Shown here: positions 1-64,000 of the stretch, one piece after another
Layout of the letters: the number at the start of each line of letters is the position of its first letter
Position numbering within the stretch: the first letter of the stretch is position 1
Source: Chloroflexota bacterium
GTDB lineage: Bacteria > Chloroflexota > Dehalococcoidia > Lucifugimonadales > UBA3495
NCBI GenBank assembly: GCA_027623675.1
Contig: JAQBVF010000005.1
Span: 32,001 to 96,000, forward strand
Reading direction: 5' to 3'
DNA: 64,000 nt
Translations under genes and position numbers: made by a program
Notes under the pieces: generated by a model
What the model was told of the DNA's origin: nothing
Database searches by the model: none
What the model saw: only the letters and a program-made list of their open reading frames with translations

Positions 1-642
1 GTGCCGCTGGTCCGCGAAGCCAAGGAACGAGGCCTGCCGGTGACCGCCGAGGTCTGCCCCCATCATCTGACCATCACCGACCAATGGGTGCTGGGCGGCA
101 AGGGCGAACCAAGAGCTTCGGCGGGCTCTCTGGCCTACGACACCGCCACCAAGGTCTACCCGCCGTTGCGGGCGCAAAGGGACGTCGATGCCCTGATTCA
201 GGGTCTGGCCGATGGGGTGATCGACTGCATCGCCACCGATCACGCGCCCCACGACATAACCAGCAAACAGGTCACCTACCAAGACGCGGCCTTTGGTATC
301 AGCGTGTTGGAGACGGCTTTGGGCTCGCTGCTACAGTTGGTCCATGGCAAGAAGCTGAGCATGGGGGCATTGGTCGACCGGTTGACCAACGGCCCCGCCA
401 AAGTGCTGGGCGAGAGCTACGCCGATCTGGCGTCGATGCAACCCGGGACCGCCGCCGACGTCGTCTTGTTCGACCCGGAGGAAGACTGGACGGTAGATAC
501 GTCTGAGTTCGAGTCCAAGGGCAGGAACACGCCGCTGGAAGGCACTAAGCTCAAGGGGCGGGTGGTGGCCACGTTCTCTGGCGGCAACATGGTTTATCAA
601 GGTCCGGGACTCAGGTTCGAAGAGTCCCGCGCCAGGGTGTGA
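1..642 (+). CDS. pyrC: Dihydroorotase, C-terminal part (5' truncated by window edge)
   Basis: AEVCPHHL, K-V-x-PPLR, IATDHAPH and SKGRNTP motifs; upstream of carA. Confidence 0.93.
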   Translation: MPLVREAKERGLPVTAEVCPHHLTITDQWVLGGKGEPRASAGSLAYDTATKVYPPLRAQRDVDALIQGLADGVIDCIATDHAPHDITSKQVTYQDAAFGISVLETALGSLLQLVHGKKLSMGALVDRLTNGPAKVLGESYADLASMQPGTAADVVLFDPEEDWTVDTSEFESKGRNTPLEGTKLKGRVVATFSGGNMVYQGPGLRFEESRARV

Positions 643-763
643 CAACCCGAGTCAAACATCCCAGCTCCCAACGAGAAAACACAGAAACACAGCAAGAAAC
701 CGTTGCAAGCAACCATGGAAAAAATCGCGAACCAAATCGTAAATAAGGAGCGGGTGCGCTACG

Positions 764-1882
764 TTGCGTGATCCAGGCAAGCCCGGAGGGCCAGCTTTTC
801 TGGTCCTAGAAGACGGCTCGGTCCACGAAGGACTAAGTTTTGGCGCCGAGGCCGACGGCCTTGGCGAGACGGTGTTCAACACCAGCATGACCGGCTATCA
901 GGAGATCCTGACTGACCCGTCCTATGCCGGACAATTGGTGTTACTGACCTATCCTCTGGTGGGGAACTACGGCATCAACCCCCAGGATTTTGAGTCGGCC
1001 CGCATCCAGGTCGGCGGCATGATCGTGCGGGAGCACTGCGAGCAGCCCAGCCACGGCCGCAGCGACCGGACCCTGCATGAGTTCCTAGCCAGCCAGGGCA
1101 TCCCCGGCATCTGCGAGATTGACACCAGGGCCGTCACCCGCCGGCTGCGGTCGAACGGCGTCATGATGGGCGTCATAACCACCGGAGACCCCGATGCGGC
1201 GCTGAGGCGGCTGCAAGACACCCCCGCCTACGACGACATGGATTACGTCGCCACCGTCAGCACCGGCCAGCCGTATGACTGGCCCGGCGGAGAAGCCGGG
1301 GAAGATGAGGATGCCAAACGACACATCCTGGTGACCGACTGCGGCCTCAAGTACAACATCCTGCGGCAGCTCCGCCGCCGGGGCTGCCGGGTGACGGTGG
1401 TGCCAGCGGCGACACCAGGGGAGGACCTGCTGGCGTTGGAGCCCTCGGGGATCCTGTTCTCCCCCGGTCCCGGCGACCCCCAGATGCTGGACTACGTGGT
1501 GGACAACACCCGCCAAATCCTGGGCCGGGTCCCGGTTATGGGTATCTGCTTAGGCCACCAGATAGTCGCCCGGGCGCTGGGCGCTGGGACCTTCAAGCTA
1601 AAGTTCGGCCACCGGGGCGGCAACCACCCGGTCAAAGACCTGGCCGACGGACGCGTTTACATAACCGCGCAGAACCACGGTTATTCCGTCAGCGCGGAGA
1701 AACTGCCGTCGGGCTTGGAGGTCTCACATATCAACTTAAATGACCAAACTGTGGAAGGTCTCAGGCATAAAAACATGCCCCTATTTACCATACAATATCA
1801 CTCCGAGGCTTCACCCGGACCCAGGGACAACGAGTATCTGTTCGACCAGTTCATCGACATGGTCGACGATTTTCAAGCCTGA
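764..1882 (+). CDS. carA: Carbamoyl-phosphate synthase small (glutaminase) subunit
   Basis: GETVFNTSMTGYQE, SPGPGDP, GICLGHQ, QNHGY, QYHSE; TTG start after AAGGAG. Confidence 0.97.
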   Translation: MRDPGKPGGPAFLVLEDGSVHEGLSFGAEADGLGETVFNTSMTGYQEILTDPSYAGQLVLLTYPLVGNYGINPQDFESARIQVGGMIVREHCEQPSHGRSDRTLHEFLASQGIPGICEIDTRAVTRRLRSNGVMMGVITTGDPDAALRRLQDTPAYDDMDYVATVSTGQPYDWPGGEAGEDEDAKRHILVTDCGLKYNILRQLRRRGCRVTVVPAATPGEDLLALEPSGILFSPGPGDPQMLDYVVDNTRQILGRVPVMGICLGHQIVARALGAGTFKLKFGHRGGNHPVKDLADGRVYITAQNHGYSVSAEKLPSGLEVSHINLNDQTVEGLRHKNMPLFTIQYHSEASPGPRDNEYLFDQFIDMVDDFQA

Positions 1883-2074
1883 TGCCCAGCCGTACTGAAC
1901 GGTTGGGCCGGCCAAGGATCAGAGAAGCCAATTAAACCGGAGCGTGATCGCTCCGATATTCGAGGAGGCGGCCACTGAGTTATTAGCAGTCAAGGTTAGG
2001 GCGAACCGATAGGACAAGCCCAAACTTCAGATTCCGACCCCAACAGGGCGCGATTATCATTTGGAGGAATATTA

Positions 2075-2491
2075 ATGTCTTCATTCGCCATGTTTCTGCT
2101 GGAGGGGGGTGTGGATGTGGAGGTGGCGGTGGACTTTGCGGGGATCGCCTCTTTGCTAGAAGAGGAAACGGCCCGCTATTCTTGTGGTGAGTACATTTAC
2201 AGATTGAGAGCAGGCAAGGGTACGCTGGGACAGCGTTGGGACCTGGTGGTAAATGCCATCGACCCCAGTGCGGAAGGCCAGCGGATGTATCCCTTGGGAC
2301 GGCTAGAGGTGGTGCCCGTGGGTCCAGGGGTAACCAACATCAACGTACCTCCCAGAATCGAACAGAGGGTTCTTGGCGAGGATGCGGCCGATTGGGACGG
2401 CAGGCTCTTCTGCTCGTTCGTCTCCCAGTTGCTCAATTCATTGCACACGCGGAGCTTGATTGAGTTGCCGTGTTTGCTTCCGACGGTTTAA
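2075..2491 (+). CDS. Hypothetical protein (138 aa) between carA and carB
   Basis: ATG preceded by GGAGGA; no family recognised. Confidence 0.75.
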   Translation: MSSFAMFLLEGGVDVEVAVDFAGIASLLEEETARYSCGEYIYRLRAGKGTLGQRWDLVVNAIDPSAEGQRMYPLGRLEVVPVGPGVTNINVPPRIEQRVLGEDAADWDGRLFCSFVSQLLNSLHTRSLIELPCLLPTV

Positions 2492-2529
2492 CGGACGGTA
2501 TAACGACTGTTTAGCCGATTTAGGTCTTG

Positions 2530-2569
2530 GATAAGCCCATCTTTCCCGTACGGGAAAGATGGGCTTATC
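2530..2569. terminator. Perfect 40-bp loopless palindrome; probable terminator/hairpin
   Basis: GATAAGCCCATCTTTCCCGT|ACGGGAAAGATGGGCTTATC, just after the stop at 2491; U-tract is weak. Confidence 0.6.
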
Positions 2570-2709
2570 TTCGAGTTACAGGCCGCATGGCCGGTCCCGG
2601 CAGCGCCGGGTTATGGTCAAAAAGTACGGCCGGGTATAACATCGAAAGGCACATATCTCCGGCCCCAAATGGGTCCGTGGCCGCAGCGAACTGCGGAAAG
2701 GAGGACAAC

Positions 2710-5700
2710 ATTCCCGACAAGCCAAAAAAGGTGCTCGTGATCGGTTCTGGCCCTATCGTCATTGGGCAAGCGGCTGAATTCGACTACGCCGGAACACAGG
2801 CCTGCAAGTCCCTTCGGGAAGAGGGCGTTACAACCGTCCTCGTCAACTCCAATCCGGCCACGATCATGACCGACCAGGGCATCGCCGACCGCGTTTATAT
2901 CGAGCCGCTTACCGTGGAGGTCCTGGAACGGATCATCGCCAGGGAGCGGCCCGATGGCATCCTGCCCACCTTGGGAGGCCAGACCGGGCTTAACCTGGCC
3001 GTGGAACTGGCCGACGCTGGAGTCCTTGAACGCTACGATGTTGGCCTTCTGGGAACGCCCTTGGAGACCATTCGGCGCTCCGAGGACCGGGACTTCTTCC
3101 GCACCTTCCTCCACGAGATCGACGAGCCAGAGCCCGAGAACCAGAGCGTTAACACCATGGAACAGGCCTGGGACGCCGCCAAACGGATGGGACTTCCTCT
3201 CGTGGTCCGGCCGGCCTACACCCTGGGCGGCAGCGGCGGCGGCATCGCCAACAACGAGGAAGAGTTCGAACACTTCGCCCGTTCCGGTCTGGCGGCTAGC
3301 CCCATCTCCCAGATCCTGTTGGAACGCTCTCTCGTCGGCTGGAAAGAGATCGAATACGAAGTGATGCGCGACGGCGCCAACAACTGCATCACCATCTGCA
3401 ACATGGAAAACCTGGACCCAATGGGCGTCCACACCGGCGACAGCATCGTGGTGGCCCCCAGCCAGACGCTGAGCGACCGGGAATACCAGATGCTCCGCAC
3501 CGCCAGCATCAAGATAATCAGGGGATTGGGCATCGAGGGCGGTTGCAACGTCCAGTTCGCCCTGCAGCCCCATCCCAGCGTCTCCAAGGCCCTGGGACAG
3601 GAATGGAACCCAGAATCGCCCTATTACGTGATTGAGGTCAACCCCAGGGTTAGCCGCAGCTCGGCTCTGGCCAGCAAGGCCACCGGCTATCCCATAGCCA
3701 GGGTCGCCGCCAAGATCGCGGTGGGCAAGAGGCTGGACGAGATCGAAAACGCCGTCACCAGACAGACCATGGCTGCATTTGAGCCGGCCCTGGACTACTG
3801 TGTGCTCAAGATTCCCCGTTGGCCATTCGACAAGTTCCCCCACGGTGACCGCCGGACCACCACCCAGATGAAAGCCACCGGCGAAGTCATGGTTATCGAG
3901 CGGTCATTCGAGGCTGCTTTGCAGAAGGGCGCCCGCTCGTTGGAGTTGGGCGGCCGGACCATGCTCTGGGAGGACCCAGCCTGGCGGACCGAAGGCAAAC
4001 TGTCTCTGGACCAGCTCCCCCTTGGCCCCAACGATGAACGCCTGTGGGCCTTGATGGCGGCGCTGCGGCGGGGAGCCACGGTGGCGGAATTGGTCGAGCA
4101 TACCTACATAGAGCCGTGGTTCATCAACGCCATGGAGCGCATCGTGAAGATGGAACGGCGGCTGCTCGGCGAGCAGCTCACGCCCAGCCTGCTCCGGTCG
4201 GCCAAGCGGATGGGCTTCTCCGACGGTCAGGTGGGCACCCTGGCCGACATGCTGCCGGAACAGGTGCGCAACCAACGTCACGAATGGGGCCTGCGTCCCG
4301 TTTACAAGACGGTAGATACCTGCGCCGCGGAATTCGAGGCCGTCACCCCCTATTACTACAGCACCTATGACCAGGAGAACGAGGCCCCGCCCTTAAAGGG
4401 CAGGAAGGCGGTGGTCATTGGCAGCGGCCCGATCCGCATCGGACAGGGCATCGAGTTCGACTATTGCAGCGTCCATGCCTCTTGGGCGCTCTCCGAGGCC
4501 GGTGTCCGCAGCATCATGATCAACTCCAACCCGGAGACTGTATCCACCGACTTTGACGCCAGCGACCGGCTCTATTTCGAGCCGCTGGACGAAGAATCGG
4601 TCCGTGACATATTGGAGAACGAAGAGGTTGACGACGTCGTGCCTCCCTCGGTGGTGCAGTTCGGCGGCCAAACGGCCATCAACCTGTCCCAGTCGTTGTC
4701 CATGGCCGGCATGCCCATCTTGGGTTCGAGCGCCGAGGCCATCGACATCGCCTCCGACCGGCACAAGTTCGAGGACTTTTTGGCCCGGCTGGGCATTCCC
4801 CAGCCGCCTGGCGCAGCTGTAACCTCGGTAGAAGAGGCCCTAAAGGTGGCCCAGAACATCGGCTATCCCGCCGTGGTGCGCCCCAGCTACGTCTTGGGCG
4901 GGCGGGCTATGGAGATCGTCCAGAACGCCACCGAGTTGATCTACTACCTTACGGCGGCGGTGGAGATGTCCCCGGACAAACCGGTGCTGATCGACCGGTA
5001 CATGGAGGGGAAGGAGTGTGAGGTCGACGCCATCTGCGACGGGGAGCAGGTGCTGATTCCCGGCATCATGGAGCACGTGGAGCGGGCCGGAGTCCATAGC
5101 GGAGACTCCATGGCCATCTATCCCGGCCTTAACCTCAGTCCACGCGAGGTCGAAACCATCGTCGATTACACAACCCGGATCGGCCTGGCCCTGGGGGTTA
5201 AAGGCTTGATGAACGTGCAATTCGTCATCCACGGCGGCGCGGCTTACCGCAGCCCCAGGACCCACCAAGACGACGGCGAACCCACCACGGTTTACATAAT
5301 CGAGGTAAACCCGCGCGGCAGCCGGACCATCCCATTCATATCGAAACTCACCGGGGTGCCGGTGGCGAAACTGGCGACTCGGATCATGCTGGGAGAGACG
5401 TTAACGGGCTTGGGTTTCCAGGGCGGATTGTGGCCGTCCCAAAACCTGGTTGGGGTAAAGGCCCCGGTGTTCTCCATGGCCAAGCTGGTGGGCGTTGACT
5501 GGCATCTGGGGCCGGAGATGAAATCCACCGGCGAAGTGATGGGGGTCGACCGCGATTTTCAAAAGGCGCTGACCAAGGCCCTATTGGCGGCCAACCTGGA
5601 GCTGGTTCCGGGGACCGGGGTGCTCCTCAGTATCGCCGATCAACACAAGGCGGAAGCAGCCTCTTTGGTGCGGGACCTGAATAACGCCGGCTGCCTGCTC

Positions 5701-6012
5701 TACGCCACCGAGGGCACGGCGGCGATGATCTCGGCGATGGGCTTGCCGGTGAACATGACCACCAAGAAGCTGAGCGAAGGTCATCCCAACGTGGTGGACG
5801 TGATCGAAGACGGCAGCGTGAAGGCAGTGATAAACACCATCTCTGGCGCTCCAGACGTCATGCGCGACGGGTTCTACATCCGGAGGGCGGCGGTGGAGAA
5901 GCACATACCCTGCTTTACCTCGCTAGACACCGCCCGGGCCGCCGCCGAGAGCCTGTCCATGGAACCGGCGTCATACAACATCGCCACCATCGGCGAATAC
6001 CTGAACGGCTAG
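2710..6012 (+). CDS. carB: Carbamoyl-phosphate synthase large subunit (probable ATT start at 2710)
   Basis: GSGPIVIGQAAEFDY and GSGPIRIGQGIEFDY halves, two IEVNPR motifs, C-terminal MGS domain; AAGGAGG at 2698-2704 is 5 nt before in-frame ATT-CCC (IPDKPKKVLVIG matches the usual MP..KKVLVIG start). Confidence 0.97.
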   Translation: MPDKPKKVLVIGSGPIVIGQAAEFDYAGTQACKSLREEGVTTVLVNSNPATIMTDQGIADRVYIEPLTVEVLERIIARERPDGILPTLGGQTGLNLAVELADAGVLERYDVGLLGTPLETIRRSEDRDFFRTFLHEIDEPEPENQSVNTMEQAWDAAKRMGLPLVVRPAYTLGGSGGGIANNEEEFEHFARSGLAASPISQILLERSLVGWKEIEYEVMRDGANNCITICNMENLDPMGVHTGDSIVVAPSQTLSDREYQMLRTASIKIIRGLGIEGGCNVQFALQPHPSVSKALGQEWNPESPYYVIEVNPRVSRSSALASKATGYPIARVAAKIAVGKRLDEIENAVTRQTMAAFEPALDYCVLKIPRWPFDKFPHGDRRTTTQMKATGEVMVIERSFEAALQKGARSLELGGRTMLWEDPAWRTEGKLSLDQLPLGPNDERLWALMAALRRGATVAELVEHTYIEPWFINAMERIVKMERRLLGEQLTPSLLRSAKRMGFSDGQVGTLADMLPEQVRNQRHEWGLRPVYKTVDTCAAEFEAVTPYYYSTYDQENEAPPLKGRKAVVIGSGPIRIGQGIEFDYCSVHASWALSEAGVRSIMINSNPETVSTDFDASDRLYFEPLDEESVRDILENEEVDDVVPPSVVQFGGQTAINLSQSLSMAGMPILGSSAEAIDIASDRHKFEDFLARLGIPQPPGAAVTSVEEALKVAQNIGYPAVVRPSYVLGGRAMEIVQNATELIYYLTAAVEMSPDKPVLIDRYMEGKECEVDAICDGEQVLIPGIMEHVERAGVHSGDSMAIYPGLNLSPREVETIVDYTTRIGLALGVKGLMNVQFVIHGGAAYRSPRTHQDDGEPTTVYIIEVNPRGSRTIPFISKLTGVPVAKLATRIMLGETLTGLGFQGGLWPSQNLVGVKAPVFSMAKLVGVDWHLGPEMKSTGEVMGVDRDFQKALTKALLAANLELVPGTGVLLSIADQHKAEAASLVRDLNNAGCLLYATEGTAAMISAMGLPVNMTTKKLSEGHPNVVDVIEDGSVKAVINTISGAPDVMRDGFYIRRAAVEKHIPCFTSLDTARAAAESLSMEPASYNIATIGEYLNG

Positions 6013-6243
6013 AGTGTTCCGGTTATTGTCCTGGCCGCCAATTTTCCCATTCCCCTGCCAAAAAGGGTTATTCCCTTTTCCTTTTACCAAAGATAATTAG
6101 CGCCTAATTGCACGGTTTGGGTCATTCGATTTGTGGTCTTGGGCGGGCGGTCTGCTTGCTTGGAATCAACTTTGCATCAGGGTGGCAAAGGATGATTAGT
6201 CCGACCACCAAGGTTCTTATTCGTAGAGGCATTATTCTTTGAT

Positions 6244-7257
6244 TTAGCCTCTGATAAGCGGATCACCGTCGTTGCCAAGATAACGCCCCGAAGATCCAGA
6301 GTGGCTCCAGTCACGAGACCGAAAAACGTCATAGATCATATATATGGCGTTGGCAATCCGGTCTCTCCCGCGAAACCCCGGCCAGGCGAAGGCCAAGTGC
6401 CGAGGCTTTCTTAGCCGCTTTGTGATCAGGTCAAGTTCCTTATCTCCCAGAGTGTTTAGACGGTGGGCGTGCTCACACAGAGATAGGGCGTAATCCAAGT
6501 AGCCATACACAACACAGATGGTGAGACCCTTCAAAAAGGCGGCTTTGCTGCAATCGGCCTCTATCAAAAGTGCTTCCGGGGTTTTGAGATATAACGCGTC
6601 GGCGAACACCATTTGGCCTTTCCTGCCTCCGATATATTTGGCGTTCTCTCGCTTCCAGTCGATGGGTCTCATGTCGAATAAAGCGAAACCCAAGCTTCGA
6701 AGATATTGGTCTACGTCCGAGAACAGGGGTTGTTCTTGGTAAAGTTCGGCGAATTCGACTTCCACTTCAATGCCAAATACCGATTTGTCCAACGTTTCAG
6801 ACCCGCCCTGAAGTATCAACAACTCAGTGCCCTGGGTATCAAGCTTGATGAAATCAACACTATCAATGCCGCCTTCCCTCAAAGCCTGGTCAAGCGGCTT
6901 AACCGTAACTTTGGTGGTGGATAATATGTCCCAACGGTCAGCCTCGGGGAATTCCGACAAGAACTTTGCATTGGGTCGAAGGAGCGATGAACACCCCGGG
7001 CTCCGCGTGTTGTAGAAATCGGCTTCTCCAGCCACATTCGAAAGCGCCGTATTTAGGTAGGTGTGACCTCTTGAGCCGCTAGATTCATTGGCCAGTGCTC
7101 GATACGCCTCGGGGTCGGGTTCAAACCCAATCACCTGCAAGTGCTTCCTGCATTGGTTCCAACGGGTGTGGATACCGCCCCTGACTCCTATATCAACCAA
7201 CCGTAGAGGAAATTCGTGGTAATAGGCATCAAAGGTAGGATCGAAAAACGGATTCAT
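6244..7257 (-). CDS. FkbM-family SAM-dependent methyltransferase
   Basis: VDIGVRGG, GFEPD, DFIKLDTQGTEL, EVEF...Y..QPLF; start MNPFF assumed; visibly AT-richer than neighbours. Confidence 0.88.
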   Translation of the reverse strand: MNPFFDPTFDAYYHEFPLRLVDIGVRGGIHTRWNQCRKHLQVIGFEPDPEAYRALANESSGSRGHTYLNTALSNVAGEADFYNTRSPGCSSLLRPNAKFLSEFPEADRWDILSTTKVTVKPLDQALREGGIDSVDFIKLDTQGTELLILQGGSETLDKSVFGIEVEVEFAELYQEQPLFSDVDQYLRSLGFALFDMRPIDWKRENAKYIGGRKGQMVFADALYLKTPEALLIEADCSKAAFLKGLTICVVYGYLDYALSLCEHAHRLNTLGDKELDLITKRLRKPRHLAFAWPGFRGRDRIANAIYMIYDVFRSRDWSHSGSSGRYLGNDGDPLIRG

Positions 7258-7607
7258 TACGACCGCCTTGAGGATTTTCCTGGTTGCTCTGGCAAGGCGC
7301 CTACATGATAAGCAAAAGGGATTTGGTTTAGCGTCCTTCGGCGGGGGCGCTTTGCACAAGAAGGTGAATGCAGTTGTTCATTTGTGCGTGGATTTTAGGG
7401 GTAAGGTGGACCCGGGTTTTCGGACAGGTGTTTAAGTGGGAGTTCCAATCCGAAAATAGCCACAGCAACAGGTGTGGCGACCGGCGAAATATGAGGAAGC
7501 GTACCAGAAGGCTTATATCTGTAAGGCTTATATCTGTGGCCGGGCTGATCCGGGCGGTCGGGAGGCCAAGACTGGGATCGGGAATTACTACCTCTTCTGC
7601 CGCCTGG

Positions 7608-8561
7608 CTACCAGTCCAGCTCCGTGCCCAGACCCTGTGCTTTGGCCTTGTCGTAGGCCAGTTTGGCGGCGGCGACATCTGCCACGCCCGTGCCCATGAT
7701 CTTGGCGTAGACCACCTGGTCCCTGCTCTCTCGTCCGGTCACCGCCCCAGACACCACATGCCTAAGCTCGTGGACCTTGCTCCACTGGATGATCCCCTTG
7801 TCCACCGCGCTGCACAGGTCGCCGGCCTCGATCCGTGCCTGTTCTGTCGAATCGACGATGAGCCTCCCGGCGCGGGCGATTGTCGCATCGTCAACCTCCC
7901 GGGCGCGCCAGGTGGTGGGTCCGGCGCCGATGACGGTGCTGCCGTCCTTGAGCCAGGACCCTTCAACCACCGGGTCCATGGTGGCGGCGATACAGACAAC
8001 CACGTCGCAATCGCGGACGGCCTCCTCGTTGGTGGCGGCGGCGGAGACATCGATGCCCAAGTCGCCGGTCATCTTGCGGGCGAATCCTTCCCGGCGCTCC
8101 TTGGTGCGGCTGAATGCTTTTACGTTCTTGATGCCCCGAACCTTGGAGATGGCTTCCAATTGCGTGGGCGCCTGGCCGCCGGTGCCGATCAACCCCACGG
8201 TGAGGTTGCCGGGGTTGGCCAGGTGTTTGACCGTTACGCCGGTGGACGCGCCGGTGCGGAGTTGGCCCAGCCGGTTGGCCTGGGTGTAGCAGAGCAGCTT
8301 ACCCGTGCCGGCGTCGTAAAGGCTGACCTGGAAGGAGTAGGCGCCCTTGACCACCGTGTAGGTCTTGACTCCCAGTAGTCCCTGGTGGAAGAGGCCGCCG
8401 CCCATCACCGACAGCATGCCGCCATCGGCGATGATCTTGCGGCGGGTCATGTTATGGGCTTTGCCTTCGCCGTATTGGCGTTGCATGTTTTCTATGGCCA
8501 CCAGCATGTCATCCATGGTCACGCATTGGGCCACATCTTCGTCTTTGAGGAAAAGAGTCAT
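7608..8561 (-). CDS. Ornithine cyclodeaminase / mu-crystallin family protein
   Basis: LRTGA, GLIGTGGQA, GTGVADVAAA motifs. Confidence 0.9.
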   Translation of the reverse strand: MTLFLKDEDVAQCVTMDDMLVAIENMQRQYGEGKAHNMTRRKIIADGGMLSVMGGGLFHQGLLGVKTYTVVKGAYSFQVSLYDAGTGKLLCYTQANRLGQLRTGASTGVTVKHLANPGNLTVGLIGTGGQAPTQLEAISKVRGIKNVKAFSRTKERREGFARKMTGDLGIDVSAAATNEEAVRDCDVVVCIAATMDPVVEGSWLKDGSTVIGAGPTTWRAREVDDATIARAGRLIVDSTEQARIEAGDLCSAVDKGIIQWSKVHELRHVVSGAVTGRESRDQVVYAKIMGTGVADVAAAKLAYDKAKAQGLGTELDW

Positions 8562-8734
8562 CGCTGGAAGGTACCTCCGCCGTGGCCCAGGCGCGCAAAC
8601 CCGCATCAGGCCGATTGCCATTTCGCCGCTAGCCGCGGGCCGACAGCCAAATGGTGGGGGCTAGTATACGTCTGCCAGAAGTCCCTGACTATATAGGGGA
8701 AGCGGTCCGGAAGCAGGAAGCCGCGGCGGCCGAG

Positions 8735-8974
8735 TTACTTAAAGAACTCTCGGTTCATCTTGATGTACTCGCGCCATGCGGAAGGAACGGTAAACTCATC
8801 GAATATGGCGTTTACCGGGCAAACGGAGACACAGTAGGAGCAATCGATGCACGTGGCGGGGTCGATGAAATACTGGGTCGCATCGGGCTTGGTGGAGATG
8901 CAGTCTACAGGGCAGACCTCAGTGCAGGAGGCGTCTTTTACCCCGTTACAGGGTTCTGTAATGATGAATGGCAT
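8735..8974 (-). CDS. Ferredoxin (dicluster, 7Fe/8Fe type)
   Basis: C..VKDASC.EVCPVDC and CIDCSYCVSVCPVNA. Confidence 0.92.
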   Translation of the reverse strand: MPFIITEPCNGVKDASCTEVCPVDCISTKPDATQYFIDPATCIDCSYCVSVCPVNAIFDEFTVPSAWREYIKMNREFFK

Positions 8975-9057
8975 TCGATTCTCGTAATGGGAATCTGACG
9001 ATTGGGCCGACTGATTTAGCCGCAATAACCATCGGCGAAGTGCCGTTGGGCTATTCT

Positions 9058-9086
9058 ATTCTCAAATCACCCCTTTATTTTGTCAA
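9058..9086 (-). promoter_or_regulatory. Putative sigma70 promoter for the ferredoxin, in the divergent AT-rich LysR spacer
   Basis: TTGACA-17 nt-GAGAAT on the minus strand. Confidence 0.45.
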
Positions 9087-9142
9087 GGGATAGTATATGA
9101 TATATTATATTGTACGATAAGTGGTGTTCGATAGGGGGTTGA

Positions 9143-10102
9143 ATGGAACTACGGGAACTCATTAGCTTTTACCATGTTGCCAGGGTGCGCAGTGTTTCAA
9201 AGGCAGCAAGGACCTTGGAATTGGGTCAGCCGACGGTCACGACACACCTTCGCAAATTGGAAGATGAGTTCGGTATCACTCTATTCGACCGCATCAAGCG
9301 CCCGATTCAGTTGACCTCTGAAGGAGTCACCCTGCTGGAGTTGGTGACCCCGGTTGTCACTTCAGTCGACGCCTTGAAAACCCAGATGGACTACGCCGAG
9401 CGGCGGGGTTCATTCGTGGTCGGCGCCTATCCGGACCTGGTCACCCATCATCTGCCTCAGGGTATCCAGAGGTTCAGAGAAGACTACCCGGAAGTGCGCA
9501 TCCGGCTGCTCGCCCGTTCGTATAACCCCCTGATTCAATTGGTCCGGTCCGGCGAGATTGACCTGGCATTCTGTTCATCGCCGCCAGCCGATGATTCAAG
9601 CCTGGAATTCAAGGAACTTTTTAAGTACAACACGGTTCTTTTGACGCCGCCGGGGCATGAATTGTTGCACGGCGAACCCATCAAGCTGGAAGACCTGGCC
9701 TCGCTGCCCTTGATCTTGACCGCACCCGAGAGTCAGCTTCGCCAGCGAGTGGAGCAGGCCTTTAAGAACAAAGGACTTGTGCCCGACGTGGTCCTGGCGC
9801 TGGACGATACCGTGTCCATGAAGCGCTATGTTGAGATTGGAATGGGTGTCGCCATCGGCAGCGACTTCACCTTGCATTCAGAAGACCACGACCGGTTTGG
9901 CGTCGTTCGCCTCGACCACATGTTCCCGAGTTCGGTCATCGGCGTTTGCACGCTGAAGGGGAAGTTCGCCGGTCAAGCAGTGCGCAACTTCATCGAGATG
10001 ATGTCCGACCAGATCCGGAACTTCCACGACAACCTTTGGCCCCTGGAAGTAACGAATGGCGTGGGGGCCGGGTTGGCCGAAGTGGGCTCCACAGAAGACT
10101 AG
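9143..10102 (+). CDS. LysR-family transcriptional regulator
   Basis: N-terminal HTH (SVSKAARTL..GQPTVT..LR.LEDE.G..LFDR) plus substrate-binding domain. Confidence 0.95.
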   Translation: MELRELISFYHVARVRSVSKAARTLELGQPTVTTHLRKLEDEFGITLFDRIKRPIQLTSEGVTLLELVTPVVTSVDALKTQMDYAERRGSFVVGAYPDLVTHHLPQGIQRFREDYPEVRIRLLARSYNPLIQLVRSGEIDLAFCSSPPADDSSLEFKELFKYNTVLLTPPGHELLHGEPIKLEDLASLPLILTAPESQLRQRVEQAFKNKGLVPDVVLALDDTVSMKRYVEIGMGVAIGSDFTLHSEDHDRFGVVRLDHMFPSSVIGVCTLKGKFAGQAVRNFIEMMSDQIRNFHDNLWPLEVTNGVGAGLAEVGSTED

Positions 10103-10142
10103 AGAAGAGGACTAGAGAAGAGGACTAGAGAAAAAGACTAGG
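10097..10142 (+). repeat. Tandem 13-bp repeat GACTAGAGAAGAG x~3.5 starting at the LysR stop
   Basis: Units at 10097, 10110, 10123 (degenerate), 10136 (partial). Confidence 0.85.
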
Positions 10143-10153
10143 CTGCTGAAGCT

Positions 10154-10372
10154 CTATTCTTTAGCACCCAGATCCGTGGAGTTCCGGTCCGGCCGGTCCA
10201 CGCTTTTCAGTCGCCGGGCCAACTGCGATCTAGCCAGTAGCACGTACCGCCCACATTCTTGGCAGGTCATGCCGATGTCCGCGCCCAGTCTGTTGACCGT
10301 CCAAAGCGACCCGCCGCAGGGATGGGGCTTCTTCATTCGGAGGACGTCGCCGATCTTCAGGTCCAGCGGCAT
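10154..10372 (-). CDS. DUF951 family protein
   Basis: GD...MKKPHPCG..W...R.GADI...C..CGR. Confidence 0.9.
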   Translation of the reverse strand: MPLDLKIGDVLRMKKPHPCGGSLWTVNRLGADIGMTCQECGRYVLLARSQLARRLKSVDRPDRNSTDLGAKE

Positions 10373-10375
10373 CTC

Positions 10376-11215
10376 TTAACTTCCGAATCCCTTGCCGGCG
10401 GCATCAAGCACCTGGTTGATACTCTCCCGGAGTTTGTCCGCCTCGCGGGCCGCTGCCTCGGCGAAATCGGACCCGCTGGAGGCGTAGATGATCCCGCGGG
10501 AAGAATTTATCAACGCGGCCCTTCCCCGGCTGTTCGTGCCAAAACTCACCGCCGCTTCCAGGTCGCCTCCCTGCGCTCCAACTCCCGGTATCAGCAGGGG
10601 CATTTCGGGGCACTCCGCCCGGACTTCCCGCAACTGTTCCGGCACGGTCGCGCCGACCACCAAACCCAGGTTTCCCTTGGTGTCCCATCCCCGGCAGGCG
10701 ATGGCCATGTTCCGGTACAGGGGCATCTGCCCCGCGTCCGTCACGGTCTGAACATCTTGGAAATCGGCCGAGCCCGGATTGGACCCGCGGCACCAGACAA
10801 AGACACCCTTTGCTTCGTCTTCTAGAAACGGTGTTACGGTATCCTGGCCGCCCCAGGCATTGATGGTGATGGCGTCGAAACCCCACACATCGAATAAGGC
10901 TGTGGCGTAAGCTTGGGCGGATGGGCCGATATCCCCCCGTTTGGCGTCGCCGATGATGATGACGCCCGGCGCCGCGCTCCGGATGTGGGCGATGGTCTTC
11001 TCCAGGTCTCGCAGGCCGGGCAGCCCCAAAGCTTCATAGAAGGCCAGGTTGGGTTTGTAGGCGCAGACCAGCGAGGCGGTGGCGTCAACTATGGCCCGGT
11101 TGAACTCGTAAACACCGGGCGCCGGCATCCGGGACGGATCGGGGTCCAATCCCACGCAGACCAAGCTCTGGGCCGCCTGGGATGCCATTTCCAACCGGTC
11201 GGTAAAGCCGCTCAT
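10376..11215 (-). CDS. pyrF: Orotidine-5'-phosphate decarboxylase
   Basis: CVGLDP, YKPNLAFYE, DAKRGDIG, GLVVGAT, LIPGVGAQGG, NSSRGI. Confidence 0.96.
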   Translation of the reverse strand: MSGFTDRLEMASQAAQSLVCVGLDPDPSRMPAPGVYEFNRAIVDATASLVCAYKPNLAFYEALGLPGLRDLEKTIAHIRSAAPGVIIIGDAKRGDIGPSAQAYATALFDVWGFDAITINAWGGQDTVTPFLEDEAKGVFVWCRGSNPGSADFQDVQTVTDAGQMPLYRNMAIACRGWDTKGNLGLVVGATVPEQLREVRAECPEMPLLIPGVGAQGGDLEAAVSFGTNSRGRAALINSSRGIIYASSGSDFAEAAAREADKLRESINQVLDAAGKGFGS

Positions 11216-11359
11216 CGCGCTCCTTGTTCCTCCAAGATATTCGCCTTCGCCAAGTGCGAAAAGTATACACGACACCGTTTCCGGCGCCGCTGCCCTCCGC
11301 GCTTTCGTATTGCCGCGATTCCACGGGGTTGTTACCATATCCCACGCTGAAGCAGGAGG

Positions 11360-12094
11360 GTGACATTGGACCTGGGAACCGATCTGGTCGAGGGAATTTT
11401 TCTCGAGCGGGTGAACCGTTTCCTGGCCCTAGTTGAAGTCGGCGGACTGGAAGTTGGGGTGCACGTCGCCAACTCGGGCCGGATGAAAGAGTTGTTCATC
11501 CCCGGTTGCCGGGTGTTCGTGCGCCCCGTCGCCGGCGCCCACCGTAAGACCAAGTTCGACCTGGCCCTGGTGGACATGGGCCACGCGCTGGCGTCCTCCG
11601 ACGCCCGGACGCCCAACCCCTTGGTGGCTGAGGGCGTGGCCACCGGTCATCTGGACCGATTCGCCGGGTTCTCAGACATTCGGATGGAGGTCACCTTTGG
11701 CGACAGCCGGTTCGACCTCATGCTCCGCAACCCGTCTATCCAGGGTCCTGCCGGCACGTGCTATATCGAGGCCAAGTCTGTAACCCTCGTCGAGAAGGGT
11801 ATCGGCCTGTTCCCCGATTCCCCCACCATCAGGGGCGCCAAGCATCTCCACACGTTGGAGACGGTGGTCCAAGCTGGACACCGGGCCGCGGTGGTGTTCG
11901 TGATCCAAAGACCAGATGCCACCGCCTTCGCCACCAACGACCCGGCGGACCCTGTCTTGGCCCAGGCTTTCCAGTCGGCGTTGTCGGCTGGCGTCGAGGC
12001 CTACGCCTACAACTGCCAGGTGACCGAGAGAGTCCTGCGGCTGGACAAGCCACTCCCGATCCTGGACTACACGAAGGCCCTGGGAAATGCTTAA
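11360..12094 (+). CDS. sfsA: SfsA DNA/RNA nuclease (sugar fermentation stimulation protein)
   Basis: R.NRF, H.ANSGRM.EL, SRFD, E.KSVTL, FPD.PT.RG.KHL. Confidence 0.93.
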   Translation: MTLDLGTDLVEGIFLERVNRFLALVEVGGLEVGVHVANSGRMKELFIPGCRVFVRPVAGAHRKTKFDLALVDMGHALASSDARTPNPLVAEGVATGHLDRFAGFSDIRMEVTFGDSRFDLMLRNPSIQGPAGTCYIEAKSVTLVEKGIGLFPDSPTIRGAKHLHTLETVVQAGHRAAVVFVIQRPDATAFATNDPADPVLAQAFQSALSAGVEAYAYNCQVTERVLRLDKPLPILDYTKALGNA

Positions 12095-12797
12095 CGGAAA
12101 CCCTGCCAGCGCCGGGATCACCGCCAGGCTATTTGACATCTATGACCGGTTCCATGCGGCATACGGGCCGCAGAATTGGTGGCCCGGCGACGGCCCTTTT
12201 GAAGTGATCGCCGGCGCCATACTGACCCAGTCGGCCGCCTGGACCAACGTGGAGATGGCCCTGAAAAACATGCGGGCGGCGGGCTGTTGGTCGTTTGAGG
12301 CCGTGCACCGGACCCCCGAAGCCGAGCTGGCCCAGTTGGTGCGGTCGTCGGGCTACTTCAATGCCAAGGCCCGCAAACTGAAGGCCTTCGCCGACCATGT
12401 GATGGCCAACTACCAGGGAAACCTGGACCGGTTCCTGTCTGAACCCCAAGGCCCCCTGCGCGACGAACTGCTCTCCATCCACGGCATCGGCGAGGAAACG
12501 GCTGACGACATCATGGTCTACGCCGCGGGCCAGGCGTCTTTCGTCATTGACACCTACACCCGACGGATCATGGACCGCATGGACCTGACGCCGGTGGCCG
12601 CCCGTCCCAAGTACGCCGACTACCAGGCCGTCTTCCACATCAACCTGCCGGCCGATACCCAACTGTTCAACGAGTTCCACGCCCTGTGGGACCGCCACGC
12701 CAAAGAGGCCTGCACCAAAACCTCCCCCCGCTGCCAGGGTTGCTGCCTCTTGGACATCTGCCCCACCGGAGCCTCCCGCCCCCAAGCCGAGGGCTGA
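12087..12797 (+). CDS. Endonuclease III-like HhH-GPD protein with 4Fe-4S motif
   Basis: YGPQNWWP, GAILTQ..AW.NV, LLSIHGIGEETAD, C....P.C..C.L...C; overlaps the sfsA stop. Confidence 0.92.
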   Translation: MLNGNPASAGITARLFDIYDRFHAAYGPQNWWPGDGPFEVIAGAILTQSAAWTNVEMALKNMRAAGCWSFEAVHRTPEAELAQLVRSSGYFNAKARKLKAFADHVMANYQGNLDRFLSEPQGPLRDELLSIHGIGEETADDIMVYAAGQASFVIDTYTRRIMDRMDLTPVAARPKYADYQAVFHINLPADTQLFNEFHALWDRHAKEACTKTSPRCQGCCLLDICPTGASRPQAEG

Positions 12798-12805
12798 AAG
12801 CTAAA

Positions 12806-12834
12806 TTGACGCCTGATGCGCCCAGGGCTATGAT
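12806..12834 (+). promoter_or_regulatory. Putative sigma70 promoter for the cupin/hydrolase pair
   Basis: TTGACG-17 nt-TATGAT. Confidence 0.6.
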
Positions 12835-12874
12835 GCGCCAATCACCCTGATTCCCTGCACCCAACGGAGGCCCA

Positions 12875-13225
12875 ATGCAAGTAGTCCGCATCTACAGTGG
12901 AGACGACGGCGAGTCCCATTTCCAAGAGATCGACCTGCCCTTCGAGAGATTGGCTGAGGCCGAGCGCACGGCCCTTGAGAATGCTGAAAGCATCCATTTC
13001 CGCCGCTACCAGCCGGGCGGATTCCTGGAATGGCACACCGCGCCCCGCCGCCAATACGTGATAACTCTGGAAGGCCAGGTTGAAGTCGGCCTGGGCGACG
13101 GCACCAAGCGTGTCTTCAGCGCCGGCGATGTGATCTTGGCCGACGACCTGACCGGCCACGGGCACACCACGGCGGTCCACGGCGGCAAGGTCCGCGTCTC
13201 GGTGGCTATTCCCCTAGCTGACTAA
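12875..13225 (+). CDS. Cupin-domain protein
   Basis: RIYSGDDGESHF, WHTAPRRQYVITLEG, GD..LADD.TG.GH. Confidence 0.88.
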   Translation: MQVVRIYSGDDGESHFQEIDLPFERLAEAERTALENAESIHFRRYQPGGFLEWHTAPRRQYVITLEGQVEVGLGDGTKRVFSAGDVILADDLTGHGHTTAVHGGKVRVSVAIPLAD

Positions 13226-13256
13226 ACAACTTATCAACGAAAAAAAGAGATCAACC

Positions 13257-14066
13257 ATGCCATTTGCCAAGATTGACGACACGCTTGAGATGTACTACGA
13301 GGACGATAACTTCTGCGATCCCTGGCGTAAGCCAGAGACCGTGGTGCTGCATCACGGCAATGCCAAGAACGCCCGGTTGTGGTACGCCTGGGTGCCGCTG
13401 CTGTCCCGCCAGTACCGTGTGGTCCGCCTGGACGCCCGCGGCTTCGGCCGGTCCTCCGTTCCGCCCGAGGGTTACGACTGGTCGCTCAGCAACTTCGGCG
13501 CCGATCTGCTGCGCTTGCTGGACCTGCTGGAAGTGGACAAGGTCCATTACATCGGCGAGACCATCGGCGGGACGATCGGGCTGCAGTTCGCCTACGACCA
13601 TCCGGAGCGGGTGCAGACCCTGACGGCCTGCACGTCGCCTTTTAACTTCGCCGGCGTTGACACCTACAAGGACCACTACAAGCTGGTCAGCGAAGCGGGG
13701 GTTGCCGCCTGGGTCCAGAAAACCGCCGAGCGCAGGTTGGAACCTGGAAAGTCGGACCCGGCCCACCACCAGTGGTACATCGAGCAGATGTCCCAGACCG
13801 AGAAGAGGGTGGTGTTGGAAACCCTGGCCTACCTGGTCACCCAAGACCTGACCGACCTGCTGCCCCAGATCAAAACCCCCACCTTGGTGTTGGCCTCGGA
13901 ACAGAACGCCAGGGACAACCCGGACCGCACCAAGCTCTTCGCCGAGAAGCTGGCCGATGGCCGGTTGGTGGCCATTCCCGGCACCAGCGGCTACGTGCAG
14001 CACTCCGCCCCCGAAGAATGTGTCCTAGCTTGGCGTCAATTCCTGGGCGAGATCAGCGGCAGGTAG
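13257..14066 (+). CDS. Alpha/beta-fold hydrolase (atypical catalytic motifs)
   Basis: VVLHHG, DARGFGRS, GETIGG, I.TPTLVL. Confidence 0.88.
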   Translation: MPFAKIDDTLEMYYEDDNFCDPWRKPETVVLHHGNAKNARLWYAWVPLLSRQYRVVRLDARGFGRSSVPPEGYDWSLSNFGADLLRLLDLLEVDKVHYIGETIGGTIGLQFAYDHPERVQTLTACTSPFNFAGVDTYKDHYKLVSEAGVAAWVQKTAERRLEPGKSDPAHHQWYIEQMSQTEKRVVLETLAYLVTQDLTDLLPQIKTPTLVLASEQNARDNPDRTKLFAEKLADGRLVAIPGTSGYVQHSAPEECVLAWRQFLGEISGR

Positions 14067-14115
14067 GTCAGCCGCCTTCCTCAATCGAATTAAAAAGTCC
14101 CCTACCCCATGCGTG

Positions 14116-14224
14116 GGGGAGGGGACTTTCTTCGCCATGGGTGGACTCAAGGATGGAGTCGGTGAAGCGGCTTTCCAGGAAGGGGAATCGGTCGGGCCGA
14201 GGCCCATGTTCAGGCAGGTCCCGG
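14116..14224. repeat. Degenerate copy of 14656-14763 (SDR 3' end plus downstream flank)
   Basis: Manual alignment: about 23 mismatches and 1 gap over 109 nt; shared blocks GTGAAGCGGCT and GTTCAGGCAGGT. Confidence 0.8.
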
Positions 14225-14266
14225 CCCTTCGATCGTCAAGCCGTCATGTCGTTCGCCGAGCCTCGG

Positions 14267-14341
14267 CTATGCATTCACCAGGTAGATGTAGGTTGCCATG
14301 ACGATGATTCCCAACGAAACTCCCTTCGATATAGTACGCAT
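14267..14341 (-). CDS. Putative 24-aa hydrophobic small protein MRTISKGVSLGIIVMATYIYLVNA
   Basis: Below ORF-track cutoff; GGAGG(GGG) RBS upstream; single TM-like stretch. Confidence 0.4.
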   Translation of the reverse strand: MRTISKGVSLGIIVMATYIYLVNA

Positions 14342-14713
14342 CAGCTTCCCCCTCCGCGAGGCGGGTCCATCGCTCGTCGCGGCGCTCTCAGATATTCTAT
14401 TCAGCACCGCGATGATATCTTGGCAATGTCAATCGGACGTCAATCGCCTGTCATGACTTCGTAAGAAAAACCGATTTTCAGCTTCGAAATGGCCCGGCCC
14501 AAATAACTAGACTCTGTCCCCCGGGGGGCAACAGTACTCCAAATCTAACGCCCCGACACATACTTTGCCGAGCGCCGGTTCTATCGAGCGTTCTCGGCGA
14601 TGCCTGGCAACCACCCCGATGCATCGGAGACCCTAACCCTCGCCTAGGCGCATTTGGGGAGGGGATTCCTTCGGGATGGACGGACTCAGGGATGGGCTCA
14701 GTGAAGCGGCTCC

Positions 14714-15490
14714 CTAGAAAAGGGAACGGGACTGGCCGCCGTCCACGTTCAGGCAGGTGCCGGTGATCAGGTTGGCGTTCTCGGAAGCCAAGAAGGCGAC
14801 GGTGTCCCCGATGGGCTCGGGCCAGCCAAACTTGCCGGCGGGCAGGTTCCGGTCGATGAAATCTGCAACCTGTTCCGGTGTGCTGTTCTTCTGGAACCGG
14901 TCCCAACTGCTGCCCGGGAAGTCGATGGAGCCGGGGGCGATGCAGTTGACCAGCACGTTCTCCTTCATCAGATTCAGCGCCAGATGCTTGGAGAAAGCGA
15001 TCAATGCCGCCTTGCCGGTCATGTAGTCGACGGAGCCGCCGTACTCCCGGCCGTAGATGGACGAGATGCTGATGATTCGGCCCCAGCGCTGTTCCCGCAT
15101 GTGGGGCAGCACCAAGGAGATCAACTCCACGGGGCTCATCAAGTTGAATTCTATGCCCTCGCGGAAGGTTGCCACGCCGGTCTCCTGGAAGTCGGCGCCA
15201 CCCTTGCGTCCGCCGGCGTTATTCACCAAGATGTCGGCTTGGCCCAGGGTTTTGATCGTCTCATCGTGGAACCGGACGAGGTCCTCTTTCTTCATGACGT
15301 CGGCCTGTACCGCCAGTACCTCGTATCCCTTGCCCGCGAGTTCGGCGGCGGTTTCGTCCAACTGCTCTTTGCCCCGGGCGCAGATCGAGACCTTGCAGCC
15401 CTCTCTCCCCAGAGCCTCCGCTGCCTGCTTGCCCAGTCCGTGACTGCCTCCGGTGATCATTGCGACTTTGCCTTGCAGCGCCAAGTCCAT
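14714..15490 (-). CDS. SDR-family oxidoreductase
   Basis: TGGSHGLG, NNAG, Y...K (YMTGK), VN.IAPG, VDGG. Confidence 0.95.
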   Translation of the reverse strand: MDLALQGKVAMITGGSHGLGKQAAEALGREGCKVSICARGKEQLDETAAELAGKGYEVLAVQADVMKKEDLVRFHDETIKTLGQADILVNNAGGRKGGADFQETGVATFREGIEFNLMSPVELISLVLPHMREQRWGRIISISSIYGREYGGSVDYMTGKAALIAFSKHLALNLMKENVLVNCIAPGSIDFPGSSWDRFQKNSTPEQVADFIDRNLPAGKFGWPEPIGDTVAFLASENANLITGTCLNVDGGQSRSLF

Positions 15491-15710
15491 TGCCGCCTCC
15501 TGTAATGCTTGCTGAATCGTTTGGTTTCTGGTTGTTTATCCCGGCCACCCGGTGCATCCGCCAGCCACCGGCGGTCAGGGCACAGGGATTATAGATGCAG
15601 CAAGCGCCTGTTGCACGCACCCGTTGAACGCGCCACTCGGGCCAGAGATTCCGCGCCGGGCCGGTGGGCTATAATTGGCCGCAGATATTTGCGGGGGTAC
15701 AAGAATCCGT

Positions 15711-16916
15711 ATGCTAGCGCTCGAAGGCATCAAGGTATTGGATTTCTGCCGTAACGCGCCAGGCATGTTTTGCACCATGATTCTGGCTGACCTGGGCGCT
15801 GAGGTCCTGATGATCGAGCGGCCCATGGACGAGGCCCGTTCCGCCTACGAAAAGATAGTCGCCGGCATCGACGGCCCGGAAGACGAACGCCGTCACGCCG
15901 CGTTCAACGCACTGCAGCGAAACAAACGCAGCATCGCCCTCAACCTCAAGGAACCCGAAGCTCAACAGATATTCCACAAGCTGGCCGAAACCGCCGACGT
16001 AGTGGTGGAAGGGTTCCGCCCTGGCGTCATGGACCGTCTGGGTGCGGGGTATGAGCAGGTCAAAGCCATCAATCCCAGGACGGTGTATTGCTCGGTGTCC
16101 GGTTACGGCCAGGACGGCCCCTACGCTCAGATGGCCGGACATGACATAAACTACATCTCTTTCGCCGGCGCCCTGGGACTGATCGGTCCCGAAAACGGCA
16201 GGCCGTCGATACCGCTGAACCTCATCGCCGACTACGCTGGGGGCGGCCTGTGCGGCGCGGTAGGCATCCTGGCGGCCCTGACGGCGCGGAACAAGACCGG
16301 CGTTGGCCAGTACGTGGACATCGCGATGAGCGAGGGCGTGCTCTACATGCTTTCGGGACTGATAACCGATGTGCAGTCGCAGGGGACATCGGCAGCGAGA
16401 GGCGGCAACCGGCTGAACGGCGGAGCGCCCTACTACAATGTTTACCAGACCAAAGATGGCAAGCATTTCTCCATCGCGGCGATCGAGCCGTGGTTTTGGG
16501 AGAACCTGTGCCAGGCCCTGGATCTGCCCGGTTTGCTGCCCCACCAAAACGCCACGGGCGCGAAGAAGGCCGAGGTTGAAGCGGCGCTGGCGGCCGCCTT
16601 CTTGACCAGGACCAGGGATGATTGGTTCGAGTTGCTGAAGGAAAAGAACATCTCGGTGGGCAAGGTCTACTCGCTGGAAGAGGCGTTGGATGACCCCCAC
16701 GCCCGGCACCGGAACATGGTGGTGGAGCTGGAATCCCCCGACGTTCCCGGGGGCAAAGTGCGGCAGGTGGCGACGCCGATCCATCTGTCGGAGACCCCCG
16801 GCAAGGTGCGGCATCTCGGCTCGGTAACCGGACAGCACACCTGGGAGGTGCTCAAGGAATTAGGGTTCGACGCGGCCGCCGCCGCCGATCTGTCTCGCCG
16901 CCAGGTAGTACAGTAG
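15711..16916 (+). CDS. CaiB/BaiF family III CoA-transferase (AMACR-like)
   Basis: LADLGAEV, RNKRSIALNLK, EGFRPGV, GYGQDGP, GHDINY, ADYAGG. Confidence 0.95.
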   Translation: MLALEGIKVLDFCRNAPGMFCTMILADLGAEVLMIERPMDEARSAYEKIVAGIDGPEDERRHAAFNALQRNKRSIALNLKEPEAQQIFHKLAETADVVVEGFRPGVMDRLGAGYEQVKAINPRTVYCSVSGYGQDGPYAQMAGHDINYISFAGALGLIGPENGRPSIPLNLIADYAGGGLCGAVGILAALTARNKTGVGQYVDIAMSEGVLYMLSGLITDVQSQGTSAARGGNRLNGGAPYYNVYQTKDGKHFSIAAIEPWFWENLCQALDLPGLLPHQNATGAKKAEVEAALAAAFLTRTRDDWFELLKEKNISVGKVYSLEEALDDPHARHRNMVVELESPDVPGGKVRQVATPIHLSETPGKVRHLGSVTGQHTWEVLKELGFDAAAAADLSRRQVVQ

Positions 16917-17139
16917 GGCCTTTCAGTCTGTCTGCCAGGCTGCCCGCTTGGGACACGAAAACAGGCTCCGGGCATGCTATACTAATCCGGCTCAAAAATG
17001 CCCTATCCGGCGACAGAGCACGTCCGGCAAACCGCAGTAGGTAGATAACACGCCAGGTCTATTATCAAGATAAGACCGGCAATCAAACCCGCTTAACCGG
17101 GCCGGTGGAGCCGGTCCCATCAAGCTTCAGGGAAATCAG

Positions 17140-18285
17140 ATGATTAAGCGTTTCTCAGTTCTATACGTCGGCCAGATCGATCTGGAAGACGTGGGCGCCG
17201 GAGGCCGCGCGCCAGACGACCGCCGCTACTCCAACGAGCAGTTGGCCCAGGCCTACGACCACGCTTTGGCCCTGGCCAAGCAGATGGACACCTCTGGGTT
17301 TCACACTCTGTGGATGGCCGAGCACCACTTCCAGACGGAAGGCTACGAGTGCATCCCAAATCTTACACTGCTGGGTACCCACTTGGCGGCGCATACCAAG
17401 AACCTAAAGTTCGGCGCGTCGTTCAACATCGTGCCCATGTGGCATCCGCTGCGCCTGGCCGAAGACTTTGCCATGGGGGATATCCTGACCGGCGGCAGGC
17501 TGGTCTTTGGCATCGGCCGCGGCTATCAGGCCAGGGAGGTCGAGACCTTTGGGTCTCCGCTCATTGACCAGGACGCCAACCGGGAGTTATTCGAAGAACA
17601 GGTTGAGATTATCCTCAAGGCTTTCAACGAGGAGAATTTCAGCCATCACGGCAAACACTACGACATCCCGCCCGACGTCCCATACCGGGGTTACCAATTG
17701 AAGACCATCACCGTGGTGCCCAGGCCCATCCACAGGCCGGTGGAGATCTGGCAGCCGATGACCAGCGGCCGCAGCATCGAATTCATCGCCAAGAAGGGCA
17801 TCAAAGGCATGACTGCCCTCAGCGGCGAGAAGGTTGTGGAGCAATTCTTCAACACCTACCGGGACGCTGCTGAAGCGGCGGGCCGGAGCCTAACTCTCGG
17901 GCAGGATATGTCCCTGGGATTCGGTTTTTATATCGCCGACACCCAGGAAGAGGCCATCGAACGGGTACGCCCGTTCCACGACGAGCGCTACAAGTGGTTC
18001 GCGCCCTTCGGCTTGGTCCGCTATGTCGACGAGCAAGGCCGCATGTGGGGCAGCCCCGGAGCGCCCGCCCGCACTCCCCAGGTGGAAGACGGCGTGCAGC
18101 AGAAAGCTTGGATCTGCGGTCCTCCAGAGCATTTCATCGAAACCCTGCGGGAGATGGAGGAGAAATACCCCGGCCTGGAAGATGTCTTCCTGCAGTGGCC
18201 TGAGGGTATGCCCTGGAGCGAGCTTAGCTCCCAACTTGAGATATTCTCCCGGGAAGTTATGCCGGCGTTCGCAAACCGGGCCTAA
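17140..18285 (+). CDS. LLM-class (luciferase-like) flavin-dependent oxidoreductase
   Basis: W.AEHHF, WHPLRLAED, GR..FGIGRGY. Confidence 0.94.
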   Translation: MIKRFSVLYVGQIDLEDVGAGGRAPDDRRYSNEQLAQAYDHALALAKQMDTSGFHTLWMAEHHFQTEGYECIPNLTLLGTHLAAHTKNLKFGASFNIVPMWHPLRLAEDFAMGDILTGGRLVFGIGRGYQAREVETFGSPLIDQDANRELFEEQVEIILKAFNEENFSHHGKHYDIPPDVPYRGYQLKTITVVPRPIHRPVEIWQPMTSGRSIEFIAKKGIKGMTALSGEKVVEQFFNTYRDAAEAAGRSLTLGQDMSLGFGFYIADTQEEAIERVRPFHDERYKWFAPFGLVRYVDEQGRMWGSPGAPARTPQVEDGVQQKAWICGPPEHFIETLREMEEKYPGLEDVFLQWPEGMPWSELSSQLEIFSREVMPAFANRA

Positions 18286-18348
18286 CCGGGGCCCGGCGGC
18301 CGGCTCAAACACGAGCTTAAGAAGAAGCACCGATCGGAGGGCACGCCT

Positions 18349-19644
18349 TTGGCGGATCCCGAACATACATCACTGGCAAGGTCAGGCGCCAGCGCGATCT
18401 CACGCTGGCGGGAGGCCACCTGGCGCAGCCCCAATACCCAGTTGCCCAAGTTCAGTTTGGGCTACCGGCTGGAAGACCGGGGCGCCGGTGAAACCTTCAT
18501 GCCCGACTACATCTATGGGAGACCGTCGCTGAACCTCTCGGGTGCGATGCTGAGCGCGGCCAAATTGGCCGGAGCAGACCTGGTCCACGACGACCTCAGC
18601 GGCGCCGACCTGACCGGCTCCGACCTGCGGCAGGCGGACCTTTCCGGGGCCAACCTGCAAGGAGCCCATCTCTGGCGTTCCAATCTGACGCGGGCCAAAT
18701 TCATCGAAGCCAACATGGTGGGCTGTACCCTGGGCCGGACGAACCTGTCTTACGCCGTGTTGACCAGGGCGGACCTAAAAGGGGCGGACCTCTCCAACGC
18801 CAATCTCACCTACGCCGATCTGGAACGGGCCGATCTTTCCGGGGCCGACCTTTCCCAGTCAGACCTCTCTTGGAGCAACCTGAGCGGGGCCAATCTCAGG
18901 GACGCCAAGATCATCGGCGCCAATCTGGACATGGCCGACCTCACTGGTGCCGACCTCCGGGGGGCCGTCATCATCAAGACCAAGCTCAACAGCACCGGAT
19001 TTTCCGGGGCGGTCTGCGGGGTGACCATCTTCGCCAACTGCGACCTCACCCGCGCAATCGGCCTGGAAGACATGCGCCACTCGGGTCCCAGCATGATCTC
19101 TCTGGACACGCTGTCCCGCTCCAAAGGCCAGGTGCCGCCCAGATTCCTTGAGGGCGCCGGTGTGGCGCCGGAGTTGATCGCCGCCCAAAACAGCATCCGG
19201 TCATTTGGTCCGGCCTACACCCGGGTGTTGGTGCTGGGGTCGGAGAACGACGAGGAGCTTGCGAACAAGATCAGGGCCAGTCTGGCGGAGGCGAATGTGC
19301 CGAGCTGGATGATTGCGGCTGACGATGAAGCGTCGCTGCAATCCGGGGCGATCACTCTGGACAAAGCGGTCTATTACGACCGTCTGGTGCTTCTTTGCAC
19401 CGCCGGGTCCCTGCAGAACCCCCACAGCAGCCGGTACTTTTCCAGTCTGATGAACGGGTCGGGGTTCGCCTTGGGAGACCTGGTCACGGTGGCGGCCGAC
19501 GACATCCTCTACCAACGTGAAGACCGCCTTTGCTCGGGGCTGCGGGATGGGATAGTAGTGGATTTCCGAGGCTGGGAAGACGAAGCCAAGTACGCCGAAG
19601 CTATATCTGCCTTGATCGGAGAGATCGCGGGTCCGTCCTTCTAG
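18349..19644 (+). CDS. Pentapeptide-repeat protein with degenerate C-terminal TIR-like domain
   Basis: Long A(D/N)Lxx array at about 18530-19000; C-terminus resembles TIR_2 ([16 protein letters not shown]). Confidence 0.85.
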
Positions 19645-19678
19645 GGCCGCCCATTTCCCCGGCGCCGGCTTCCCGCGG

Positions 19679-20023
19679 CTACTCTACGGGAGTGCCCTCG
19701 GCCAGCATCAAGCACGCCTCCCCCCATTGGTTCGGGTTGGCCAGGTCCCATTCTTCCTCTAACTCGGCTGGCTGCAAGCGCAACCCCTCGTCACCGCCGT
19801 ATACCAGCAGCACCACGCCCTCTCCCGAGTCTTCGGCCGGGGCCGACATTGCGGTGCAGGGTCCTTGCGCGCTCCAACCGGTCACCCGGCACCAAAGGTC
19901 GTCTCCCATGGGGTTGGTGGCGTAGACACGGACCACCTCGATGGGATCGGACAGCAGATCGAACATCCGGTGCAGGTCCAGCGGGCTGTTCTCACCACCG
20001 GCGACTTCCACTTCAACCAGCAT
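19679..20023 (-). CDS. Hypothetical acidic protein (114 aa)
   Basis: ATG with GGAG upstream; no family recognised. Confidence 0.7.
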   Translation of the reverse strand: MLVEVEVAGGENSPLDLHRMFDLLSDPIEVVRVYATNPMGDDLWCRVTGWSAQGPCTAMSAPAEDSGEGVVLLVYGGDEGLRLQPAELEEEWDLANPNQWGEACLMLAEGTPVE

Positions 20024-20362
20024 CTATCTCTGCTCCAACATATCTATCATCTTCGTCCCGGTCTGGACCCTCCACCGGAGATATTATCATCCGCAGCCCT
20101 CCTACAGGTAAGAGCGAGCATCCGATTCCGCATCTGGTTCCAAACCTGATCTATTGAAGCACCGATGAGTGAAGCGACCGGCTGGCAGGGTCCAATGCAA
20201 TGGTCCGGGGGCCGATCGATTCGATACCCAAAGGGCCGTCTGAATGGACCCCTTAGGACAGAAATTTGGTTGCATCTGAGAAATACCTGAATGACACGTA
20301 ATGAGATTGACCAGAGCGGTTGGCCCGGCAACCCATAAGTGGGCGGCTGCCAGAGGATGCGG

Positions 20363-21613
20363 ATGCTGCAAACCCTTGAACTGAGCACCTTCGACGAAGT
20401 AAACCTGTTTTTCGATACTGCCGCCGACCGCTTGGGCCTGAACGATGGATTGAAGCAGATGTTGAAGCGGCCCTGGCGCGAACTCCAGGTCCAGATACCG
20501 GTCCGGATGGACGACGGCCAGATTGAAGTGTTCACGGGGTTTAGGGTACAGCACAACGGCGCCCGTGGACCCTACAAGGGCGGCGTCAGATACCACCCGG
20601 ATGCTGATCTGGAGGAAGTCCGGGCATTGGCGTCGCTGATGACTTGGAAAACGGCGCTGGTTGACATCCCCTTCGGCGGGTCCAAGGGTGGCGTCCAGGT
20701 TGACCCCTTGCGGCTTTCACAGGGCGAATTGAACCGGCTCACCCGGCGGTACACCCAGCAGATAGAGCATCTGATCGGCCCCAACCGGGATATTCCTGCC
20801 CCGGATATGGGCACCAACGCCCAGACCATGGCCTGGATCATGGACGCTTACGGTCAACTCCACGGGCACTCGCCGGCCGCCGTTACCGGAAAGCCGGTGG
20901 AGATGGGAGGATCACTGGGCCGGGAGTCAGCCACCGGCCGGGGCGTGGCCCTGGTGTTGGAAGAGGCGGCCAAAGACGCGGGGTTGGACCTCCAAGGGGC
21001 CAAGATCGCGGTCCAGGGCTTCGGCAACGTCGGCTCTTGGGCGGCGCGCCTGATGTATGACAGCGGTTGCCGGATAATCGCGGTCAGCGGGATTGACGGC
21101 GGTGTGTTCAACCTTGATGGCCTGGACATTCCCAAGTTGCAAGACTACCAGAGGGCTACCGGAGGGGTGGTCGGGTTCGGCGGCGGCGATGGCATCTCCA
21201 ATTCCGAGCTGCTGGAATCGGATTGCGATGTGTTGGTTCCGGCGGCCATCGACAATGCGATCACCGCAGAGAATGCCAGGCACATCAAGGCCCGGATGAT
21301 ATTGGAAGCGGCCAATCACCCCATCACGCCTGAGGCCGACCGTGTTCTGAGCGAAGGCGGTGTCACCATCCTGCCTGATGTTTTGGTCAATGCCGGCGGA
21401 GTGGTGGTGTCCTATTTCGAGTGGACCCAGAACATTCAGGAATTCCATTGGGACGAAATCCGGGTCAACGAGGAACTCAAGAAGACCATGCTTCGTGCCT
21501 ACCACGAGGTGCGGACCCGGAGCGTTAACGCCCAGATCTCCAACCGCCAAGCCGCCTTTGAGATCGGCGTCCAGCGAGTGGCTAGGGCAGTGGAGCTCCG
21601 AGGGTTCGTTTAG
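20363..21613 (+). CDS. gdhA: Glu/Leu/Phe/Val dehydrogenase (glutamate dehydrogenase)
   Basis: GPYKGGVRYHP, MTWK, GG.KGG, DIPAPD, TGKP, QGFGNVG, NAGGVVVSYFEW. Confidence 0.94.
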   Translation: MLQTLELSTFDEVNLFFDTAADRLGLNDGLKQMLKRPWRELQVQIPVRMDDGQIEVFTGFRVQHNGARGPYKGGVRYHPDADLEEVRALASLMTWKTALVDIPFGGSKGGVQVDPLRLSQGELNRLTRRYTQQIEHLIGPNRDIPAPDMGTNAQTMAWIMDAYGQLHGHSPAAVTGKPVEMGGSLGRESATGRGVALVLEEAAKDAGLDLQGAKIAVQGFGNVGSWAARLMYDSGCRIIAVSGIDGGVFNLDGLDIPKLQDYQRATGGVVGFGGGDGISNSELLESDCDVLVPAAIDNAITAENARHIKARMILEAANHPITPEADRVLSEGGVTILPDVLVNAGGVVVSYFEWTQNIQEFHWDEIRVNEELKKTMLRAYHEVRTRSVNAQISNRQAAFEIGVQRVARAVELRGFV

Positions 21614-21886
21614 ACAGGCCGGAAGTTCTTGGCGGTCAGCTTTCAGGGTTCGGGGTCAATCATCGGCCCCTAGCCAGTCTTCTAACACAGAGTCAACCTG
21701 CGACGGCAGCCGCCGAAGAGTCTCTTTTCGCTCTTTCAAGCAAGTCCTAGGCGTAGCGCTTGGATCGGAGCAGCAAGATCCCCCAACCCCTTTTACGAAA
21801 GGGGGCTTTTGGAGGGTTTTTATCTACTGTCATCCCACTTCCCAATATCCAAAAACCAATCTCTGATCGCCCCTGGCATGCTTGGA

Positions 21887-21915
21887 TTGACACCTTTACC
21901 ACCCCTCCGTATCAT
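21887..21915 (+). promoter_or_regulatory. Near-consensus sigma70 promoter for ggt
   Basis: TTGACA-17 nt-TATCAT. Confidence 0.7.
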
Positions 21916-21998
21916 TACCCCCAATGTGAGTCCGTCCGTTTCAGGCACGGGCCCACCTAGGGATCTGACCTGAAAATTCCATCTCACCGGGGGCCAAT

Positions 21999-23756
21999 AT
22001 GGCAATAGGAATCAAGACCTACCGTCCCACAGTTTCGGGTGTGACCCACATGGTCACGGCCGGGCATTACCTGGCCACTGCATCGGGTTACCGGATACTG
22101 GAGCAGGGCGGCAATGCCACCGACGCCGGCGTGGCAGCGGGGATCACGCTGAACGTGGTGCTTCCCCAGTGGACCAACTTTGGCGGCGTGGCTCCCATCA
22201 TCATCCACGACGCCCAGAAGCAGGAAACGGTGTCGATCAGCGGTCTCGGCCGCTGGCCCAAGGCAGCCAACATTGACGACTACCTGGCCAAGTTTGGCGG
22301 CGACCTGCCACCGGGCATCCCGCGAACGGTCACCCCCGCCGGCGCCGACGCCTGGATGACCGCCCTGAAACTCTACGGGACCATGACCTTCGAGCAGGCG
22401 GTCACGCCAGCCATGGAACTGGCCGAACAGGGCTTCCCGGTCCCAACCACCCTGGCGTCGTACCTGGAGAAGACCGGCGACGACCTGACCCACGAGTCCA
22501 GCGGCCAGCCGCAATGGCCTTCCACCGCCGAGATCTTCTTCCCCGGCGGCCGAAGCTTCAAGACTGGCGAGATACTGGTGCAGACCGACCTGGCCCGCAG
22601 CTTCAAGCGGCTGATCGAGGTGGAGCGGCAGAACGCATCCATGGGACGCGAGGGCGCGATCCAAGCGGCGCGCGATTTCTTCTACAAGGGAGAGATCGCC
22701 GAGGAGATGGTGAAGTTCAACCAGGACAACGGCGGACTTCTAACCATGCAAGACCTGGCCGATTTCCATGTCGGCGTCGAGCCACCAGCCCACGGCACCT
22801 ATAAGGGGATCGATGTCTATACCTGCGGTCCCTGGTGCCAAGGTCCGGTGAGCATCCAGGCCCTGCAGATACTCGAAGGCATGGACCTGCAGGCGATGGG
22901 CCACAATAGCGCGGACTACATCCACTCTCTCGTGGAGGCCATCAACCTGGCCATGAGCGACCGCGAAGCGTACTACGGCGACCCCGATTTCGTGGACGTG
23001 CCCATGGAGGGCTTGCTGTCCAAGTCGTTCGCCGCGGAGCGCCGGGCCATGATCGACCCGAAAAAAGCATTCGGAAAGATGCCCGAGGCCGGGGACCCTT
23101 GGGTCCACCAAGGCATGAGATCGCCCAACGGCAAACCGGCCCAGCCCGAACCGGTGAGCGGCGGACTCCAGGCCGATACCAGCTATACGGCTGTGGTCGA
23201 CCGCTGGGGCAACGCCTTCTCGGCCACCCCCAGCGACACCATCGCCTACAACCCAATCGTGAAAGGCCTGGGATTCATCGTATCCGGACGCGGCTCCCAG
23301 TCGTGGCTCGACCCCAACCACCCCAGCTCATTGCAGCCAGGCAAGCGGCCCCGGCTGACTCCCAACCCGGCGCTGGCGATGAAGGATGGCAAGGTGCTGA
23401 TGCCCTTCGGCACGCCGGGCGGCGACGTGCAGCCCCAGTCCATGGTCCAGCTATTCCTGAACGTGACCGAGTTCGGGATGGAGGTCCAGGAGGCCATTGA
23501 GGCTCCCAGGGTATCCACCTGGAATTTCCCCAACTCCTTCTGGCCCCACGCCTACAATCCGGCATTGGTCGGAGTTGAAGGCCGCATCGCGCCCGAAGTG
23601 GTGGCAGACCTGCGCAAGCGCGGCCACGACGTGGAGGTCTGGAACGACTTCACGCCGCGCATGGGTTGTCTATGCGCCATCCACGTGGACCAGGAACGTG
23701 GCGGCCGCAACGGCGGCGCCGACCCTCGCCGCGACGGCTACGCCATGGGCCGCTAG
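21999..23756 (+). CDS. ggt: Gamma-glutamyltransferase family protein
   Basis: GGNA.DA, DREAYYGDP, D-T-S..VVD..GN (catalytic Thr), PGKRP, GTPGG..QPQ, GADPRRDG. Confidence 0.93.
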   Translation: MAIGIKTYRPTVSGVTHMVTAGHYLATASGYRILEQGGNATDAGVAAGITLNVVLPQWTNFGGVAPIIIHDAQKQETVSISGLGRWPKAANIDDYLAKFGGDLPPGIPRTVTPAGADAWMTALKLYGTMTFEQAVTPAMELAEQGFPVPTTLASYLEKTGDDLTHESSGQPQWPSTAEIFFPGGRSFKTGEILVQTDLARSFKRLIEVERQNASMGREGAIQAARDFFYKGEIAEEMVKFNQDNGGLLTMQDLADFHVGVEPPAHGTYKGIDVYTCGPWCQGPVSIQALQILEGMDLQAMGHNSADYIHSLVEAINLAMSDREAYYGDPDFVDVPMEGLLSKSFAAERRAMIDPKKAFGKMPEAGDPWVHQGMRSPNGKPAQPEPVSGGLQADTSYTAVVDRWGNAFSATPSDTIAYNPIVKGLGFIVSGRGSQSWLDPNHPSSLQPGKRPRLTPNPALAMKDGKVLMPFGTPGGDVQPQSMVQLFLNVTEFGMEVQEAIEAPRVSTWNFPNSFWPHAYNPALVGVEGRIAPEVVADLRKRGHDVEVWNDFTPRMGCLCAIHVDQERGGRNGGADPRRDGYAMGR

Positions 23757-23852
23757 GCGATCCTAGCTGGTTCGAACATAGCGATCAAAAACAGGAGTCA
23801 TCCTGGAGATTGCTGGGGGGATGCCGCCGCCTTGGTCATTCCGGCCGCCTTG

Positions 23853-24035
23853 GTCATTCCGAGCGAAGCGAGGAATCTTGTTGCTGGTGGGAGACCAACT
23901 GCCGGTCCCGCGGAACGATAGCAATCTTGAAGTCAAGCAAAGAGATTCTGATCCTTCCGCGGAAGAATCAGAATGACCGGTAGCGAGGGTGGTTGCTCGG
24001 CACGACCGTCATTTCGCCTTTCGCCGAAATGACGG
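23853..24035. repeat. REP-like palindromic cluster (GTCATTC...GAATGAC type)
   Basis: GTCATTCCGAGCGAAGCGAGGAATCT ... AGATTCTGA..TCAGAATGAC (23853-23977); CCGTCATTTCG-8-CGAAATGACGG (24006-24035). Confidence 0.65.
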
Positions 24036-24261
24036 CATCCGCCCAGTAGTGTGCTGCCGGCAATGAAACTTCGGGATAACTCATGCTTTCTATCAACGAT
24101 GGCAGGTGGGCTCGTCCAAGCGACCCCTTCCACCTTTATGGGGCTCGGCCCTAAAGGTCACCGTCGAGGGTTTGAAAGTCGCTTCTACAACGTCACGCTT
24201 CGTCTTTCCTCGAAAGGACGCAGGGACTGCCAAACCGATAGGCAATCGTTCCATGCCACCG

Positions 24262-25010
24262 TTACTCCGCCGTTCGTCCGTCGTCGATGACCAGTTCGGA
24301 GCCGGTTACAAATGACGCTTCGTCGGAGGCGAGGTACAGCGCGCCGTAGGCCACGTCTTCCGGGCGGCCCAGGCGTTTGAGAGGCGTCCGGTTCATGCGG
24401 TCCTCCCGCTGGGTGTCGTCGGCCAGGAAGCCCTCGGTCATGGGCGTTACGATGGTGCCCGGATGCACCGAGTTGGCCCTGATGCCGTCGGCGGCGTACT
24501 GGATGGCCGTCGACTTGGTCAGCAGCCGCACCGCGCCCTTGGATGCCGTGTAGACCGTGGTCTGGCGGCTGCCCACCAGACCAGCCACCGACGAGATGTT
24601 CACGATGGAGCCACCCCCAGCTTGGCGCATGGCGGGGATGACGCTCTTGGTGCCCAAGAACACGCCTTTGGCGTTGATGTCCATCACCTGGTCCCACTCT
24701 GCCGAGCTGGTTTCCTCGACCACGTGGGCGCGGTAGATACCAGCGTTGTTGACCAGGATATCCAACTTGCCGAAGCGGTCCACAGCCTCGTTCACCGCCC
24801 GTTGCCAGGCTGATTCGTCGGTTACGTCCAGCGGCACGAAGACGGTCTCGCCGCCGGCCTCGTTGATCTCGGCCTCCACCTTGCGGCCTTCGTCTTCCAG
24901 CATGTCCCCGATGATCACTTTTGCGCCCTCTTGGCAAAAAGCCTGGCTTCAACCGCGCCCATGCCGCGGGCCCCGCCGCTGATGAGGGCCACCTCATTCT
25001 CCAGTCGCAT
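24262..25010 (-). pseudogene. Frameshifted SDR, tandem paralogue of 25036-25785
   Basis: MRLENEVALISGGARGMGAVEARLFA followed by a 1-nt deletion near 24931 (GCCAAGAGGGC vs GCCAAGGAGGGC); VIDGG changed to VIDDG. Confidence 0.8.
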
Positions 25011-25035
25011 GTTGTCCTCTCCCGCTAACGTCCGG

Positions 25036-25785
25036 CTATTGGGCGGTCCAGCCGCCGTCGATGACTAACTCGGCCCCGGTGACGAAGGAAGATTCGTCGG
25101 AGGCCAGGTACAGCGCCCCGTAGGCCACGTCCTCCGGTTGACCCAGGCGGGCGAGCGGAGTTGGGTCCACCCGCTCGGCCTTGAACCGGGAATCGGCTAT
25201 GGCCTCGGCGGTCATGTCGGTCTGGATGACGCCGGGGTGGATCGAGTTGGAGCGGATGCCATCGGAGGCGTATTGGATCGCGGTGGACTTGGTGAACAGC
25301 CGCACCGCGCCCTTGGAGGCGCTGTAGGCCGAAGAGTACGCCGCTCCCACCAGGCCGGCCACCGATGACAGGTTGATGATGGAGCCGCCGCCGGCTTGGC
25401 GCATGGCGGGGATGGCGGCTTTGGCGCCCAGGAAAACACCCTTGGCATTGATGTCCATCACCTGGTCCCACTCGTCGGAGCTGGTCTCCTCCACCGGGTG
25501 GGCTCGGAAGATCCCGGCGTTGTTCACCAATACGTCCAGCTTTCCGAATCGGCCAAGGGTGGCGGCCACCGCCTGCTCCCACTGGTCTTCGTCGGTTACG
25601 TCCAGCGGCACGAATAAACACTCGCCGCCCGTCTCGTTGATCTCGGCTTCGACCCGTTTGCCCTCGGCCTCCAGCAGGTCCCCGATGACGATCTTGGCGC
25701 CCTCCTTGGCGAACAGTTTCGCTTCAACCGCGCCCATGCCGCGAGCCCCGCCGCTGATCAGGACCACCTTGTTCTCCAGTCGCAT
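25036..25785 (-). CDS. SDR-family oxidoreductase (3-alpha/20-beta-HSD / cyclopentanol DH-like)
   Basis: SGGARGMG, NNAGI, YSASKGAV, NSIHPG, VIDGG. Confidence 0.95.
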   Translation of the reverse strand: MRLENKVVLISGGARGMGAVEAKLFAKEGAKIVIGDLLEAEGKRVEAEINETGGECLFVPLDVTDEDQWEQAVAATLGRFGKLDVLVNNAGIFRAHPVEETSSDEWDQVMDINAKGVFLGAKAAIPAMRQAGGGSIINLSSVAGLVGAAYSSAYSASKGAVRLFTKSTAIQYASDGIRSNSIHPGVIQTDMTAEAIADSRFKAERVDPTPLARLGQPEDVAYGALYLASDESSFVTGAELVIDGGWTAQ

Positions 25786-25858
25786 CGCGCTCGCCTCCCC
25801 ATGATTACCTGCGGCGATTTTAAAGCCTGCCGGTACATAGTCAAGGGCCGGGCCTCGA

Positions 25859-25887
25859 TTGACCGGTGAATGGGCCGCCGATAGAAT
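25859..25887 (+). promoter_or_regulatory. Putative sigma70 promoter for the tlpA-like operon
   Basis: TTGACC-17 nt-TAGAAT. Confidence 0.55.
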
Positions 25888-25901
25888 GGTTGTTACTTCA
25901 T

Positions 25902-26456
25902 ATGGAACCAGTTCCGGCCACACCCACCTCCGTTGTCACCGCTGCTTTCCCTGTCCGGCTTCGTTATCTACCCGTGGCGCTGGTCTTGGTTGGCATCCTT
26001 TTTCTGCTGGCCTGTGGTTCCGGTGAGCGCGCGCGGGACTTTGAAGTAACCCAATTCGACGGCGCCACCTTCCGGCTGTCCGAGGAAACCAAGAGCCAGG
26101 CGGTGGTGCTGAATTTCTGGTATCCGAGTTGTCCTCCCTGCCGCGAGGAGATGCCCGCCTTTCAGGCTGCGTGGCAGGAACTACAGGGCGAGCCGGTCCG
26201 TTTCTTGAGCCTGTATGTGCCCCAGGGATTCGACTCGGAGCAGGACGCGAGGGCCTTCGTGGAAGAATTCGGCCTGACATTTAGCTTCGCCACCGACCGG
26301 TTGGCCCGCATCGCCCAAGCCTACGGGTTGGAGTATTTCCCCAAGACCTATTTCATTGACACCGACCGCCGGATCGTGGCCGCCAAGATCAGCACTCTGA
26401 AAACCGAGGACATCGTGCGGCAGGTCCGCGCGATGATTGGGGACGAGGAGTCTTAG
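25902..26456 (+). CDS. TlpA/ResA-family thioredoxin-like protein, probable lipoprotein
   Basis: Hydrophobic segment plus LLAC lipobox; VVLNFW..SCPPC..EMP; P.TYFID. Confidence 0.9.
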   Translation: MEPVPATPTSVVTAAFPVRLRYLPVALVLVGILFLLACGSGERARDFEVTQFDGATFRLSEETKSQAVVLNFWYPSCPPCREEMPAFQAAWQELQGEPVRFLSLYVPQGFDSEQDARAFVEEFGLTFSFATDRLARIAQAYGLEYFPKTYFIDTDRRIVAAKISTLKTEDIVRQVRAMIGDEES

Positions 26457-26485
26457 GGCACCGTGCCTGCGCTGACGCCCAAAGC

Positions 26486-26971
26486 ATGACCGCCTTAGAT
26501 TGGATACTACTGGCCATCCGCTGGGGACATGCGCTGTCGGCGGTCACCTGGGTCGGCGGGGGAATCTTCTACCTGATGGTTCTGCGGCCGGCCATCCAAA
26601 GAGCACAGGGACTCCCCGCCGACACCAGCCGGGCCATCGGCGTCGAGTTCCGGGGTCTGGTGACCACCGCCATCGCCGTGCTGCTGCTCACCGGGGTAAT
26701 CTTGTCGGTCTCCAGGCTGACCGAGGACGCGGTGACCAGTCCTTACGTGGTAGTGCTGGTGGTCAAGATCGTCCTGGCGCTGTACATGTTCTACGTGGTG
26801 CGTTTCATGCGCCAGGACAGCTACCCAGAAGAACCTCGTCAGGCGGCCGGCGGCTGGCAGCGGCTTCGCGACCGCTTGACCGGCACCACCGCCGTATTGG
26901 TCATCGGCATAGCGGTGATAGGATTATCTGACGTGCTGGACGGTCTCTTGGAGAACGCGCTGGTTTCATAG
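26486..26971 (+). CDS. Four-TM membrane protein (CopD-like)
   Basis: H.L....WVGG..F...VL.P, LLLTG, K..L pattern. Confidence 0.7.
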   Translation: MTALDWILLAIRWGHALSAVTWVGGGIFYLMVLRPAIQRAQGLPADTSRAIGVEFRGLVTTAIAVLLLTGVILSVSRLTEDAVTSPYVVVLVVKIVLALYMFYVVRFMRQDSYPEEPRQAAGGWQRLRDRLTGTTAVLVIGIAVIGLSDVLDGLLENALVS

Positions 26972-26995
26972 GCGGCGAACTAGACTGGAGTTGAG

Positions 26996-27187
26996 ATGAA
27001 GAAAGACCTGATGGACATACTGGCCTGCCCGGTATGCAAGGGTGGGTTGGAGCTGCGGTCCGAAGCGGAAGCGGGCGACGACGTGGTGACCGGCAGCCTG
27101 GTCTGCGCTGCTTGCGACGAGACCTATCCCATCGAAGACTCGATCCCAAACCTGCTGCCACCAGACCTGCGCCGCGAGCTTGGGTGA
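26996..27187 (+). CDS. Trm112-like protein
   Basis: L.DILACPVCKG.L ... L.C..C...YPI.D.IP.LL. Confidence 0.92.
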   Translation: MKKDLMDILACPVCKGGLELRSEAEAGDDVVTGSLVCAACDETYPIEDSIPNLLPPDLRRELG

Positions 27188-27212
27188 TTCACCCGACATA
27201 ACCAGACAAAGC

Positions 27213-27256
27213 GAAAGGCCCCCGGAACCATCAAGTTCCGAGGGCCTTTCTTTTTT
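27213..27256 (+). terminator. Rho-independent terminator between convergent units
   Basis: GAAAGGCCCCCGGAAC-6-GTTCCGAGGGCCTTTC-TTTTTT. Confidence 0.8.
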
Positions 27257-27272
27257 CGAATTTGGCTTACGC

Positions 27273-27812
27273 CTAGCCCTCGCCGGTCAATACGCGGACA
27301 ACCTGAGGGGCCAGCTCTTCAGCCCTGGTTCGCAGGGCCTCCCGGGACAGGTTCTCTATGGGGTGCGGAGTGAAGATGGTCGGGTAATCGGGCGCTCCCC
27401 ACATCTTGGCCATGCCCTGGGCCGTCGGCACGAACCGGTCGGTGCAGATGGTGGCCGATGGTATGCCGGCATTCTCCACGTGGATCCCGTCGTGCACACT
27501 GCACGCACTGCAGGACCCTCAATCACCTATCGCGATGACCACCGAGTCTACTTTCTCGGTCAATTCCTTCAGGGCTGTCGGGTCGGCTGCTTTGGAGGCG
27601 CTGGGCTTCCGGTGCCAGATTACCTCGGTTATCTCATAGCGCGTCCGCAGTACCTCGGCGAGTTCCTCCAGAAGCACGTCCGCGTTGCGCTTGCTGTCGT
27701 CGATGATTCCCAACCGGGTTCCGGCCAGGCTGGCCAGCCGGGGCGCTCCGTCGAAGGGGGCGATTATGGGTTGGGTGACCGGGTTGACCAGTACATGTTC
27801 GCTCTGGGCCAT
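27273..27812 (-). CDS. UGSC-family selenoprotein (179 aa; Sec at TGA 27519-27521)
   Basis: ORFs 27519-27812 and 27273-27497 are in one frame; junction reads AIGD-TGA-GSCSACSVHDG. Confidence 0.88.
27482..27518 (-). promoter_or_regulatory. Candidate SECIS element
   Basis: Directly 3' of the UGA: GGGTCC/GGATCC lower stem, GTGCGT/GTGCAC upper stem, G-starting loop at about +17. Confidence 0.55.
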
Positions 27813-27893
27813 TTGGTTCCCTCTCTATGCGCCCCGGGGGGCGGGTTAGTAGGATTGTCGCAATCTCGAGATGAAATAGCAACGGGCTGGGCG

Positions 27894-28502
27894 CTATTCG
27901 CTGGAATATTCGAAGGGGCAGAACTCCCCGTATTTGCCAGGGAAGTTGAGCTTTAGCCCTTCACCTTCAAACCTGAATGCACTCGTGGTGCAAAGCTCTT
28001 GAATCTTGGAGGTGAATCCGGTGGGTTTGTTGAGGACCGCTAATCCATCCTCGCCGGTCACCGGGTTCTTCATGGGAGAAAGTTGCATCTCGTAGATCCC
28101 ACCTATGATTACGCGGCTATGGATGCCATTCAGTTCCACCTGGAAGGGAACGTATCTAAACCCTAAGAAGTTGGTCGTCAGGTCGAGGAACACACTGAAG
28201 GGCGCTTCTTGTTTAATCATTGATTCGATGGAGGACCGTTGTTTCGCGTCGGCTTTCTCGTCTATCAGCCAAACCGCCGTGCCGTTGCCCAGATGGACGG
28301 CTTCAGGAAAGATGGACACCTCCCCAAAGGTAACGCCGTTCAGGTCAACGCCGTTGTAATGCCCAGTGTCAACATTCCAGATGTACGAGCCCTCGCATGG
28401 CCCGTAGGACGGTGGCTCCTCAAAGTTACACGGGCAACCCCAGGCGCAGTTACAGGCGGCCAACAGGCTGCCCTTCAGATGATGGGGCCGGTGAGAAGTC
28501 AA
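27894..28502 (-). CDS. DUF1326 family protein
   Basis: GSLLAACNCAWGCPC.F..PP..G.C; G.Y.GVDL.G; IDE.A...QR. Confidence 0.88.
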   Translation of the reverse strand: MTSHRPHHLKGSLLAACNCAWGCPCNFEEPPSYGPCEGSYIWNVDTGHYNGVDLNGVTFGEVSIFPEAVHLGNGTAVWLIDEKADAKQRSSIESMIKQEAPFSVFLDLTTNFLGFRYVPFQVELNGIHSRVIIGGIYEMQLSPMKNPVTGEDGLAVLNKPTGFTSKIQELCTTSAFRFEGEGLKLNFPGKYGEFCPFEYSSE

Positions 28503-28517
28503 CGGGCGGTTTACTTC

Positions 28518-29576
28518 CTATCTGATGAGCTTGGTCACGGCGGTGCTGCCGACCTTGGGACCCCAACTGGGGATCACCGATGACATGTTGGATTCCTCAC
28601 CGCCGGCGAAGATCAGCAGGATGTCGTCAGGCTCCGGGATGAGCGAAATCATGGTCTCAGCGTCGCCGGGTTCGGGGTCTCCCTTCAAGACCATGGCCGC
28701 TTTCAGGTCGGCCACGGAGCGTTGGGTGCGGGCGTGGACGAATTCCCTGACCTGGGCTTTGGTCCAGTCCTTCCAGAGGTTGGAGTTGCCGGCGATGGTC
28801 ACCACGATCTGCCCCTGGCGGACGCCGATGCCGGTATCGCCCACGGAGCCGGAGGTGGACATGTTGCTCCCCAAACTGGATGCCACGTCGGATAGGGCGA
28901 TCAGGATGGGCTCGGGGTGGCCCACCGCCCTGACCTGGCGGGGGGACTCACCGGCGAACACGGTCACCGTGCTCTGGTCGGCCGAGAAGCCGCGTTCGAC
29001 GTGGAGTGGCGTCCAATGCGTCTCGGTGTCGGCCTCGGCGATGCAGTACGTGTATTTGCCCGGATGTCCGATGACACTGCGGTCGAACACGCCGGGGATG
29101 GCGGCGCAGGCGTTCATCAACACCAGCCGCACGGCCCGGCCGATGGTGGCGTTGGCCCGGTTGCCTGGGCCGAACAGGTTGTTTCGCGAATTGATGTTCA
29201 GTTCTTTGCAGATGGGGCCGTTCACGATGGACAAGATGGCGGAGCCGCCCATGCTGGATGACGGACCCACCAGGTTGAACACCGGGTCCAACATGGCTTC
29301 GGTGGCGGTCAACAAGACCGGCATGTACTCGGGCAGGCACCCGGCCATGACCGCGTTGGCGGCCACCTTGGCCACGGTTATCTCGCGGCGGCGCTCCGGA
29401 ATCTCTCCGACCACTTCCTCGCCGGGCCGGCCGGAACGCTCGATGAATTCTCCCACCCGCTGTTCCGTGGGCGGGACCACCGGCAATCCGTCGGTCCAAC
29501 CCAGTTCATAGCAGCGCTCGATGGCCTCCAAGGCCGAGTCCCATTGCACAGTTGTTGTATCGCCCGAATCCGGCAA
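28518..29576 (-). CDS. Uncharacterised conserved protein (GWTDGLPVVPPT type)
   Basis: GWTDGLPVVPPT, ANAVMAGC.PEYMPV, GPGNRANATIGRA, GHPGKY..C. Confidence 0.85.
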   Translation of the reverse strand: MPDSGDTTTVQWDSALEAIERCYELGWTDGLPVVPPTEQRVGEFIERSGRPGEEVVGEIPERRREITVAKVAANAVMAGCLPEYMPVLLTATEAMLDPVFNLVGPSSSMGGSAILSIVNGPICKELNINSRNNLFGPGNRANATIGRAVRLVLMNACAAIPGVFDRSVIGHPGKYTYCIAEADTETHWTPLHVERGFSADQSTVTVFAGESPRQVRAVGHPEPILIALSDVASSLGSNMSTSGSVGDTGIGVRQGQIVVTIAGNSNLWKDWTKAQVREFVHARTQRSVADLKAAMVLKGDPEPGDAETMISLIPEPDDILLIFAGGEESNMSSVIPSWGPKVGSTAVTKLIR

Positions 29577-29672
29577 GGTAGGTTTCCTCCGATATAGTGC
29601 CGCCGGGGTCCGGCGGCCTTCACTTCCCGTTTGAGAAGCTGGCCAGCAACGGGAAGCCGGCCAGCGACCGTC

Positions 29673-29704
29673 ATCCTTAGTCCCTCTCCCGAAGGACTAA
29701 GGAT
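29673..29704. terminator. 11-bp-stem hairpin downstream of the NHL gene
   Basis: ATCCTTAGTCC-10-GGACTAAGGAT. Confidence 0.45.
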
Positions 29705-29808
29705 TTTGATGTTGTGTCAACCAAACCCCTCGCTGCACTCGCGGCCATATGGGTGTGGCCGCTTGGGCAGCGGGTGTTTAGTACGGGGCTGCTGTGATCA
29801 GCCGCCGG

Positions 29809-30756
29809 CTATTTGGCTAGGGTGTACTTGGACAGCGAGCGCAGTTCCTTGGGCGGGTTCATGTGGGAGCCGCGGATGGTGAACGAAACCTCGGCCACAT
29901 AGATCGAACCCTGGGAGTCGACGGCGATGCCGTGGGGGGCGATGAATTGTCCGGGACCTTCCCCCTCATTCTTGTCGCCGAACTGGCTGACCAGGTTGCC
30001 CTTCAGGTCGAAGATGGAAACGCGGTGGCCCAGTCCGGGGGCATCGTCCACGCCGCCCATGCCGTTCAACTCGCCGACGTAGATATGCTCGCCCCAGAGG
30101 ACCATGGAGTCGGGCCGGTGGATGTTGCTCCACATGGTCTGGAACTTGCCATCGGTGTCGAAGATCTGGATGCGGTGGGCTTCCCGGTCGACCACGTAGA
30201 CGTTGGCGTCGCTGTCGATGGCGATGTTGTGGGGGCGGATGAACTGACCGGCGTCGATGCCGGGGCTGCCCCAGGAGAACTTGTACTCGCCGGCGCCGGT
30301 GTAGACGTGGATGCGGGAGTTGCCGTAGCCGTCTGACACGTAAACGTCGCCGTTTCCGGGATGGATGGCGGCGGAGGTAGGCCGGTTGAATGGTTCACCG
30401 CTCCAGCGGGGGGACGGGTTATTACGCTCACCGATCTCCATCAGCTTTTCGCCGGCGGCGCTGAATTTCTGGATGGTGTGGATGCCGTCGTCGGCGCATA
30501 GAAGCGAGTCGTCGTGGGCGATGTACAGGCCGTGTGTCCGGTCGGCGCTGAAATGGCCCTGGCCGAAGGACCGGACGTAGTTGCCGTCGCGGTCCAGAAC
30601 GATTATCGGTTCTTCGCCGCGGGTGAGGACGAATACGTTGTCATTGGAGTCGATGGCTACGCCAGGGCACTCTTTGAAGGTCATGCCGCTTGGCAACTTG
30701 GCCCAGTCTTTGACGAAGTTGTAGCGGAAATCTCCAATACCGTATACCTCGGGCAT
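29809..30756 (-). CDS. NHL-repeat protein, peptidyl-alpha-hydroxyglycine lyase (PAL)-like
   Basis: FNRPT..A, YVSDGYGNSRIH, F..PH.IA.D, DRE.HRIQ.FD. Confidence 0.9.
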   Translation of the reverse strand: MPEVYGIGDFRYNFVKDWAKLPSGMTFKECPGVAIDSNDNVFVLTRGEEPIIVLDRDGNYVRSFGQGHFSADRTHGLYIAHDDSLLCADDGIHTIQKFSAAGEKLMEIGERNNPSPRWSGEPFNRPTSAAIHPGNGDVYVSDGYGNSRIHVYTGAGEYKFSWGSPGIDAGQFIRPHNIAIDSDANVYVVDREAHRIQIFDTDGKFQTMWSNIHRPDSMVLWGEHIYVGELNGMGGVDDAPGLGHRVSIFDLKGNLVSQFGDKNEGEGPGQFIAPHGIAVDSQGSIYVAEVSFTIRGSHMNPPKELRSLSKYTLAK

Positions 30757-30929
30757 GGTTGGCACCTTCTGTTTTTTATTTTGCTGTGGTATTGCTTGCG
30801 CGAATTCCAGCACCGGACCAGGAGGGGAGCGGTCCATGACGGGCTTGGTTGGCAGGCATGGATATCCTAAGTCTGGCCGATTCAGGTGTCAATGGCTGGG
30901 TCGGTTCGCAGGCGTGGCGCGGGCTGAGG

Positions 30930-31298
30930 TTAGGTAGCGCTGGGGTCGCCTTGAAAGAGGCCGATGGGGTTGCCCTCGGTGTCGTTGCAGACCGCCGCGT
31001 AACCCACCTCGGGAATGGCCATCTTTGGCCTGACCACCGTGCCGCCATTGGCCCGGACCTTGGCGATGTAGTCGTCCACCGAGTCCACGTCGATGAAGTT
31101 CATGCCAGTGGCGCCGGGTTGGGGCCGGCCCATGATCGCGCCGTCGATGCCGGGGTGGTCGTCTCCGCCGGTGATGACCAGCCAGTAGTCCTCAGGCCCG
31201 TCCCACTTGTGCACCTGCCAGCCGAACACATCGGAGTAGAACTTGGTCGCCCGCTCTACTTCGTCGGCGTAGATCTCGAAATGGACCACTCTCGGCAT
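30930..31298 (-). CDS. VOC/glyoxalase family protein
   Basis: VVHFEI.ADE.ERA.KFYS.VFGW ... DTEGN.IGL. Confidence 0.93.
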   Translation of the reverse strand: MPRVVHFEIYADEVERATKFYSDVFGWQVHKWDGPEDYWLVITGGDDHPGIDGAIMGRPQPGATGMNFIDVDSVDDYIAKVRANGGTVVRPKMAIPEVGYAAVCNDTEGNPIGLFQGDPSAT

Positions 31299-31442
31299 GG
31301 GTCTCCTCCGGTGGGTTCTGGCGGTGGTTGTTCTGGCGGTTAGCGTGTCACTGCGTCACCGCCTCAAAATCGTCATTGACCGGGACCGGCACGTTTGGCG
31401 CAACGTTCTCCTGAGGGGGAACGGACGATCTATCGCGGCCGG

Positions 31443-33038
31443 TTATTGAATCACCCTGTTGCCTTCGCCTTTCAGGTAGTCGGCGGTGCGGAGGGCGAGG
31501 GCTTGGATGGTGGGCGTTGGATTCACGCAGGCGCTGGTGGTGAAGACGCTGCCGTCGATTATGAACAGGTTGGGAACGTCGTGGGTGCGTCCCCAGCGGT
31601 CGACCACCGACGTCTCCGGGTCCTCGCCCATGCGGGCCGTGCCCAGCAGATGCCAGCCGGCGTTACGGCGTAGGTTGGAGGTCATCACCTGCTTGGCCCC
31701 GGCGGCCTCCATGACCTCGGTCGCCCGGGCCACCGCGTGCTCCAGCATCCTGGCGGTGTTCTCGCTGACCGTGTAGTTGAGTTTGGGCGCGGGGATGCCG
31801 TCGCTGTCGGTTAGTTCCGGGTCTAGAGTGACCATGTTGTGCTCTTCGGGCAGGTCCTCGGTCATGATGGTGATGGCGACTGAGTGGCCGAAGCGCCCCT
31901 TGAATACTTCGTGATGCGTCTCGCCCCACGGCACCTTCTGGCCGAGCAGACCGCCGATTGCCGCCGGAAGGGGGGCATTGCCGTAGGCCAGCACTTGCAG
32001 GTCGTAGCCCCGGATGAAGTCGTTATCCGGGTCGGTCTCGTAGAACTCCTGGCTCAGCATGGTGCTGCCTCGGGGGCCGCCGTCCTCGGTTCCCAGCCAT
32101 TCGTCGAAGATGCCCAGCACCGAGCCAACCGGGTGGTGCATCAGACATTTGCCCACCATGCCGCTGCTGTTGGCCAGGCCGTTGGGGTACATGGCCGACT
32201 TGGAGTTGAGCAACAGCCGGGCGGTGCCCACGCCGTTACAGGCCAGCACCACCGCCTTGGCCTTCTGTTCCTTCAGTTCGCCGTCCTGGTAATAAAGGAC
32301 TCCAGTGGCGTTGCCCAACTCGTCTATCGTGATCTCTCGGACCCTGGCGTAGGTCTCCAGGCGGGCGCCCGAGTTCAGAGCGGACGGCCAATAGGTTAGG
32401 TCGGAGGAGGCGAAGGAGCGCAGGAAGCAACCCATGTCGGGGTCGCGGCCGTCATACTCAACCGAGGATATGGCGGTGTCGGATGCCCACCAGTGCCAGC
32501 CCAGTTTGTCGAAAGCCTTGGCCAGCAACTGGCCGCTCTTTCTGATGGAAAGGGGAGGACAAGGCCGCTGTGGTTTGTCGGGATAGGCCGGGTCTCCCTG
32601 TAACCCTGAAACTCCGGTCATCTTGTCGTTCAGGTCGTAGTACGGCTCCAGTTCCTCATAGGTCAGAGGCCAGTCATCGGCGACGCCCTCCAGGGTTTTG
32701 ACCCGGAAGTCGGAGGGGTGGAAGCGGGGAAAGTGGGCGCCCCAGTGGATCTGACTGCCGCCCACGGCGTTGTACATCAGCGGCGCAATGGGGGTCTCGT
32801 CCTCGTTGACGGGGTAGTCCTCGGGCAGACGCCGGAACGTGGGGTCGGGATGAAAGTCCGTCTGCCAGTGGAGTTGAGCGTCGTGTTCGGCGGTGGGAAA
32901 GGCGTCCGTGGGCACCCAGCCGCCCTGTTCCAAACAGACTACGTTGATTCCCGCCTGGGCCAGGCTCCAGGTGAAGGCCGCGCCGGAAGCCCCGGCGCCA
33001 ACCACGATTACGTCGGCGATGTCGTCGTTGTTAGCCAT
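31443..33038 (-). CDS. GMC-family FAD oxidoreductase
   Basis: VVGAGASG, VGGS..HW, DWP..Y.ELEPYY, RLLLNS, HLLGTARMG, NPT.TI.ALALR.A. Confidence 0.94.
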   Translation of the reverse strand: MANNDDIADVIVVGAGASGAAFTWSLAQAGINVVCLEQGGWVPTDAFPTAEHDAQLHWQTDFHPDPTFRRLPEDYPVNEDETPIAPLMYNAVGGSQIHWGAHFPRFHPSDFRVKTLEGVADDWPLTYEELEPYYDLNDKMTGVSGLQGDPAYPDKPQRPCPPLSIRKSGQLLAKAFDKLGWHWWASDTAISSVEYDGRDPDMGCFLRSFASSDLTYWPSALNSGARLETYARVREITIDELGNATGVLYYQDGELKEQKAKAVVLACNGVGTARLLLNSKSAMYPNGLANSSGMVGKCLMHHPVGSVLGIFDEWLGTEDGGPRGSTMLSQEFYETDPDNDFIRGYDLQVLAYGNAPLPAAIGGLLGQKVPWGETHHEVFKGRFGHSVAITIMTEDLPEEHNMVTLDPELTDSDGIPAPKLNYTVSENTARMLEHAVARATEVMEAAGAKQVMTSNLRRNAGWHLLGTARMGEDPETSVVDRWGRTHDVPNLFIIDGSVFTTSACVNPTPTIQALALRTADYLKGEGNRVIQ

Positions 33039-33078
33039 ATGACTCTTCCTTTTAGGTGTTCTGCTCCTGACGTGGTTC

Positions 33079-33104
33079 GGGGCACGGCACTGCCGTGCCC
33101 CTAC
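33079..33104 (-). repeat. GTAG-type REP-like palindrome
   Basis: Minus strand GTAG-GGGCACGGCA-G-TGCCGTGCCCC. Confidence 0.65.
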
Positions 33105-33134
33105 AGGCTATTCGAGCTGGATGCTATCTGGTTT

Positions 33135-34331
33135 CTACTTCCTCTCAAACATGGCGGCCACGCCTTGTCCGCCGCCAACACACATGGTCTCCAAGCCGAA
33201 CTGGGCGTCGCGGCGCTCCATCTCGTTCAGCAGGGTGGTCAGGATGCGGGCGCCGGTGGCGGCGATGGGGTGACCCAGCGAGATGCCCGAGCCGTTGACG
33301 TTCAATTTGTCGTGGTTGGGCAGCTTCCACTCACGGAGCACCGCCAGCACCTGGGCGGCGAAAGCCTCGTTGAGTTCGATCACGTCCATGTCGCTCAGTG
33401 TCATGCCGACTTTGTCCATCAACTTGTTGACGGCGGCGACCGGGCCGATGCCCATGGTAGCCGGGTGGCAGCCGGTGACGGTCCAACCCTTGAGGAAAGC
33501 CATGGGCACCAGACCCAGTTCCTCCAGTTTGTCTTCGGCAACCACCAGGCAGACCGACGCGGCGTCGTTCTGGCTGCTGGAGTTTCCGGCGGAGACTGAG
33601 CCGTCGGGCATCACCGGGCGCAGGCGGGTCAACGCTTCCATACTGGTCTCGGCGCGGGGTCCTTCGTCCTTGTTGAAGGGAACCGGGTCGCCGCGGCGCT
33701 GGGGAACGTCAATCCGTACGATCTCGGCGTCGAACTTGCCCTCATTCTGAGCGGCGATGGCCCGTTGGTGGCTGCGCAGGGAGTATTCGTCCTGTTCCTC
33801 CCTGGAAATCTCGTACTGTTTGGCCAGGTTCTCGGCGGTCTCGACCATGCCCGAGATGTAGCCGAAACGCTCCTCGGGAGCGATGGTCTCGCGGGCGCGG
33901 GCCAGACGGTCGTGCAGGTTGATGGAGCCGAACCGCGCGCCCCACCGGGACTCGTTTACATAATATTCGGCGTTGCTCATGCTCTCCACGCCGCCGGCGA
34001 TGACCACATCGGCATTCTCGGTCTGGACCATCATGGAGGCGTTGAGTATGGCTTGGAGACCGGAAGAGCAACGGCGGTCAAGTTGGTAGCCGGGCACTTC
34101 GATCGGCAGACCGGCCTTGAGGAGGGCCAAACGACCGATGGCCGGGTTCTCGCCGCTGGGATATCCGTGGCCCAGGATCACGTCATCCACTTTAGAGGGG
34201 TCCAGCTTGCTGCGCTCCAGCGTTTCTTTGATCACTGTGCTGGCCAGTTCGCTTGCTGTTACGTCCCTGAGGGTTCCTCCGAAATTGCCCACAGCAGTGC
34301 GGACCGGTGAAACGATGGCTACGCGTCGCAT
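33135..34331 (-). CDS. Acetyl-CoA C-acyltransferase (thiolase)
   Basis: R.CSSGL, GGVESMS, NEAFA, GHPIAATG, MCVGGGQG. Confidence 0.96.
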   Translation of the reverse strand: MRRVAIVSPVRTAVGNFGGTLRDVTASELASTVIKETLERSKLDPSKVDDVILGHGYPSGENPAIGRLALLKAGLPIEVPGYQLDRRCSSGLQAILNASMMVQTENADVVIAGGVESMSNAEYYVNESRWGARFGSINLHDRLARARETIAPEERFGYISGMVETAENLAKQYEISREEQDEYSLRSHQRAIAAQNEGKFDAEIVRIDVPQRRGDPVPFNKDEGPRAETSMEALTRLRPVMPDGSVSAGNSSSQNDAASVCLVVAEDKLEELGLVPMAFLKGWTVTGCHPATMGIGPVAAVNKLMDKVGMTLSDMDVIELNEAFAAQVLAVLREWKLPNHDKLNVNGSGISLGHPIAATGARILTTLLNEMERRDAQFGLETMCVGGGQGVAAMFERK

Positions 34332-34554
34332 AAATCACTCCTAAAAAAGCCGTCAATAATTTTGCGGCATATGATTATTGCCGCAATAATAACGTTTTGC
34401 CTCAGGTGTGTCGAATGCCTGAGAAGCGCACCGGACGAGGCGTGAGCACGGAATAATAAACAGGGCCGGCCCGTATCCGCGCCGACCCTGGTTGGGACCT
34501 GCCCGGGTTTAGACCTGCCCCGGTTTAAAAACGAAGCTTCAGGTAATCAGATAG

Positions 34555-35187
34555 CTACCTGCGGGCGGTTCTCAATCCGTCTAGATTCCGCTCCAAACGC
34601 TCCAGGGTGTCTAGCCATCCCGGCGGCAGCAGACCGCGCGCATCAGCGGGAACGACATCAGCGGCATTGACCATCACGGGGACCAATGTTGACTCGGTGA
34701 GCTTGGTCTCCAGTCCGGAGAGGTCGCCGGCTTCGTAGGGTGTGAGCGCCAGGACCCGGCCAGGCAGCCCGGATTCTACGCGGGTCTCCAAGAAACCGCC
34801 AGGACCGCCGTATGAGAGCCCCGCGAGGCCGATCACCATCGCCAGCGCCAAGGCAGCGCCCACCGCCAGGCCAGCAGTCATGCCGGCCAGCCGGTCGGCC
34901 CAGCCCATGAACATGCCGTAGACCAGCTTGCGGACTAAACCGGCCGCCACCATTGTTACGGCGACGGCGGCGAATATGGTGATGGCGTAGGACAGTAGGT
35001 CAATCACCGCCGCGTTGGACATGAATCCGGCCAACCATCCGGCGGTGTCGTCCCGGTAGTGGCCAACCACGATGAATCCGGCGGCCACTCCTAACACGGT
35101 AAACGAGGCGCGGACCATGCCGGTCCACATACCAAACGGCCCGCCTGCAGCCAAGATCCCGACTAGTATGATATCTAACCAGTTCAT
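34555..35187 (-). CDS. CvpA-family membrane protein
   Basis: MNWLDII, G...G, DRLAG...G; GGAGG RBS. Confidence 0.85.
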   Translation of the reverse strand: MNWLDIILVGILAAGGPFGMWTGMVRASFTVLGVAAGFIVVGHYRDDTAGWLAGFMSNAAVIDLLSYAITIFAAVAVTMVAAGLVRKLVYGMFMGWADRLAGMTAGLAVGAALALAMVIGLAGLSYGGPGGFLETRVESGLPGRVLALTPYEAGDLSGLETKLTESTLVPVMVNAADVVPADARGLLPPGWLDTLERLERNLDGLRTARR

Positions 35188-35832
35188 GTCGTGCCTCCTA
35201 TATCCTGGTGCTATCTCCGCGCATTCGGAAACGGGGTTTCCGTCACGTCCCATGAACATAATGGCGCGAAGTGTATTACCGGTGTATTAACCCAGCTTTG
35301 AAGCCGGATTCTGTTTCGACTGGGCGACGGAGCGACGGAGCGACGGAGATTTACGGAGATTCAACGACAGTCCTGCTCTACCGCCTTTACTCCGAGACCA
35401 CAAGTAATCTTTATCGGGGGCCTTCTTTTAGGTTGGATCGCTGGACGCAGGGGTTTCCCGGAAGTCGGTCCTGGAATGGGAGAAAGCAGACTGGGATAAC
35501 GGAATAATGATGCAGAAATGAAATAGAAAAGGACCGTTTCGCGCCAACCAGTAAAGCGGTGGCAGACCGGCGGCCCTTTTCGTAGGGGTTTGGGGATGAT
35601 ATCGTACCTCTATGGGCCGTATATCGACAACGGGATTCTGTCAGCAGAGTGATTCAGGAATCTGGTATAGAATCACATCAGGAAACCGGTTAGATGGATC
35701 CTCGAATCGGTATAACTGCTAGAGATTGTTAAGGCCAAAATTGATCATTCACGCTGATGGCATGACCGACCGTGGACCAACCAAGCTCTGCCCGCGAAAA
35801 GCAATTGGCGCGGAGCCGGTTGCCATAGCCAT

Positions 35833-38800
35833 ATGACCGCTAGAAACAGCGCCGATGATTTCCCCACGGGCGCAGACCTGAGACCGGGGCGTGGGAATGG
35901 CAAGAAACCATCTGCCGGCCCAGCCCGAAAATCTCCTCGGCGGGCATCGGATGATTCCGTTGGTGGTCCGGGTTCCGGCGCTCCCAACGGCTTCAGCTCT
36001 GACCTCAACCAATACGTCAGCCGATATGCCAGGCAAGACTCCCAGTTCAAGGCGCTGGTCGAGACCGGTCTGGATATCGTGGTCGTACTGAACCATGACG
36101 GCTCCTTCCGTTACCTGAGTCCGTCGGTACACCGGGTGATCGGCTACCATCCCGACGAACTCATGGGCGAGATTGCCTTCAATCATATGCAGGAAGATGA
36201 CGCGTCCGAGCAACTGGAACTTTTCACCAACGTCGTCTCGGACAAAGACCGCAACACAACCGGACTTCCAAGATCCTTTCGGTTCCGGCACAAGGATGGT
36301 CATTGGGTGGTGCTGGAAGCCGTTAGCACAAAGCTGCCCGAGGGTTCGGACCCCCCAGGCATAGTGGTCAACGCCAGGGATATCACCGAACGCGTGCAGG
36401 CCCAAGATGCTTGGCGTGAGGTAGCGGATTCGGACCGGCGGCTCGTCCAGGAGACGGAGGTGGTCGCCGAAGTGGGCCGGATCGTCAGCTCCACCCTCAA
36501 CGTCGAAGAAGTTTTCGAGCTATGCGCCGCCCAGGTGAAACGGCTGATCGATTTCGATGTCCTGGCAGCCAGCGTCATAGATTACTCAGCGCAGACCACC
36601 TCCATCAGATATTGGTCGGGCCCTCGCCGGTTCCGCGACGATATGGATACCACGGTCCCCCTGATGGGGACCCTGACGGGCGACGTTATGGCCACCGGCA
36701 AGCCGGTTCTGGTCCACGCCACCTCCGAACAGGAGATGCGCCGAAAGTTCGTTCATCTAGCCGAGAGTTTCCACGGAGGCGTCCTCTCTTGGTTGGCGAT
36801 CCCAATGGTGAACCAGGCCCAGGTGGTCGGGGCTCTGTTGATTTTTTCTTCAAAGCCCAATGCATTCTCCGACGTGGACATTGCCCTCGCCGGGCGGATC
36901 GGAAATCAGATCGCGGGCGCGATCCACAATACAGAGTTGTTCGCCGGATTGAAGCAGGTCCAGAGCGAACTGGTGATCAGCGCCATCGAGCGGGGCGAGG
37001 CGGCCTCGCGGAACCAGGTGATCGCCGAGATCGGCCGGATCATCAGTTCAACACTGAACGTGGCTGAGGTATTCGAGTTGATCGCCGCTCAGGTAAAACC
37101 CTTGATCAACTTCGACATGCTTGCGGCCTGCGTCATCGATTATTCCCAGCAGACCACGGCGGTCAGGTATTGGTCCGGCGCTCAGATATTCGGCGACAGT
37201 TTCGCCAGCTCCGTGCCCCTGGTTGGGAGCGTTACCGGCAAGGTGGTAGACACCGGACAGCCCGTCCTCGTTCAAGGACTCTCTGAAGAAGAGATAATTA
37301 GAGATTACATCTGGATCTACGAGAGCTACGGGGCAGGGATACGGTCTTGGCTTGGGCTGCCGATGGTAAACCGGGGTGAAATGATCGGGGCATTGCTCTG
37401 GCTCTCCGCCGAGCCTGTAGCCTTCTCTGATACCGATGTTGCCCTGGCCGGCCGGATAAGCAATCAGATCGCCGGGGCCATCGACAATGCCGAGTTGTTT
37501 GCCGGGTTGAAGCGGGCCGAAGCCGAATTGGCCGTCAGCGTGGTGGAGCGGAGCGAGGCCGCCGCTCAGAACCAGGTTATAGCCGAGATCGGCCGAATCA
37601 TCAGCTCGACCATGGATGTTGATGATGTCTATCAGCTTTTCGCGAATCAGATGCGCAATCTCTTCGACTTTGACGATCTGGCCATCTGCGTGGTTGACCG
37701 GGAAGGTGGGCCGGGCCGAATAGCGCACCTCACTGGGAACGGCCTGACGGGAATAGTCGTCGGATCGGAGGTTCCCATCAACGGCAGCCTGACCGGTGAA
37801 GTAGGCACGCTCAAGCGCTCTGTCGTGATACAGGGCTTGTCGGAACCAGAGATCGAGAAGAGGTTGCCTTTCATAGTCGTTAGCTACAGGGCCGGGACGC
37901 GGTCCTGGTTGTGTGCTCCGCTGATAAACGGAGGGGAATTTATCGGCTCGGTGTTGATGTTCTCCAGGGATGAGACCGCTTTCAATGAGCGCGACGCCGA
38001 CTTGGCGCAGCGGGTGGGCAACCAGATCGCCGGCGCGGTTGGCGGGACCAGGCTCTTCTCTGACCTGAAACAGGCGGAATCGGAACTTGCGATAAGTGTT
38101 GTTGAGCGTAGCCAGGCTGCCGCTCAGAATGAAGTCATAGCTGAGATAGGCCGAATCATCAGTTCCACACTGGACATCGACGAGGTTTACGATGCCTTCG
38201 CCGCCCAGGTCAGGAAATTGATCAGTTTCGACGTTCTTTGCGTCAGCGTTGTCGAACCGGACGGAGGGTCACTCCGGGTCGCCCACCGGGTGGGCAACAA
38301 CCTCCTGGGTAAAACAGTGGGGGCGCCGGTCCCATTCGAGGGCAGCATAACCGGCGAAGTGGTCAGGCGAAAAGGGGCGGCCATCGTTCAGGGAATGTCC
38401 AAGGGTGAATTGCTGGAAAGATTCCCGGAGGTTACGGCCACCTACCAGAGCGGCGTGCGCTCCTGGCTGTGTGTGCCGTTGCTGAATCGGGGAGAGTTCG
38501 TTGGCACACTGCTGGTGCTCTCGACAAAGCGGAACGCTTTCGACGACCATGACGCCGACCTAGCCCAACGGGTCGGGAACCAGATCTCCGGTGCGGTCGG
38601 CGGGGCTGAGTTGTTTGCCGAACTGAAGCAAGCAGAGTCGAAACTGGCGGCCAGCGCTGCCGAAAGGGGCGAGGCTGCCTCCCAGAATGAGGCGATCGCC
38701 GAGATCGGCCGGATCATTGGTTCCAGCTTGGAGATTGAGGACGTTTACCAGCCGTTCGCGGATCTGGTCCGCAACCTGATCGACTGTGATGTATTGGCCA

Positions 38801-40785
38801 TCTGCATACTCGATTCGGGGGGGCAGTTCGCGCGGATCGAGCATCAAGTGGGCGAGAGTAGTACGGACCGGGGGGTCGGCTCCCGCGTTCCAATCAAAGG
38901 CAGTCTCACCGGCGAAGTGGCCAAGACCCGGCGCACGGAGATCATACAAAACAAGACAGAGCAAGAATTGCAGGGGTCCTATCCCTACACCGTGAGGGGT
39001 TTTCAGGCCGGTATCCGGTCTTGGATGTGCACTCCTCTGATCAGCGGCGGCGACCTGCTCGGCGCCATGGTGATGCTTTCCAGGAGTGACAACAATTTCA
39101 CGATGGGCGACGCCGGCCTGGCCCAACGGGTGGGGAACCAGATCGCCGGGGCCATTGGAAGCGCCCAACTATATGCCGACCTGAAGCGGGCTGAGTCTGA
39201 CCTGGTCTTGAGCAACGATCAGAACCGGATGATTTTGGAGACGGCCCACGACGCGTTCATCGGCATGGATGAACGGGGCCAGGTGGTTGCCTGGAATTCA
39301 CAGGCGGAGGAGACCTTCGGCTGGCCCGTTGGACAGGCCTACCGCAAACGGCTTTCCGACCTGATCATCCCTGACCGGTTCGCGGCGCGCCACCTGGCCG
39401 GCATCAAGGAATTTCTGGCAACCGGCTCCGGCGAAATGCTGAACCGGCGCATCGAGATCGTCGCCAAGCACCGGGACGGGCACGAATTTCCGGTGGAGAT
39501 CACCATCTCTCCGTTGAAGACCGGCAACCGATATGTGTTTAACGCCTTTGTCAGGGACATCACCGACCGGAAAAACGCGGAAGAGGCATTGCAGCGGTCG
39601 GAAGAACGCTACCGCGCCATCTATAACAACGCGGCCAACGGCATCGGGACCCGGACCTTCGGCGGCGAGATCAAGGACCTAAATCCCGCGTTCTTGCAGA
39701 TGGTCGGCTATACGTTGGATGAGGTAAAAGCACTGGGACCCGGAGAATTGTTCGACGTCAAATATCAGGAGTTCGAAAAAGGGCTCTGGGAGCGCGCCCT
39801 GCGCGGTGAAGAGATCGAGCCATATGAGAAGGTCTACATCCGCAAAGACGGCACCGAAGTGGTTACGGAGGTCAGACCTAGCCTGGAATTGGACAACGAC
39901 GGCAACCCCATCGGTATCCTGGCTCTGTTCACTGACATCACGGACCGTATGCGCCTGGAGCAAGAGATCGAGCAGTACACCAGGAGCCTGGAGTTGGCCA
40001 ACGACCATCTGAAACAGCTTGACCGGATGAAAGACGATTTCATCTCAACGGTCTCCCACGAACTGCGCACCCCTCTAACATCGATCAAGGGCTCCGCCGA
40101 ATTGTTGCTGGCCTACGAGAACGAGGACCCCAAGGTGCAGTTGGAGTTCCTGAAGATTATCGATAGGGAAAGCGACCGCCTGACACGCCTGATCAATGAT
40201 GTTCTGGACCTTTCCCGGATGGAATCGCGGCAGATGCGTTGGGTCTGGTCGGAACTGGACTTTGGCGAAGTTGTGAACGAAGCGGTGTCCGGAACCCAGG
40301 CGTTGTCGATCCTGAAAGACCTGTCGGTGGATGTGGCGCTGGACCCCGAACTGCCGATGATCACCAGCGACCGCGACCGGTTGGTCCAGGTGATGAACAA
40401 CCTGCTGAGCAACGCCATCAAGTTCACCCCGCGAGGCGGGAAAATAACCGTCAGAGCCAAGAAAGCGGTTACCGACGAGTCTGACGGCCGGCAAGAGAAT
40501 CTTGAGGTCTGTATCTCGGACACCGGTATCGGTATCGACCGGTCAGACTACCACCAGATATTTGAAAAATTCAGACAGGTTGGCGATACGCTCTCCGACA
40601 AGCCCACCGGCACCGGCCTGGGCCTCCCGATCTGCAAAGAGATCGTCGAATATCTCGGCGGCAGGATCTGGGTGGAAAGCCTGCCTGGGGAGGGTAGTGA
40701 CTTCTTTTTCACCATGCCGGTATTAGCACGGGAGCACGTGCTGGCCCGGGAGACCGGGACCGCTGCCGCTGACTCATTCCCCTGA
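35833..40785 (+). CDS. Cytoplasmic sensor histidine kinase: PAS-5xGAF-PAS-PAS-HisKA-HATPase
   Basis: SHELRTPL H-box, NLLSNAIKF, DTGIGI, GTGLGL; PAS motifs HKDG/HRDG/RKDG...RDIT; start uncertain. Confidence 0.95.
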   Translation: MTARNSADDFPTGADLRPGRGNGKKPSAGPARKSPRRASDDSVGGPGSGAPNGFSSDLNQYVSRYARQDSQFKALVETGLDIVVVLNHDGSFRYLSPSVHRVIGYHPDELMGEIAFNHMQEDDASEQLELFTNVVSDKDRNTTGLPRSFRFRHKDGHWVVLEAVSTKLPEGSDPPGIVVNARDITERVQAQDAWREVADSDRRLVQETEVVAEVGRIVSSTLNVEEVFELCAAQVKRLIDFDVLAASVIDYSAQTTSIRYWSGPRRFRDDMDTTVPLMGTLTGDVMATGKPVLVHATSEQEMRRKFVHLAESFHGGVLSWLAIPMVNQAQVVGALLIFSSKPNAFSDVDIALAGRIGNQIAGAIHNTELFAGLKQVQSELVISAIERGEAASRNQVIAEIGRIISSTLNVAEVFELIAAQVKPLINFDMLAACVIDYSQQTTAVRYWSGAQIFGDSFASSVPLVGSVTGKVVDTGQPVLVQGLSEEEIIRDYIWIYESYGAGIRSWLGLPMVNRGEMIGALLWLSAEPVAFSDTDVALAGRISNQIAGAIDNAELFAGLKRAEAELAVSVVERSEAAAQNQVIAEIGRIISSTMDVDDVYQLFANQMRNLFDFDDLAICVVDREGGPGRIAHLTGNGLTGIVVGSEVPINGSLTGEVGTLKRSVVIQGLSEPEIEKRLPFIVVSYRAGTRSWLCAPLINGGEFIGSVLMFSRDETAFNERDADLAQRVGNQIAGAVGGTRLFSDLKQAESELAISVVERSQAAAQNEVIAEIGRIISSTLDIDEVYDAFAAQVRKLISFDVLCVSVVEPDGGSLRVAHRVGNNLLGKTVGAPVPFEGSITGEVVRRKGAAIVQGMSKGELLERFPEVTATYQSGVRSWLCVPLLNRGEFVGTLLVLSTKRNAFDDHDADLAQRVGNQISGAVGGAELFAELKQAESKLAASAAERGEAASQNEAIAEIGRIIGSSLEIEDVYQPFADLVRNLIDCDVLAICILDSGGQFARIEHQVGESSTDRGVGSRVPIKGSLTGEVAKTRRTEIIQNKTEQELQGSYPYTVRGFQAGIRSWMCTPLISGGDLLGAMVMLSRSDNNFTMGDAGLAQRVGNQIAGAIGSAQLYADLKRAESDLVLSNDQNRMILETAHDAFIGMDERGQVVAWNSQAEETFGWPVGQAYRKRLSDLIIPDRFAARHLAGIKEFLATGSGEMLNRRIEIVAKHRDGHEFPVEITISPLKTGNRYVFNAFVRDITDRKNAEEALQRSEERYRAIYNNAANGIGTRTFGGEIKDLNPAFLQMVGYTLDEVKALGPGELFDVKYQEFEKGLWERALRGEEIEPYEKVYIRKDGTEVVTEVRPSLELDNDGNPIGILALFTDITDRMRLEQEIEQYTRSLELANDHLKQLDRMKDDFISTVSHELRTPLTSIKGSAELLLAYENEDPKVQLEFLKIIDRESDRLTRLINDVLDLSRMESRQMRWVWSELDFGEVVNEAVSGTQALSILKDLSVDVALDPELPMITSDRDRLVQVMNNLLSNAIKFTPRGGKITVRAKKAVTDESDGRQENLEVCISDTGIGIDRSDYHQIFEKFRQVGDTLSDKPTGTGLGLPICKEIVEYLGGRIWVESLPGEGSDFFFTMPVLAREHVLARETGTAAADSFP
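36466..39255 (+). repeat. Five internal GAF-coding repeats with an exact 558-bp period
   Basis: AE(V/I)GRI motif starts at 36466, 37024, 37582, 38140, 38698. Confidence 0.92.
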
Positions 40786-40842
40786 CCGGTATTTAGTCGC
40801 CGCTGGGCGGCTGGCCCTTGTGATTCGCCGTTACGCCGCCTA

Positions 40843-42015
40843 CTAACCGCTGATCAGGTCCAGGTATTTGTAGCCGGAACCGGTGTTGAAAAGCACCACC
40901 GACTCATTGGGGTCCAGGAACTTCTGCTCCAGCAGGTGCTTCAGTCCAACCAAGGTCGCAGCGCCCTCCGGGGCCGGGAAGATGCCTTCAGCGGAGGCCA
41001 TCTCGTACATGGCGCCAATCATCTCCTGGTCCGTCACCGCCAGGGCAGTACCGCCGGTCTCCCGGATGGCCTCCAAGATCAGATAGTCGGCGAAGGGATG
41101 GGGCACCCGAAGACCGTCGGCCTTGGTCGTGGCGTTCTCCCACAACTCCGACGTGGCCGCCCCGTCATTGAAAGCCCTGACGATGGGTTGGCAGCCCTCG
41201 GCCTGAACTGAAATGAACTTGGGCTGCTTTCCCTCGATCCAGCCCAGCTCCAGCAGCTCTTTGAATCCCTTGTACATGCCGATGATTCCGGTTCCGCCGC
41301 CGGTGGGATAGATCACGGCGTCGGGCATCTTCCAACCAAGCTGCTGGACCATCTCCAGGCCCATCGACTTCTTGCCCTCGGCGCGGTAGGGCTCCTTCAG
41401 CGTCGAAAGGTCGAACAGCCCCAGTTCCTTGGCCACGGCCACCGCCTCGCGTCCGGCGTCATTGATGAGACCGGCAACCAGGTTAAGATCCGCCCCCGCC
41501 ACCAGGGTCTCTTTCTTGTTGGCGGCTGGGGCGTCCTGGGGCATGAACACCTTGGTTACCAAGCCGGCCCTGGCGCCATACGCGGCTGCCGCCCCGGCGG
41601 CGTTGCCGGCCGATGGCATGGTGAAGCCGTTCACCTTCAATTCAACCGCTTTGGATATCGCCGCGGAGACGCCCCTGGCCTTGAAGGTGCCGGTGGGGTT
41701 GAGTCCCTCTTCCTTGATGTAGAGGTTCGTCATCCCCAGCTTTTTGGCCAGGTTGAACGTCTTGATCAGAGGGGTGCCGCCCTCGCCAAGGGTAACGATA
41801 TCGGCCGGGTCGTTAACCGGCAGCAATTCGGCGTAACGCCACATCGTGTCAGGACGGCAGACCAGACTGTCGCGGTCGACCTCGCGGCCCAACTTGGCCA
41901 GGTCGTAGCGGGCGAACAATACCTTTTCACAGCAGGGGCTGACGCCGATCAGCTGATCGTGGGGGTAGCTTTTGCCGCAGACGGTGCATTCCAGATGGCT
42001 GATGTAGCTGGTCAT
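40843..42015 (-). CDS. thrC: Threonine synthase
   Basis: TLGEGGTPL, K.EG.NPTGTFKARG, SAGNA, YPTGGGTG, PEGAA, FNTG.G.KY. Confidence 0.9.
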   Translation of the reverse strand: MTSYISHLECTVCGKSYPHDQLIGVSPCCEKVLFARYDLAKLGREVDRDSLVCRPDTMWRYAELLPVNDPADIVTLGEGGTPLIKTFNLAKKLGMTNLYIKEEGLNPTGTFKARGVSAAISKAVELKVNGFTMPSAGNAAGAAAAYGARAGLVTKVFMPQDAPAANKKETLVAGADLNLVAGLINDAGREAVAVAKELGLFDLSTLKEPYRAEGKKSMGLEMVQQLGWKMPDAVIYPTGGGTGIIGMYKGFKELLELGWIEGKQPKFISVQAEGCQPIVRAFNDGAATSELWENATTKADGLRVPHPFADYLILEAIRETGGTALAVTDQEMIGAMYEMASAEGIFPAPEGAATLVGLKHLLEQKFLDPNESVVLFNTGSGYKYLDLISG

Positions 42016-42290
42016 GTGGTCCTGACTCTCCTTTAGGTGTGACGCCTAGGTGTGACGCCGGAATGTGACCGGAATATTGCCGGGATGTGGCGCGGATGTG
42101 GCCGGGGTCAGATTCCAGGTTGCCCATACTATACGACAGAACCCATGCGTATGGCAGGGCGTCGCCGACTCAGCAGGCAACGGCGGGCCGGACGCTTGCC
42201 ACCGGGCCGGTGTTTCAGTAATATGCCACTGCGATAATCCCCACCCGGCGGGGCCTGCATCGTGCTTCAGTCATTCATCGGGAGAGAGCT

Positions 42291-43214
42291 ATGAAACTGG
42301 TATTCTTCGACGACTTCAAACTGGGCGTGGTCAAAGATGAAACGGTGGTCGATGTCTCGGGGGCGGTCAGCCGGATCACCCACACCTCGCCTCAGGACCT
42401 GATCAACCAGGTGATCGAGAACTTCTCCCGGCACCGTTCCGCCCTGCAAAAGGCGGCGGACAGCGGACCGGGCAAACCGATCGACCAGGTGCGGCTGCGC
42501 TCCCCTCTGCCCAAGCCCCCGAACATCATCTGCATGGCGGTTAACTACATGGAGGACGGCACCCGGGAAGAGCCGGCGCCCATCAACGCTTTCCAGAAAT
42601 CGCCCAACGCGGTGATCGGCGATGGCGACACCATGATTCTGCCGGACATCCCGGCCTCCATCTTCGAGGGCGAGGCCGAGATAGCCTTGGTCATCGGCAA
42701 GAAGGCAAAGAATGTTAAACCCGAAGACGCCTACGACTACATATTCGGCTATATGAATTTCATCGACGGTTCGGCCCGTGGCTTGCAGGCCGGCGGCAAC
42801 ACGTTCTACCAGATGAAGTCCCGGGACACCTTCGCGCCCATGGGCCCCTATCTGGTCACCGCCGATGAGATTGAGGACCCGCAGAATCTAGCCATCAATC
42901 TCTGGGTCAATGAAGACCTGAAACAGTCGTTCAACACCGACGACATGGCCCACAAGATACCCAGGATCATGGAGTGGGTTACCTCGATCCACGAGCTCGA
43001 ACCCGGCGATGTCATTGCCACCGGGACCAATCACCGTGGCCTGAGCGCGCTGCAGGACGGAGACAAGATCGAGCTGGAGGTGCAGGGCCTGGGCGTTTTG
43101 CATTTCAGCACTCGAGACGACCTGAAGCGCACCTGGGCCAGGACCACCCGCCTGGAGATGGCCGAGCAGGGCAAAGAGGGCACCACGCCCCAGTTGACCG
43201 GCAAGTACTCCTAA
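42291..43214 (+). CDS. Fumarylacetoacetate hydrolase family protein
   Basis: IICMAVNY, E.EIALVIGK, D.SAR, K..DTFAPMGP, LEPGDVIATGT. Confidence 0.93.
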   Translation: MKLVFFDDFKLGVVKDETVVDVSGAVSRITHTSPQDLINQVIENFSRHRSALQKAADSGPGKPIDQVRLRSPLPKPPNIICMAVNYMEDGTREEPAPINAFQKSPNAVIGDGDTMILPDIPASIFEGEAEIALVIGKKAKNVKPEDAYDYIFGYMNFIDGSARGLQAGGNTFYQMKSRDTFAPMGPYLVTADEIEDPQNLAINLWVNEDLKQSFNTDDMAHKIPRIMEWVTSIHELEPGDVIATGTNHRGLSALQDGDKIELEVQGLGVLHFSTRDDLKRTWARTTRLEMAEQGKEGTTPQLTGKYS

Positions 43215-43236
43215 GCAGACCCGCAACAAGGCGAAT

Positions 43237-43266
43237 AACCCTGCCACTAGGCGGGGTTTTTCTATT
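43237..43266 (+). terminator. Probable intrinsic terminator
   Basis: AACCCTGCC-ACTA-GGCGGGGTT-TTT. Confidence 0.6.
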
Positions 43267-43352
43267 TCTGGACTTCGAATAAAAAACCCGGTGGCGGCGA
43301 TGTATAATCACCTTTCTTTTCCGGGCCACAGACAACCAACAGGAGCGGTCTC

Positions 43353-43595
43353 ATGGCTGAAGACAACAGGCCCCCGATATCCCCCGCGATATCCCCCACG
43401 ATATCCCCCACGATATCCCCCCCGATATCCATGGAAGAGTTCAGGTTCATGGCCGGCCGGGCTGGGCTTGGCATGGACCAGGCTGAACTGGACCACCTGA
43501 AACCCATCTATGAACTGTACCTGCAATACACCGCTCAGATGCACTCCATCGAGTTCGGACCCGAGGAGATGGTGGTGGAGTTTCATCCCGACTGA
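43353..43595 (+). CDS. Small protein upstream of the amidase (GatC/AtzG-like?), N-terminal PxIS x5 repeat
   Basis: AGGAG RBS; A..AGL......L..L pattern; 12-bp tandem units at 43371-43430. Confidence 0.7.
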   Translation: MAEDNRPPISPAISPTISPTISPPISMEEFRFMAGRAGLGMDQAELDHLKPIYELYLQYTAQMHSIEFGPEEMVVEFHPD

Positions 43596-43650
43596 TGCCG
43601 GACCGGCGGCAATTTGGTCCTAACTTATTATCGATAATGGCGGTGGAGAA

Positions 43651-45057
43651 ATGGCGACGGTAGACAAGAACCTGCACCACCTGACGATCCATGAGGCTGG
43701 GAAGCTGTTGAAGAACGGCGAGCTGTCCCCGGTGGAGTTGACCCAGGCATTCTTCAACCGGATCGCGGACACCGAAGACCGGCTGCATTCGTTCATCACC
43801 CTGCTCCCGGACCAAGCTATGGCCGATGCCAGGAACGCCGAGGCGGAGATTCGCAGCGGCCGTTACAAAGGGCCCCTCCACGGCATCCCCATCGCGCTGA
43901 AAGACCTTTACGATACGGCGGGTGTCCGGACCACATCCGGTTCGCGAGTCGACTTCGACCGCGTCCCCACCGCCGACTCCACGCCAACGGCCCGGCTGAA
44001 AGAGGCCGGGGCCATACTGCTGGGCAAGCTGACCATGCACGAATTCGCCTTGGGCGGCCCCGACTGGACCACTCCATTCGAGCCGGCCAGGAACCCCTGG
44101 AACCTGGACCACATCACCGGCGGCTCTAGCAGCGGGTCAGCCTCCGCCGTCTCCTCCGGACAGGCCATGGGCGCGCTGGGGTCTTGCACCGGCGGGTCCA
44201 TCCGCGGCCCGGCATCTCTCTGCGGCATCGTCGGGTTGAAGCCCACCTACGGCCGGGTCAGCCGCTCGGGCGTGGTTACCCTTAGTTGGTCCCAGGACCA
44301 CGTAGGCCCCATGACCTGGACAGTGGAAGACAGCGCCTACATGCTGCAGGCCATCGCCGGTCACGACCCCAAAGACCCCACCAGCAGCCGCGCGCCGGTG
44401 CCTGATTATTCGGCCTCGCTGCGTGAGGGGCTAAAGGGCAAGATCATCGGACTGCCCCGTCACTATTTCTTCGACGCCGACCCTAGCGTGAACCCGGAGG
44501 TGGTGGCGGTTGTCGAAAAGGCGGTGGCCGAACTGGAGTCACTGGGCGCCAGGATCGAGGAAGTGGAACTGCCCAGTCTGGACTACGTCCGCGCCGCCAA
44601 CACCATAATCATGGTCAGCGAGGCCTACGCCTTTCACGAGCCAAACTTGAAAACGCGGCCCCAGGACTTCGGCGAGATCGTGCGGGCCCGGTTCCGGATC
44701 GGCGGCATGCTCAGCGCCGCCGACTACCTGCAGGCCCAGCGCTGCCGCCAATGGAGCAAGCGCGAGTTCGCGGCGGCCCTGCGCAAGGTGGACCTGTTCG
44801 TGACCCCGACCATGACCCAGCCAGCCGCTGCTTTCGAGGGCTACGACCCAATCGACACCATCCGTGGCCGAAGTTTCACCGCGCCGTTCAACGTTACCGG
44901 TCTGCCGGCCATATCAGTGCCCTGCGGCTTTACCGAGGCGGGGCTGCCGGTGGGCATGCAGATCGCCGGTAAACCCTTCGACGAACCCAGCGTCATCCAG
45001 GCGGCCTTTGCTTATCAGCAGCACGCCCGCTGGTACGAGCAGCGCCCGAATATCTAA
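43651..45057 (+). CDS. Amidase signature family protein (GatA-like)
   Basis: GPLHGIPIALKD, GGSSSGSA, G-S-C-TGGSIR.P, GLKPTYGRVSR. Confidence 0.95.
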   Translation: MATVDKNLHHLTIHEAGKLLKNGELSPVELTQAFFNRIADTEDRLHSFITLLPDQAMADARNAEAEIRSGRYKGPLHGIPIALKDLYDTAGVRTTSGSRVDFDRVPTADSTPTARLKEAGAILLGKLTMHEFALGGPDWTTPFEPARNPWNLDHITGGSSSGSASAVSSGQAMGALGSCTGGSIRGPASLCGIVGLKPTYGRVSRSGVVTLSWSQDHVGPMTWTVEDSAYMLQAIAGHDPKDPTSSRAPVPDYSASLREGLKGKIIGLPRHYFFDADPSVNPEVVAVVEKAVAELESLGARIEEVELPSLDYVRAANTIIMVSEAYAFHEPNLKTRPQDFGEIVRARFRIGGMLSAADYLQAQRCRQWSKREFAAALRKVDLFVTPTMTQPAAAFEGYDPIDTIRGRSFTAPFNVTGLPAISVPCGFTEAGLPVGMQIAGKPFDEPSVIQAAFAYQQHARWYEQRPNI

Positions 45058-45216
45058 CCCCGGAGTTGGTCTGGCAAAAGCTGCTGGACATCCAGAGATT
45101 ACATAACGTGGAAGAGATCATCGTTGTCACGGCGATTAACGACTTTCAGAAGCGGCTCCGGTCGTATGAACTGTTGAGCCAGGTCGCAGCCAAAGCACAG
45201 AAAGGCGGAAAGCAAC

Positions 45217-46566
45217 ATGAGTGAGCGCAAGATGCGGTTGGGCGCATTTCTTTCGGGCAGCGGCGGGAACATGGCTTCCTGGCGGCACCCGACTTCGGTG
45301 CCCGACGGCGCGGTGAATCTGGAATACTATAAGACCATGACCCTGAAGGCCGAGGACGCCAAGTTGGACTTTGTCTTCTTCGGCGACGGGCTCTACATCA
45401 GCGAGAAGTCTCACCCCAACTTCCTGAACCGCTTCGAGCCGCTGACCCTGCTGGCCGCGCTGTCCCAGGTCACCACCAAGATCGGACTCGCCGCCACGCT
45501 TTCCACTACCTACAGCGACCCCTACACCGTGGCCCGGCAGTTCTCGTCCATCGACCATCTGAGCAACGGGCGGGCCGGCTGGAACATCGTGACGTCGCCC
45601 CTCGAGGGTTCCGCGGCCAACTACAGCAAGCCCGAGCATCCCCAGCACGACCTGCGTTACCGCATGGCGGGTGAGTTCGTGGAGATCACCAAGGGCTTAT
45701 GGGACTCCTGGGAGGATGACGCCTTCATCCGCGATAAAAAGTCAGGGGTTTTCATCGACCCTAAGAAGCTGCACCGGTTGGACCATGTGGGAGAGTTCTA
45801 TTCCGTGCAGGGCCCGTTGAACATATCCCGCTCCAAACAGGGCCGGCCCATATTGATACAAGCCGGTTCGTCGGAATCGGGGCGGGGTTTCGCGGCCACC
45901 GTCGCCGATGCCATCTTCACCGGCCAGGCGACCAGCGCCGATGCCACCGGGTTCTACCAAGACATCAAGCAGCGGGCGGCCAACGCGGGACGTGATCCCG
46001 GAGAAGTGCTGATCCTGCCCGGGTGCTCGCCCATCGTCGGCGCCACGCCGGAGGAGGCTGAGGCCAAGTACCAGGAGATCGCCAACCTGGTGGTCATCGA
46101 GGATGCCCTCAACTACCTGGGCCGGTACTTCAACGACATGGACTTCTCGCCCTACGAGTTGGACGGCCCATTCCCCGACCTGGGCGACTTCGGACGAAAC
46201 GGCTGGGAGAGCACCACGGACCGGATCAAGCAGTTGGCCAAGGACGAGAACCTGACCCTGCGGGAGATGGCCATCCGCTCCACCACTCCCAGGAACGAGT
46301 TCATCGGCACGCCGGCCCAGGTGGCCGACACGATGCAAGCCTGGTTCGAGGGAGGCTCGGCTGACGGCTTCATGCTGGTCCCCAGCGTGTTGCCCCAGGG
46401 CCTCAACGATTTCGTGGACCAGGTGCTGCCCATCCTGAAGGACCGGGGCCTGTTCCGCACCGAGTACGAGGCCGACACCCTGCGCGGCAACCTGGGTCTG
46501 CCCAAGCCGGAGAACCGGTATGCCAAGAAAGCCAACGCGCGGGATGCCGGGGTAAGAAGCTCCTGA
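45217..46566 (+). CDS. NtaA/DszA/SoxA-family FMN-dependent monooxygenase (LLM)
   Basis: [49 protein letters not shown]. Confidence 0.94.
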
Positions 46567-46589
46567 AGATATTGCACTTCGGCCTGGGT

Positions 46590-46657
46590 GGTCCCTCGAC
46601 AGGCTCAGGATGAGCGGATGGAGGAGGACGGTCCCTCGACGGGCTCAAGATGAGCGG
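46590..46657 (+). repeat. Two REP-like units GGTCCCTCGAC(A/G)GGCTCA(G/A)GATGAGCGG
   Basis: 46590-46617 and 46630-46657; related copies at 56756-56785 (reverse) and 56835-56859. Confidence 0.8.
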
Positions 46658-46749
46658 GACGAGTGGACGACGAAAGCGAAACGTTCGTGGTGTCCTTCCG
46701 CGGAAGGACGTTGGGTCAACGGGCACGAGTAAAACGAGGAGACATAACC

Positions 46750-47328
46750 TTGCCAACGTTATTGGGGATCCACGGCACGGTGACCAGCCCGGGCCGTTTG
46801 CACCAGGCCCTGGAGATGGCCTTGGCTGCCGCGTCGGCCAGCGACCCTTCGGTGACGGCCGGGTTGCTCCATCTGGGCGGCCACCAGATATCCTTCGCCG
46901 ATGGACGCCCGCCGGAGGCCTACGGTGACGACACCCAGAAGGTGTTGGAGCAGGTGATGGCCGCAGACATGTACCTGATCGCCACTCCCATCTTCCGTGC
47001 ATCTTTCACCGGCGCGCTGAAGAACCTGCTGGACCATGTCCCCGTTGAGGGGCTGATGGGCAAGGCGTGCGGACTCATTGGCATGGGCGCCACCGACCAT
47101 CACTACCTGACTGTGGACACCCAACTCAGGCCGGTGTTGGCCTGGTTCGGGGCGCACCTGGTGCCCGGTGGTGTCTACCTCCAATCGCAGCACTTCCAAG
47201 ACGGCAAGCTGGCCGACCCCAAAGCTATCGCTGCGCTGGAGTCCCTGGGACGCGCAGTTGTGTCGTTGCACAAAGCTGCGTCGTCCAACAGCGAATCAGC
47301 CGGCCCTTCGCCCTTGGCAGCCGGATAG
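46750..47328 (+). CDS. NAD(P)H-dependent FMN reductase (SsuE/MsuE-like)
   Basis: ATPIFRASFTGALKNLLD, HYL.VD.QLRP; TTG start after GAGGAG. Confidence 0.9.
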   Translation: MPTLLGIHGTVTSPGRLHQALEMALAAASASDPSVTAGLLHLGGHQISFADGRPPEAYGDDTQKVLEQVMAADMYLIATPIFRASFTGALKNLLDHVPVEGLMGKACGLIGMGATDHHYLTVDTQLRPVLAWFGAHLVPGGVYLQSQHFQDGKLADPKAIAALESLGRAVVSLHKAASSNSESAGPSPLAAG

Positions 47329-47340
47329 CCGGAAGCCGTT

Positions 47341-48072
47341 TTGAAGTCCATCGACACCACCCTATTCCTGGAGACCCAGGCCGAGTCGGGAGAGCTTGTA
47401 CCCTACGGGGTCCCAATCACCGCCTACCCCACAAGCTCGGGAGCTATCTTGGTCAACACTCCCGGATCGGGGGAGCTGAAGGACGGTCGCGAAGACCGTT
47501 GGCGGAACCTGGGCCTGCACCTACAGGAGCGGGGCTTGGCGTCCCTGGTGACCTACAACGCGCCCCGACCGGATTTCCAGGTCCAGTTGGAATGGGAGCC
47601 GTACTCGTATCGGGGCGCCAGTTGGAATAAGCTGCTCATCGAGAGTCTGTGCCACACCATAGACTGGTCATTGGAGAATGCGGTCCGATTGAGCGGGACT
47701 GAGTCCCCGGAGATATTCCTGATGGGATTCTCCTCCGGCGGCTCGGCGGTCGGGGCCGTGGCCCACCGGTATCCCAGCGTCCGGCGGATACTATTGCTCT
47801 CCACCTACGACAGCGTGGGAGAGCCGTTCTATGAAGGGGTCTCGGCCTTCACCGGAGACATCTACCTGGTCTACGGCGACGAAGACCCCATGGCCGGCTG
47901 GTTGGCCCGCATATTGCGCACTGGGAAGTTGGCCGCCCGGTCTTTCTTGATCAGGGAGGCTCCCCAATGCGGCCACCGCTTCGACGGCGAGGCAAACACC
48001 CAACTGCTCACCCAGGCCGTTCACTGGGCCTTCGAAGGCGATAATAGTCAGCCCATAAATGCGAATCACTAG
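47341..48072 (+). CDS. Putative alpha/beta hydrolase
   Basis: GFSSGG nucleophile elbow, YGDEDP, GHRF. Confidence 0.7.
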   Translation: MKSIDTTLFLETQAESGELVPYGVPITAYPTSSGAILVNTPGSGELKDGREDRWRNLGLHLQERGLASLVTYNAPRPDFQVQLEWEPYSYRGASWNKLLIESLCHTIDWSLENAVRLSGTESPEIFLMGFSSGGSAVGAVAHRYPSVRRILLLSTYDSVGEPFYEGVSAFTGDIYLVYGDEDPMAGWLARILRTGKLAARSFLIREAPQCGHRFDGEANTQLLTQAVHWAFEGDNSQPINANH

Positions 48073-48102
48073 CCGCTAGATCACAAAACGAGGAGAGAAA
48101 CG

Positions 48103-48642
48103 ATGCCAAGAGCGACAGTTTATCTGGGAGACCCCGCCGGCCAGGCGCTGGTCAAGGGGACCTGGAAGTACGCCCGGGGTTACGTGCCCGGCCAGCCCAA
48201 CGAGGGTCTGGTGGAGCAGACTGAAGGCAGCCCGGCCCGGCTGGCCGATTACGACGACTCAGGTTGGGAGGTCTGCCACGACCTGGCCGAGCGCATGTCC
48301 CACGGGTTCAGCTTCATGTGGTACCGGATCAAGATCACCCTCCCCGACGAGGTGGACGGAAACCCCGTGGCGGGAGTGCGGGTGCAGTTCGAGACCTGCA
48401 TCGACGATTACGGCGAGATCTGGATCAACGGCGAATGCAACCGGGACCGGGGCGTCATTCAGGGATTCAATGTCCCCCAACGGGTGCTGCTCAGCGACAG
48501 CGCCGTGCCCGGCTCCCAGCACACCATCGCGCTACTCGCGGCCAACGGCCCGCTGGCCGCCCCCGGCGGCACGGTCTTCTGCCGCTACGCCAACCTTGGA
48601 TTCGAGTGGACGGGGAGCAAGAGCAGGCCGAACGGCCCTTAA
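48103..48642 (+). CDS. Hypothetical protein with galactose-binding-like (jelly-roll) features
   Basis: YDDSGW, WYR..I.LP, DDYGEIWING; GAGGAG RBS. Confidence 0.75.
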   Translation: MPRATVYLGDPAGQALVKGTWKYARGYVPGQPNEGLVEQTEGSPARLADYDDSGWEVCHDLAERMSHGFSFMWYRIKITLPDEVDGNPVAGVRVQFETCIDDYGEIWINGECNRDRGVIQGFNVPQRVLLSDSAVPGSQHTIALLAANGPLAAPGGTVFCRYANLGFEWTGSKSRPNGP

Positions 48643-48947
48643 CCCATAAATGGAGGAGAACATGAAAAACGCCGAATTCTGGATGAGCTGTGCCGAGGCT
48701 CCCATTGTATTGTTCTTTGTTGCCATGACCATAGTGGGTCTTTCCGAGACGCTGGCAGGTCGAGGAATAAACCCAATCACAATCCAGATCGCGGGGCTTT
48801 TTCTCATGCTGATTGTGGCCGCGAGATCCATTCATAAGGTTATAGACTATTGGCGTGGCAAAAACATAGATTCGGAATCTGCCCTCTAGAGGCCCCCGGC
48901 GGCACGGTCTTCTGCCGCTACGCCAACCTGGGGTTCGAGTGGACGGG
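48559..48947 (+). repeat. 56-bp direct repeat (48559-48614 / 48892-48947), 54/56 identical
   Basis: GCCCCCGGCGGCACGGTCTTCTGCCGCTACGCCAACCT(T/G)GG(A/G)TTCGAGTGGACGGG. Confidence 0.95.
48662..48889 (+). CDS. Small AT-rich 2-TM protein between the direct repeats
   Basis: GGAGGA RBS, 75 aa, two hydrophobic segments. Confidence 0.65.
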   Translation: MKNAEFWMSCAEAPIVLFFVAMTIVGLSETLAGRGINPITIQIAGLFLMLIVAARSIHKVIDYWRGKNIDSESAL

Positions 48948-49290
48948 TGTTTAGCTTTCTGGAGTTGGGCAAAGCCTCCTTATGGACAATTAGCCTCTGG
49001 CCCCAAACGTTTCTGGTAGAGCCGTAAAGCCCCCAAAGATATGCGAAGGACGGCTCGTCCAGACCATGCGCTGGCAGAGACCGGGCCACGAGTTCAGACA
49101 CTATCAATCAGGTGCGGGTTTACCCCGAATCTGCGTTCTTTCTGGAAAGGGGTGGCCAAGCGGCACAAACGGCGTTTCGTCTATGGTAAAATTCTGCGCA
49201 AACGCGCACCTGACGAGCCCGCTCTGAGGCTAAACTCACCGGGCTGCCCGTTAGATGTACCGGGCAGACCCTTGGAAAGCGAACCACCAG

Positions 49291-50088
49291 ATGGCGACCA
49301 TTCGGTTCACGATAAAAAGATATCCCCTCTTAGGTGTCTGGCTGTCCCATTTCTTTGAGCTAGGCATCGTGGCGGGCGGGTATTTCGCCTATATGTACAC
49401 GAAGTCGTTGGTGTTTTCCGACTTCCAGACAACCGCATTCAACAACGCCTGGCGGGTGATTAAATTCGAGAGCGATTTGGGGATATTCTGGGAACCGGTG
49501 ATGCAGGCTTGGGCCATAGATAGCGCCAAAGCCATGGTGGTGTTCTTCAACTGGGCCTACATCGTCACCTTCTGGCCGATAATCCTCACCACGGCCGTGA
49601 TCCTATATTTCACCAACCGGACCAAGTACCGGTACTACAGAAACGTGGTGTTGGTTAGCTTCGCGATCGCCGTGGTCGCCTTCATGGTCTTCCCGCTGGC
49701 CCCGCCGCGGATGATGGCCCTGTATTTCATCGACACCATCCAGGTCTTCGGCCCCTCCGAGTATGCCAGCCGCGAGATGGTCAACTACTTCAACGCCTTC
49801 GCCGCGATGCCCAGTCTCCACTTTGCCTGGACGGTCATGTTCGGACTGCTTTTCTTGAAGACGCCGTACCTCTGGCTCAAGATATTGGGCGTCATCTACC
49901 CGACGATGACGTTTTTCGCCATCACGATCACCGCCAACCATTACATGACCGATGCCTTGGGCGGCGGACTGGTTATCTTGAGCTCCTACCTGATCGTGGA
50001 AATCGGGTTCAAACGGCGCTTCTTCATCCCGCAGATCGCCAACCGGGTGAGGCGGCGGAACGGCTCCGGCACCTCCTTGCCCGTCTAG
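49291..50088 (+). CDS. PAP2/Aur1-like (inositol phosphorylceramide synthase-like) membrane phosphoesterase
   Basis: FPLAPPR, AAMPSLH..W, TANHY..D..GG; start uncertain. Confidence 0.88.
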   Translation: MATIRFTIKRYPLLGVWLSHFFELGIVAGGYFAYMYTKSLVFSDFQTTAFNNAWRVIKFESDLGIFWEPVMQAWAIDSAKAMVVFFNWAYIVTFWPIILTTAVILYFTNRTKYRYYRNVVLVSFAIAVVAFMVFPLAPPRMMALYFIDTIQVFGPSEYASREMVNYFNAFAAMPSLHFAWTVMFGLLFLKTPYLWLKILGVIYPTMTFFAITITANHYMTDALGGGLVILSSYLIVEIGFKRRFFIPQIANRVRRRNGSGTSLPV

Positions 50089-50272
50089 GTCCCGGCGTTC
50101 CGGCCTCACAGCACCTACGTGGGCGGAGCTTGGGTTGCTTTAGAGCACCCGTTTATTCGGCCAACCATCCGGCGTGATTCCGGCTCGTTTGGTCCGATTG
50201 CCGGCCAGTCAATTTTCATCGAGTGCTTCATCGAGTGCTTCATCGAGTGAACGAAGGACGCCTGCATCCACC

Positions 50273-51019
50273 ATGACCACCACAGGGCCGAGAAATGGCA
50301 GTTTGCTGGTGCACGGCGGCAGCTCTTCAGGGCAGCTAGACCGAGAAACCATCGCCAGATTCGTCGCCCTCGCCGGCGGCCCGGGGAGTGACGTTGTCTA
50401 CATCCCGACCGCCGAGGAAGAGACAAAGCTTTCGCAGAAGAATGGCGACACCGGCCGGTTCCACGGCCTGAACTCCACCGTGCTCCACACCCGCGACCAG
50501 GGCCAAGCCAACTCGGACTCTTTCGTAGAACCCATACGGAAAGCCAGGGCTGTTTTCATCGAAGGCGGCCGGCAGCCAAGGCTTGCCGAGTCGTACTTGA
50601 ACACCAAGACACATCAGGAGCTTGAGAGCCTTCTGGAGCGCGGCGGCGTGGTCGCGGGAACGTCGGCGGGGGCCACCATGATAGGCTCGTTCCTCATCAG
50701 GAACCAAGGCGCTCCCGGCTATGACCCCGACGTGGTGTTGGACCCGGACCACCCCTCAGAAGGATTTGGCTTCTTGAGGAACGTGGCCATCGACCAGCAT
50801 ATCTCGGCGAGGGGCCGCGAGCACGACCTGGTACCGGTGATCGAATCTCACCCTGGATTGCTGGGCATCGGGATCGACGAATACACCGCCATCCACGTCC
50901 GGGGCGGCGAGTTTGAAGTTATCGGCGAGGGCCAGGTTTACATCCACGACGGCGTTGTTCCCTGGTATATGCTTACCCGCGGGGCCAGGTTTGACCTGAG
51001 GGCCATGCGCGCCATCTGA
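50273..51019 (+). CDS. Cyanophycinase-like peptidase S51
   Basis: IPTA, GG.Q.RL, GTSAGA, IDQH...R.R, GIGIDE.TA. Confidence 0.9.
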   Translation: MTTTGPRNGSLLVHGGSSSGQLDRETIARFVALAGGPGSDVVYIPTAEEETKLSQKNGDTGRFHGLNSTVLHTRDQGQANSDSFVEPIRKARAVFIEGGRQPRLAESYLNTKTHQELESLLERGGVVAGTSAGATMIGSFLIRNQGAPGYDPDVVLDPDHPSEGFGFLRNVAIDQHISARGREHDLVPVIESHPGLLGIGIDEYTAIHVRGGEFEVIGEGQVYIHDGVVPWYMLTRGARFDLRAMRAI

Positions 51020-51113
51020 CCGGGATTCCCGCTCGCTACCGACCGGTTCGGCCCGCCGTGCTACGCCGCCGTATGCTAAAATTTCTGGTGGACCGGTCTT
51101 TCGGCCCGAACGT

Positions 51114-51188
51114 GGGGGTGTAGCTCAGCGGGAGAGCACCTGCTTTGCATGCAGGGGGCCAGGGGTTCGATCCCCCTCACCTCCACCA
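51114..51188 (+). tRNA. tRNA-Ala (TGC)
   Basis: GGGGGTG/CACCTCC acceptor with G3:U70, anticodon TGC at 51146-51148, TTCGA T-loop, encoded CCA. Confidence 0.97.
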
Positions 51189-51276
51189 ATCTTCACTTTT
51201 TCTCCATTAACTAATAACTAACTTAACGTCCGTTCACGGTTTCACATTCCGGCGATCATAGGCGCGAGGTGCGGTG

Positions 51277-52968
51277 ATGCCTGGCGAACTCGACCTTCGG
51301 ACCACCATCGGCGACTTGCTCGACTCCCAAGCGGCGCGGTAGGGAGACCGGGAAGCGTTGGTCCACGTCGAAGCTGGGACGCGGTTCACCTACACCGGGT
51401 TCAAGGCAGAGTGCGACCGGGTGGCCCGCGGGCTGATGGCTCTGGGCATCGAAAAAGGCCAGCACGTGGGCATCTGGGTCACCAACTACTCCGAATGGGT
51501 GGTCGCCCAATTCGCCACCGCCAAGATCGGCGCGGTGTTGGTCACCGTCAATCCCTCCTACCGGACCCACGAACTCCAGTACGTCCTAGAGCAATCAGAG
51601 GCCGATGCGCTGATACTCATCGGCCGGTTCCGGTCCTCCGATTACGTGGAGATGGCCAACGAGGTCATAACCGAGCTGAAAGACTCCGCACCCGGCGAAC
51701 TGCACTGCGCCAAGCTGCCCCATCTGCGAAACGTCATATTCATCCCGCCGCCATCAGATCCCCAGGTCAAGACGCCCAACGGCATGTGGTCCTGGGAAGA
51801 CGTGCGCCGGAAGTCGTCGGAGGTCGGTGAGCCGGCGCTGGCGCAGCGTCAGGCGGCCTGCGACCCCGGCGACACCATCAACATCCAGTACACGTCGGGA
51901 ACCACCGGCAACCCCAAGGGCGCCATGCTCACTCACCACAACCTGGTGGCCAACGGGTATTACACCGGCGAGGGCATGAGATTCACCGAGGAAGACCGCC
52001 TCTGCATCCCGGTGCCCTTCTACCATTGTTTCGGCTGCGTGCTCGGCAACCTGGCCTGCGTGACCCACGGCTCCACCATGGTCATCCCATCGGAATATTT
52101 CGAGCCGCTCAAGGTCCTGCAAGCGGTGCAGCAAGAGAGGTGCACCGCCCTCCACGGCGTGCCCACCATGTTCATCGCCCAGTTGGGCCACGAACGGTTC
52201 GCCGATTTCGACCTCAGTTCCCTGCGCACCGGCATGATGGCCGGTTCCCCCTGTCCCATCGAGGTGATGCGCCAGGTGGTGGACCGGATGGGCGCCAGGG
52301 AGATTACCATCGGCTATGGCCAGACGGAGGCGTCTCCGGTGATTACCCTCACCCGCACCGAGGACACCCTGGAACGCCGGGTCAGCACCGTCGGCACTGT
52401 CCTGCCCAACGTGGAGGTCAAGCTGGTGGACCCGGAGACTGGCGTCGAAACTCCAACCGGAGAGCAGGGCGAACTGCTGACCCGCAGCTTCATGGTGATG
52501 AAGGGTTACTACAACCTGCCCGAGGCCACCGCCGCCGCCATCGATGGGGACGGCTGGCTCCACACCGGGGACCTGGCTACCGTGGACGAAGCCGGCTACT
52601 ACCGCATCACCGGCCGGCTGAAAGACATGATTATCCGGGGCGGCGAGAACGTTTATCCTCGGGAGGTCGAGGAGTTCCTCTACACCCACCCCAAGATCGC
52701 CGATGTCCAGGTGATCGGCGTGCCCGACGAACGGTTCGTGGAGGAGGTCATGGCCTGGGTGATGCCCAAGCCGGGAGAGACCATCGACGCCGAAGAGATC
52801 AGGGATTTCTGCCGGGGTAAGATCGCCCACTACAAGATCCCCCGCTACATCAAGACAGCCACGGAATTCCCTATGACGGTGACCGGAAAGATACAGAAGT
52901 TCCGCATGCGCGAGATGGCGATAGACGAACTGGGTTTACATAAAGCGGCCGGGATGGAAACGGCCTGA
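51277..52968 (+). pseudogene. AMP-binding acyl-CoA synthetase with in-frame TAG at codon 22 (51340-51342)
   Basis: MPGELDLRTTIGDLLDSQAAR*GDREALVH; rest intact (YTSGTTGNPKG, YGQTE, TGDL, TGKIQK). Confidence 0.75.
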
Positions 52969-53068
52969 CCGCGGCGCCGCGCCAGCCTTTCGCCGCCCAT
53001 TATCACTTCTCCTACAACCCGCCCCAGGCGGTGTAAGATAGCCCGGACTCCGGCGAAAGGAATGACCC

Positions 53069-54202
53069 ATGCCCAGCGAACTTGACCCGTCTGGTAGCCA
53101 CGCGAAGTCCAGAAAACAACTTGACCGCAACAAACTGAGCCTCGGCCTGTTCGGCGCCAATTGCTCCGGCGGCCTGGCAGTCACCACCGTTCCCGAGCGA
53201 TGGGAAGCGAGTTGGGAGAACAACCAGAAACTTGCCCGTATGGCCGATGACGCCGGCCTGGATTTCATGCTGCCGCTGGGCCGTTGGAAGGGATACGGCG
53301 GTGTTACCGAACATAACGCATCCAACTTTGAGAGCCTGACCTGGGCGACCGGCATCCTGGCCAGCACCAGCAACATCATGGCTTTCGGCACGGTCCACGT
53401 CTCGGTATTCAACCCGGTGGTTGCCGCCAAGCAGATGGTCACGGCCGACCATGTGGGCCAGGGGCGGTTCGGACTCAACATCGTCTGCGGCTGGAATTTC
53501 GATGAGTTCGACATGCTGGGCGTCAATCTCGCCCAGCACGACGACCGGTACGATCAGGGGCAAGAATGGATCGACGTCATCACCAGGGCGTGGTCTTGCG
53601 ACGAGCCCTTTGACTACGAAGGCAGGTTCTATCAGGTCCGCCAGACCGACATCAACCCCAAGCCCTACGGCCATGAGCGGCCGCTGATCGTCTGCGCCGG
53701 AAACTCGCCCAGGGGCAGGGAGTTCGCGGCCCGCAACGCCGACATGATGTTCACCAACCTGCGGAGCGAACTGGACGAGGTGCCCGCCAACACCGCGGCG
53801 CTCAAGAAGATGGCTGCGGGATACCACCGGGAGATCGGGGTGTTTTCCAACGTCGCCGTGATCTGCCGCCCGACCCGGAAAGAGGCGGAGGAGTATTTCC
53901 GGTATTACGCGGTGGAGAACGCCGACCACGATGCGGTTGAGAACATGATAATTGGAAGAGGGCTGAAGAAGCCGGGCGTGCCGGAGGACGTTATACAGGC
54001 GGCAAGGCTCCGCGCGGCCGGCGGCAACGGTGCGATGCCGATCATCGGCGGACCGGACGAGGTGGTGGCAACGATGAAACGCCTATCCGAGTCGGGGGTG
54101 ACGGCCCTGGCCATCGGACTGACCAACTACCTGGAGCATTTCCCCTACTTCCGAGATGAGGTGCTGCCACGGCTGGTCCGCCAAGGGCTGCGCGCCGAGT
54201 AA
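53069..54202 (+). CDS. LLM-class monooxygenase (RutA/SsuD-like)
   Basis: GLFGANCSGG, RWKGYGG, PV.AAKQ..T.DH...GRFGLNIVCGWN. Confidence 0.92.
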   Translation: MPSELDPSGSHAKSRKQLDRNKLSLGLFGANCSGGLAVTTVPERWEASWENNQKLARMADDAGLDFMLPLGRWKGYGGVTEHNASNFESLTWATGILASTSNIMAFGTVHVSVFNPVVAAKQMVTADHVGQGRFGLNIVCGWNFDEFDMLGVNLAQHDDRYDQGQEWIDVITRAWSCDEPFDYEGRFYQVRQTDINPKPYGHERPLIVCAGNSPRGREFAARNADMMFTNLRSELDEVPANTAALKKMAAGYHREIGVFSNVAVICRPTRKEAEEYFRYYAVENADHDAVENMIIGRGLKKPGVPEDVIQAARLRAAGGNGAMPIIGGPDEVVATMKRLSESGVTALAIGLTNYLEHFPYFRDEVLPRLVRQGLRAE

Positions 54203-54221
54203 CTGACTGCTAGGCCTTCTG

Positions 54222-55376
54222 CTAGATACGTCCGTTCGGCTCCAACCCCAGAGCAACTCGGCCATACTGCAGCCCGCCCAACTCCATGATGAAGCCGTCG
54301 CGGCGGACCGCGGCCTGTATGTCCCGGTGGTGGCGCTGGAAGGCCGACGAATCGAATATGGCGTGGCCTCCGCTGAGTTCGAAAAGCCGGTTGACGGAGC
54401 TAAGGCAGGACTGGGCGACGAACGCCTTGTCCCGGCGAAAACGTGCCCGCTCCAGCGTGCTGAACGCCTCACCGTTGCGGGCCTTCTTAAACGTCTCCCG
54501 GATGTCGGCCCGCATCAGGGCGCGCGCCGCATCAAGCTCGGCCGATGACTGGGAGAGCCGCACCTGAACACCCTCAGAGTCCGCGGTGCGGCCCGGTCCC
54601 GATGTGCCGGTGAGCCGCTGGGTGAACTCGTCAATCATGGCCATGGTGATGCCGATCATCGGGGCAACCAGGTCCCATCCCAACAAGACCAGAGCCGGCA
54701 TGCGGTAGCGGTCGTCCTGGTGGATATCCCAACCGGTCCAGTCCCCGTCTCCGGCTTTCCTGCTTTCCGTGACCCGGTGACCGGGAACAAAGACGTCCTC
54801 CACGACGATGTCTTTGCTTCCGGTGCCCTTGAGGCCGGAGACGAACCAGGTGTCTATGATTTCATAATCGGAGCGTGGCAGCAGCATCCACACCAGACCG
54901 CCGGGTGTGTTTCCGCCCAGCATCACCCAGGCGGCGGCATCGCTCCCGCTGGAGAACTTCCAATGCCCGGAGAGCCGGTACCCTCCGGTCACCTTCTCCA
55001 ACGTCGAAACGCCCGGGTTCAGGGAACTGGAGCAGAGGACATCGGGGCCGTCCCCGAAAACTTCCTGCTGTGCTTCGAGCGGCCAGAATCCAATCAGCCA
55101 CGAGTGGGCCGACCAGATGCTGTAGCACCAACCGGTGGAGGCGCAGCCGCTGGACAGCACTGCACCGGCCTCAAGCATGGATCCGTATTCGACGTCCAGC
55201 CCGCCGAACCTCCGAGGAACTCCGATCCGGTGCAGACCAGACGCCAATATGTCCTGGACCGATTCATCCGGGACCCGGCGCAGCAACTCAGTGTGGGCCG
55301 CCCGTTCTTTGAGGCCTGGTACCATGGCCGACGCTCTTTTAAGGAGTTCGTCCAGAGTCAGGGCTTGGTCAGCCAT
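54222..55376 (-). CDS. Acyl-CoA-dehydrogenase-fold flavin monooxygenase (HsaA/HpaH C2-like)
   Basis: P..FGG, LSG.W.FSSG.D.A.W, DTW.V.GL.GTGS, QR..RD. Confidence 0.9.
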   Translation of the reverse strand: MADQALTLDELLKRASAMVPGLKERAAHTELLRRVPDESVQDILASGLHRIGVPRRFGGLDVEYGSMLEAGAVLSSGCASTGWCYSIWSAHSWLIGFWPLEAQQEVFGDGPDVLCSSSLNPGVSTLEKVTGGYRLSGHWKFSSGSDAAAWVMLGGNTPGGLVWMLLPRSDYEIIDTWFVSGLKGTGSKDIVVEDVFVPGHRVTESRKAGDGDWTGWDIHQDDRYRMPALVLLGWDLVAPMIGITMAMIDEFTQRLTGTSGPGRTADSEGVQVRLSQSSAELDAARALMRADIRETFKKARNGEAFSTLERARFRRDKAFVAQSCLSSVNRLFELSGGHAIFDSSAFQRHHRDIQAAVRRDGFIMELGGLQYGRVALGLEPNGRI

Positions 55377-55408
55377 TGGTCCCCTCAGTCACGGTTGGCT
55401 CCAGCCTC

Positions 55409-55846
55409 CTAGCTGGCGGGCTCTGCGATGAAGACCGGGATCACGCGGTCGGTCTTGTCTTGGTATTCCTGGTACGGCGGGTAGGCTTCGACGGCTATGT
55501 CCCACAGCCGCTTCCGCTCGGACGCGTCTACCACCTCTCTCACCCGCATGGAATGGACCGCCGTCTTGTCGCGAATCTCAACGTTGGGGTCCGCCTTCAG
55601 GTTGTAATACCACACCGGGTGTTTGGGCGAGCCGCCCTGGGACGCCACCAGGATATAGTTGCCGCCGTCCACCGCCCGCATCAGGGGGGTCTTTCGGATG
55701 GCGCCCGTCTTGTTGCCTTGGTTGGTTACGATGATGACCGGCAGCCCGGTGTCTCTAAGGGTCAGGCCCTGGGTGCCCTGGCTGCCTTCATATAATTCCA
55801 CCTGATCTCTGACCCACTCGCGGGCGCTGGGTATGTATTCAGCCAT
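55409..55846 (-). CDS. Deazaflavin (F420)-dependent nitroreductase-family oxidoreductase (Ddn-like)
   Basis: G.KTG.IRKTPL, VAS.GG.PKHP.WY.NL.A.P, Y..YQ.KT.R.IPV. Confidence 0.93.
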   Translation of the reverse strand: MAEYIPSAREWVRDQVELYEGSQGTQGLTLRDTGLPVIIVTNQGNKTGAIRKTPLMRAVDGGNYILVASQGGSPKHPVWYYNLKADPNVEIRDKTAVHSMRVREVVDASERKRLWDIAVEAYPPYQEYQDKTDRVIPVFIAEPAS

Positions 55847-55876
55847 CGTGATCACCTCTTCGATCTTCGGAACGGT

Positions 55877-56587
55877 CTAGTGTTCGGCGGCGTCCGACGC
55901 CACGGGGTTGAACGTCACCCGAAGCACGGGTGCGTTGGACTCGTTGCGCCATTGGTGCAGGGTATCCGGCGGGACCAGTATGGCGTCGCCCTCGGTTACG
56001 GCGTAGTCAATGCCGCCGCAGGCCAGGACGCCCGTGCCTTCCAGCACATAGACCACATGCTCCCACGCGTGGGTGTGGCCGCCGGTCTCGGGATGGCTCA
56101 CCGCGCCCGGGGCCATGGCGCCGTTATACAGCATCACGTAGGTGGGCACGCCGTCGTTCAAGCCAAGGATGCGGCTGCCGGTTTGGGCGTTCAGGTCGGC
56201 GAAGTTGCGGATGACCGGGGCTTCGCCTGTGCCGGCGCCGCCGTTGTTGCCGGCGCCTCCGCTCTGGGCCGCGATCAGCGGGTTGATCTCGACGCGGCGG
56301 ATGTTACCCTTGCCGCCGTCATTCAGGGTGTAGTGGTCCACATTGCCGGGGATATACATGGCATCGCCGGCTTTCACCGGGTACTCCTTGCCGTCGCAGT
56401 GGAGAGTGCCAACGCCCTCCATGATGTAGACCTCGTGCTCCCACTTGTGGATGTGGTGAGAGCTGGTCTTGCCCGGCTCGATCACCGAGTAGCTCATGGT
56501 GCAGGTGGGCGGGTTGTCGTCCAGGGAGATGAGACGGGCCGGCTGGCCTGGCTCGAAGGTTCTGAAATTTCTGATCACTGGTTCCAT
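55877..56587 (-). CDS. Bicupin protein
   Basis: Two H.H.WEH..Y..EG.G ... GDA...P...H repeats. Confidence 0.9.
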   Translation of the reverse strand: MEPVIRNFRTFEPGQPARLISLDDNPPTCTMSYSVIEPGKTSSHHIHKWEHEVYIMEGVGTLHCDGKEYPVKAGDAMYIPGNVDHYTLNDGGKGNIRRVEINPLIAAQSGGAGNNGGAGTGEAPVIRNFADLNAQTGSRILGLNDGVPTYVMLYNGAMAPGAVSHPETGGHTHAWEHVVYVLEGTGVLACGGIDYAVTEGDAILVPPDTLHQWRNESNAPVLRVTFNPVASDAAEH

Positions 56588-56755
56588 GGTGGCGGCTCCT
56601 TGTTCGGATATTCGTTACTAGTATAGCGGCAGAATCTTGCCGCAACGGAAGGCGCTCTCGCGGTCCAGTCAAGATTAATCGGACTGCCACTGGATATCAA
56701 CAGGGCGGGGTTAACGCGCCAGGGTTTTTCCAATATGACTTAATCGTCGATCTCG

Positions 56756-56859
56756 CCGCTCAGCCTGAGGCTCTCGAAGGGACGGCGCCGGTCTAGGTGC
56801 TGGTCAAGAGAAACAGGGTCCAACCCCAAAGGGTGGTTCGTTAGGCTCACCATGAGCGG
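56756..56859. repeat. Inverted pair of REP-like units (REPIN-like)
   Basis: CCGCTCAGCCTGAGGCTCTCGAAGGGAC ... GGTTCGTTAGGCTCACCATGAGCGG. Confidence 0.65.
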
Positions 56860-56897
56860 CCATGTTACCTAAATGTTCTCGATGACAAAAACCCTGG

Positions 56898-58193
56898 TTA
56901 ATGGGCTGGGGCCATGCCGGCGCCCGAGGGCCTTCGCTCCCTGATGGTGAATACCGTCACAGTGGCGATGATCAAGAGGATGATGTTGCTCCAGATGGCG
57001 ATGTCGTAGGTGCCTCGGGAGTCGTAGAGCAGCCCGCCCAGGTAAGCGCCTAAGCCCGAACCCAGGGGCATCACGGCGAACATGGCACCGTAGATGGTGC
57101 CAAGTTTGGTGGTCCCGAACCGGTCTGAGGCATAGGCCGCGGTGATGGAAACCACGGCATTCCAGGAGAACCCCACCAGCAGCACCCCGGCGAGCAACAC
57201 GCCGATGCCAAGAGATGGAACATTGAGGAACGGTATCCCCATGGAGAGCAACACGAGGATGAAACCCAATGCCCTGAGATTGTAGGAAAAGCTCAGGTAG
57301 ATCCGCCGGCCGTGTCCGTCCGAAAGGTGTCCCAATACCAGCGCCCCGGCGATGGCGGCGGCGCCGATCAAGCTGAACGCTCCGGCGGCCACCATCTTGT
57401 GGTAGCCCAGGTCCTGCACGTAGGTGACGAAATGAGCGTTCACGAAGCTCATGGAATAGCCTCAAACGAAGTATCCCAAGGTTAGCCGGTAGAACAGAGG
57501 GGTATGGAACGCTTCCCGGACAGTTGCGTCCCGCCCCAGTAATTTCTCCCCATCAGACCTGGCTTGATGGCCGGCGGTTGTGCCGGCCCCAAACGGTTCC
57601 AACCCCATGTCCTGAGGCTTGTTTCGAATCAGCAGGAGCCCGGCGGGCAGCACCAGCACCAACAGCAACAAGCCTAAGAACCAGTAGGCATCTTTCCAGT
57701 CGAAGAGCACGAGGAAGAGCGAAGCTGCCGGTACCAGGATCATCGCCCCGAACGAACCCGCGCCGCTGACCAGCCCCATGGTCAGACCCCTGCGGGTGTG
57801 GAACCAGCTGCCGACCACTTTCGTCAGAATAGGGCCGGTGCCGAGGGTGATGCCGATGCTCATGATGGCGAACAGGGCGTAGAGCTGGCCCAAGCTCTCG
57901 ATGAACGGTATGAACAACAGTATCGTTCCCATCACCGCCACGCCGGAGAGCATGGCCGTCTTGGCGCTGTAGCGGTCGGCCAGATACCCCGCCAACGGAC
58001 GCAGCAGGCCAGAGATCATGAAGGTCAGGGCGAAGGCCAGCGAGAGGGAGCCGCGGCTCCAGCCGAACTCCTCGGTCATCGGCTTGAGAAAGACGCCGAA
58101 CGAGAACTGGCCGCCGGCAACCCCGAACGACACCAGCACGCATCCCGCCACCACGAACCAGCCGTAGAAATACTTCCGGCCGAATAATCTCAT
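56898..58193 (-). CDS. MFS transporter (431 aa) with in-frame TGA at 57462-57464, putative Sec
   Basis: Both ORF halves share a frame; LGYFV-TGA-GYSMSF; MFS motif A in both halves (G.LADRY, G.LSD..GRR). Confidence 0.8.
57432..57452 (-). promoter_or_regulatory. Candidate SECIS hairpin
   Basis: UGA+9 nt: ATGAGC-TTC-GT-GAA-C-GCTCAT, apical G at +19. Confidence 0.5.
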
Positions 58194-58265
58194 TCTTGGC
58201 TCTCCGCGGTTATACAGCTGGACCGGTCCGGGATTCCTCGTTTGTTTCGGGAAACTACCTGTTGC

Positions 58266-58295
58266 AAGCCGGGAATCACAAATGATTCCCGGCTT
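58266..58295. other. Perfect 13-bp-stem hairpin between rhodanese and MFS
   Basis: AAGCCGGGAATCA-CAAA-TGATTCCCGGCTT; no U-tract. Confidence 0.7.
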
Positions 58296-58348
58296 CGCTT
58301 AAACCTTAGCGAAACATTAGTGATCTTGGTTGAGGTCTGGCCGCCCCG

Positions 58349-59218
58349 CTAGCCGGTCTGCATGGGCAATGACGGGTCTGACGCCCATTCTGACATCGAA
58401 GCGTCGTACACCGCCACATTCTCGTATCCCAGCAACGTCAAGATGAAGGCGTCGTTGCTGGCCGCGATCCCCCCGCCGCAGTAGGTGATAACCCGCTCTG
58501 CGGGGTCCGCGCCGACCTGGGCGAACCGTTCCGCCAGTTGCTCGGCTGGGAGATAGGCGTGGGTGACCGGGTCCATCAGGTCGCCCGCCGGTACGTTGAC
58601 GCTGCCGGCGATGCGCCCGGCGCGCCCGTAGTTGGCGCCGCCGCTGCCCAGGTGCTGTTCCTGGCTTAACGCATTCAGCACGCAGGCGGCGCCCTGTTCC
58701 AACGCCGCCAGCACCTCGCTCTTATCAGCCATGAGCCCGGTCCTGGGTCTGGCGTGGAATATGGTGGGGGGATAGTCCCGTTGTTCCGTCGTTACCGGCC
58801 GGCCCTCCAGCTTCCATTTTTGAAGGCCGCCGTTCAGGACAAAGGCGTTGTCGAATCCGAAAGCCCGGAGCATCCACCAGATACGGGTCGCCCAGGAACC
58901 GGACGTTGAGTCGTACAGCACCGCCCGGGCGCCCACGCCCACCCCGTATCCGGACATGGCCCTGGCGAACTGTTCAACCGGCGGGAGCATGTATCGGAAG
59001 GCGGCAGACCGGTCCGAGAGGTCGTTTACGAGGTCGGCATGGCCGGCGCCGGGGATGTGTTCCGCTGCCCAAGACTCGCGCCCGCTCGCCGCCCGGATGC
59101 CGCCGCTGCCATCGGGCAGGTTAAATGCGGTGCAGTCCAGAACGCGTATGTCACTGTCGTTCAGATGCTCGGCGAGCCAATCCGTCTCCACCAAGAATTG
59201 TGGATACTTAAATGGCAT
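58349..59218 (-). CDS. Tandem-domain rhodanese sulfurtransferase (SseA-like)
   Basis: LV.TDWL, HIPGA, R.WW.L..FG, GRIAGS.N.P, YCGGG, YD.S..EW. Confidence 0.94.
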   Translation of the reverse strand: MPFKYPQFLVETDWLAEHLNDSDIRVLDCTAFNLPDGSGGIRAASGRESWAAEHIPGAGHADLVNDLSDRSAAFRYMLPPVEQFARAMSGYGVGVGARAVLYDSTSGSWATRIWWMLRAFGFDNAFVLNGGLQKWKLEGRPVTTEQRDYPPTIFHARPRTGLMADKSEVLAALEQGAACVLNALSQEQHLGSGGANYGRAGRIAGSVNVPAGDLMDPVTHAYLPAEQLAERFAQVGADPAERVITYCGGGIAASNDAFILTLLGYENVAVYDASMSEWASDPSLPMQTG

Positions 59219-59399
59219 CTTGGACCCTCCATTGATTTTTCCGGACCAGGTTATTCTGCCGGACCTGGGAAGTTTCGCCAGACTTGGGCTGGAGACCATG
59301 ATAGGTTACCTAATCTGGTCAATAATATCGCGGCCGGTGCTCGACATAACAGAGGGCAGTATTATCATTTTTATGATGGATCCCGTAAAGGGATATCGG

Positions 59400-59429
59400 T
59401 TGACGCTGGCATCGCGGCCCAACCATAAT
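59400..59429 (+). promoter_or_regulatory. Putative sigma70 promoter for the sulfite oxidase-like gene
   Basis: TTGACG-18 nt-CATAAT. Confidence 0.5.
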
Positions 59430-59551
59430 CCGGTGGGTAAGCACAACGGGAAGAGATGCCGGATAGGCTCGCGAAAACCGGTCTCCCGTCAGCAAGTTAG
59501 TCTGATTCTAGCCCAGGCTTCGGCCTGTGCCACCAACACTAGGAGGCTAAG

Positions 59552-60625
59552 ATGCCGGACCCAGCGTTGAATTCGTATAAAGACCTTAACGTTCTTTCCG
59601 CGGACCCGGTCTGTGCCGGGGTATTCCTGCGCGACATGGAAGCGCCCGTGTCTTCCACGGAGGGCCACTTCATCCGCAGTCACTTTCCGGCGCCTCAGGT
59701 GGAGGCTGCCGATTGGTCGCTGCCGGTCACCGGCGACGTGGACAACTCCCTTGACCTCAGTTACTACGACCTGCTCAATATGCCCAGCCACGAGGTCGTG
59801 AGCATCATGGAATGTGCCGGCAACAGCCGGTCGACCATGCAGCCCCCGGCTGAGGGCGTCCAGTGGGACAATGGGGGACTGGGCGTTTCACGGTGGAAGG
59901 GTGTTCCGGTCAAGACCGTGCTGGAACGGGCATCCCTCAAGGGCGTCGCCACCGACGTTTTGTTCGAGGGCCTGGATTCGGGCACCGAGCCGCACTCGGG
60001 TGGCGAACTGGTCTATGCCATGAGCGTGCCGCTGGCGAAATTGCTGGACCCCGACACCATCTTGGCCTATGAGATGAACGGCGAGACCATCCCCAAGGAC
60101 CACGGCTTCCCCGTCCGCCTGCTGGTTCCCGGCTGGTACGGCATGGCCTCGGTCAAATGGCTGGCCAAGATCACGGTTATGGACCACCCAAACTGCGGCT
60201 TCCATGAGATGGACTACCGCATATATCCGGCCACCGACGGCAAGAGCGACGCAAAAGCCAAGCGCGTCACCAAGCTGAAGGTTAAGTCGCTGATCAGCTC
60301 TCCGGTAAAAGGAGACGTCCTTTGCCCCGGCTCCCATACTATCAAGGGCGTGGCTTGGTCGGGCGACGGGCACATCACCAAGGTTGAGGTTAGCACCGAC
60401 GACAACCGCACCTGGCGCGAGGCCAAGCTGGAGGCGCCGGTCGGCAACTACTCGTGGCAGCACTGGGAGATTGACTGGGACGCAGCGGCTACGGGGCACT
60501 CGCTGCTCCGTTCCAGGGCCACCGACAGCCAGGGCAACGTTCAGCCCATGCTGGCGCCATGGAATTTCCGGGGCTACCAGGTGAACTCGATACATTCCGT
60601 GCCCGTCACGGTACGCAAGCCCTAG
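59552..60625 (+). CDS. Sulfite oxidase-family molybdoenzyme
   Basis: F.RSH, ECAGN.R, LAYEMNGE..P.DHGFPVRL.VPGWYG..SVKW, G.AWSG. Confidence 0.94.
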   Translation: MPDPALNSYKDLNVLSADPVCAGVFLRDMEAPVSSTEGHFIRSHFPAPQVEAADWSLPVTGDVDNSLDLSYYDLLNMPSHEVVSIMECAGNSRSTMQPPAEGVQWDNGGLGVSRWKGVPVKTVLERASLKGVATDVLFEGLDSGTEPHSGGELVYAMSVPLAKLLDPDTILAYEMNGETIPKDHGFPVRLLVPGWYGMASVKWLAKITVMDHPNCGFHEMDYRIYPATDGKSDAKAKRVTKLKVKSLISSPVKGDVLCPGSHTIKGVAWSGDGHITKVEVSTDDNRTWREAKLEAPVGNYSWQHWEIDWDAAATGHSLLRSRATDSQGNVQPMLAPWNFRGYQVNSIHSVPVTVRKP

Positions 60626-60654
60626 CTGCGGACTGGAATACGCCTGAACCTGGG

Positions 60655-60706
60655 AAACGTAAAAAGCCCTGGCGGGTTGATCAACCCGCCAGGGCTTTTT
60701 ACGTTT
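60655..60706. terminator. Bidirectional terminator, perfect 52-bp palindrome
   Basis: AAACGTAAAAAGCCCTGGCGGGTTGA|TCAACCCGCCAGGGCTTTTTACGTTT between convergent genes. Confidence 0.88.
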
Positions 60707-60740
60707 GAACCAGGCCTTAATCTTCGACGGACTCGGGAGT

Positions 60741-61736
60741 TTAGCCTGCCGCCAGCGCGCGGACCTCTTTGGCCTTGGCCGGAAGGTCGTAGGTGGTCCA
60801 GGTAGCGCCATCGTCCAGCGAGCCAAAGACCTGCCCGTCGCGGGAGTTGCAGAACACGTGGCCAGGGGCGCGAGGGTCCACGGCCACCGTCATCATGGTC
60901 GAGTTGGGGGCGATGCCGCGGTCCACCCGCTCGAATGTTTTGAACAGGTCACGGCTCCGGTAGAGCGCGCCCTGTTCGCTGCGGGCGGCGGCCCCGATGG
61001 AAACGTAGAGCATGTTGGGGTCGTGGGGCGCCGATTTCAGGTCGCGGGTGTAGGTGATCTCCGAGAAGTTCCCGAAATCCACCGGTATCCACTCGCTGCC
61101 CCGGTCTGGGCCGATGAACGGACCTTGGCGGGTGGTGATGAAAACCGTGTGCGGCATGGCGGCCGAGCACTGGGCGCCGTGCAGGTCCAGGGTGTCTTCA
61201 CTGGGGGCCAACGTTCCGGATATCTCGTCCCAGGTGTCGCCGCCGTCGGCGCTGCGGATCACTCCCGCCACCTCTAGGGCGGCGTACATCTCATCGGGGT
61301 GGTTGGGGTCGGCGCACAGGGCGACAACCCGGGTCGGGAAGGCCATGCTGATCTCCGCCGAACCCATGGACTTGGTGAGCAACTGCCAGGAGTCGCCGCT
61401 GTTGGTGCTGCGGTAGATCTCGCCGGGAGCCGTGCCCAGGTACATGACGGTCGGGTCGCCGGGCCGGAACATGAAGGTCCAGACTGGAGCGCCGGTCCTG
61501 GGGTAATCCAGCCGCTCCCAACTGGTGCCCCGGTTGGCGCTGCGGTAGGGGCCGTCTTGGGTCCCGGCGTAGACGACCTCGGGATCGTCGGGATGGATGA
61601 TTATGCCGGGCACCATGGTGTCGGCCGGCAGTCCTTTAGTCAGTTCCTCCCACTGGCTTGCGCCGGGAGACAGCCGGTAGAGGCCGCTGGTCTCGGCCCC
61701 GGCATAGACGTAGGTGTTATTGCTTGACGTGGTCAT
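60741..61736 (-). CDS. BNR/Asp-box beta-propeller protein
   Basis: Repeated S.(D/N).G.TW motifs. Confidence 0.88.
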   Translation of the reverse strand: MTTSSNNTYVYAGAETSGLYRLSPGASQWEELTKGLPADTMVPGIIIHPDDPEVVYAGTQDGPYRSANRGTSWERLDYPRTGAPVWTFMFRPGDPTVMYLGTAPGEIYRSTNSGDSWQLLTKSMGSAEISMAFPTRVVALCADPNHPDEMYAALEVAGVIRSADGGDTWDEISGTLAPSEDTLDLHGAQCSAAMPHTVFITTRQGPFIGPDRGSEWIPVDFGNFSEITYTRDLKSAPHDPNMLYVSIGAAARSEQGALYRSRDLFKTFERVDRGIAPNSTMMTVAVDPRAPGHVFCNSRDGQVFGSLDDGATWTTYDLPAKAKEVRALAAG

Positions 61737-61785
61737 GTCTTTCCCCCAATAGATTAAGAAGCGCGGATGTGCGCCGAAGTATAGC

Positions 61786-62055
61786 TCAAGAAGCTGGGCT
61801 GGACTCCTTAACCTCTTCCAACTCGAAATTAAAGTCCTCGATGACGGGGTTGGCCAGCAGCTTCTGGCACATCTCGGTCACCGCCTGCTCGGCGGCGGCA
61901 CGGTCGGCCTCGTCGACTTTCACAAGCAGATACTTGCCCACACGCATATCTCCGGCATTGCCGAACCCCAGGCGGCGCAGGCTGGCCAGCACCGTTAGAC
62001 CTTGGGGGTCGTTCACCGTGGGCTTGAGTGTGACGTGTATTCGGGCTTGGTACAT
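61786..62055 (-). CDS. purS: Phosphoribosylformylglycinamidine synthase subunit PurS
   Basis: V.LK..V.DPQG, R.GK, MC.KLLANPVIE. Confidence 0.95.
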   Translation of the reverse strand: MYQARIHVTLKPTVNDPQGLTVLASLRRLGFGNAGDMRVGKYLLVKVDEADRAAAEQAVTEMCQKLLANPVIEDFNFELEEVKESSPAS

Positions 62056-62117
62056 ATAGATGCGAAACCTCAGGTGATTCGTGGCCAATGGCGGACGGGT
62101 CGTCGGGCTTTTCCTGC

Positions 62118-62750
62118 TCAGCAAGGAACGCGTTCCGGTCCCAGACCGCCGGCGTAGGCCTCGAAGAACCTGGCGATGCGCTCCTGATTGACACCTTGGA
62201 ACGAATCCAAGACACCCCAGGTGCTGAGGGCTATCTGTCCCTCCGGTATCGCATCGTAAGCGCGGGCAACGCCCCAGACGTTGTACAGGCCGATGTTGCT
62301 CAAAGCGTTGCGGAGCGAGTCAATCTCGGCCGGGTCGGTCAGGTTATAGCTGATCACGATGTTGCCGTGCTCCATGTTATGGACCACCCGTTCATCGGGC
62401 AGCTGGTCGGTGTAAAATCCGCAACGGGCCGGCGTGGGCCAATGATTCCCCGAGGTTGGAGGCACGCTATTATAGGTGGCCCGGGTCCCATCGGCTATGT
62501 GGTCGGCGGACAAAATTTCTTGTTGGATGCCGATTCCCTCAACATACTGCTGGGCATCCCCTGTCTGAGCGCTGCCGCCACCGCCGCTGAAGCTGGCGAA
62601 GGCGAAACTGGCGATCACCAGGACCGCGATGATGACGGACGCGGCCAGGTAAAGCTTATTGGTCTTCTTTCGACGGGGCGTGGAAATCATGTTGCCGGAG
62701 CGGGCCGCCCTGTTGGCCGCCCTGCCGCGGCGGCGTCTTGAAACTGGCAA
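62118..62750 (-). CDS. DUF3105 family membrane-anchored protein
   Basis: N-terminal TM; YNS.PPTSG.HW, VHNMEHG. Confidence 0.88.
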   Translation of the reverse strand: MPVSRRRRGRAANRAARSGNMISTPRRKKTNKLYLAASVIIAVLVIASFAFASFSGGGGSAQTGDAQQYVEGIGIQQEILSADHIADGTRATYNSVPPTSGNHWPTPARCGFYTDQLPDERVVHNMEHGNIVISYNLTDPAEIDSLRNALSNIGLYNVWGVARAYDAIPEGQIALSTWGVLDSFQGVNQERIARFFEAYAGGLGPERVPC

Positions 62751-62810
62751 TGTATCGTCCTCCGATTTGGGCCGTGGTCTGCTTATTGGAAGCCAGCCGA
62801 AACTGAGCTT

Positions 62811-63707
62811 TTAGAGCCGCGTTCCGGTCAATTTGTAATACGCCTCCCGATACCGTTCGGACGTCTTTGCCACCACGTCGTCGGGTAGTTCAGGGGCGGG
62901 CGGCTCGTGGTCCCAGCCCTGGGCATCCAGCCAGTCCCGTACGAATTGCTTGTCGTAGTTGGGCTGAGACTTGCCGGGAGCGTATCCTGCGGCGTCCCAG
63001 AACCGGCTGGAATCGGGGGTCAGCAGCTCGTCGATCAGGGTGAGTTCTCCGTCGATGATGCCGAACTCCATCTTGGTGTCGGCCAGCACGATGCCCCGTT
63101 GCTTGGCGAAGTCGTGGGCCACCTTGAAGACCGCTTTGCTCACGTCCTCCAATCGACGGGCCATGTCTGCCCCGACCATGTCGATGACCTCTTCATCGGT
63201 CATGTTCTCGTCGTGGCCCTCTTCGGCCTTGGTGGTGGGGGTGAAGATGGGCTCGGGAAAGGCCTGGCCTTCCACCATGCCCTCCTCCACTTTCTTGCCG
63301 GAGACGGTGCCCTGGCGGCGGTATTCGCCCCAAGCCGACCCGGTGATGTAACCCCGCACGATGCACTCTAGATCCAGGCGTTCGGCCCGTTTCACCACCA
63401 TGGACTGCCGGGCGATCTCAGGCGTAAGGGCGTCGGCGATACTGCTGCCCTTCAGATACTGGGCGGCTTCAGGGGAGTCGGCCAGGCAGATCAGGTGGTT
63501 GGGCACCACGTCTTTGGTGAGGTCGAACCAGAAGGCCGAGATGCGGTTTAGCACCAGGCCCTTGTCGGTGATGCCGGTGGGAAGTACCACGTCGAACGCC
63601 GAGATGCGGTCGGTGGCGACCATCAGCAGATGTCCGCCGCCCAGGCCGTAGGTATCCCGGACCTTGCCACGATGAAGAATCTCGGGCATCTGGGTTTCCA
63701 ATATCAT
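62811..63707 (-). CDS. purC: SAICAR synthetase
   Basis: GKVRD, TDRISAFD, ECIVRGY, FTPTTKA, DTK.EFG, DE.LTPDSSRFW. Confidence 0.97.
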   Translation of the reverse strand: MILETQMPEILHRGKVRDTYGLGGGHLLMVATDRISAFDVVLPTGITDKGLVLNRISAFWFDLTKDVVPNHLICLADSPEAAQYLKGSSIADALTPEIARQSMVVKRAERLDLECIVRGYITGSAWGEYRRQGTVSGKKVEEGMVEGQAFPEPIFTPTTKAEEGHDENMTDEEVIDMVGADMARRLEDVSKAVFKVAHDFAKQRGIVLADTKMEFGIIDGELTLIDELLTPDSSRFWDAAGYAPGKSQPNYDKQFVRDWLDAQGWDHEPPAPELPDDVVAKTSERYREAYYKLTGTRL

Positions 63708-63759
63708 TTCGATCTCTATCCTTTAATTTGCGTTAGGTATCTCGCGTTAGGTAAGCAGC

Positions 63760-64000
63760 CTAGGCTTGGCCCAGACCCAGCCGGGCGAAAGTATCATTGA
63801 CGTACCGGGTGAAGTACCCGTAGTCGAACAACTCGTCGAATTCCGCCGGCGTCAGCTTTTCGCCGGCCTTGGCGTCGGCGCGCAGCAGGTCCCTAAAGTC
63901 TTTGGCTTCGTCCCAACTGCGGCCCGCGTTGGTCTGGACGATCTTGTAGGCCTCTTCGCGGGCCAGCCCTTTGTCCACCAGCGCCAGGAGGACGCGTTGG
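63760..64000 (-). CDS. purB: Adenylosuccinate lyase C-terminus (truncated by window edge)
   Basis: QRVLLALVDKGLAREEAY..VQ; upstream of purC. Confidence 0.9.
   Translation of the reverse strand, partial: QRVLLALVDKGLAREEAYKIVQTNAGRSWDEAKDFRDLLRADAKAGEKLTPAEFDELFDYGYFTRYVNDTFARLGLGQA

Follow-up and report, generated by a model that had tools for sequence, protein, structure and literature searches.

A predicted selenocysteine-containing transporter family of the major facilitator superfamily in marine Dehalococcoidia

An in-frame TGA in a gene for a major facilitator superfamily (MFS) transporter is almost certainly read as selenocysteine (Sec), as judged from comparative sequence analysis. 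The gene is located in the window (the whole stretch of DNA analysed, 64,000 nucleotides of contig JAQBVF010000005.1 from a Chloroflexota bacterium), and relatives that carry the same codon are found in marine Dehalococcoidia. The MFS is one of the largest families of secondary transporters, as described in the available text of PMC8154325. We consider it highly probable that the present protein, designated Sec-MFS, represents a new selenoprotein family and that the gene product is a 12-helix transporter that belongs to this superfamily's oxalate/formate-antiporter and SLC16-like branch. The parts of the gene that carry the argument for recoding are as follows.

56898..58193, minus strand: whole gene of an MFS transporter, 431 codons, from the ATG at 58193 to the TAA at 56900..56898, with one TGA read through
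57462..57464, minus strand: in-frame TGA, codon 244, the proposed selenocysteine codon; TGA in 40/40 sequences and Cys in distant homologues
57453..57461, minus strand: codons 245-247 (Gly-Tyr-Ser), which separate the TGA from the following ATG and vary as translated codons

A single reading frame across a conserved TGA

Two open reading frames on the minus strand, 58193..57465 (243 aa) and 57452..56898 (184 aa), share one frame and are separated only by the TGA at 57464..57462 and the three sense codons GGC TAT TCC, the translated context being LGYFV-TGA-GYSMSFVNAH. Coordinates and translation thus bear out an earlier note on this DNA, which had described a single frame broken only by TGA. 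Read-through yields, as also proposed there, a normal-sized MFS protein of 431 aa that matches the Pfam profile MFS_1 over residues 20-374 (2.2e-53; 181.8 bits against a cut-off of 33.4) and that features, judged by eye, the expected motif A-like stretch in each half of the translation (GYLADRYSAK and GHLSDGHGRR). The MFS_1 profile, the helices of an AlphaFold2 model and Foldseek matches to MFS structures agree on membership in the superfamily. The read-through protein remained below the cut-offs of two narrower families, namely SfMCT (NCBIfam equivalog NF049980; 154.7 bits versus 320) and the oxalate/formate antiporters (OFA, TIGR00890; 111.7 bits versus 374.85), and its tie to the latter is, as far as the model goes, one of fold and branch only.

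Codon 244 is TGA in all 40 sequences of the Sec clade, which comprise the window, 18 species-level genome loci and 21 Sec-clade metagenome loci at 61-84% protein identity. The TGA is thus conserved in independent relatives (18/18 genome and 21/21 metagenome loci), and its recurrence at this codon in each of the 39 related loci disfavours a chance occurrence. The terminal stop of the same 40 genes is TAG in 26 cases, TAA in seven and TGA in four (three were not scored); a plain stop at codon 244 would be expected to drift likewise. Both halves of the gene are under purifying selection at this level of identity. One relative (L028) contains a frameshift and an additional TGA. The 120 best database matches are all 238-259 aa long and cover 54-56% of the query at 63-100% identity; since all of them are short at the same site, gene callers apparently cut there.

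Opposite the TGA, 19/19 full-length database homologues have a Cys, set in a G-(Y/F)-F-V-C-G motif, as do 27 of 29 paralogue loci of the same class; this agrees with the Cys that the earlier note had given for this position. The two other paralogue loci have Ser (L061) or Tyr with a Cys one residue earlier (L069). No F-V-C-G site was located by motif search in L092 and L093 (38-39% identity), and homologue searches yielded no Cys form nearer than 40% identity to Sec-MFS. Two distant class matches flagged with one TGA (G003 and G127) were rejected, the TGA being the terminal and not an internal stop. A quick maximum-likelihood tree with 48 rows groups all 26 TGA forms in one clade (SH-aLRT 100); Cys forms are its sister and, with midpoint rooting, surround it.

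The nine nucleotides of codons 245-247 behave like coding sequence. Among the 40 sequences they show changes at the three third positions and at one Ser/Thr first position, no indels, and a synonymous diversity of 0.48 that is similar to the rest of the gene.

A candidate SECIS hairpin and constrained synonymous sites

Bacterial SECIS elements, e.g. that of E. coli fdhF, present a G/U in the apical loop approximately 18-22 nt downstream of the UGA. Three overlapping features were delineated in the corresponding region of the Sec-MFS gene.

57432..57452, minus strand: core hairpin ATGAGC-TTCGTGAAC-GCTCAT, candidate upper stem-loop of a SECIS element (RNAfold)
57422..57462, minus strand: extended consensus hairpin from the A of the UGA to +42 (RNAalifold, -7.6 kcal/mol; weak)
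57420..57452, minus strand: codons 248-258 with suppressed synonymous change, a nucleotide-level constraint overlapping the coding sequence

A 21-nt palindrome (57452..57432) begins 9 nt past the TGA and places a G and a U 19-20 nt after the A of the UGA. Palindrome, spacing and position of the G/U therefore stand as they had been described, whereas the inner TTC/GAA pairing of that description would leave a sterically impossible loop of 2 nt. A realistic fold consists of a stem of 5-6 bp and a loop of 9 nt (RNAfold) or, alternatively, of the same stem with UU/AA pairs closing a CGUG loop and one bulged pyrimidine. The 5-6 bp stem is kept in 23 of 26 relatives; the exceptions are L034, whose 8-bp hairpin is shifted in register, and the pair L088 and L089, which form a different 4-bp stem. 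The core has an energy of -3.0 to -6.8 kcal/mol, and in the extended form it is flanked by a lower stem of AGG/CCU and AY/GU. Although 96.3% of the cells counted for the hairpin structure pair, 66 of 500 shuffles reach its covariation, which is not significant because the hairpin sequence hardly varies. No match at E<=10 was obtained in an Rfam scan of 57300-57560. A 71-nt region was no better folded than shuffles (z -0.90; 33/200 shuffles at least as good), and its minimum free energy structure differs from the candidate hairpin.

The nearest Cys forms encode M(S/T)FA(N/S)TH with ATGAGCTTCGCCAACACTCAC and have neither the GUG loop nor the C-G closing pair; the clade-specific exchanges A251V and T253A build the hairpin, the GTG being invariant in 26 sequences and the GCT present in 25 of 26. 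Synonymous diversity amounts to 0.187 in codons 248-258; the gene as a whole reaches 0.492, and codons 29-40, which are equally conserved, reach 0.471. Of 423 sliding windows, the 11 with the lowest values all begin within codons 242-253, and none of 20000 amino-acid-matched site permutations was as low as codons 248-258 (p<5e-5). The synonymous-site check 3' of the TGA, as suggested in the earlier note, hence located the strongest suppression of the gene precisely there, a constraint that could in principle be non-structural.

We assign the hairpin as a candidate SECIS element that is weak but located at SECIS distance and equipped with a GU loop. It shares with SECIS elements of the E. coli fdhF type the position within the coding region directly 3' of the UGA, and differs by a core of only 5-6 bp that matches no Rfam family. 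Its loop spans +18 to +26; that of the SECIS in a UGSC-type gene of the same window spans +18 to +24. Two other SECIS-like hairpins of this genome were folded, those of selD and of the UGSC-type gene, and both are stronger.

Selenocysteine machinery and other explanations of the TGA

The genome encodes SelA (554.8 bits), SelB (347.7 bits) and SelD (380.3 bits), all over the curated cut-offs, and a tRNA-Sec with the anticodon tca (ARAGORN tRNA-SeC), so that all four of the genes selA, selB, selC and selD are present. The selD gene carries a TGA of its own. In five other genomes with a Sec-MFS gene, selA exceeded the cut-off in 5/5 and selB in 4/5; selB was not over the cut-off in G404, a fragmented assembly. 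The second UGA-recoded gene that had been suspected near 27519 proved to be real.

27273..27812, minus strand: second recoded gene, UGSC-type selenoprotein with the context IAIGD-U-GSCSAC and a strong hairpin after the TGA

A further MFS gene of the genome that contains an in-frame TGA (C47) served as a negative control; it was rejected as a Sec candidate, the position being occupied by Gly or Ser in 9/9 relatives examined. Among 36 further matches listed for C47, the internal stops flagged (uninspected) are one TGA and two TAG only.

Of the explanations other than Sec, a naturally split transporter survives best, yet we regard it as very unlikely. Translation would stop at UGA244 and restart at AUG248, with the GAGG of UGAGG serving as ribosome-binding site, and the two halves would assemble in the membrane. 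The sequence UGAGG followed by AUG does resemble a Shine-Dalgarno site with a start codon: the GAGG is located 7 nt upstream of an ATG that is invariant in 40/40 sequences and with which the downstream open reading frame begins, and the synonymous suppression after this ATG could reflect constraints on initiation. However, the GG is accounted for by the invariant Gly245, the nearest Cys forms, which lack a stop, likewise have the Met, and a hairpin sequestering the AUG would hinder initiation. Moreover, the gap always comprises 9 nt, is always in frame and varies in a codon-like manner without indels in the 40 sequences, and the internal stop is always TGA while the true stop drifts between TAG, TAA and TGA. 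A split would also break the protein in the middle of transmembrane helix (TM) 7 (residues 232-261 of the AlphaFold2 model) and remove the Cys-Gly that is invariant in the motif of the family.

Still less likely, in our opinion, is a Sec-independent read-through of the UGA by a near-cognate tRNA (Cys or Trp), for which the downstream element would act as a general stimulator. This explanation draws on the fact that the comparative evidence establishes recoding and not the identity of the inserted residue. Against it stand the complete Sec machinery and the other selenoprotein genes of the genome (selD with its TGA and the UGSC type), the pairing of the TGA with Cys in homologues and a hairpin at SECIS distance; in addition, we know of no bacterial membrane protein in which a UGA is read through in a conserved, Sec-independent manner. 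A pseudogene or an assembly error, for which the frameshifted L028 and the apparent plain nonsense TGA of C47 in the same genome could be cited, is effectively refuted by TGA in 40/40 sequences from many assemblies, by the purifying selection on both halves at 61-84% identity and by a second sample's contig, which has the same TGA and no differing letters, as a check of the assembly at this position.

For the preferred reading of the TGA as Sec we propose the following sequence of events. SelB loaded with Sec-tRNA(Sec) would bind the hairpin 9 nt past the UGA, composed of a UGAGC/GCUCA stem and a GU-containing loop, and would deliver Sec to the ribosome ahead of release factor 2. Selenium would thereby presumably be incorporated in the middle of TM7 in place of the invariant Cys of F-V-C-G.

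Structural context, possible function and relation to known systems

The AlphaFold2 model of the read-through protein (pLDDT 89.3, pTM 0.88) resembles SfMCT (6g9x, TMq 0.77) and OxlT (8hpk, TMq 0.79) most among the PDB folds found by Foldseek. Residue 244 had been expected in a transmembrane helix, about TM7, and is indeed placed by the model in the middle of this helix.

57411..57500, minus strand: transmembrane helix 7, residues 232-261, containing F-V-U-G and His254 (helix assigned by DSSP from the AlphaFold2 model)

SfMCT, a bacterial SLC16 homologue and L-lactate/H+ symporter, is the best sequence match (5e-31), albeit at an identity of only about 24%. Its proton-site residues H250, D257, D378 and Y383 align with H254, D261, D391 and Y396 of Sec-MFS; within the family (19 full-length homologues), H254 and Y396 never vary and D261 and D391 hardly do. 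The substrate-binding residues N276 and R280 (the TM8 Arg) align with Ala280 and Ala284. As the proton-site residues are kept while the carboxylate-binding Asn and Arg are replaced, Sec-MFS most likely couples transport to protons and carries something other than a simple monocarboxylate. At the position of Sec, SfMCT has a Gly, with a Cys one residue earlier. H250 of SfMCT is described as a cavity-exposed proton site (PMC6573034); the available text of that paper does not discuss the TM7 residues aligned to 243-247, and it is for this reason that we infer the cavity exposure of residue 244. Sec244 would be positioned ten residues before His254, whose SfMCT counterpart faces the central cavity and acts in proton coupling, and its selenol probably lines or adjoins the translocation path.

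Two neighbouring genes have been considered as indications of the substrate.

58349..59299, minus strand: two-domain rhodanese-type sulfurtransferase (Pfam Rhodanese, 2.6e-25, two stretches)
59552..60625, plus strand: sulfite-oxidase-type molybdoenzyme (Pfam Oxidored_molyb, 1.3e-56, and Mo-co_dimer)

By Pfam, rhodanese genes adjoin Sec-MFS in five of 18 loci (L022, L025, L026, L027 and L030) and Lactamase_B_3 genes in six of 18. The molybdoenzyme gene, the sole neighbour in the window that recurs by tblastn, adjoins it in 3/18 (L022, L025 and L029). All recurrences of rhodanese and Lactamase_B_3 fall within the closest subclade, the neighbours of divergent members being unrelated, which makes the link to sulfur weak; no consistent neighbours were found around the nearest Cys forms L041-L044. 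A role in sulfur metabolism deduced from neighbouring genes is thus only a lead, and our tentative guess at the substrate is an anion that contains sulfur, for instance thiosulfate, sulfite or a thiol- or persulfide-bearing acid. More speculative, and in our estimate unlikely, is a chalcogen relay in which the selenol in mid-TM7 would be a working part of transport and would engage a substrate bearing sulfur or selenium in a short-lived Se-S (or Se-Se) contact or bond and hand it through the membrane. If this were true, the carrier could be a route for the uptake of thiosulfate, persulfide or selenium in deep-ocean SAR202 bacteria, and the uptake would feed the adjoining rhodanese and sulfite-oxidase genes. 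According to the available text of PMC13188914 and PMC9312934, prokaryotes are not known to possess a specific transporter with high affinity for selenium. A Sec-dependent carrier adjoining genes of sulfur transfer would be a testable candidate for sulfur/selenium traffic.

Fixation of Sec in a membrane helix throughout a clade would mean a chemistry that Cys performs less well. It also suggests that, in the far larger family of Cys forms, the invariant cysteine of F-V-C-G has a role that has gone unrecognised. In public databases the gene is split and appears as two truncated proteins, which affects at least 120 clusters (90% identity); for marine Dehalococcoidia, transporter inventories as well as selenoproteome counts are consequently in error as regards Sec-MFS.

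Paralogues with Cys in F-V-C-G (YbfB-like, Pfam MFS_1 and MFS_4; Dehalococcoidia and Burkholderiales) share with Sec-MFS the length, the architecture, the G-(Y/F)-F-V-C-G motif in TM7 and the His ten residues further on. They differ by an identity of at most 40%, by TGC or TGT in place of TGA and by the lack of the downstream hairpin. An MFS member is absent from the bacterial selenoprotein catalogues searched, and the terms 'MFS' and 'major facilitator' do not occur in the available text of a 2026 review (PMC13188914). The earlier note placed such a transporter outside the classical selenoprotein classes, which is correct for the MFS but too broad for membrane transporters in general, several of which are already listed as predicted selenoproteins in that text: the YeeE/YedE thiosulfate transporter family (GUxSG), the Cu/Zn efflux transporter SO_0444 (UxC), the SaoP permease, a MerT-like protein and a cation ATPase. 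As described there, these proteins resemble Sec-MFS in that Sec replaces a conserved Cys of an integral membrane transporter and in that all were predicted from TGA/Cys pairing, none having been shown biochemically. They differ from it in fold and superfamily and in lineage: Sec-MFS is a 12-TM MFS protein with Sec in the middle of TM7 within F-V-U-G, and it belongs, according to the record names, to marine Dehalococcoidia of the SAR202 type.

A transporter gene with one in-frame UGA

The MFS gene at window positions 56898..58193 (minus strand) is genuine, and so is the recoding of its UGA, which is clade-wide. By far the best reading of this UGA, codon 244, is selenocysteine (Sec), and we regard this assignment as very probable. 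The earlier note had taken two annotated ORFs for one gene, and they do form a single frame broken by TGA alone:

58193..57465, minus strand, upstream ORF (243 aa)
57464..57462, minus strand, in-frame TGA, sole interruption of the shared frame
57452..56898, minus strand, downstream ORF (184 aa), in the frame of the upstream ORF

Read-through gives a product of 431 residues (P0001) that matches Pfam MFS_1 over residues 20-374 (2.2e-53). Its nearest NCBIfam families are the SfMCT L-lactate transporter (154.7 bits) and the oxalate/formate antiporter family (111.7 bits), both scores being far under the cut-offs of 320 and 374.85.

A search of 5.8 billion proteins for relatives of P0001 gave, among the best 120 matches listed, only short ones (238-259 aa, 54-56% query coverage, 63-100% identity), which indicates that gene callers stop at the same site in more than 100 clusters; this systematic mis-annotation is one reason for interest in the gene. 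At the DNA level, TGA occupies the homologous codon in 18/18 species-level genomes (61-83% identity; each bears the name of a Dehalococcoidia or Chloroflexota MAG), and the frame continues to a normal end. A metagenome scan returned 23 further loci, 21 of them within the Sec clade (71-84% identity) and all 21 with TGA. The internal codon is thus TGA in 40/40 genes, window included, while their genuine terminal stops are TAG (26), TAA (7) and TGA (4), three not being scored. In the same study, a second sample yielded a contig that does not differ from the window across the TGA site. One relative from a long-read MAG (L028, 2501..3803) has, beyond the conserved TGA, a TGA replacing the TGC of Cys18 and, near codon 390, a frameshift due to one inserted base. 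The cause may lie in poor assembly, in gene decay or in a second Sec codon; the locus was left out of the codon statistics.

A search with the C-terminal part returned, among 120 listed matches, full-length homologues at 32-38% identity only. In 19/19 of these, hand-picked and aligned, Cys stands opposite the TGA, as the earlier note had proposed, within an invariant G-(Y/F)-F-V-C-G motif followed by an invariant His ten residues downstream. Cys was also present in 27 of the 29 paralogue loci returned (best match per locus); L061 has Ser instead, and L069 has Tyr, its Cys being shifted. Among 401 genomes sampled from the class, 304 had an MFS match at E<=1e-30, a close form of P0001 was found in the window's own genome only, and the next best match was 40% identical and without the stop. 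A quick maximum-likelihood tree, rooted at the midpoint only, covered 26 TGA and 22 Cys forms (48 rows). In it the TGA forms make up one clade (SH-aLRT 100) on a long stem; this clade has Cys forms as its sister group (support 99) and is nested among further ones. Such a tree is consistent with one Cys-to-Sec change that would have been retained since.

Since the arrangement UGAGG-N7-AUG resembles a ribosome-binding site with its start codon, termination at the UGA with re-initiation at the downstream AUG, resulting in a split transporter, has to be considered. We find it highly improbable. An AlphaFold2 model (pLDDT 89.3, pTM 0.88) has TM7 as a helix of 30 residues, 232-261; the break would interrupt it at its 13th residue, and the invariant Cys-Gly would be lost. 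The GG of UGAGG belongs to the invariant Gly245, and the Met of the AUG also occurs in the stop-less Cys forms. Moreover, the nine bases from TGA to ATG are constant in length and vary only at three third-codon positions and one Ser/Thr first position, and neither TAA nor TAG ever replaces the internal TGA.

Another MFS gene of the same genome (contig 47, 14580..15905, minus strand; L095/L097), whose codon 359 is an in-frame TGA, served as control. Of nine relatives examined (57-68% identity), eight have Gly and one has Ser at this site; of 36 other matches listed, 33 had no internal stop flagged, one had a single TGA and two a single TAG. Sec was rejected here on account of the Gly/Ser in relatives, the codon probably being a plain nonsense codon or a sequencing error. 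This control shows that the Sec criteria used for codon 244 discriminate.

The RNA segment 3' of the UGA

The earlier note had described a hairpin just 3' of the UGA, where bacterial SECIS elements lie. Synonymous sites in this segment are constrained. For the codon alignment, 35 full-length sequences were reduced to 26 (<97% nucleotide identity); synonymous diversity, i.e. how often same-amino-acid sequence pairs differ in codon, is 0.49 gene-wide. Of 423 nine-codon windows, the 11 with the least synonymous diversity start at codons 242 to 253 (minimum 0.175). Codons 248-258 have a value of 0.187 versus 0.471 in the equally conserved codons 29-40, with 0.48 and 0.43 in the flanking codons 245-247 and 259-270, and 0/20000 samples of amino-acid-matched sites from elsewhere in the gene were as low. 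These values indicate nucleotide-level constraint from about 12 nt to about 45 nt past the UGA.

The 21-nt palindrome noted earlier was located at 57452..57432 (minus strand). Within the constrained zone a UGAGC/GCUCA stem around UUCGUGAAY folds in 23/26 sequences, usually 5 bp long but with a sixth pair in the window; adding UU/AA pairs leaves a CGUG loop and one bulged pyrimidine. In L088 and L089 another stem, of 4 bp, forms instead. L034, the most divergent member, has three codons changed and yet keeps the loop, which is enclosed by an 8-bp hairpin in a shifted register. The encoded peptide is nearly identical in the nearest Cys forms, where the nucleotides read ATGAGCTTCGCCAACACTCAC. Two exchanges specific to the TGA clade, Ala251Val (GCC to GUG) and Thr253Ala (ACU to GCU), give rise to the GU loop and to the C-G pair that closes it, and both codons hardly vary in the clade (GTG 26/26, GCT 25/26). 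The core hairpin is weak (-3.0 to -6.8 kcal/mol). Folding of the 71-nt region was no better than that of shuffles (z = -0.90), with a different MFE structure; a pair count on the hairpin gave 96.3% pairing, its covariation was no better than in shuffles (66/500), and no Rfam family matched the element.

Selenocysteine machinery and other recoded genes

Use of Sec by this genome (3.07 Mb, 48 contigs, 91.4% complete), which the earlier note had suggested, is supported by selB (347.7 bits), selA (554.8 bits), selD (380.3 bits) and a tRNA-Sec (anticodon tca). In five other genomes carrying TGA forms, selA was above cut-off in 5/5 and selB in 4/5, the remaining assembly being fragmented. The selD of the window's genome (contig 3, 53424..54344, minus strand; L010) has an in-frame TGA of its own (..SHCAG-TGA-AAKLSQ..) and is itself a selenoprotein gene; its hairpin, GGACCUGG/CCAGGUCC, about 25-45 nt past the UGA, is stronger and farther downstream than that of the Sec-MFS gene. 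The second recoded gene claimed near 27519 is real as well: 27273..27812 (minus strand) is a 179-aa ORF with the stretch ..IAIGD-U-GSCSACSVHD.., which we take to be a UGSC-type selenoprotein motif. Downstream of its TGA lies a strong hairpin (8 bp + 5 bp, -23.1 kcal/mol over 66 nt). Counted from the U of UGA, the loop occupies +18 to +24 here and +18 to +26 in the Sec-MFS gene. At locus L031, a gene for GRDB (glycine/sarcosine/betaine reductase component B), a classical selenoprotein family, lies at 5248..6273 (plus strand), ~1.4 kb downstream of a divergent Sec-MFS gene.

Position of residue 244, substrate and known selenoproteins

The best solved relatives of P0001 are SfMCT (sequence 5e-31; fold TMq 0.77) and OxlT (fold TMq 0.79). 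According to the available text of PMC6573034, the proton-binding site of SfMCT comprises H250 and D257 (TM7), D378 (TM11) and Y383, and these residues align without gaps with H254, D261, D391 and Y396 of P0001. Across the family alignment H254 and Y396 never vary, and D261 and D391 hardly do. Two SfMCT residues that bind lactate, N276 and R280, align with Ala280 and Ala284. Judged from these aligned residues, the carrier is therefore probably proton-coupled and lacks SfMCT-style carboxylate binding. Residue 244 lies at mid-membrane height, ten residues (nearly three helical turns) to the cytoplasmic side of H254, and would face the central cavity; the available part of PMC6573034 does not discuss the residues aligned to this region. 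The interest of the site lies in a selenol position embedded in the membrane and in the function it implies for a cysteine conserved widely across the Cys-containing homologues.

The transporter gene is part of the following cluster:

53069..60625, genes around the transporter: luciferase-like monooxygenase, acyl-CoA-dehydrogenase-type flavoprotein, F420H2-dependent quinone reductase, bicupin, rhodanese, sulfite-oxidase-type Mo enzyme

The two-domain rhodanese and the molybdoenzyme adjoin it, and the bicupin, the quinone reductase and flavin/luciferase-type oxygenases are near; such genes are typical of organosulfur or recalcitrant-carbon oxidation. Rhodanese recurs in 5/18 other loci, the Mo enzyme in 3/18 and a Lactamase_B_3 protein in 6/18, all in the closest subclade; divergent members have other neighbours. 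The neighbouring genes offer sulfur-containing anions as a tentative lead to the substrate. A second, ordinary MFS_1 gene directly follows the Sec-MFS gene at three loci (L027, 3913..5253; L029, 3938..5281; L034, 3902..5416).

Neither 'MFS' nor 'major facilitator' occurs in the available text of a 2026 review of the prokaryotic selenoproteome (PMC13188914), in a 2022 review, in the deep-Sep paper with its supplementary family table, or in the accessible BSepDB paper and supplement, the latter possibly incomplete and without matchable protein names; full-text searches of the literature on MFS selenoproteins, and on selenocysteine in SAR202, found nothing relevant. The selenium-rich background of Dehalococcoidia is already known, since BSepDB counts 46-49 selenoproteins in their MAGs. 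In all likelihood Sec-MFS is a new selenoprotein family, the phenomenon itself being of a known kind. As far as its available text goes, the 2026 review describes several transporter-type selenoproteins, and one of these predicted families, YeeE/YedE, is likewise sulfur-related (PMC13188914).
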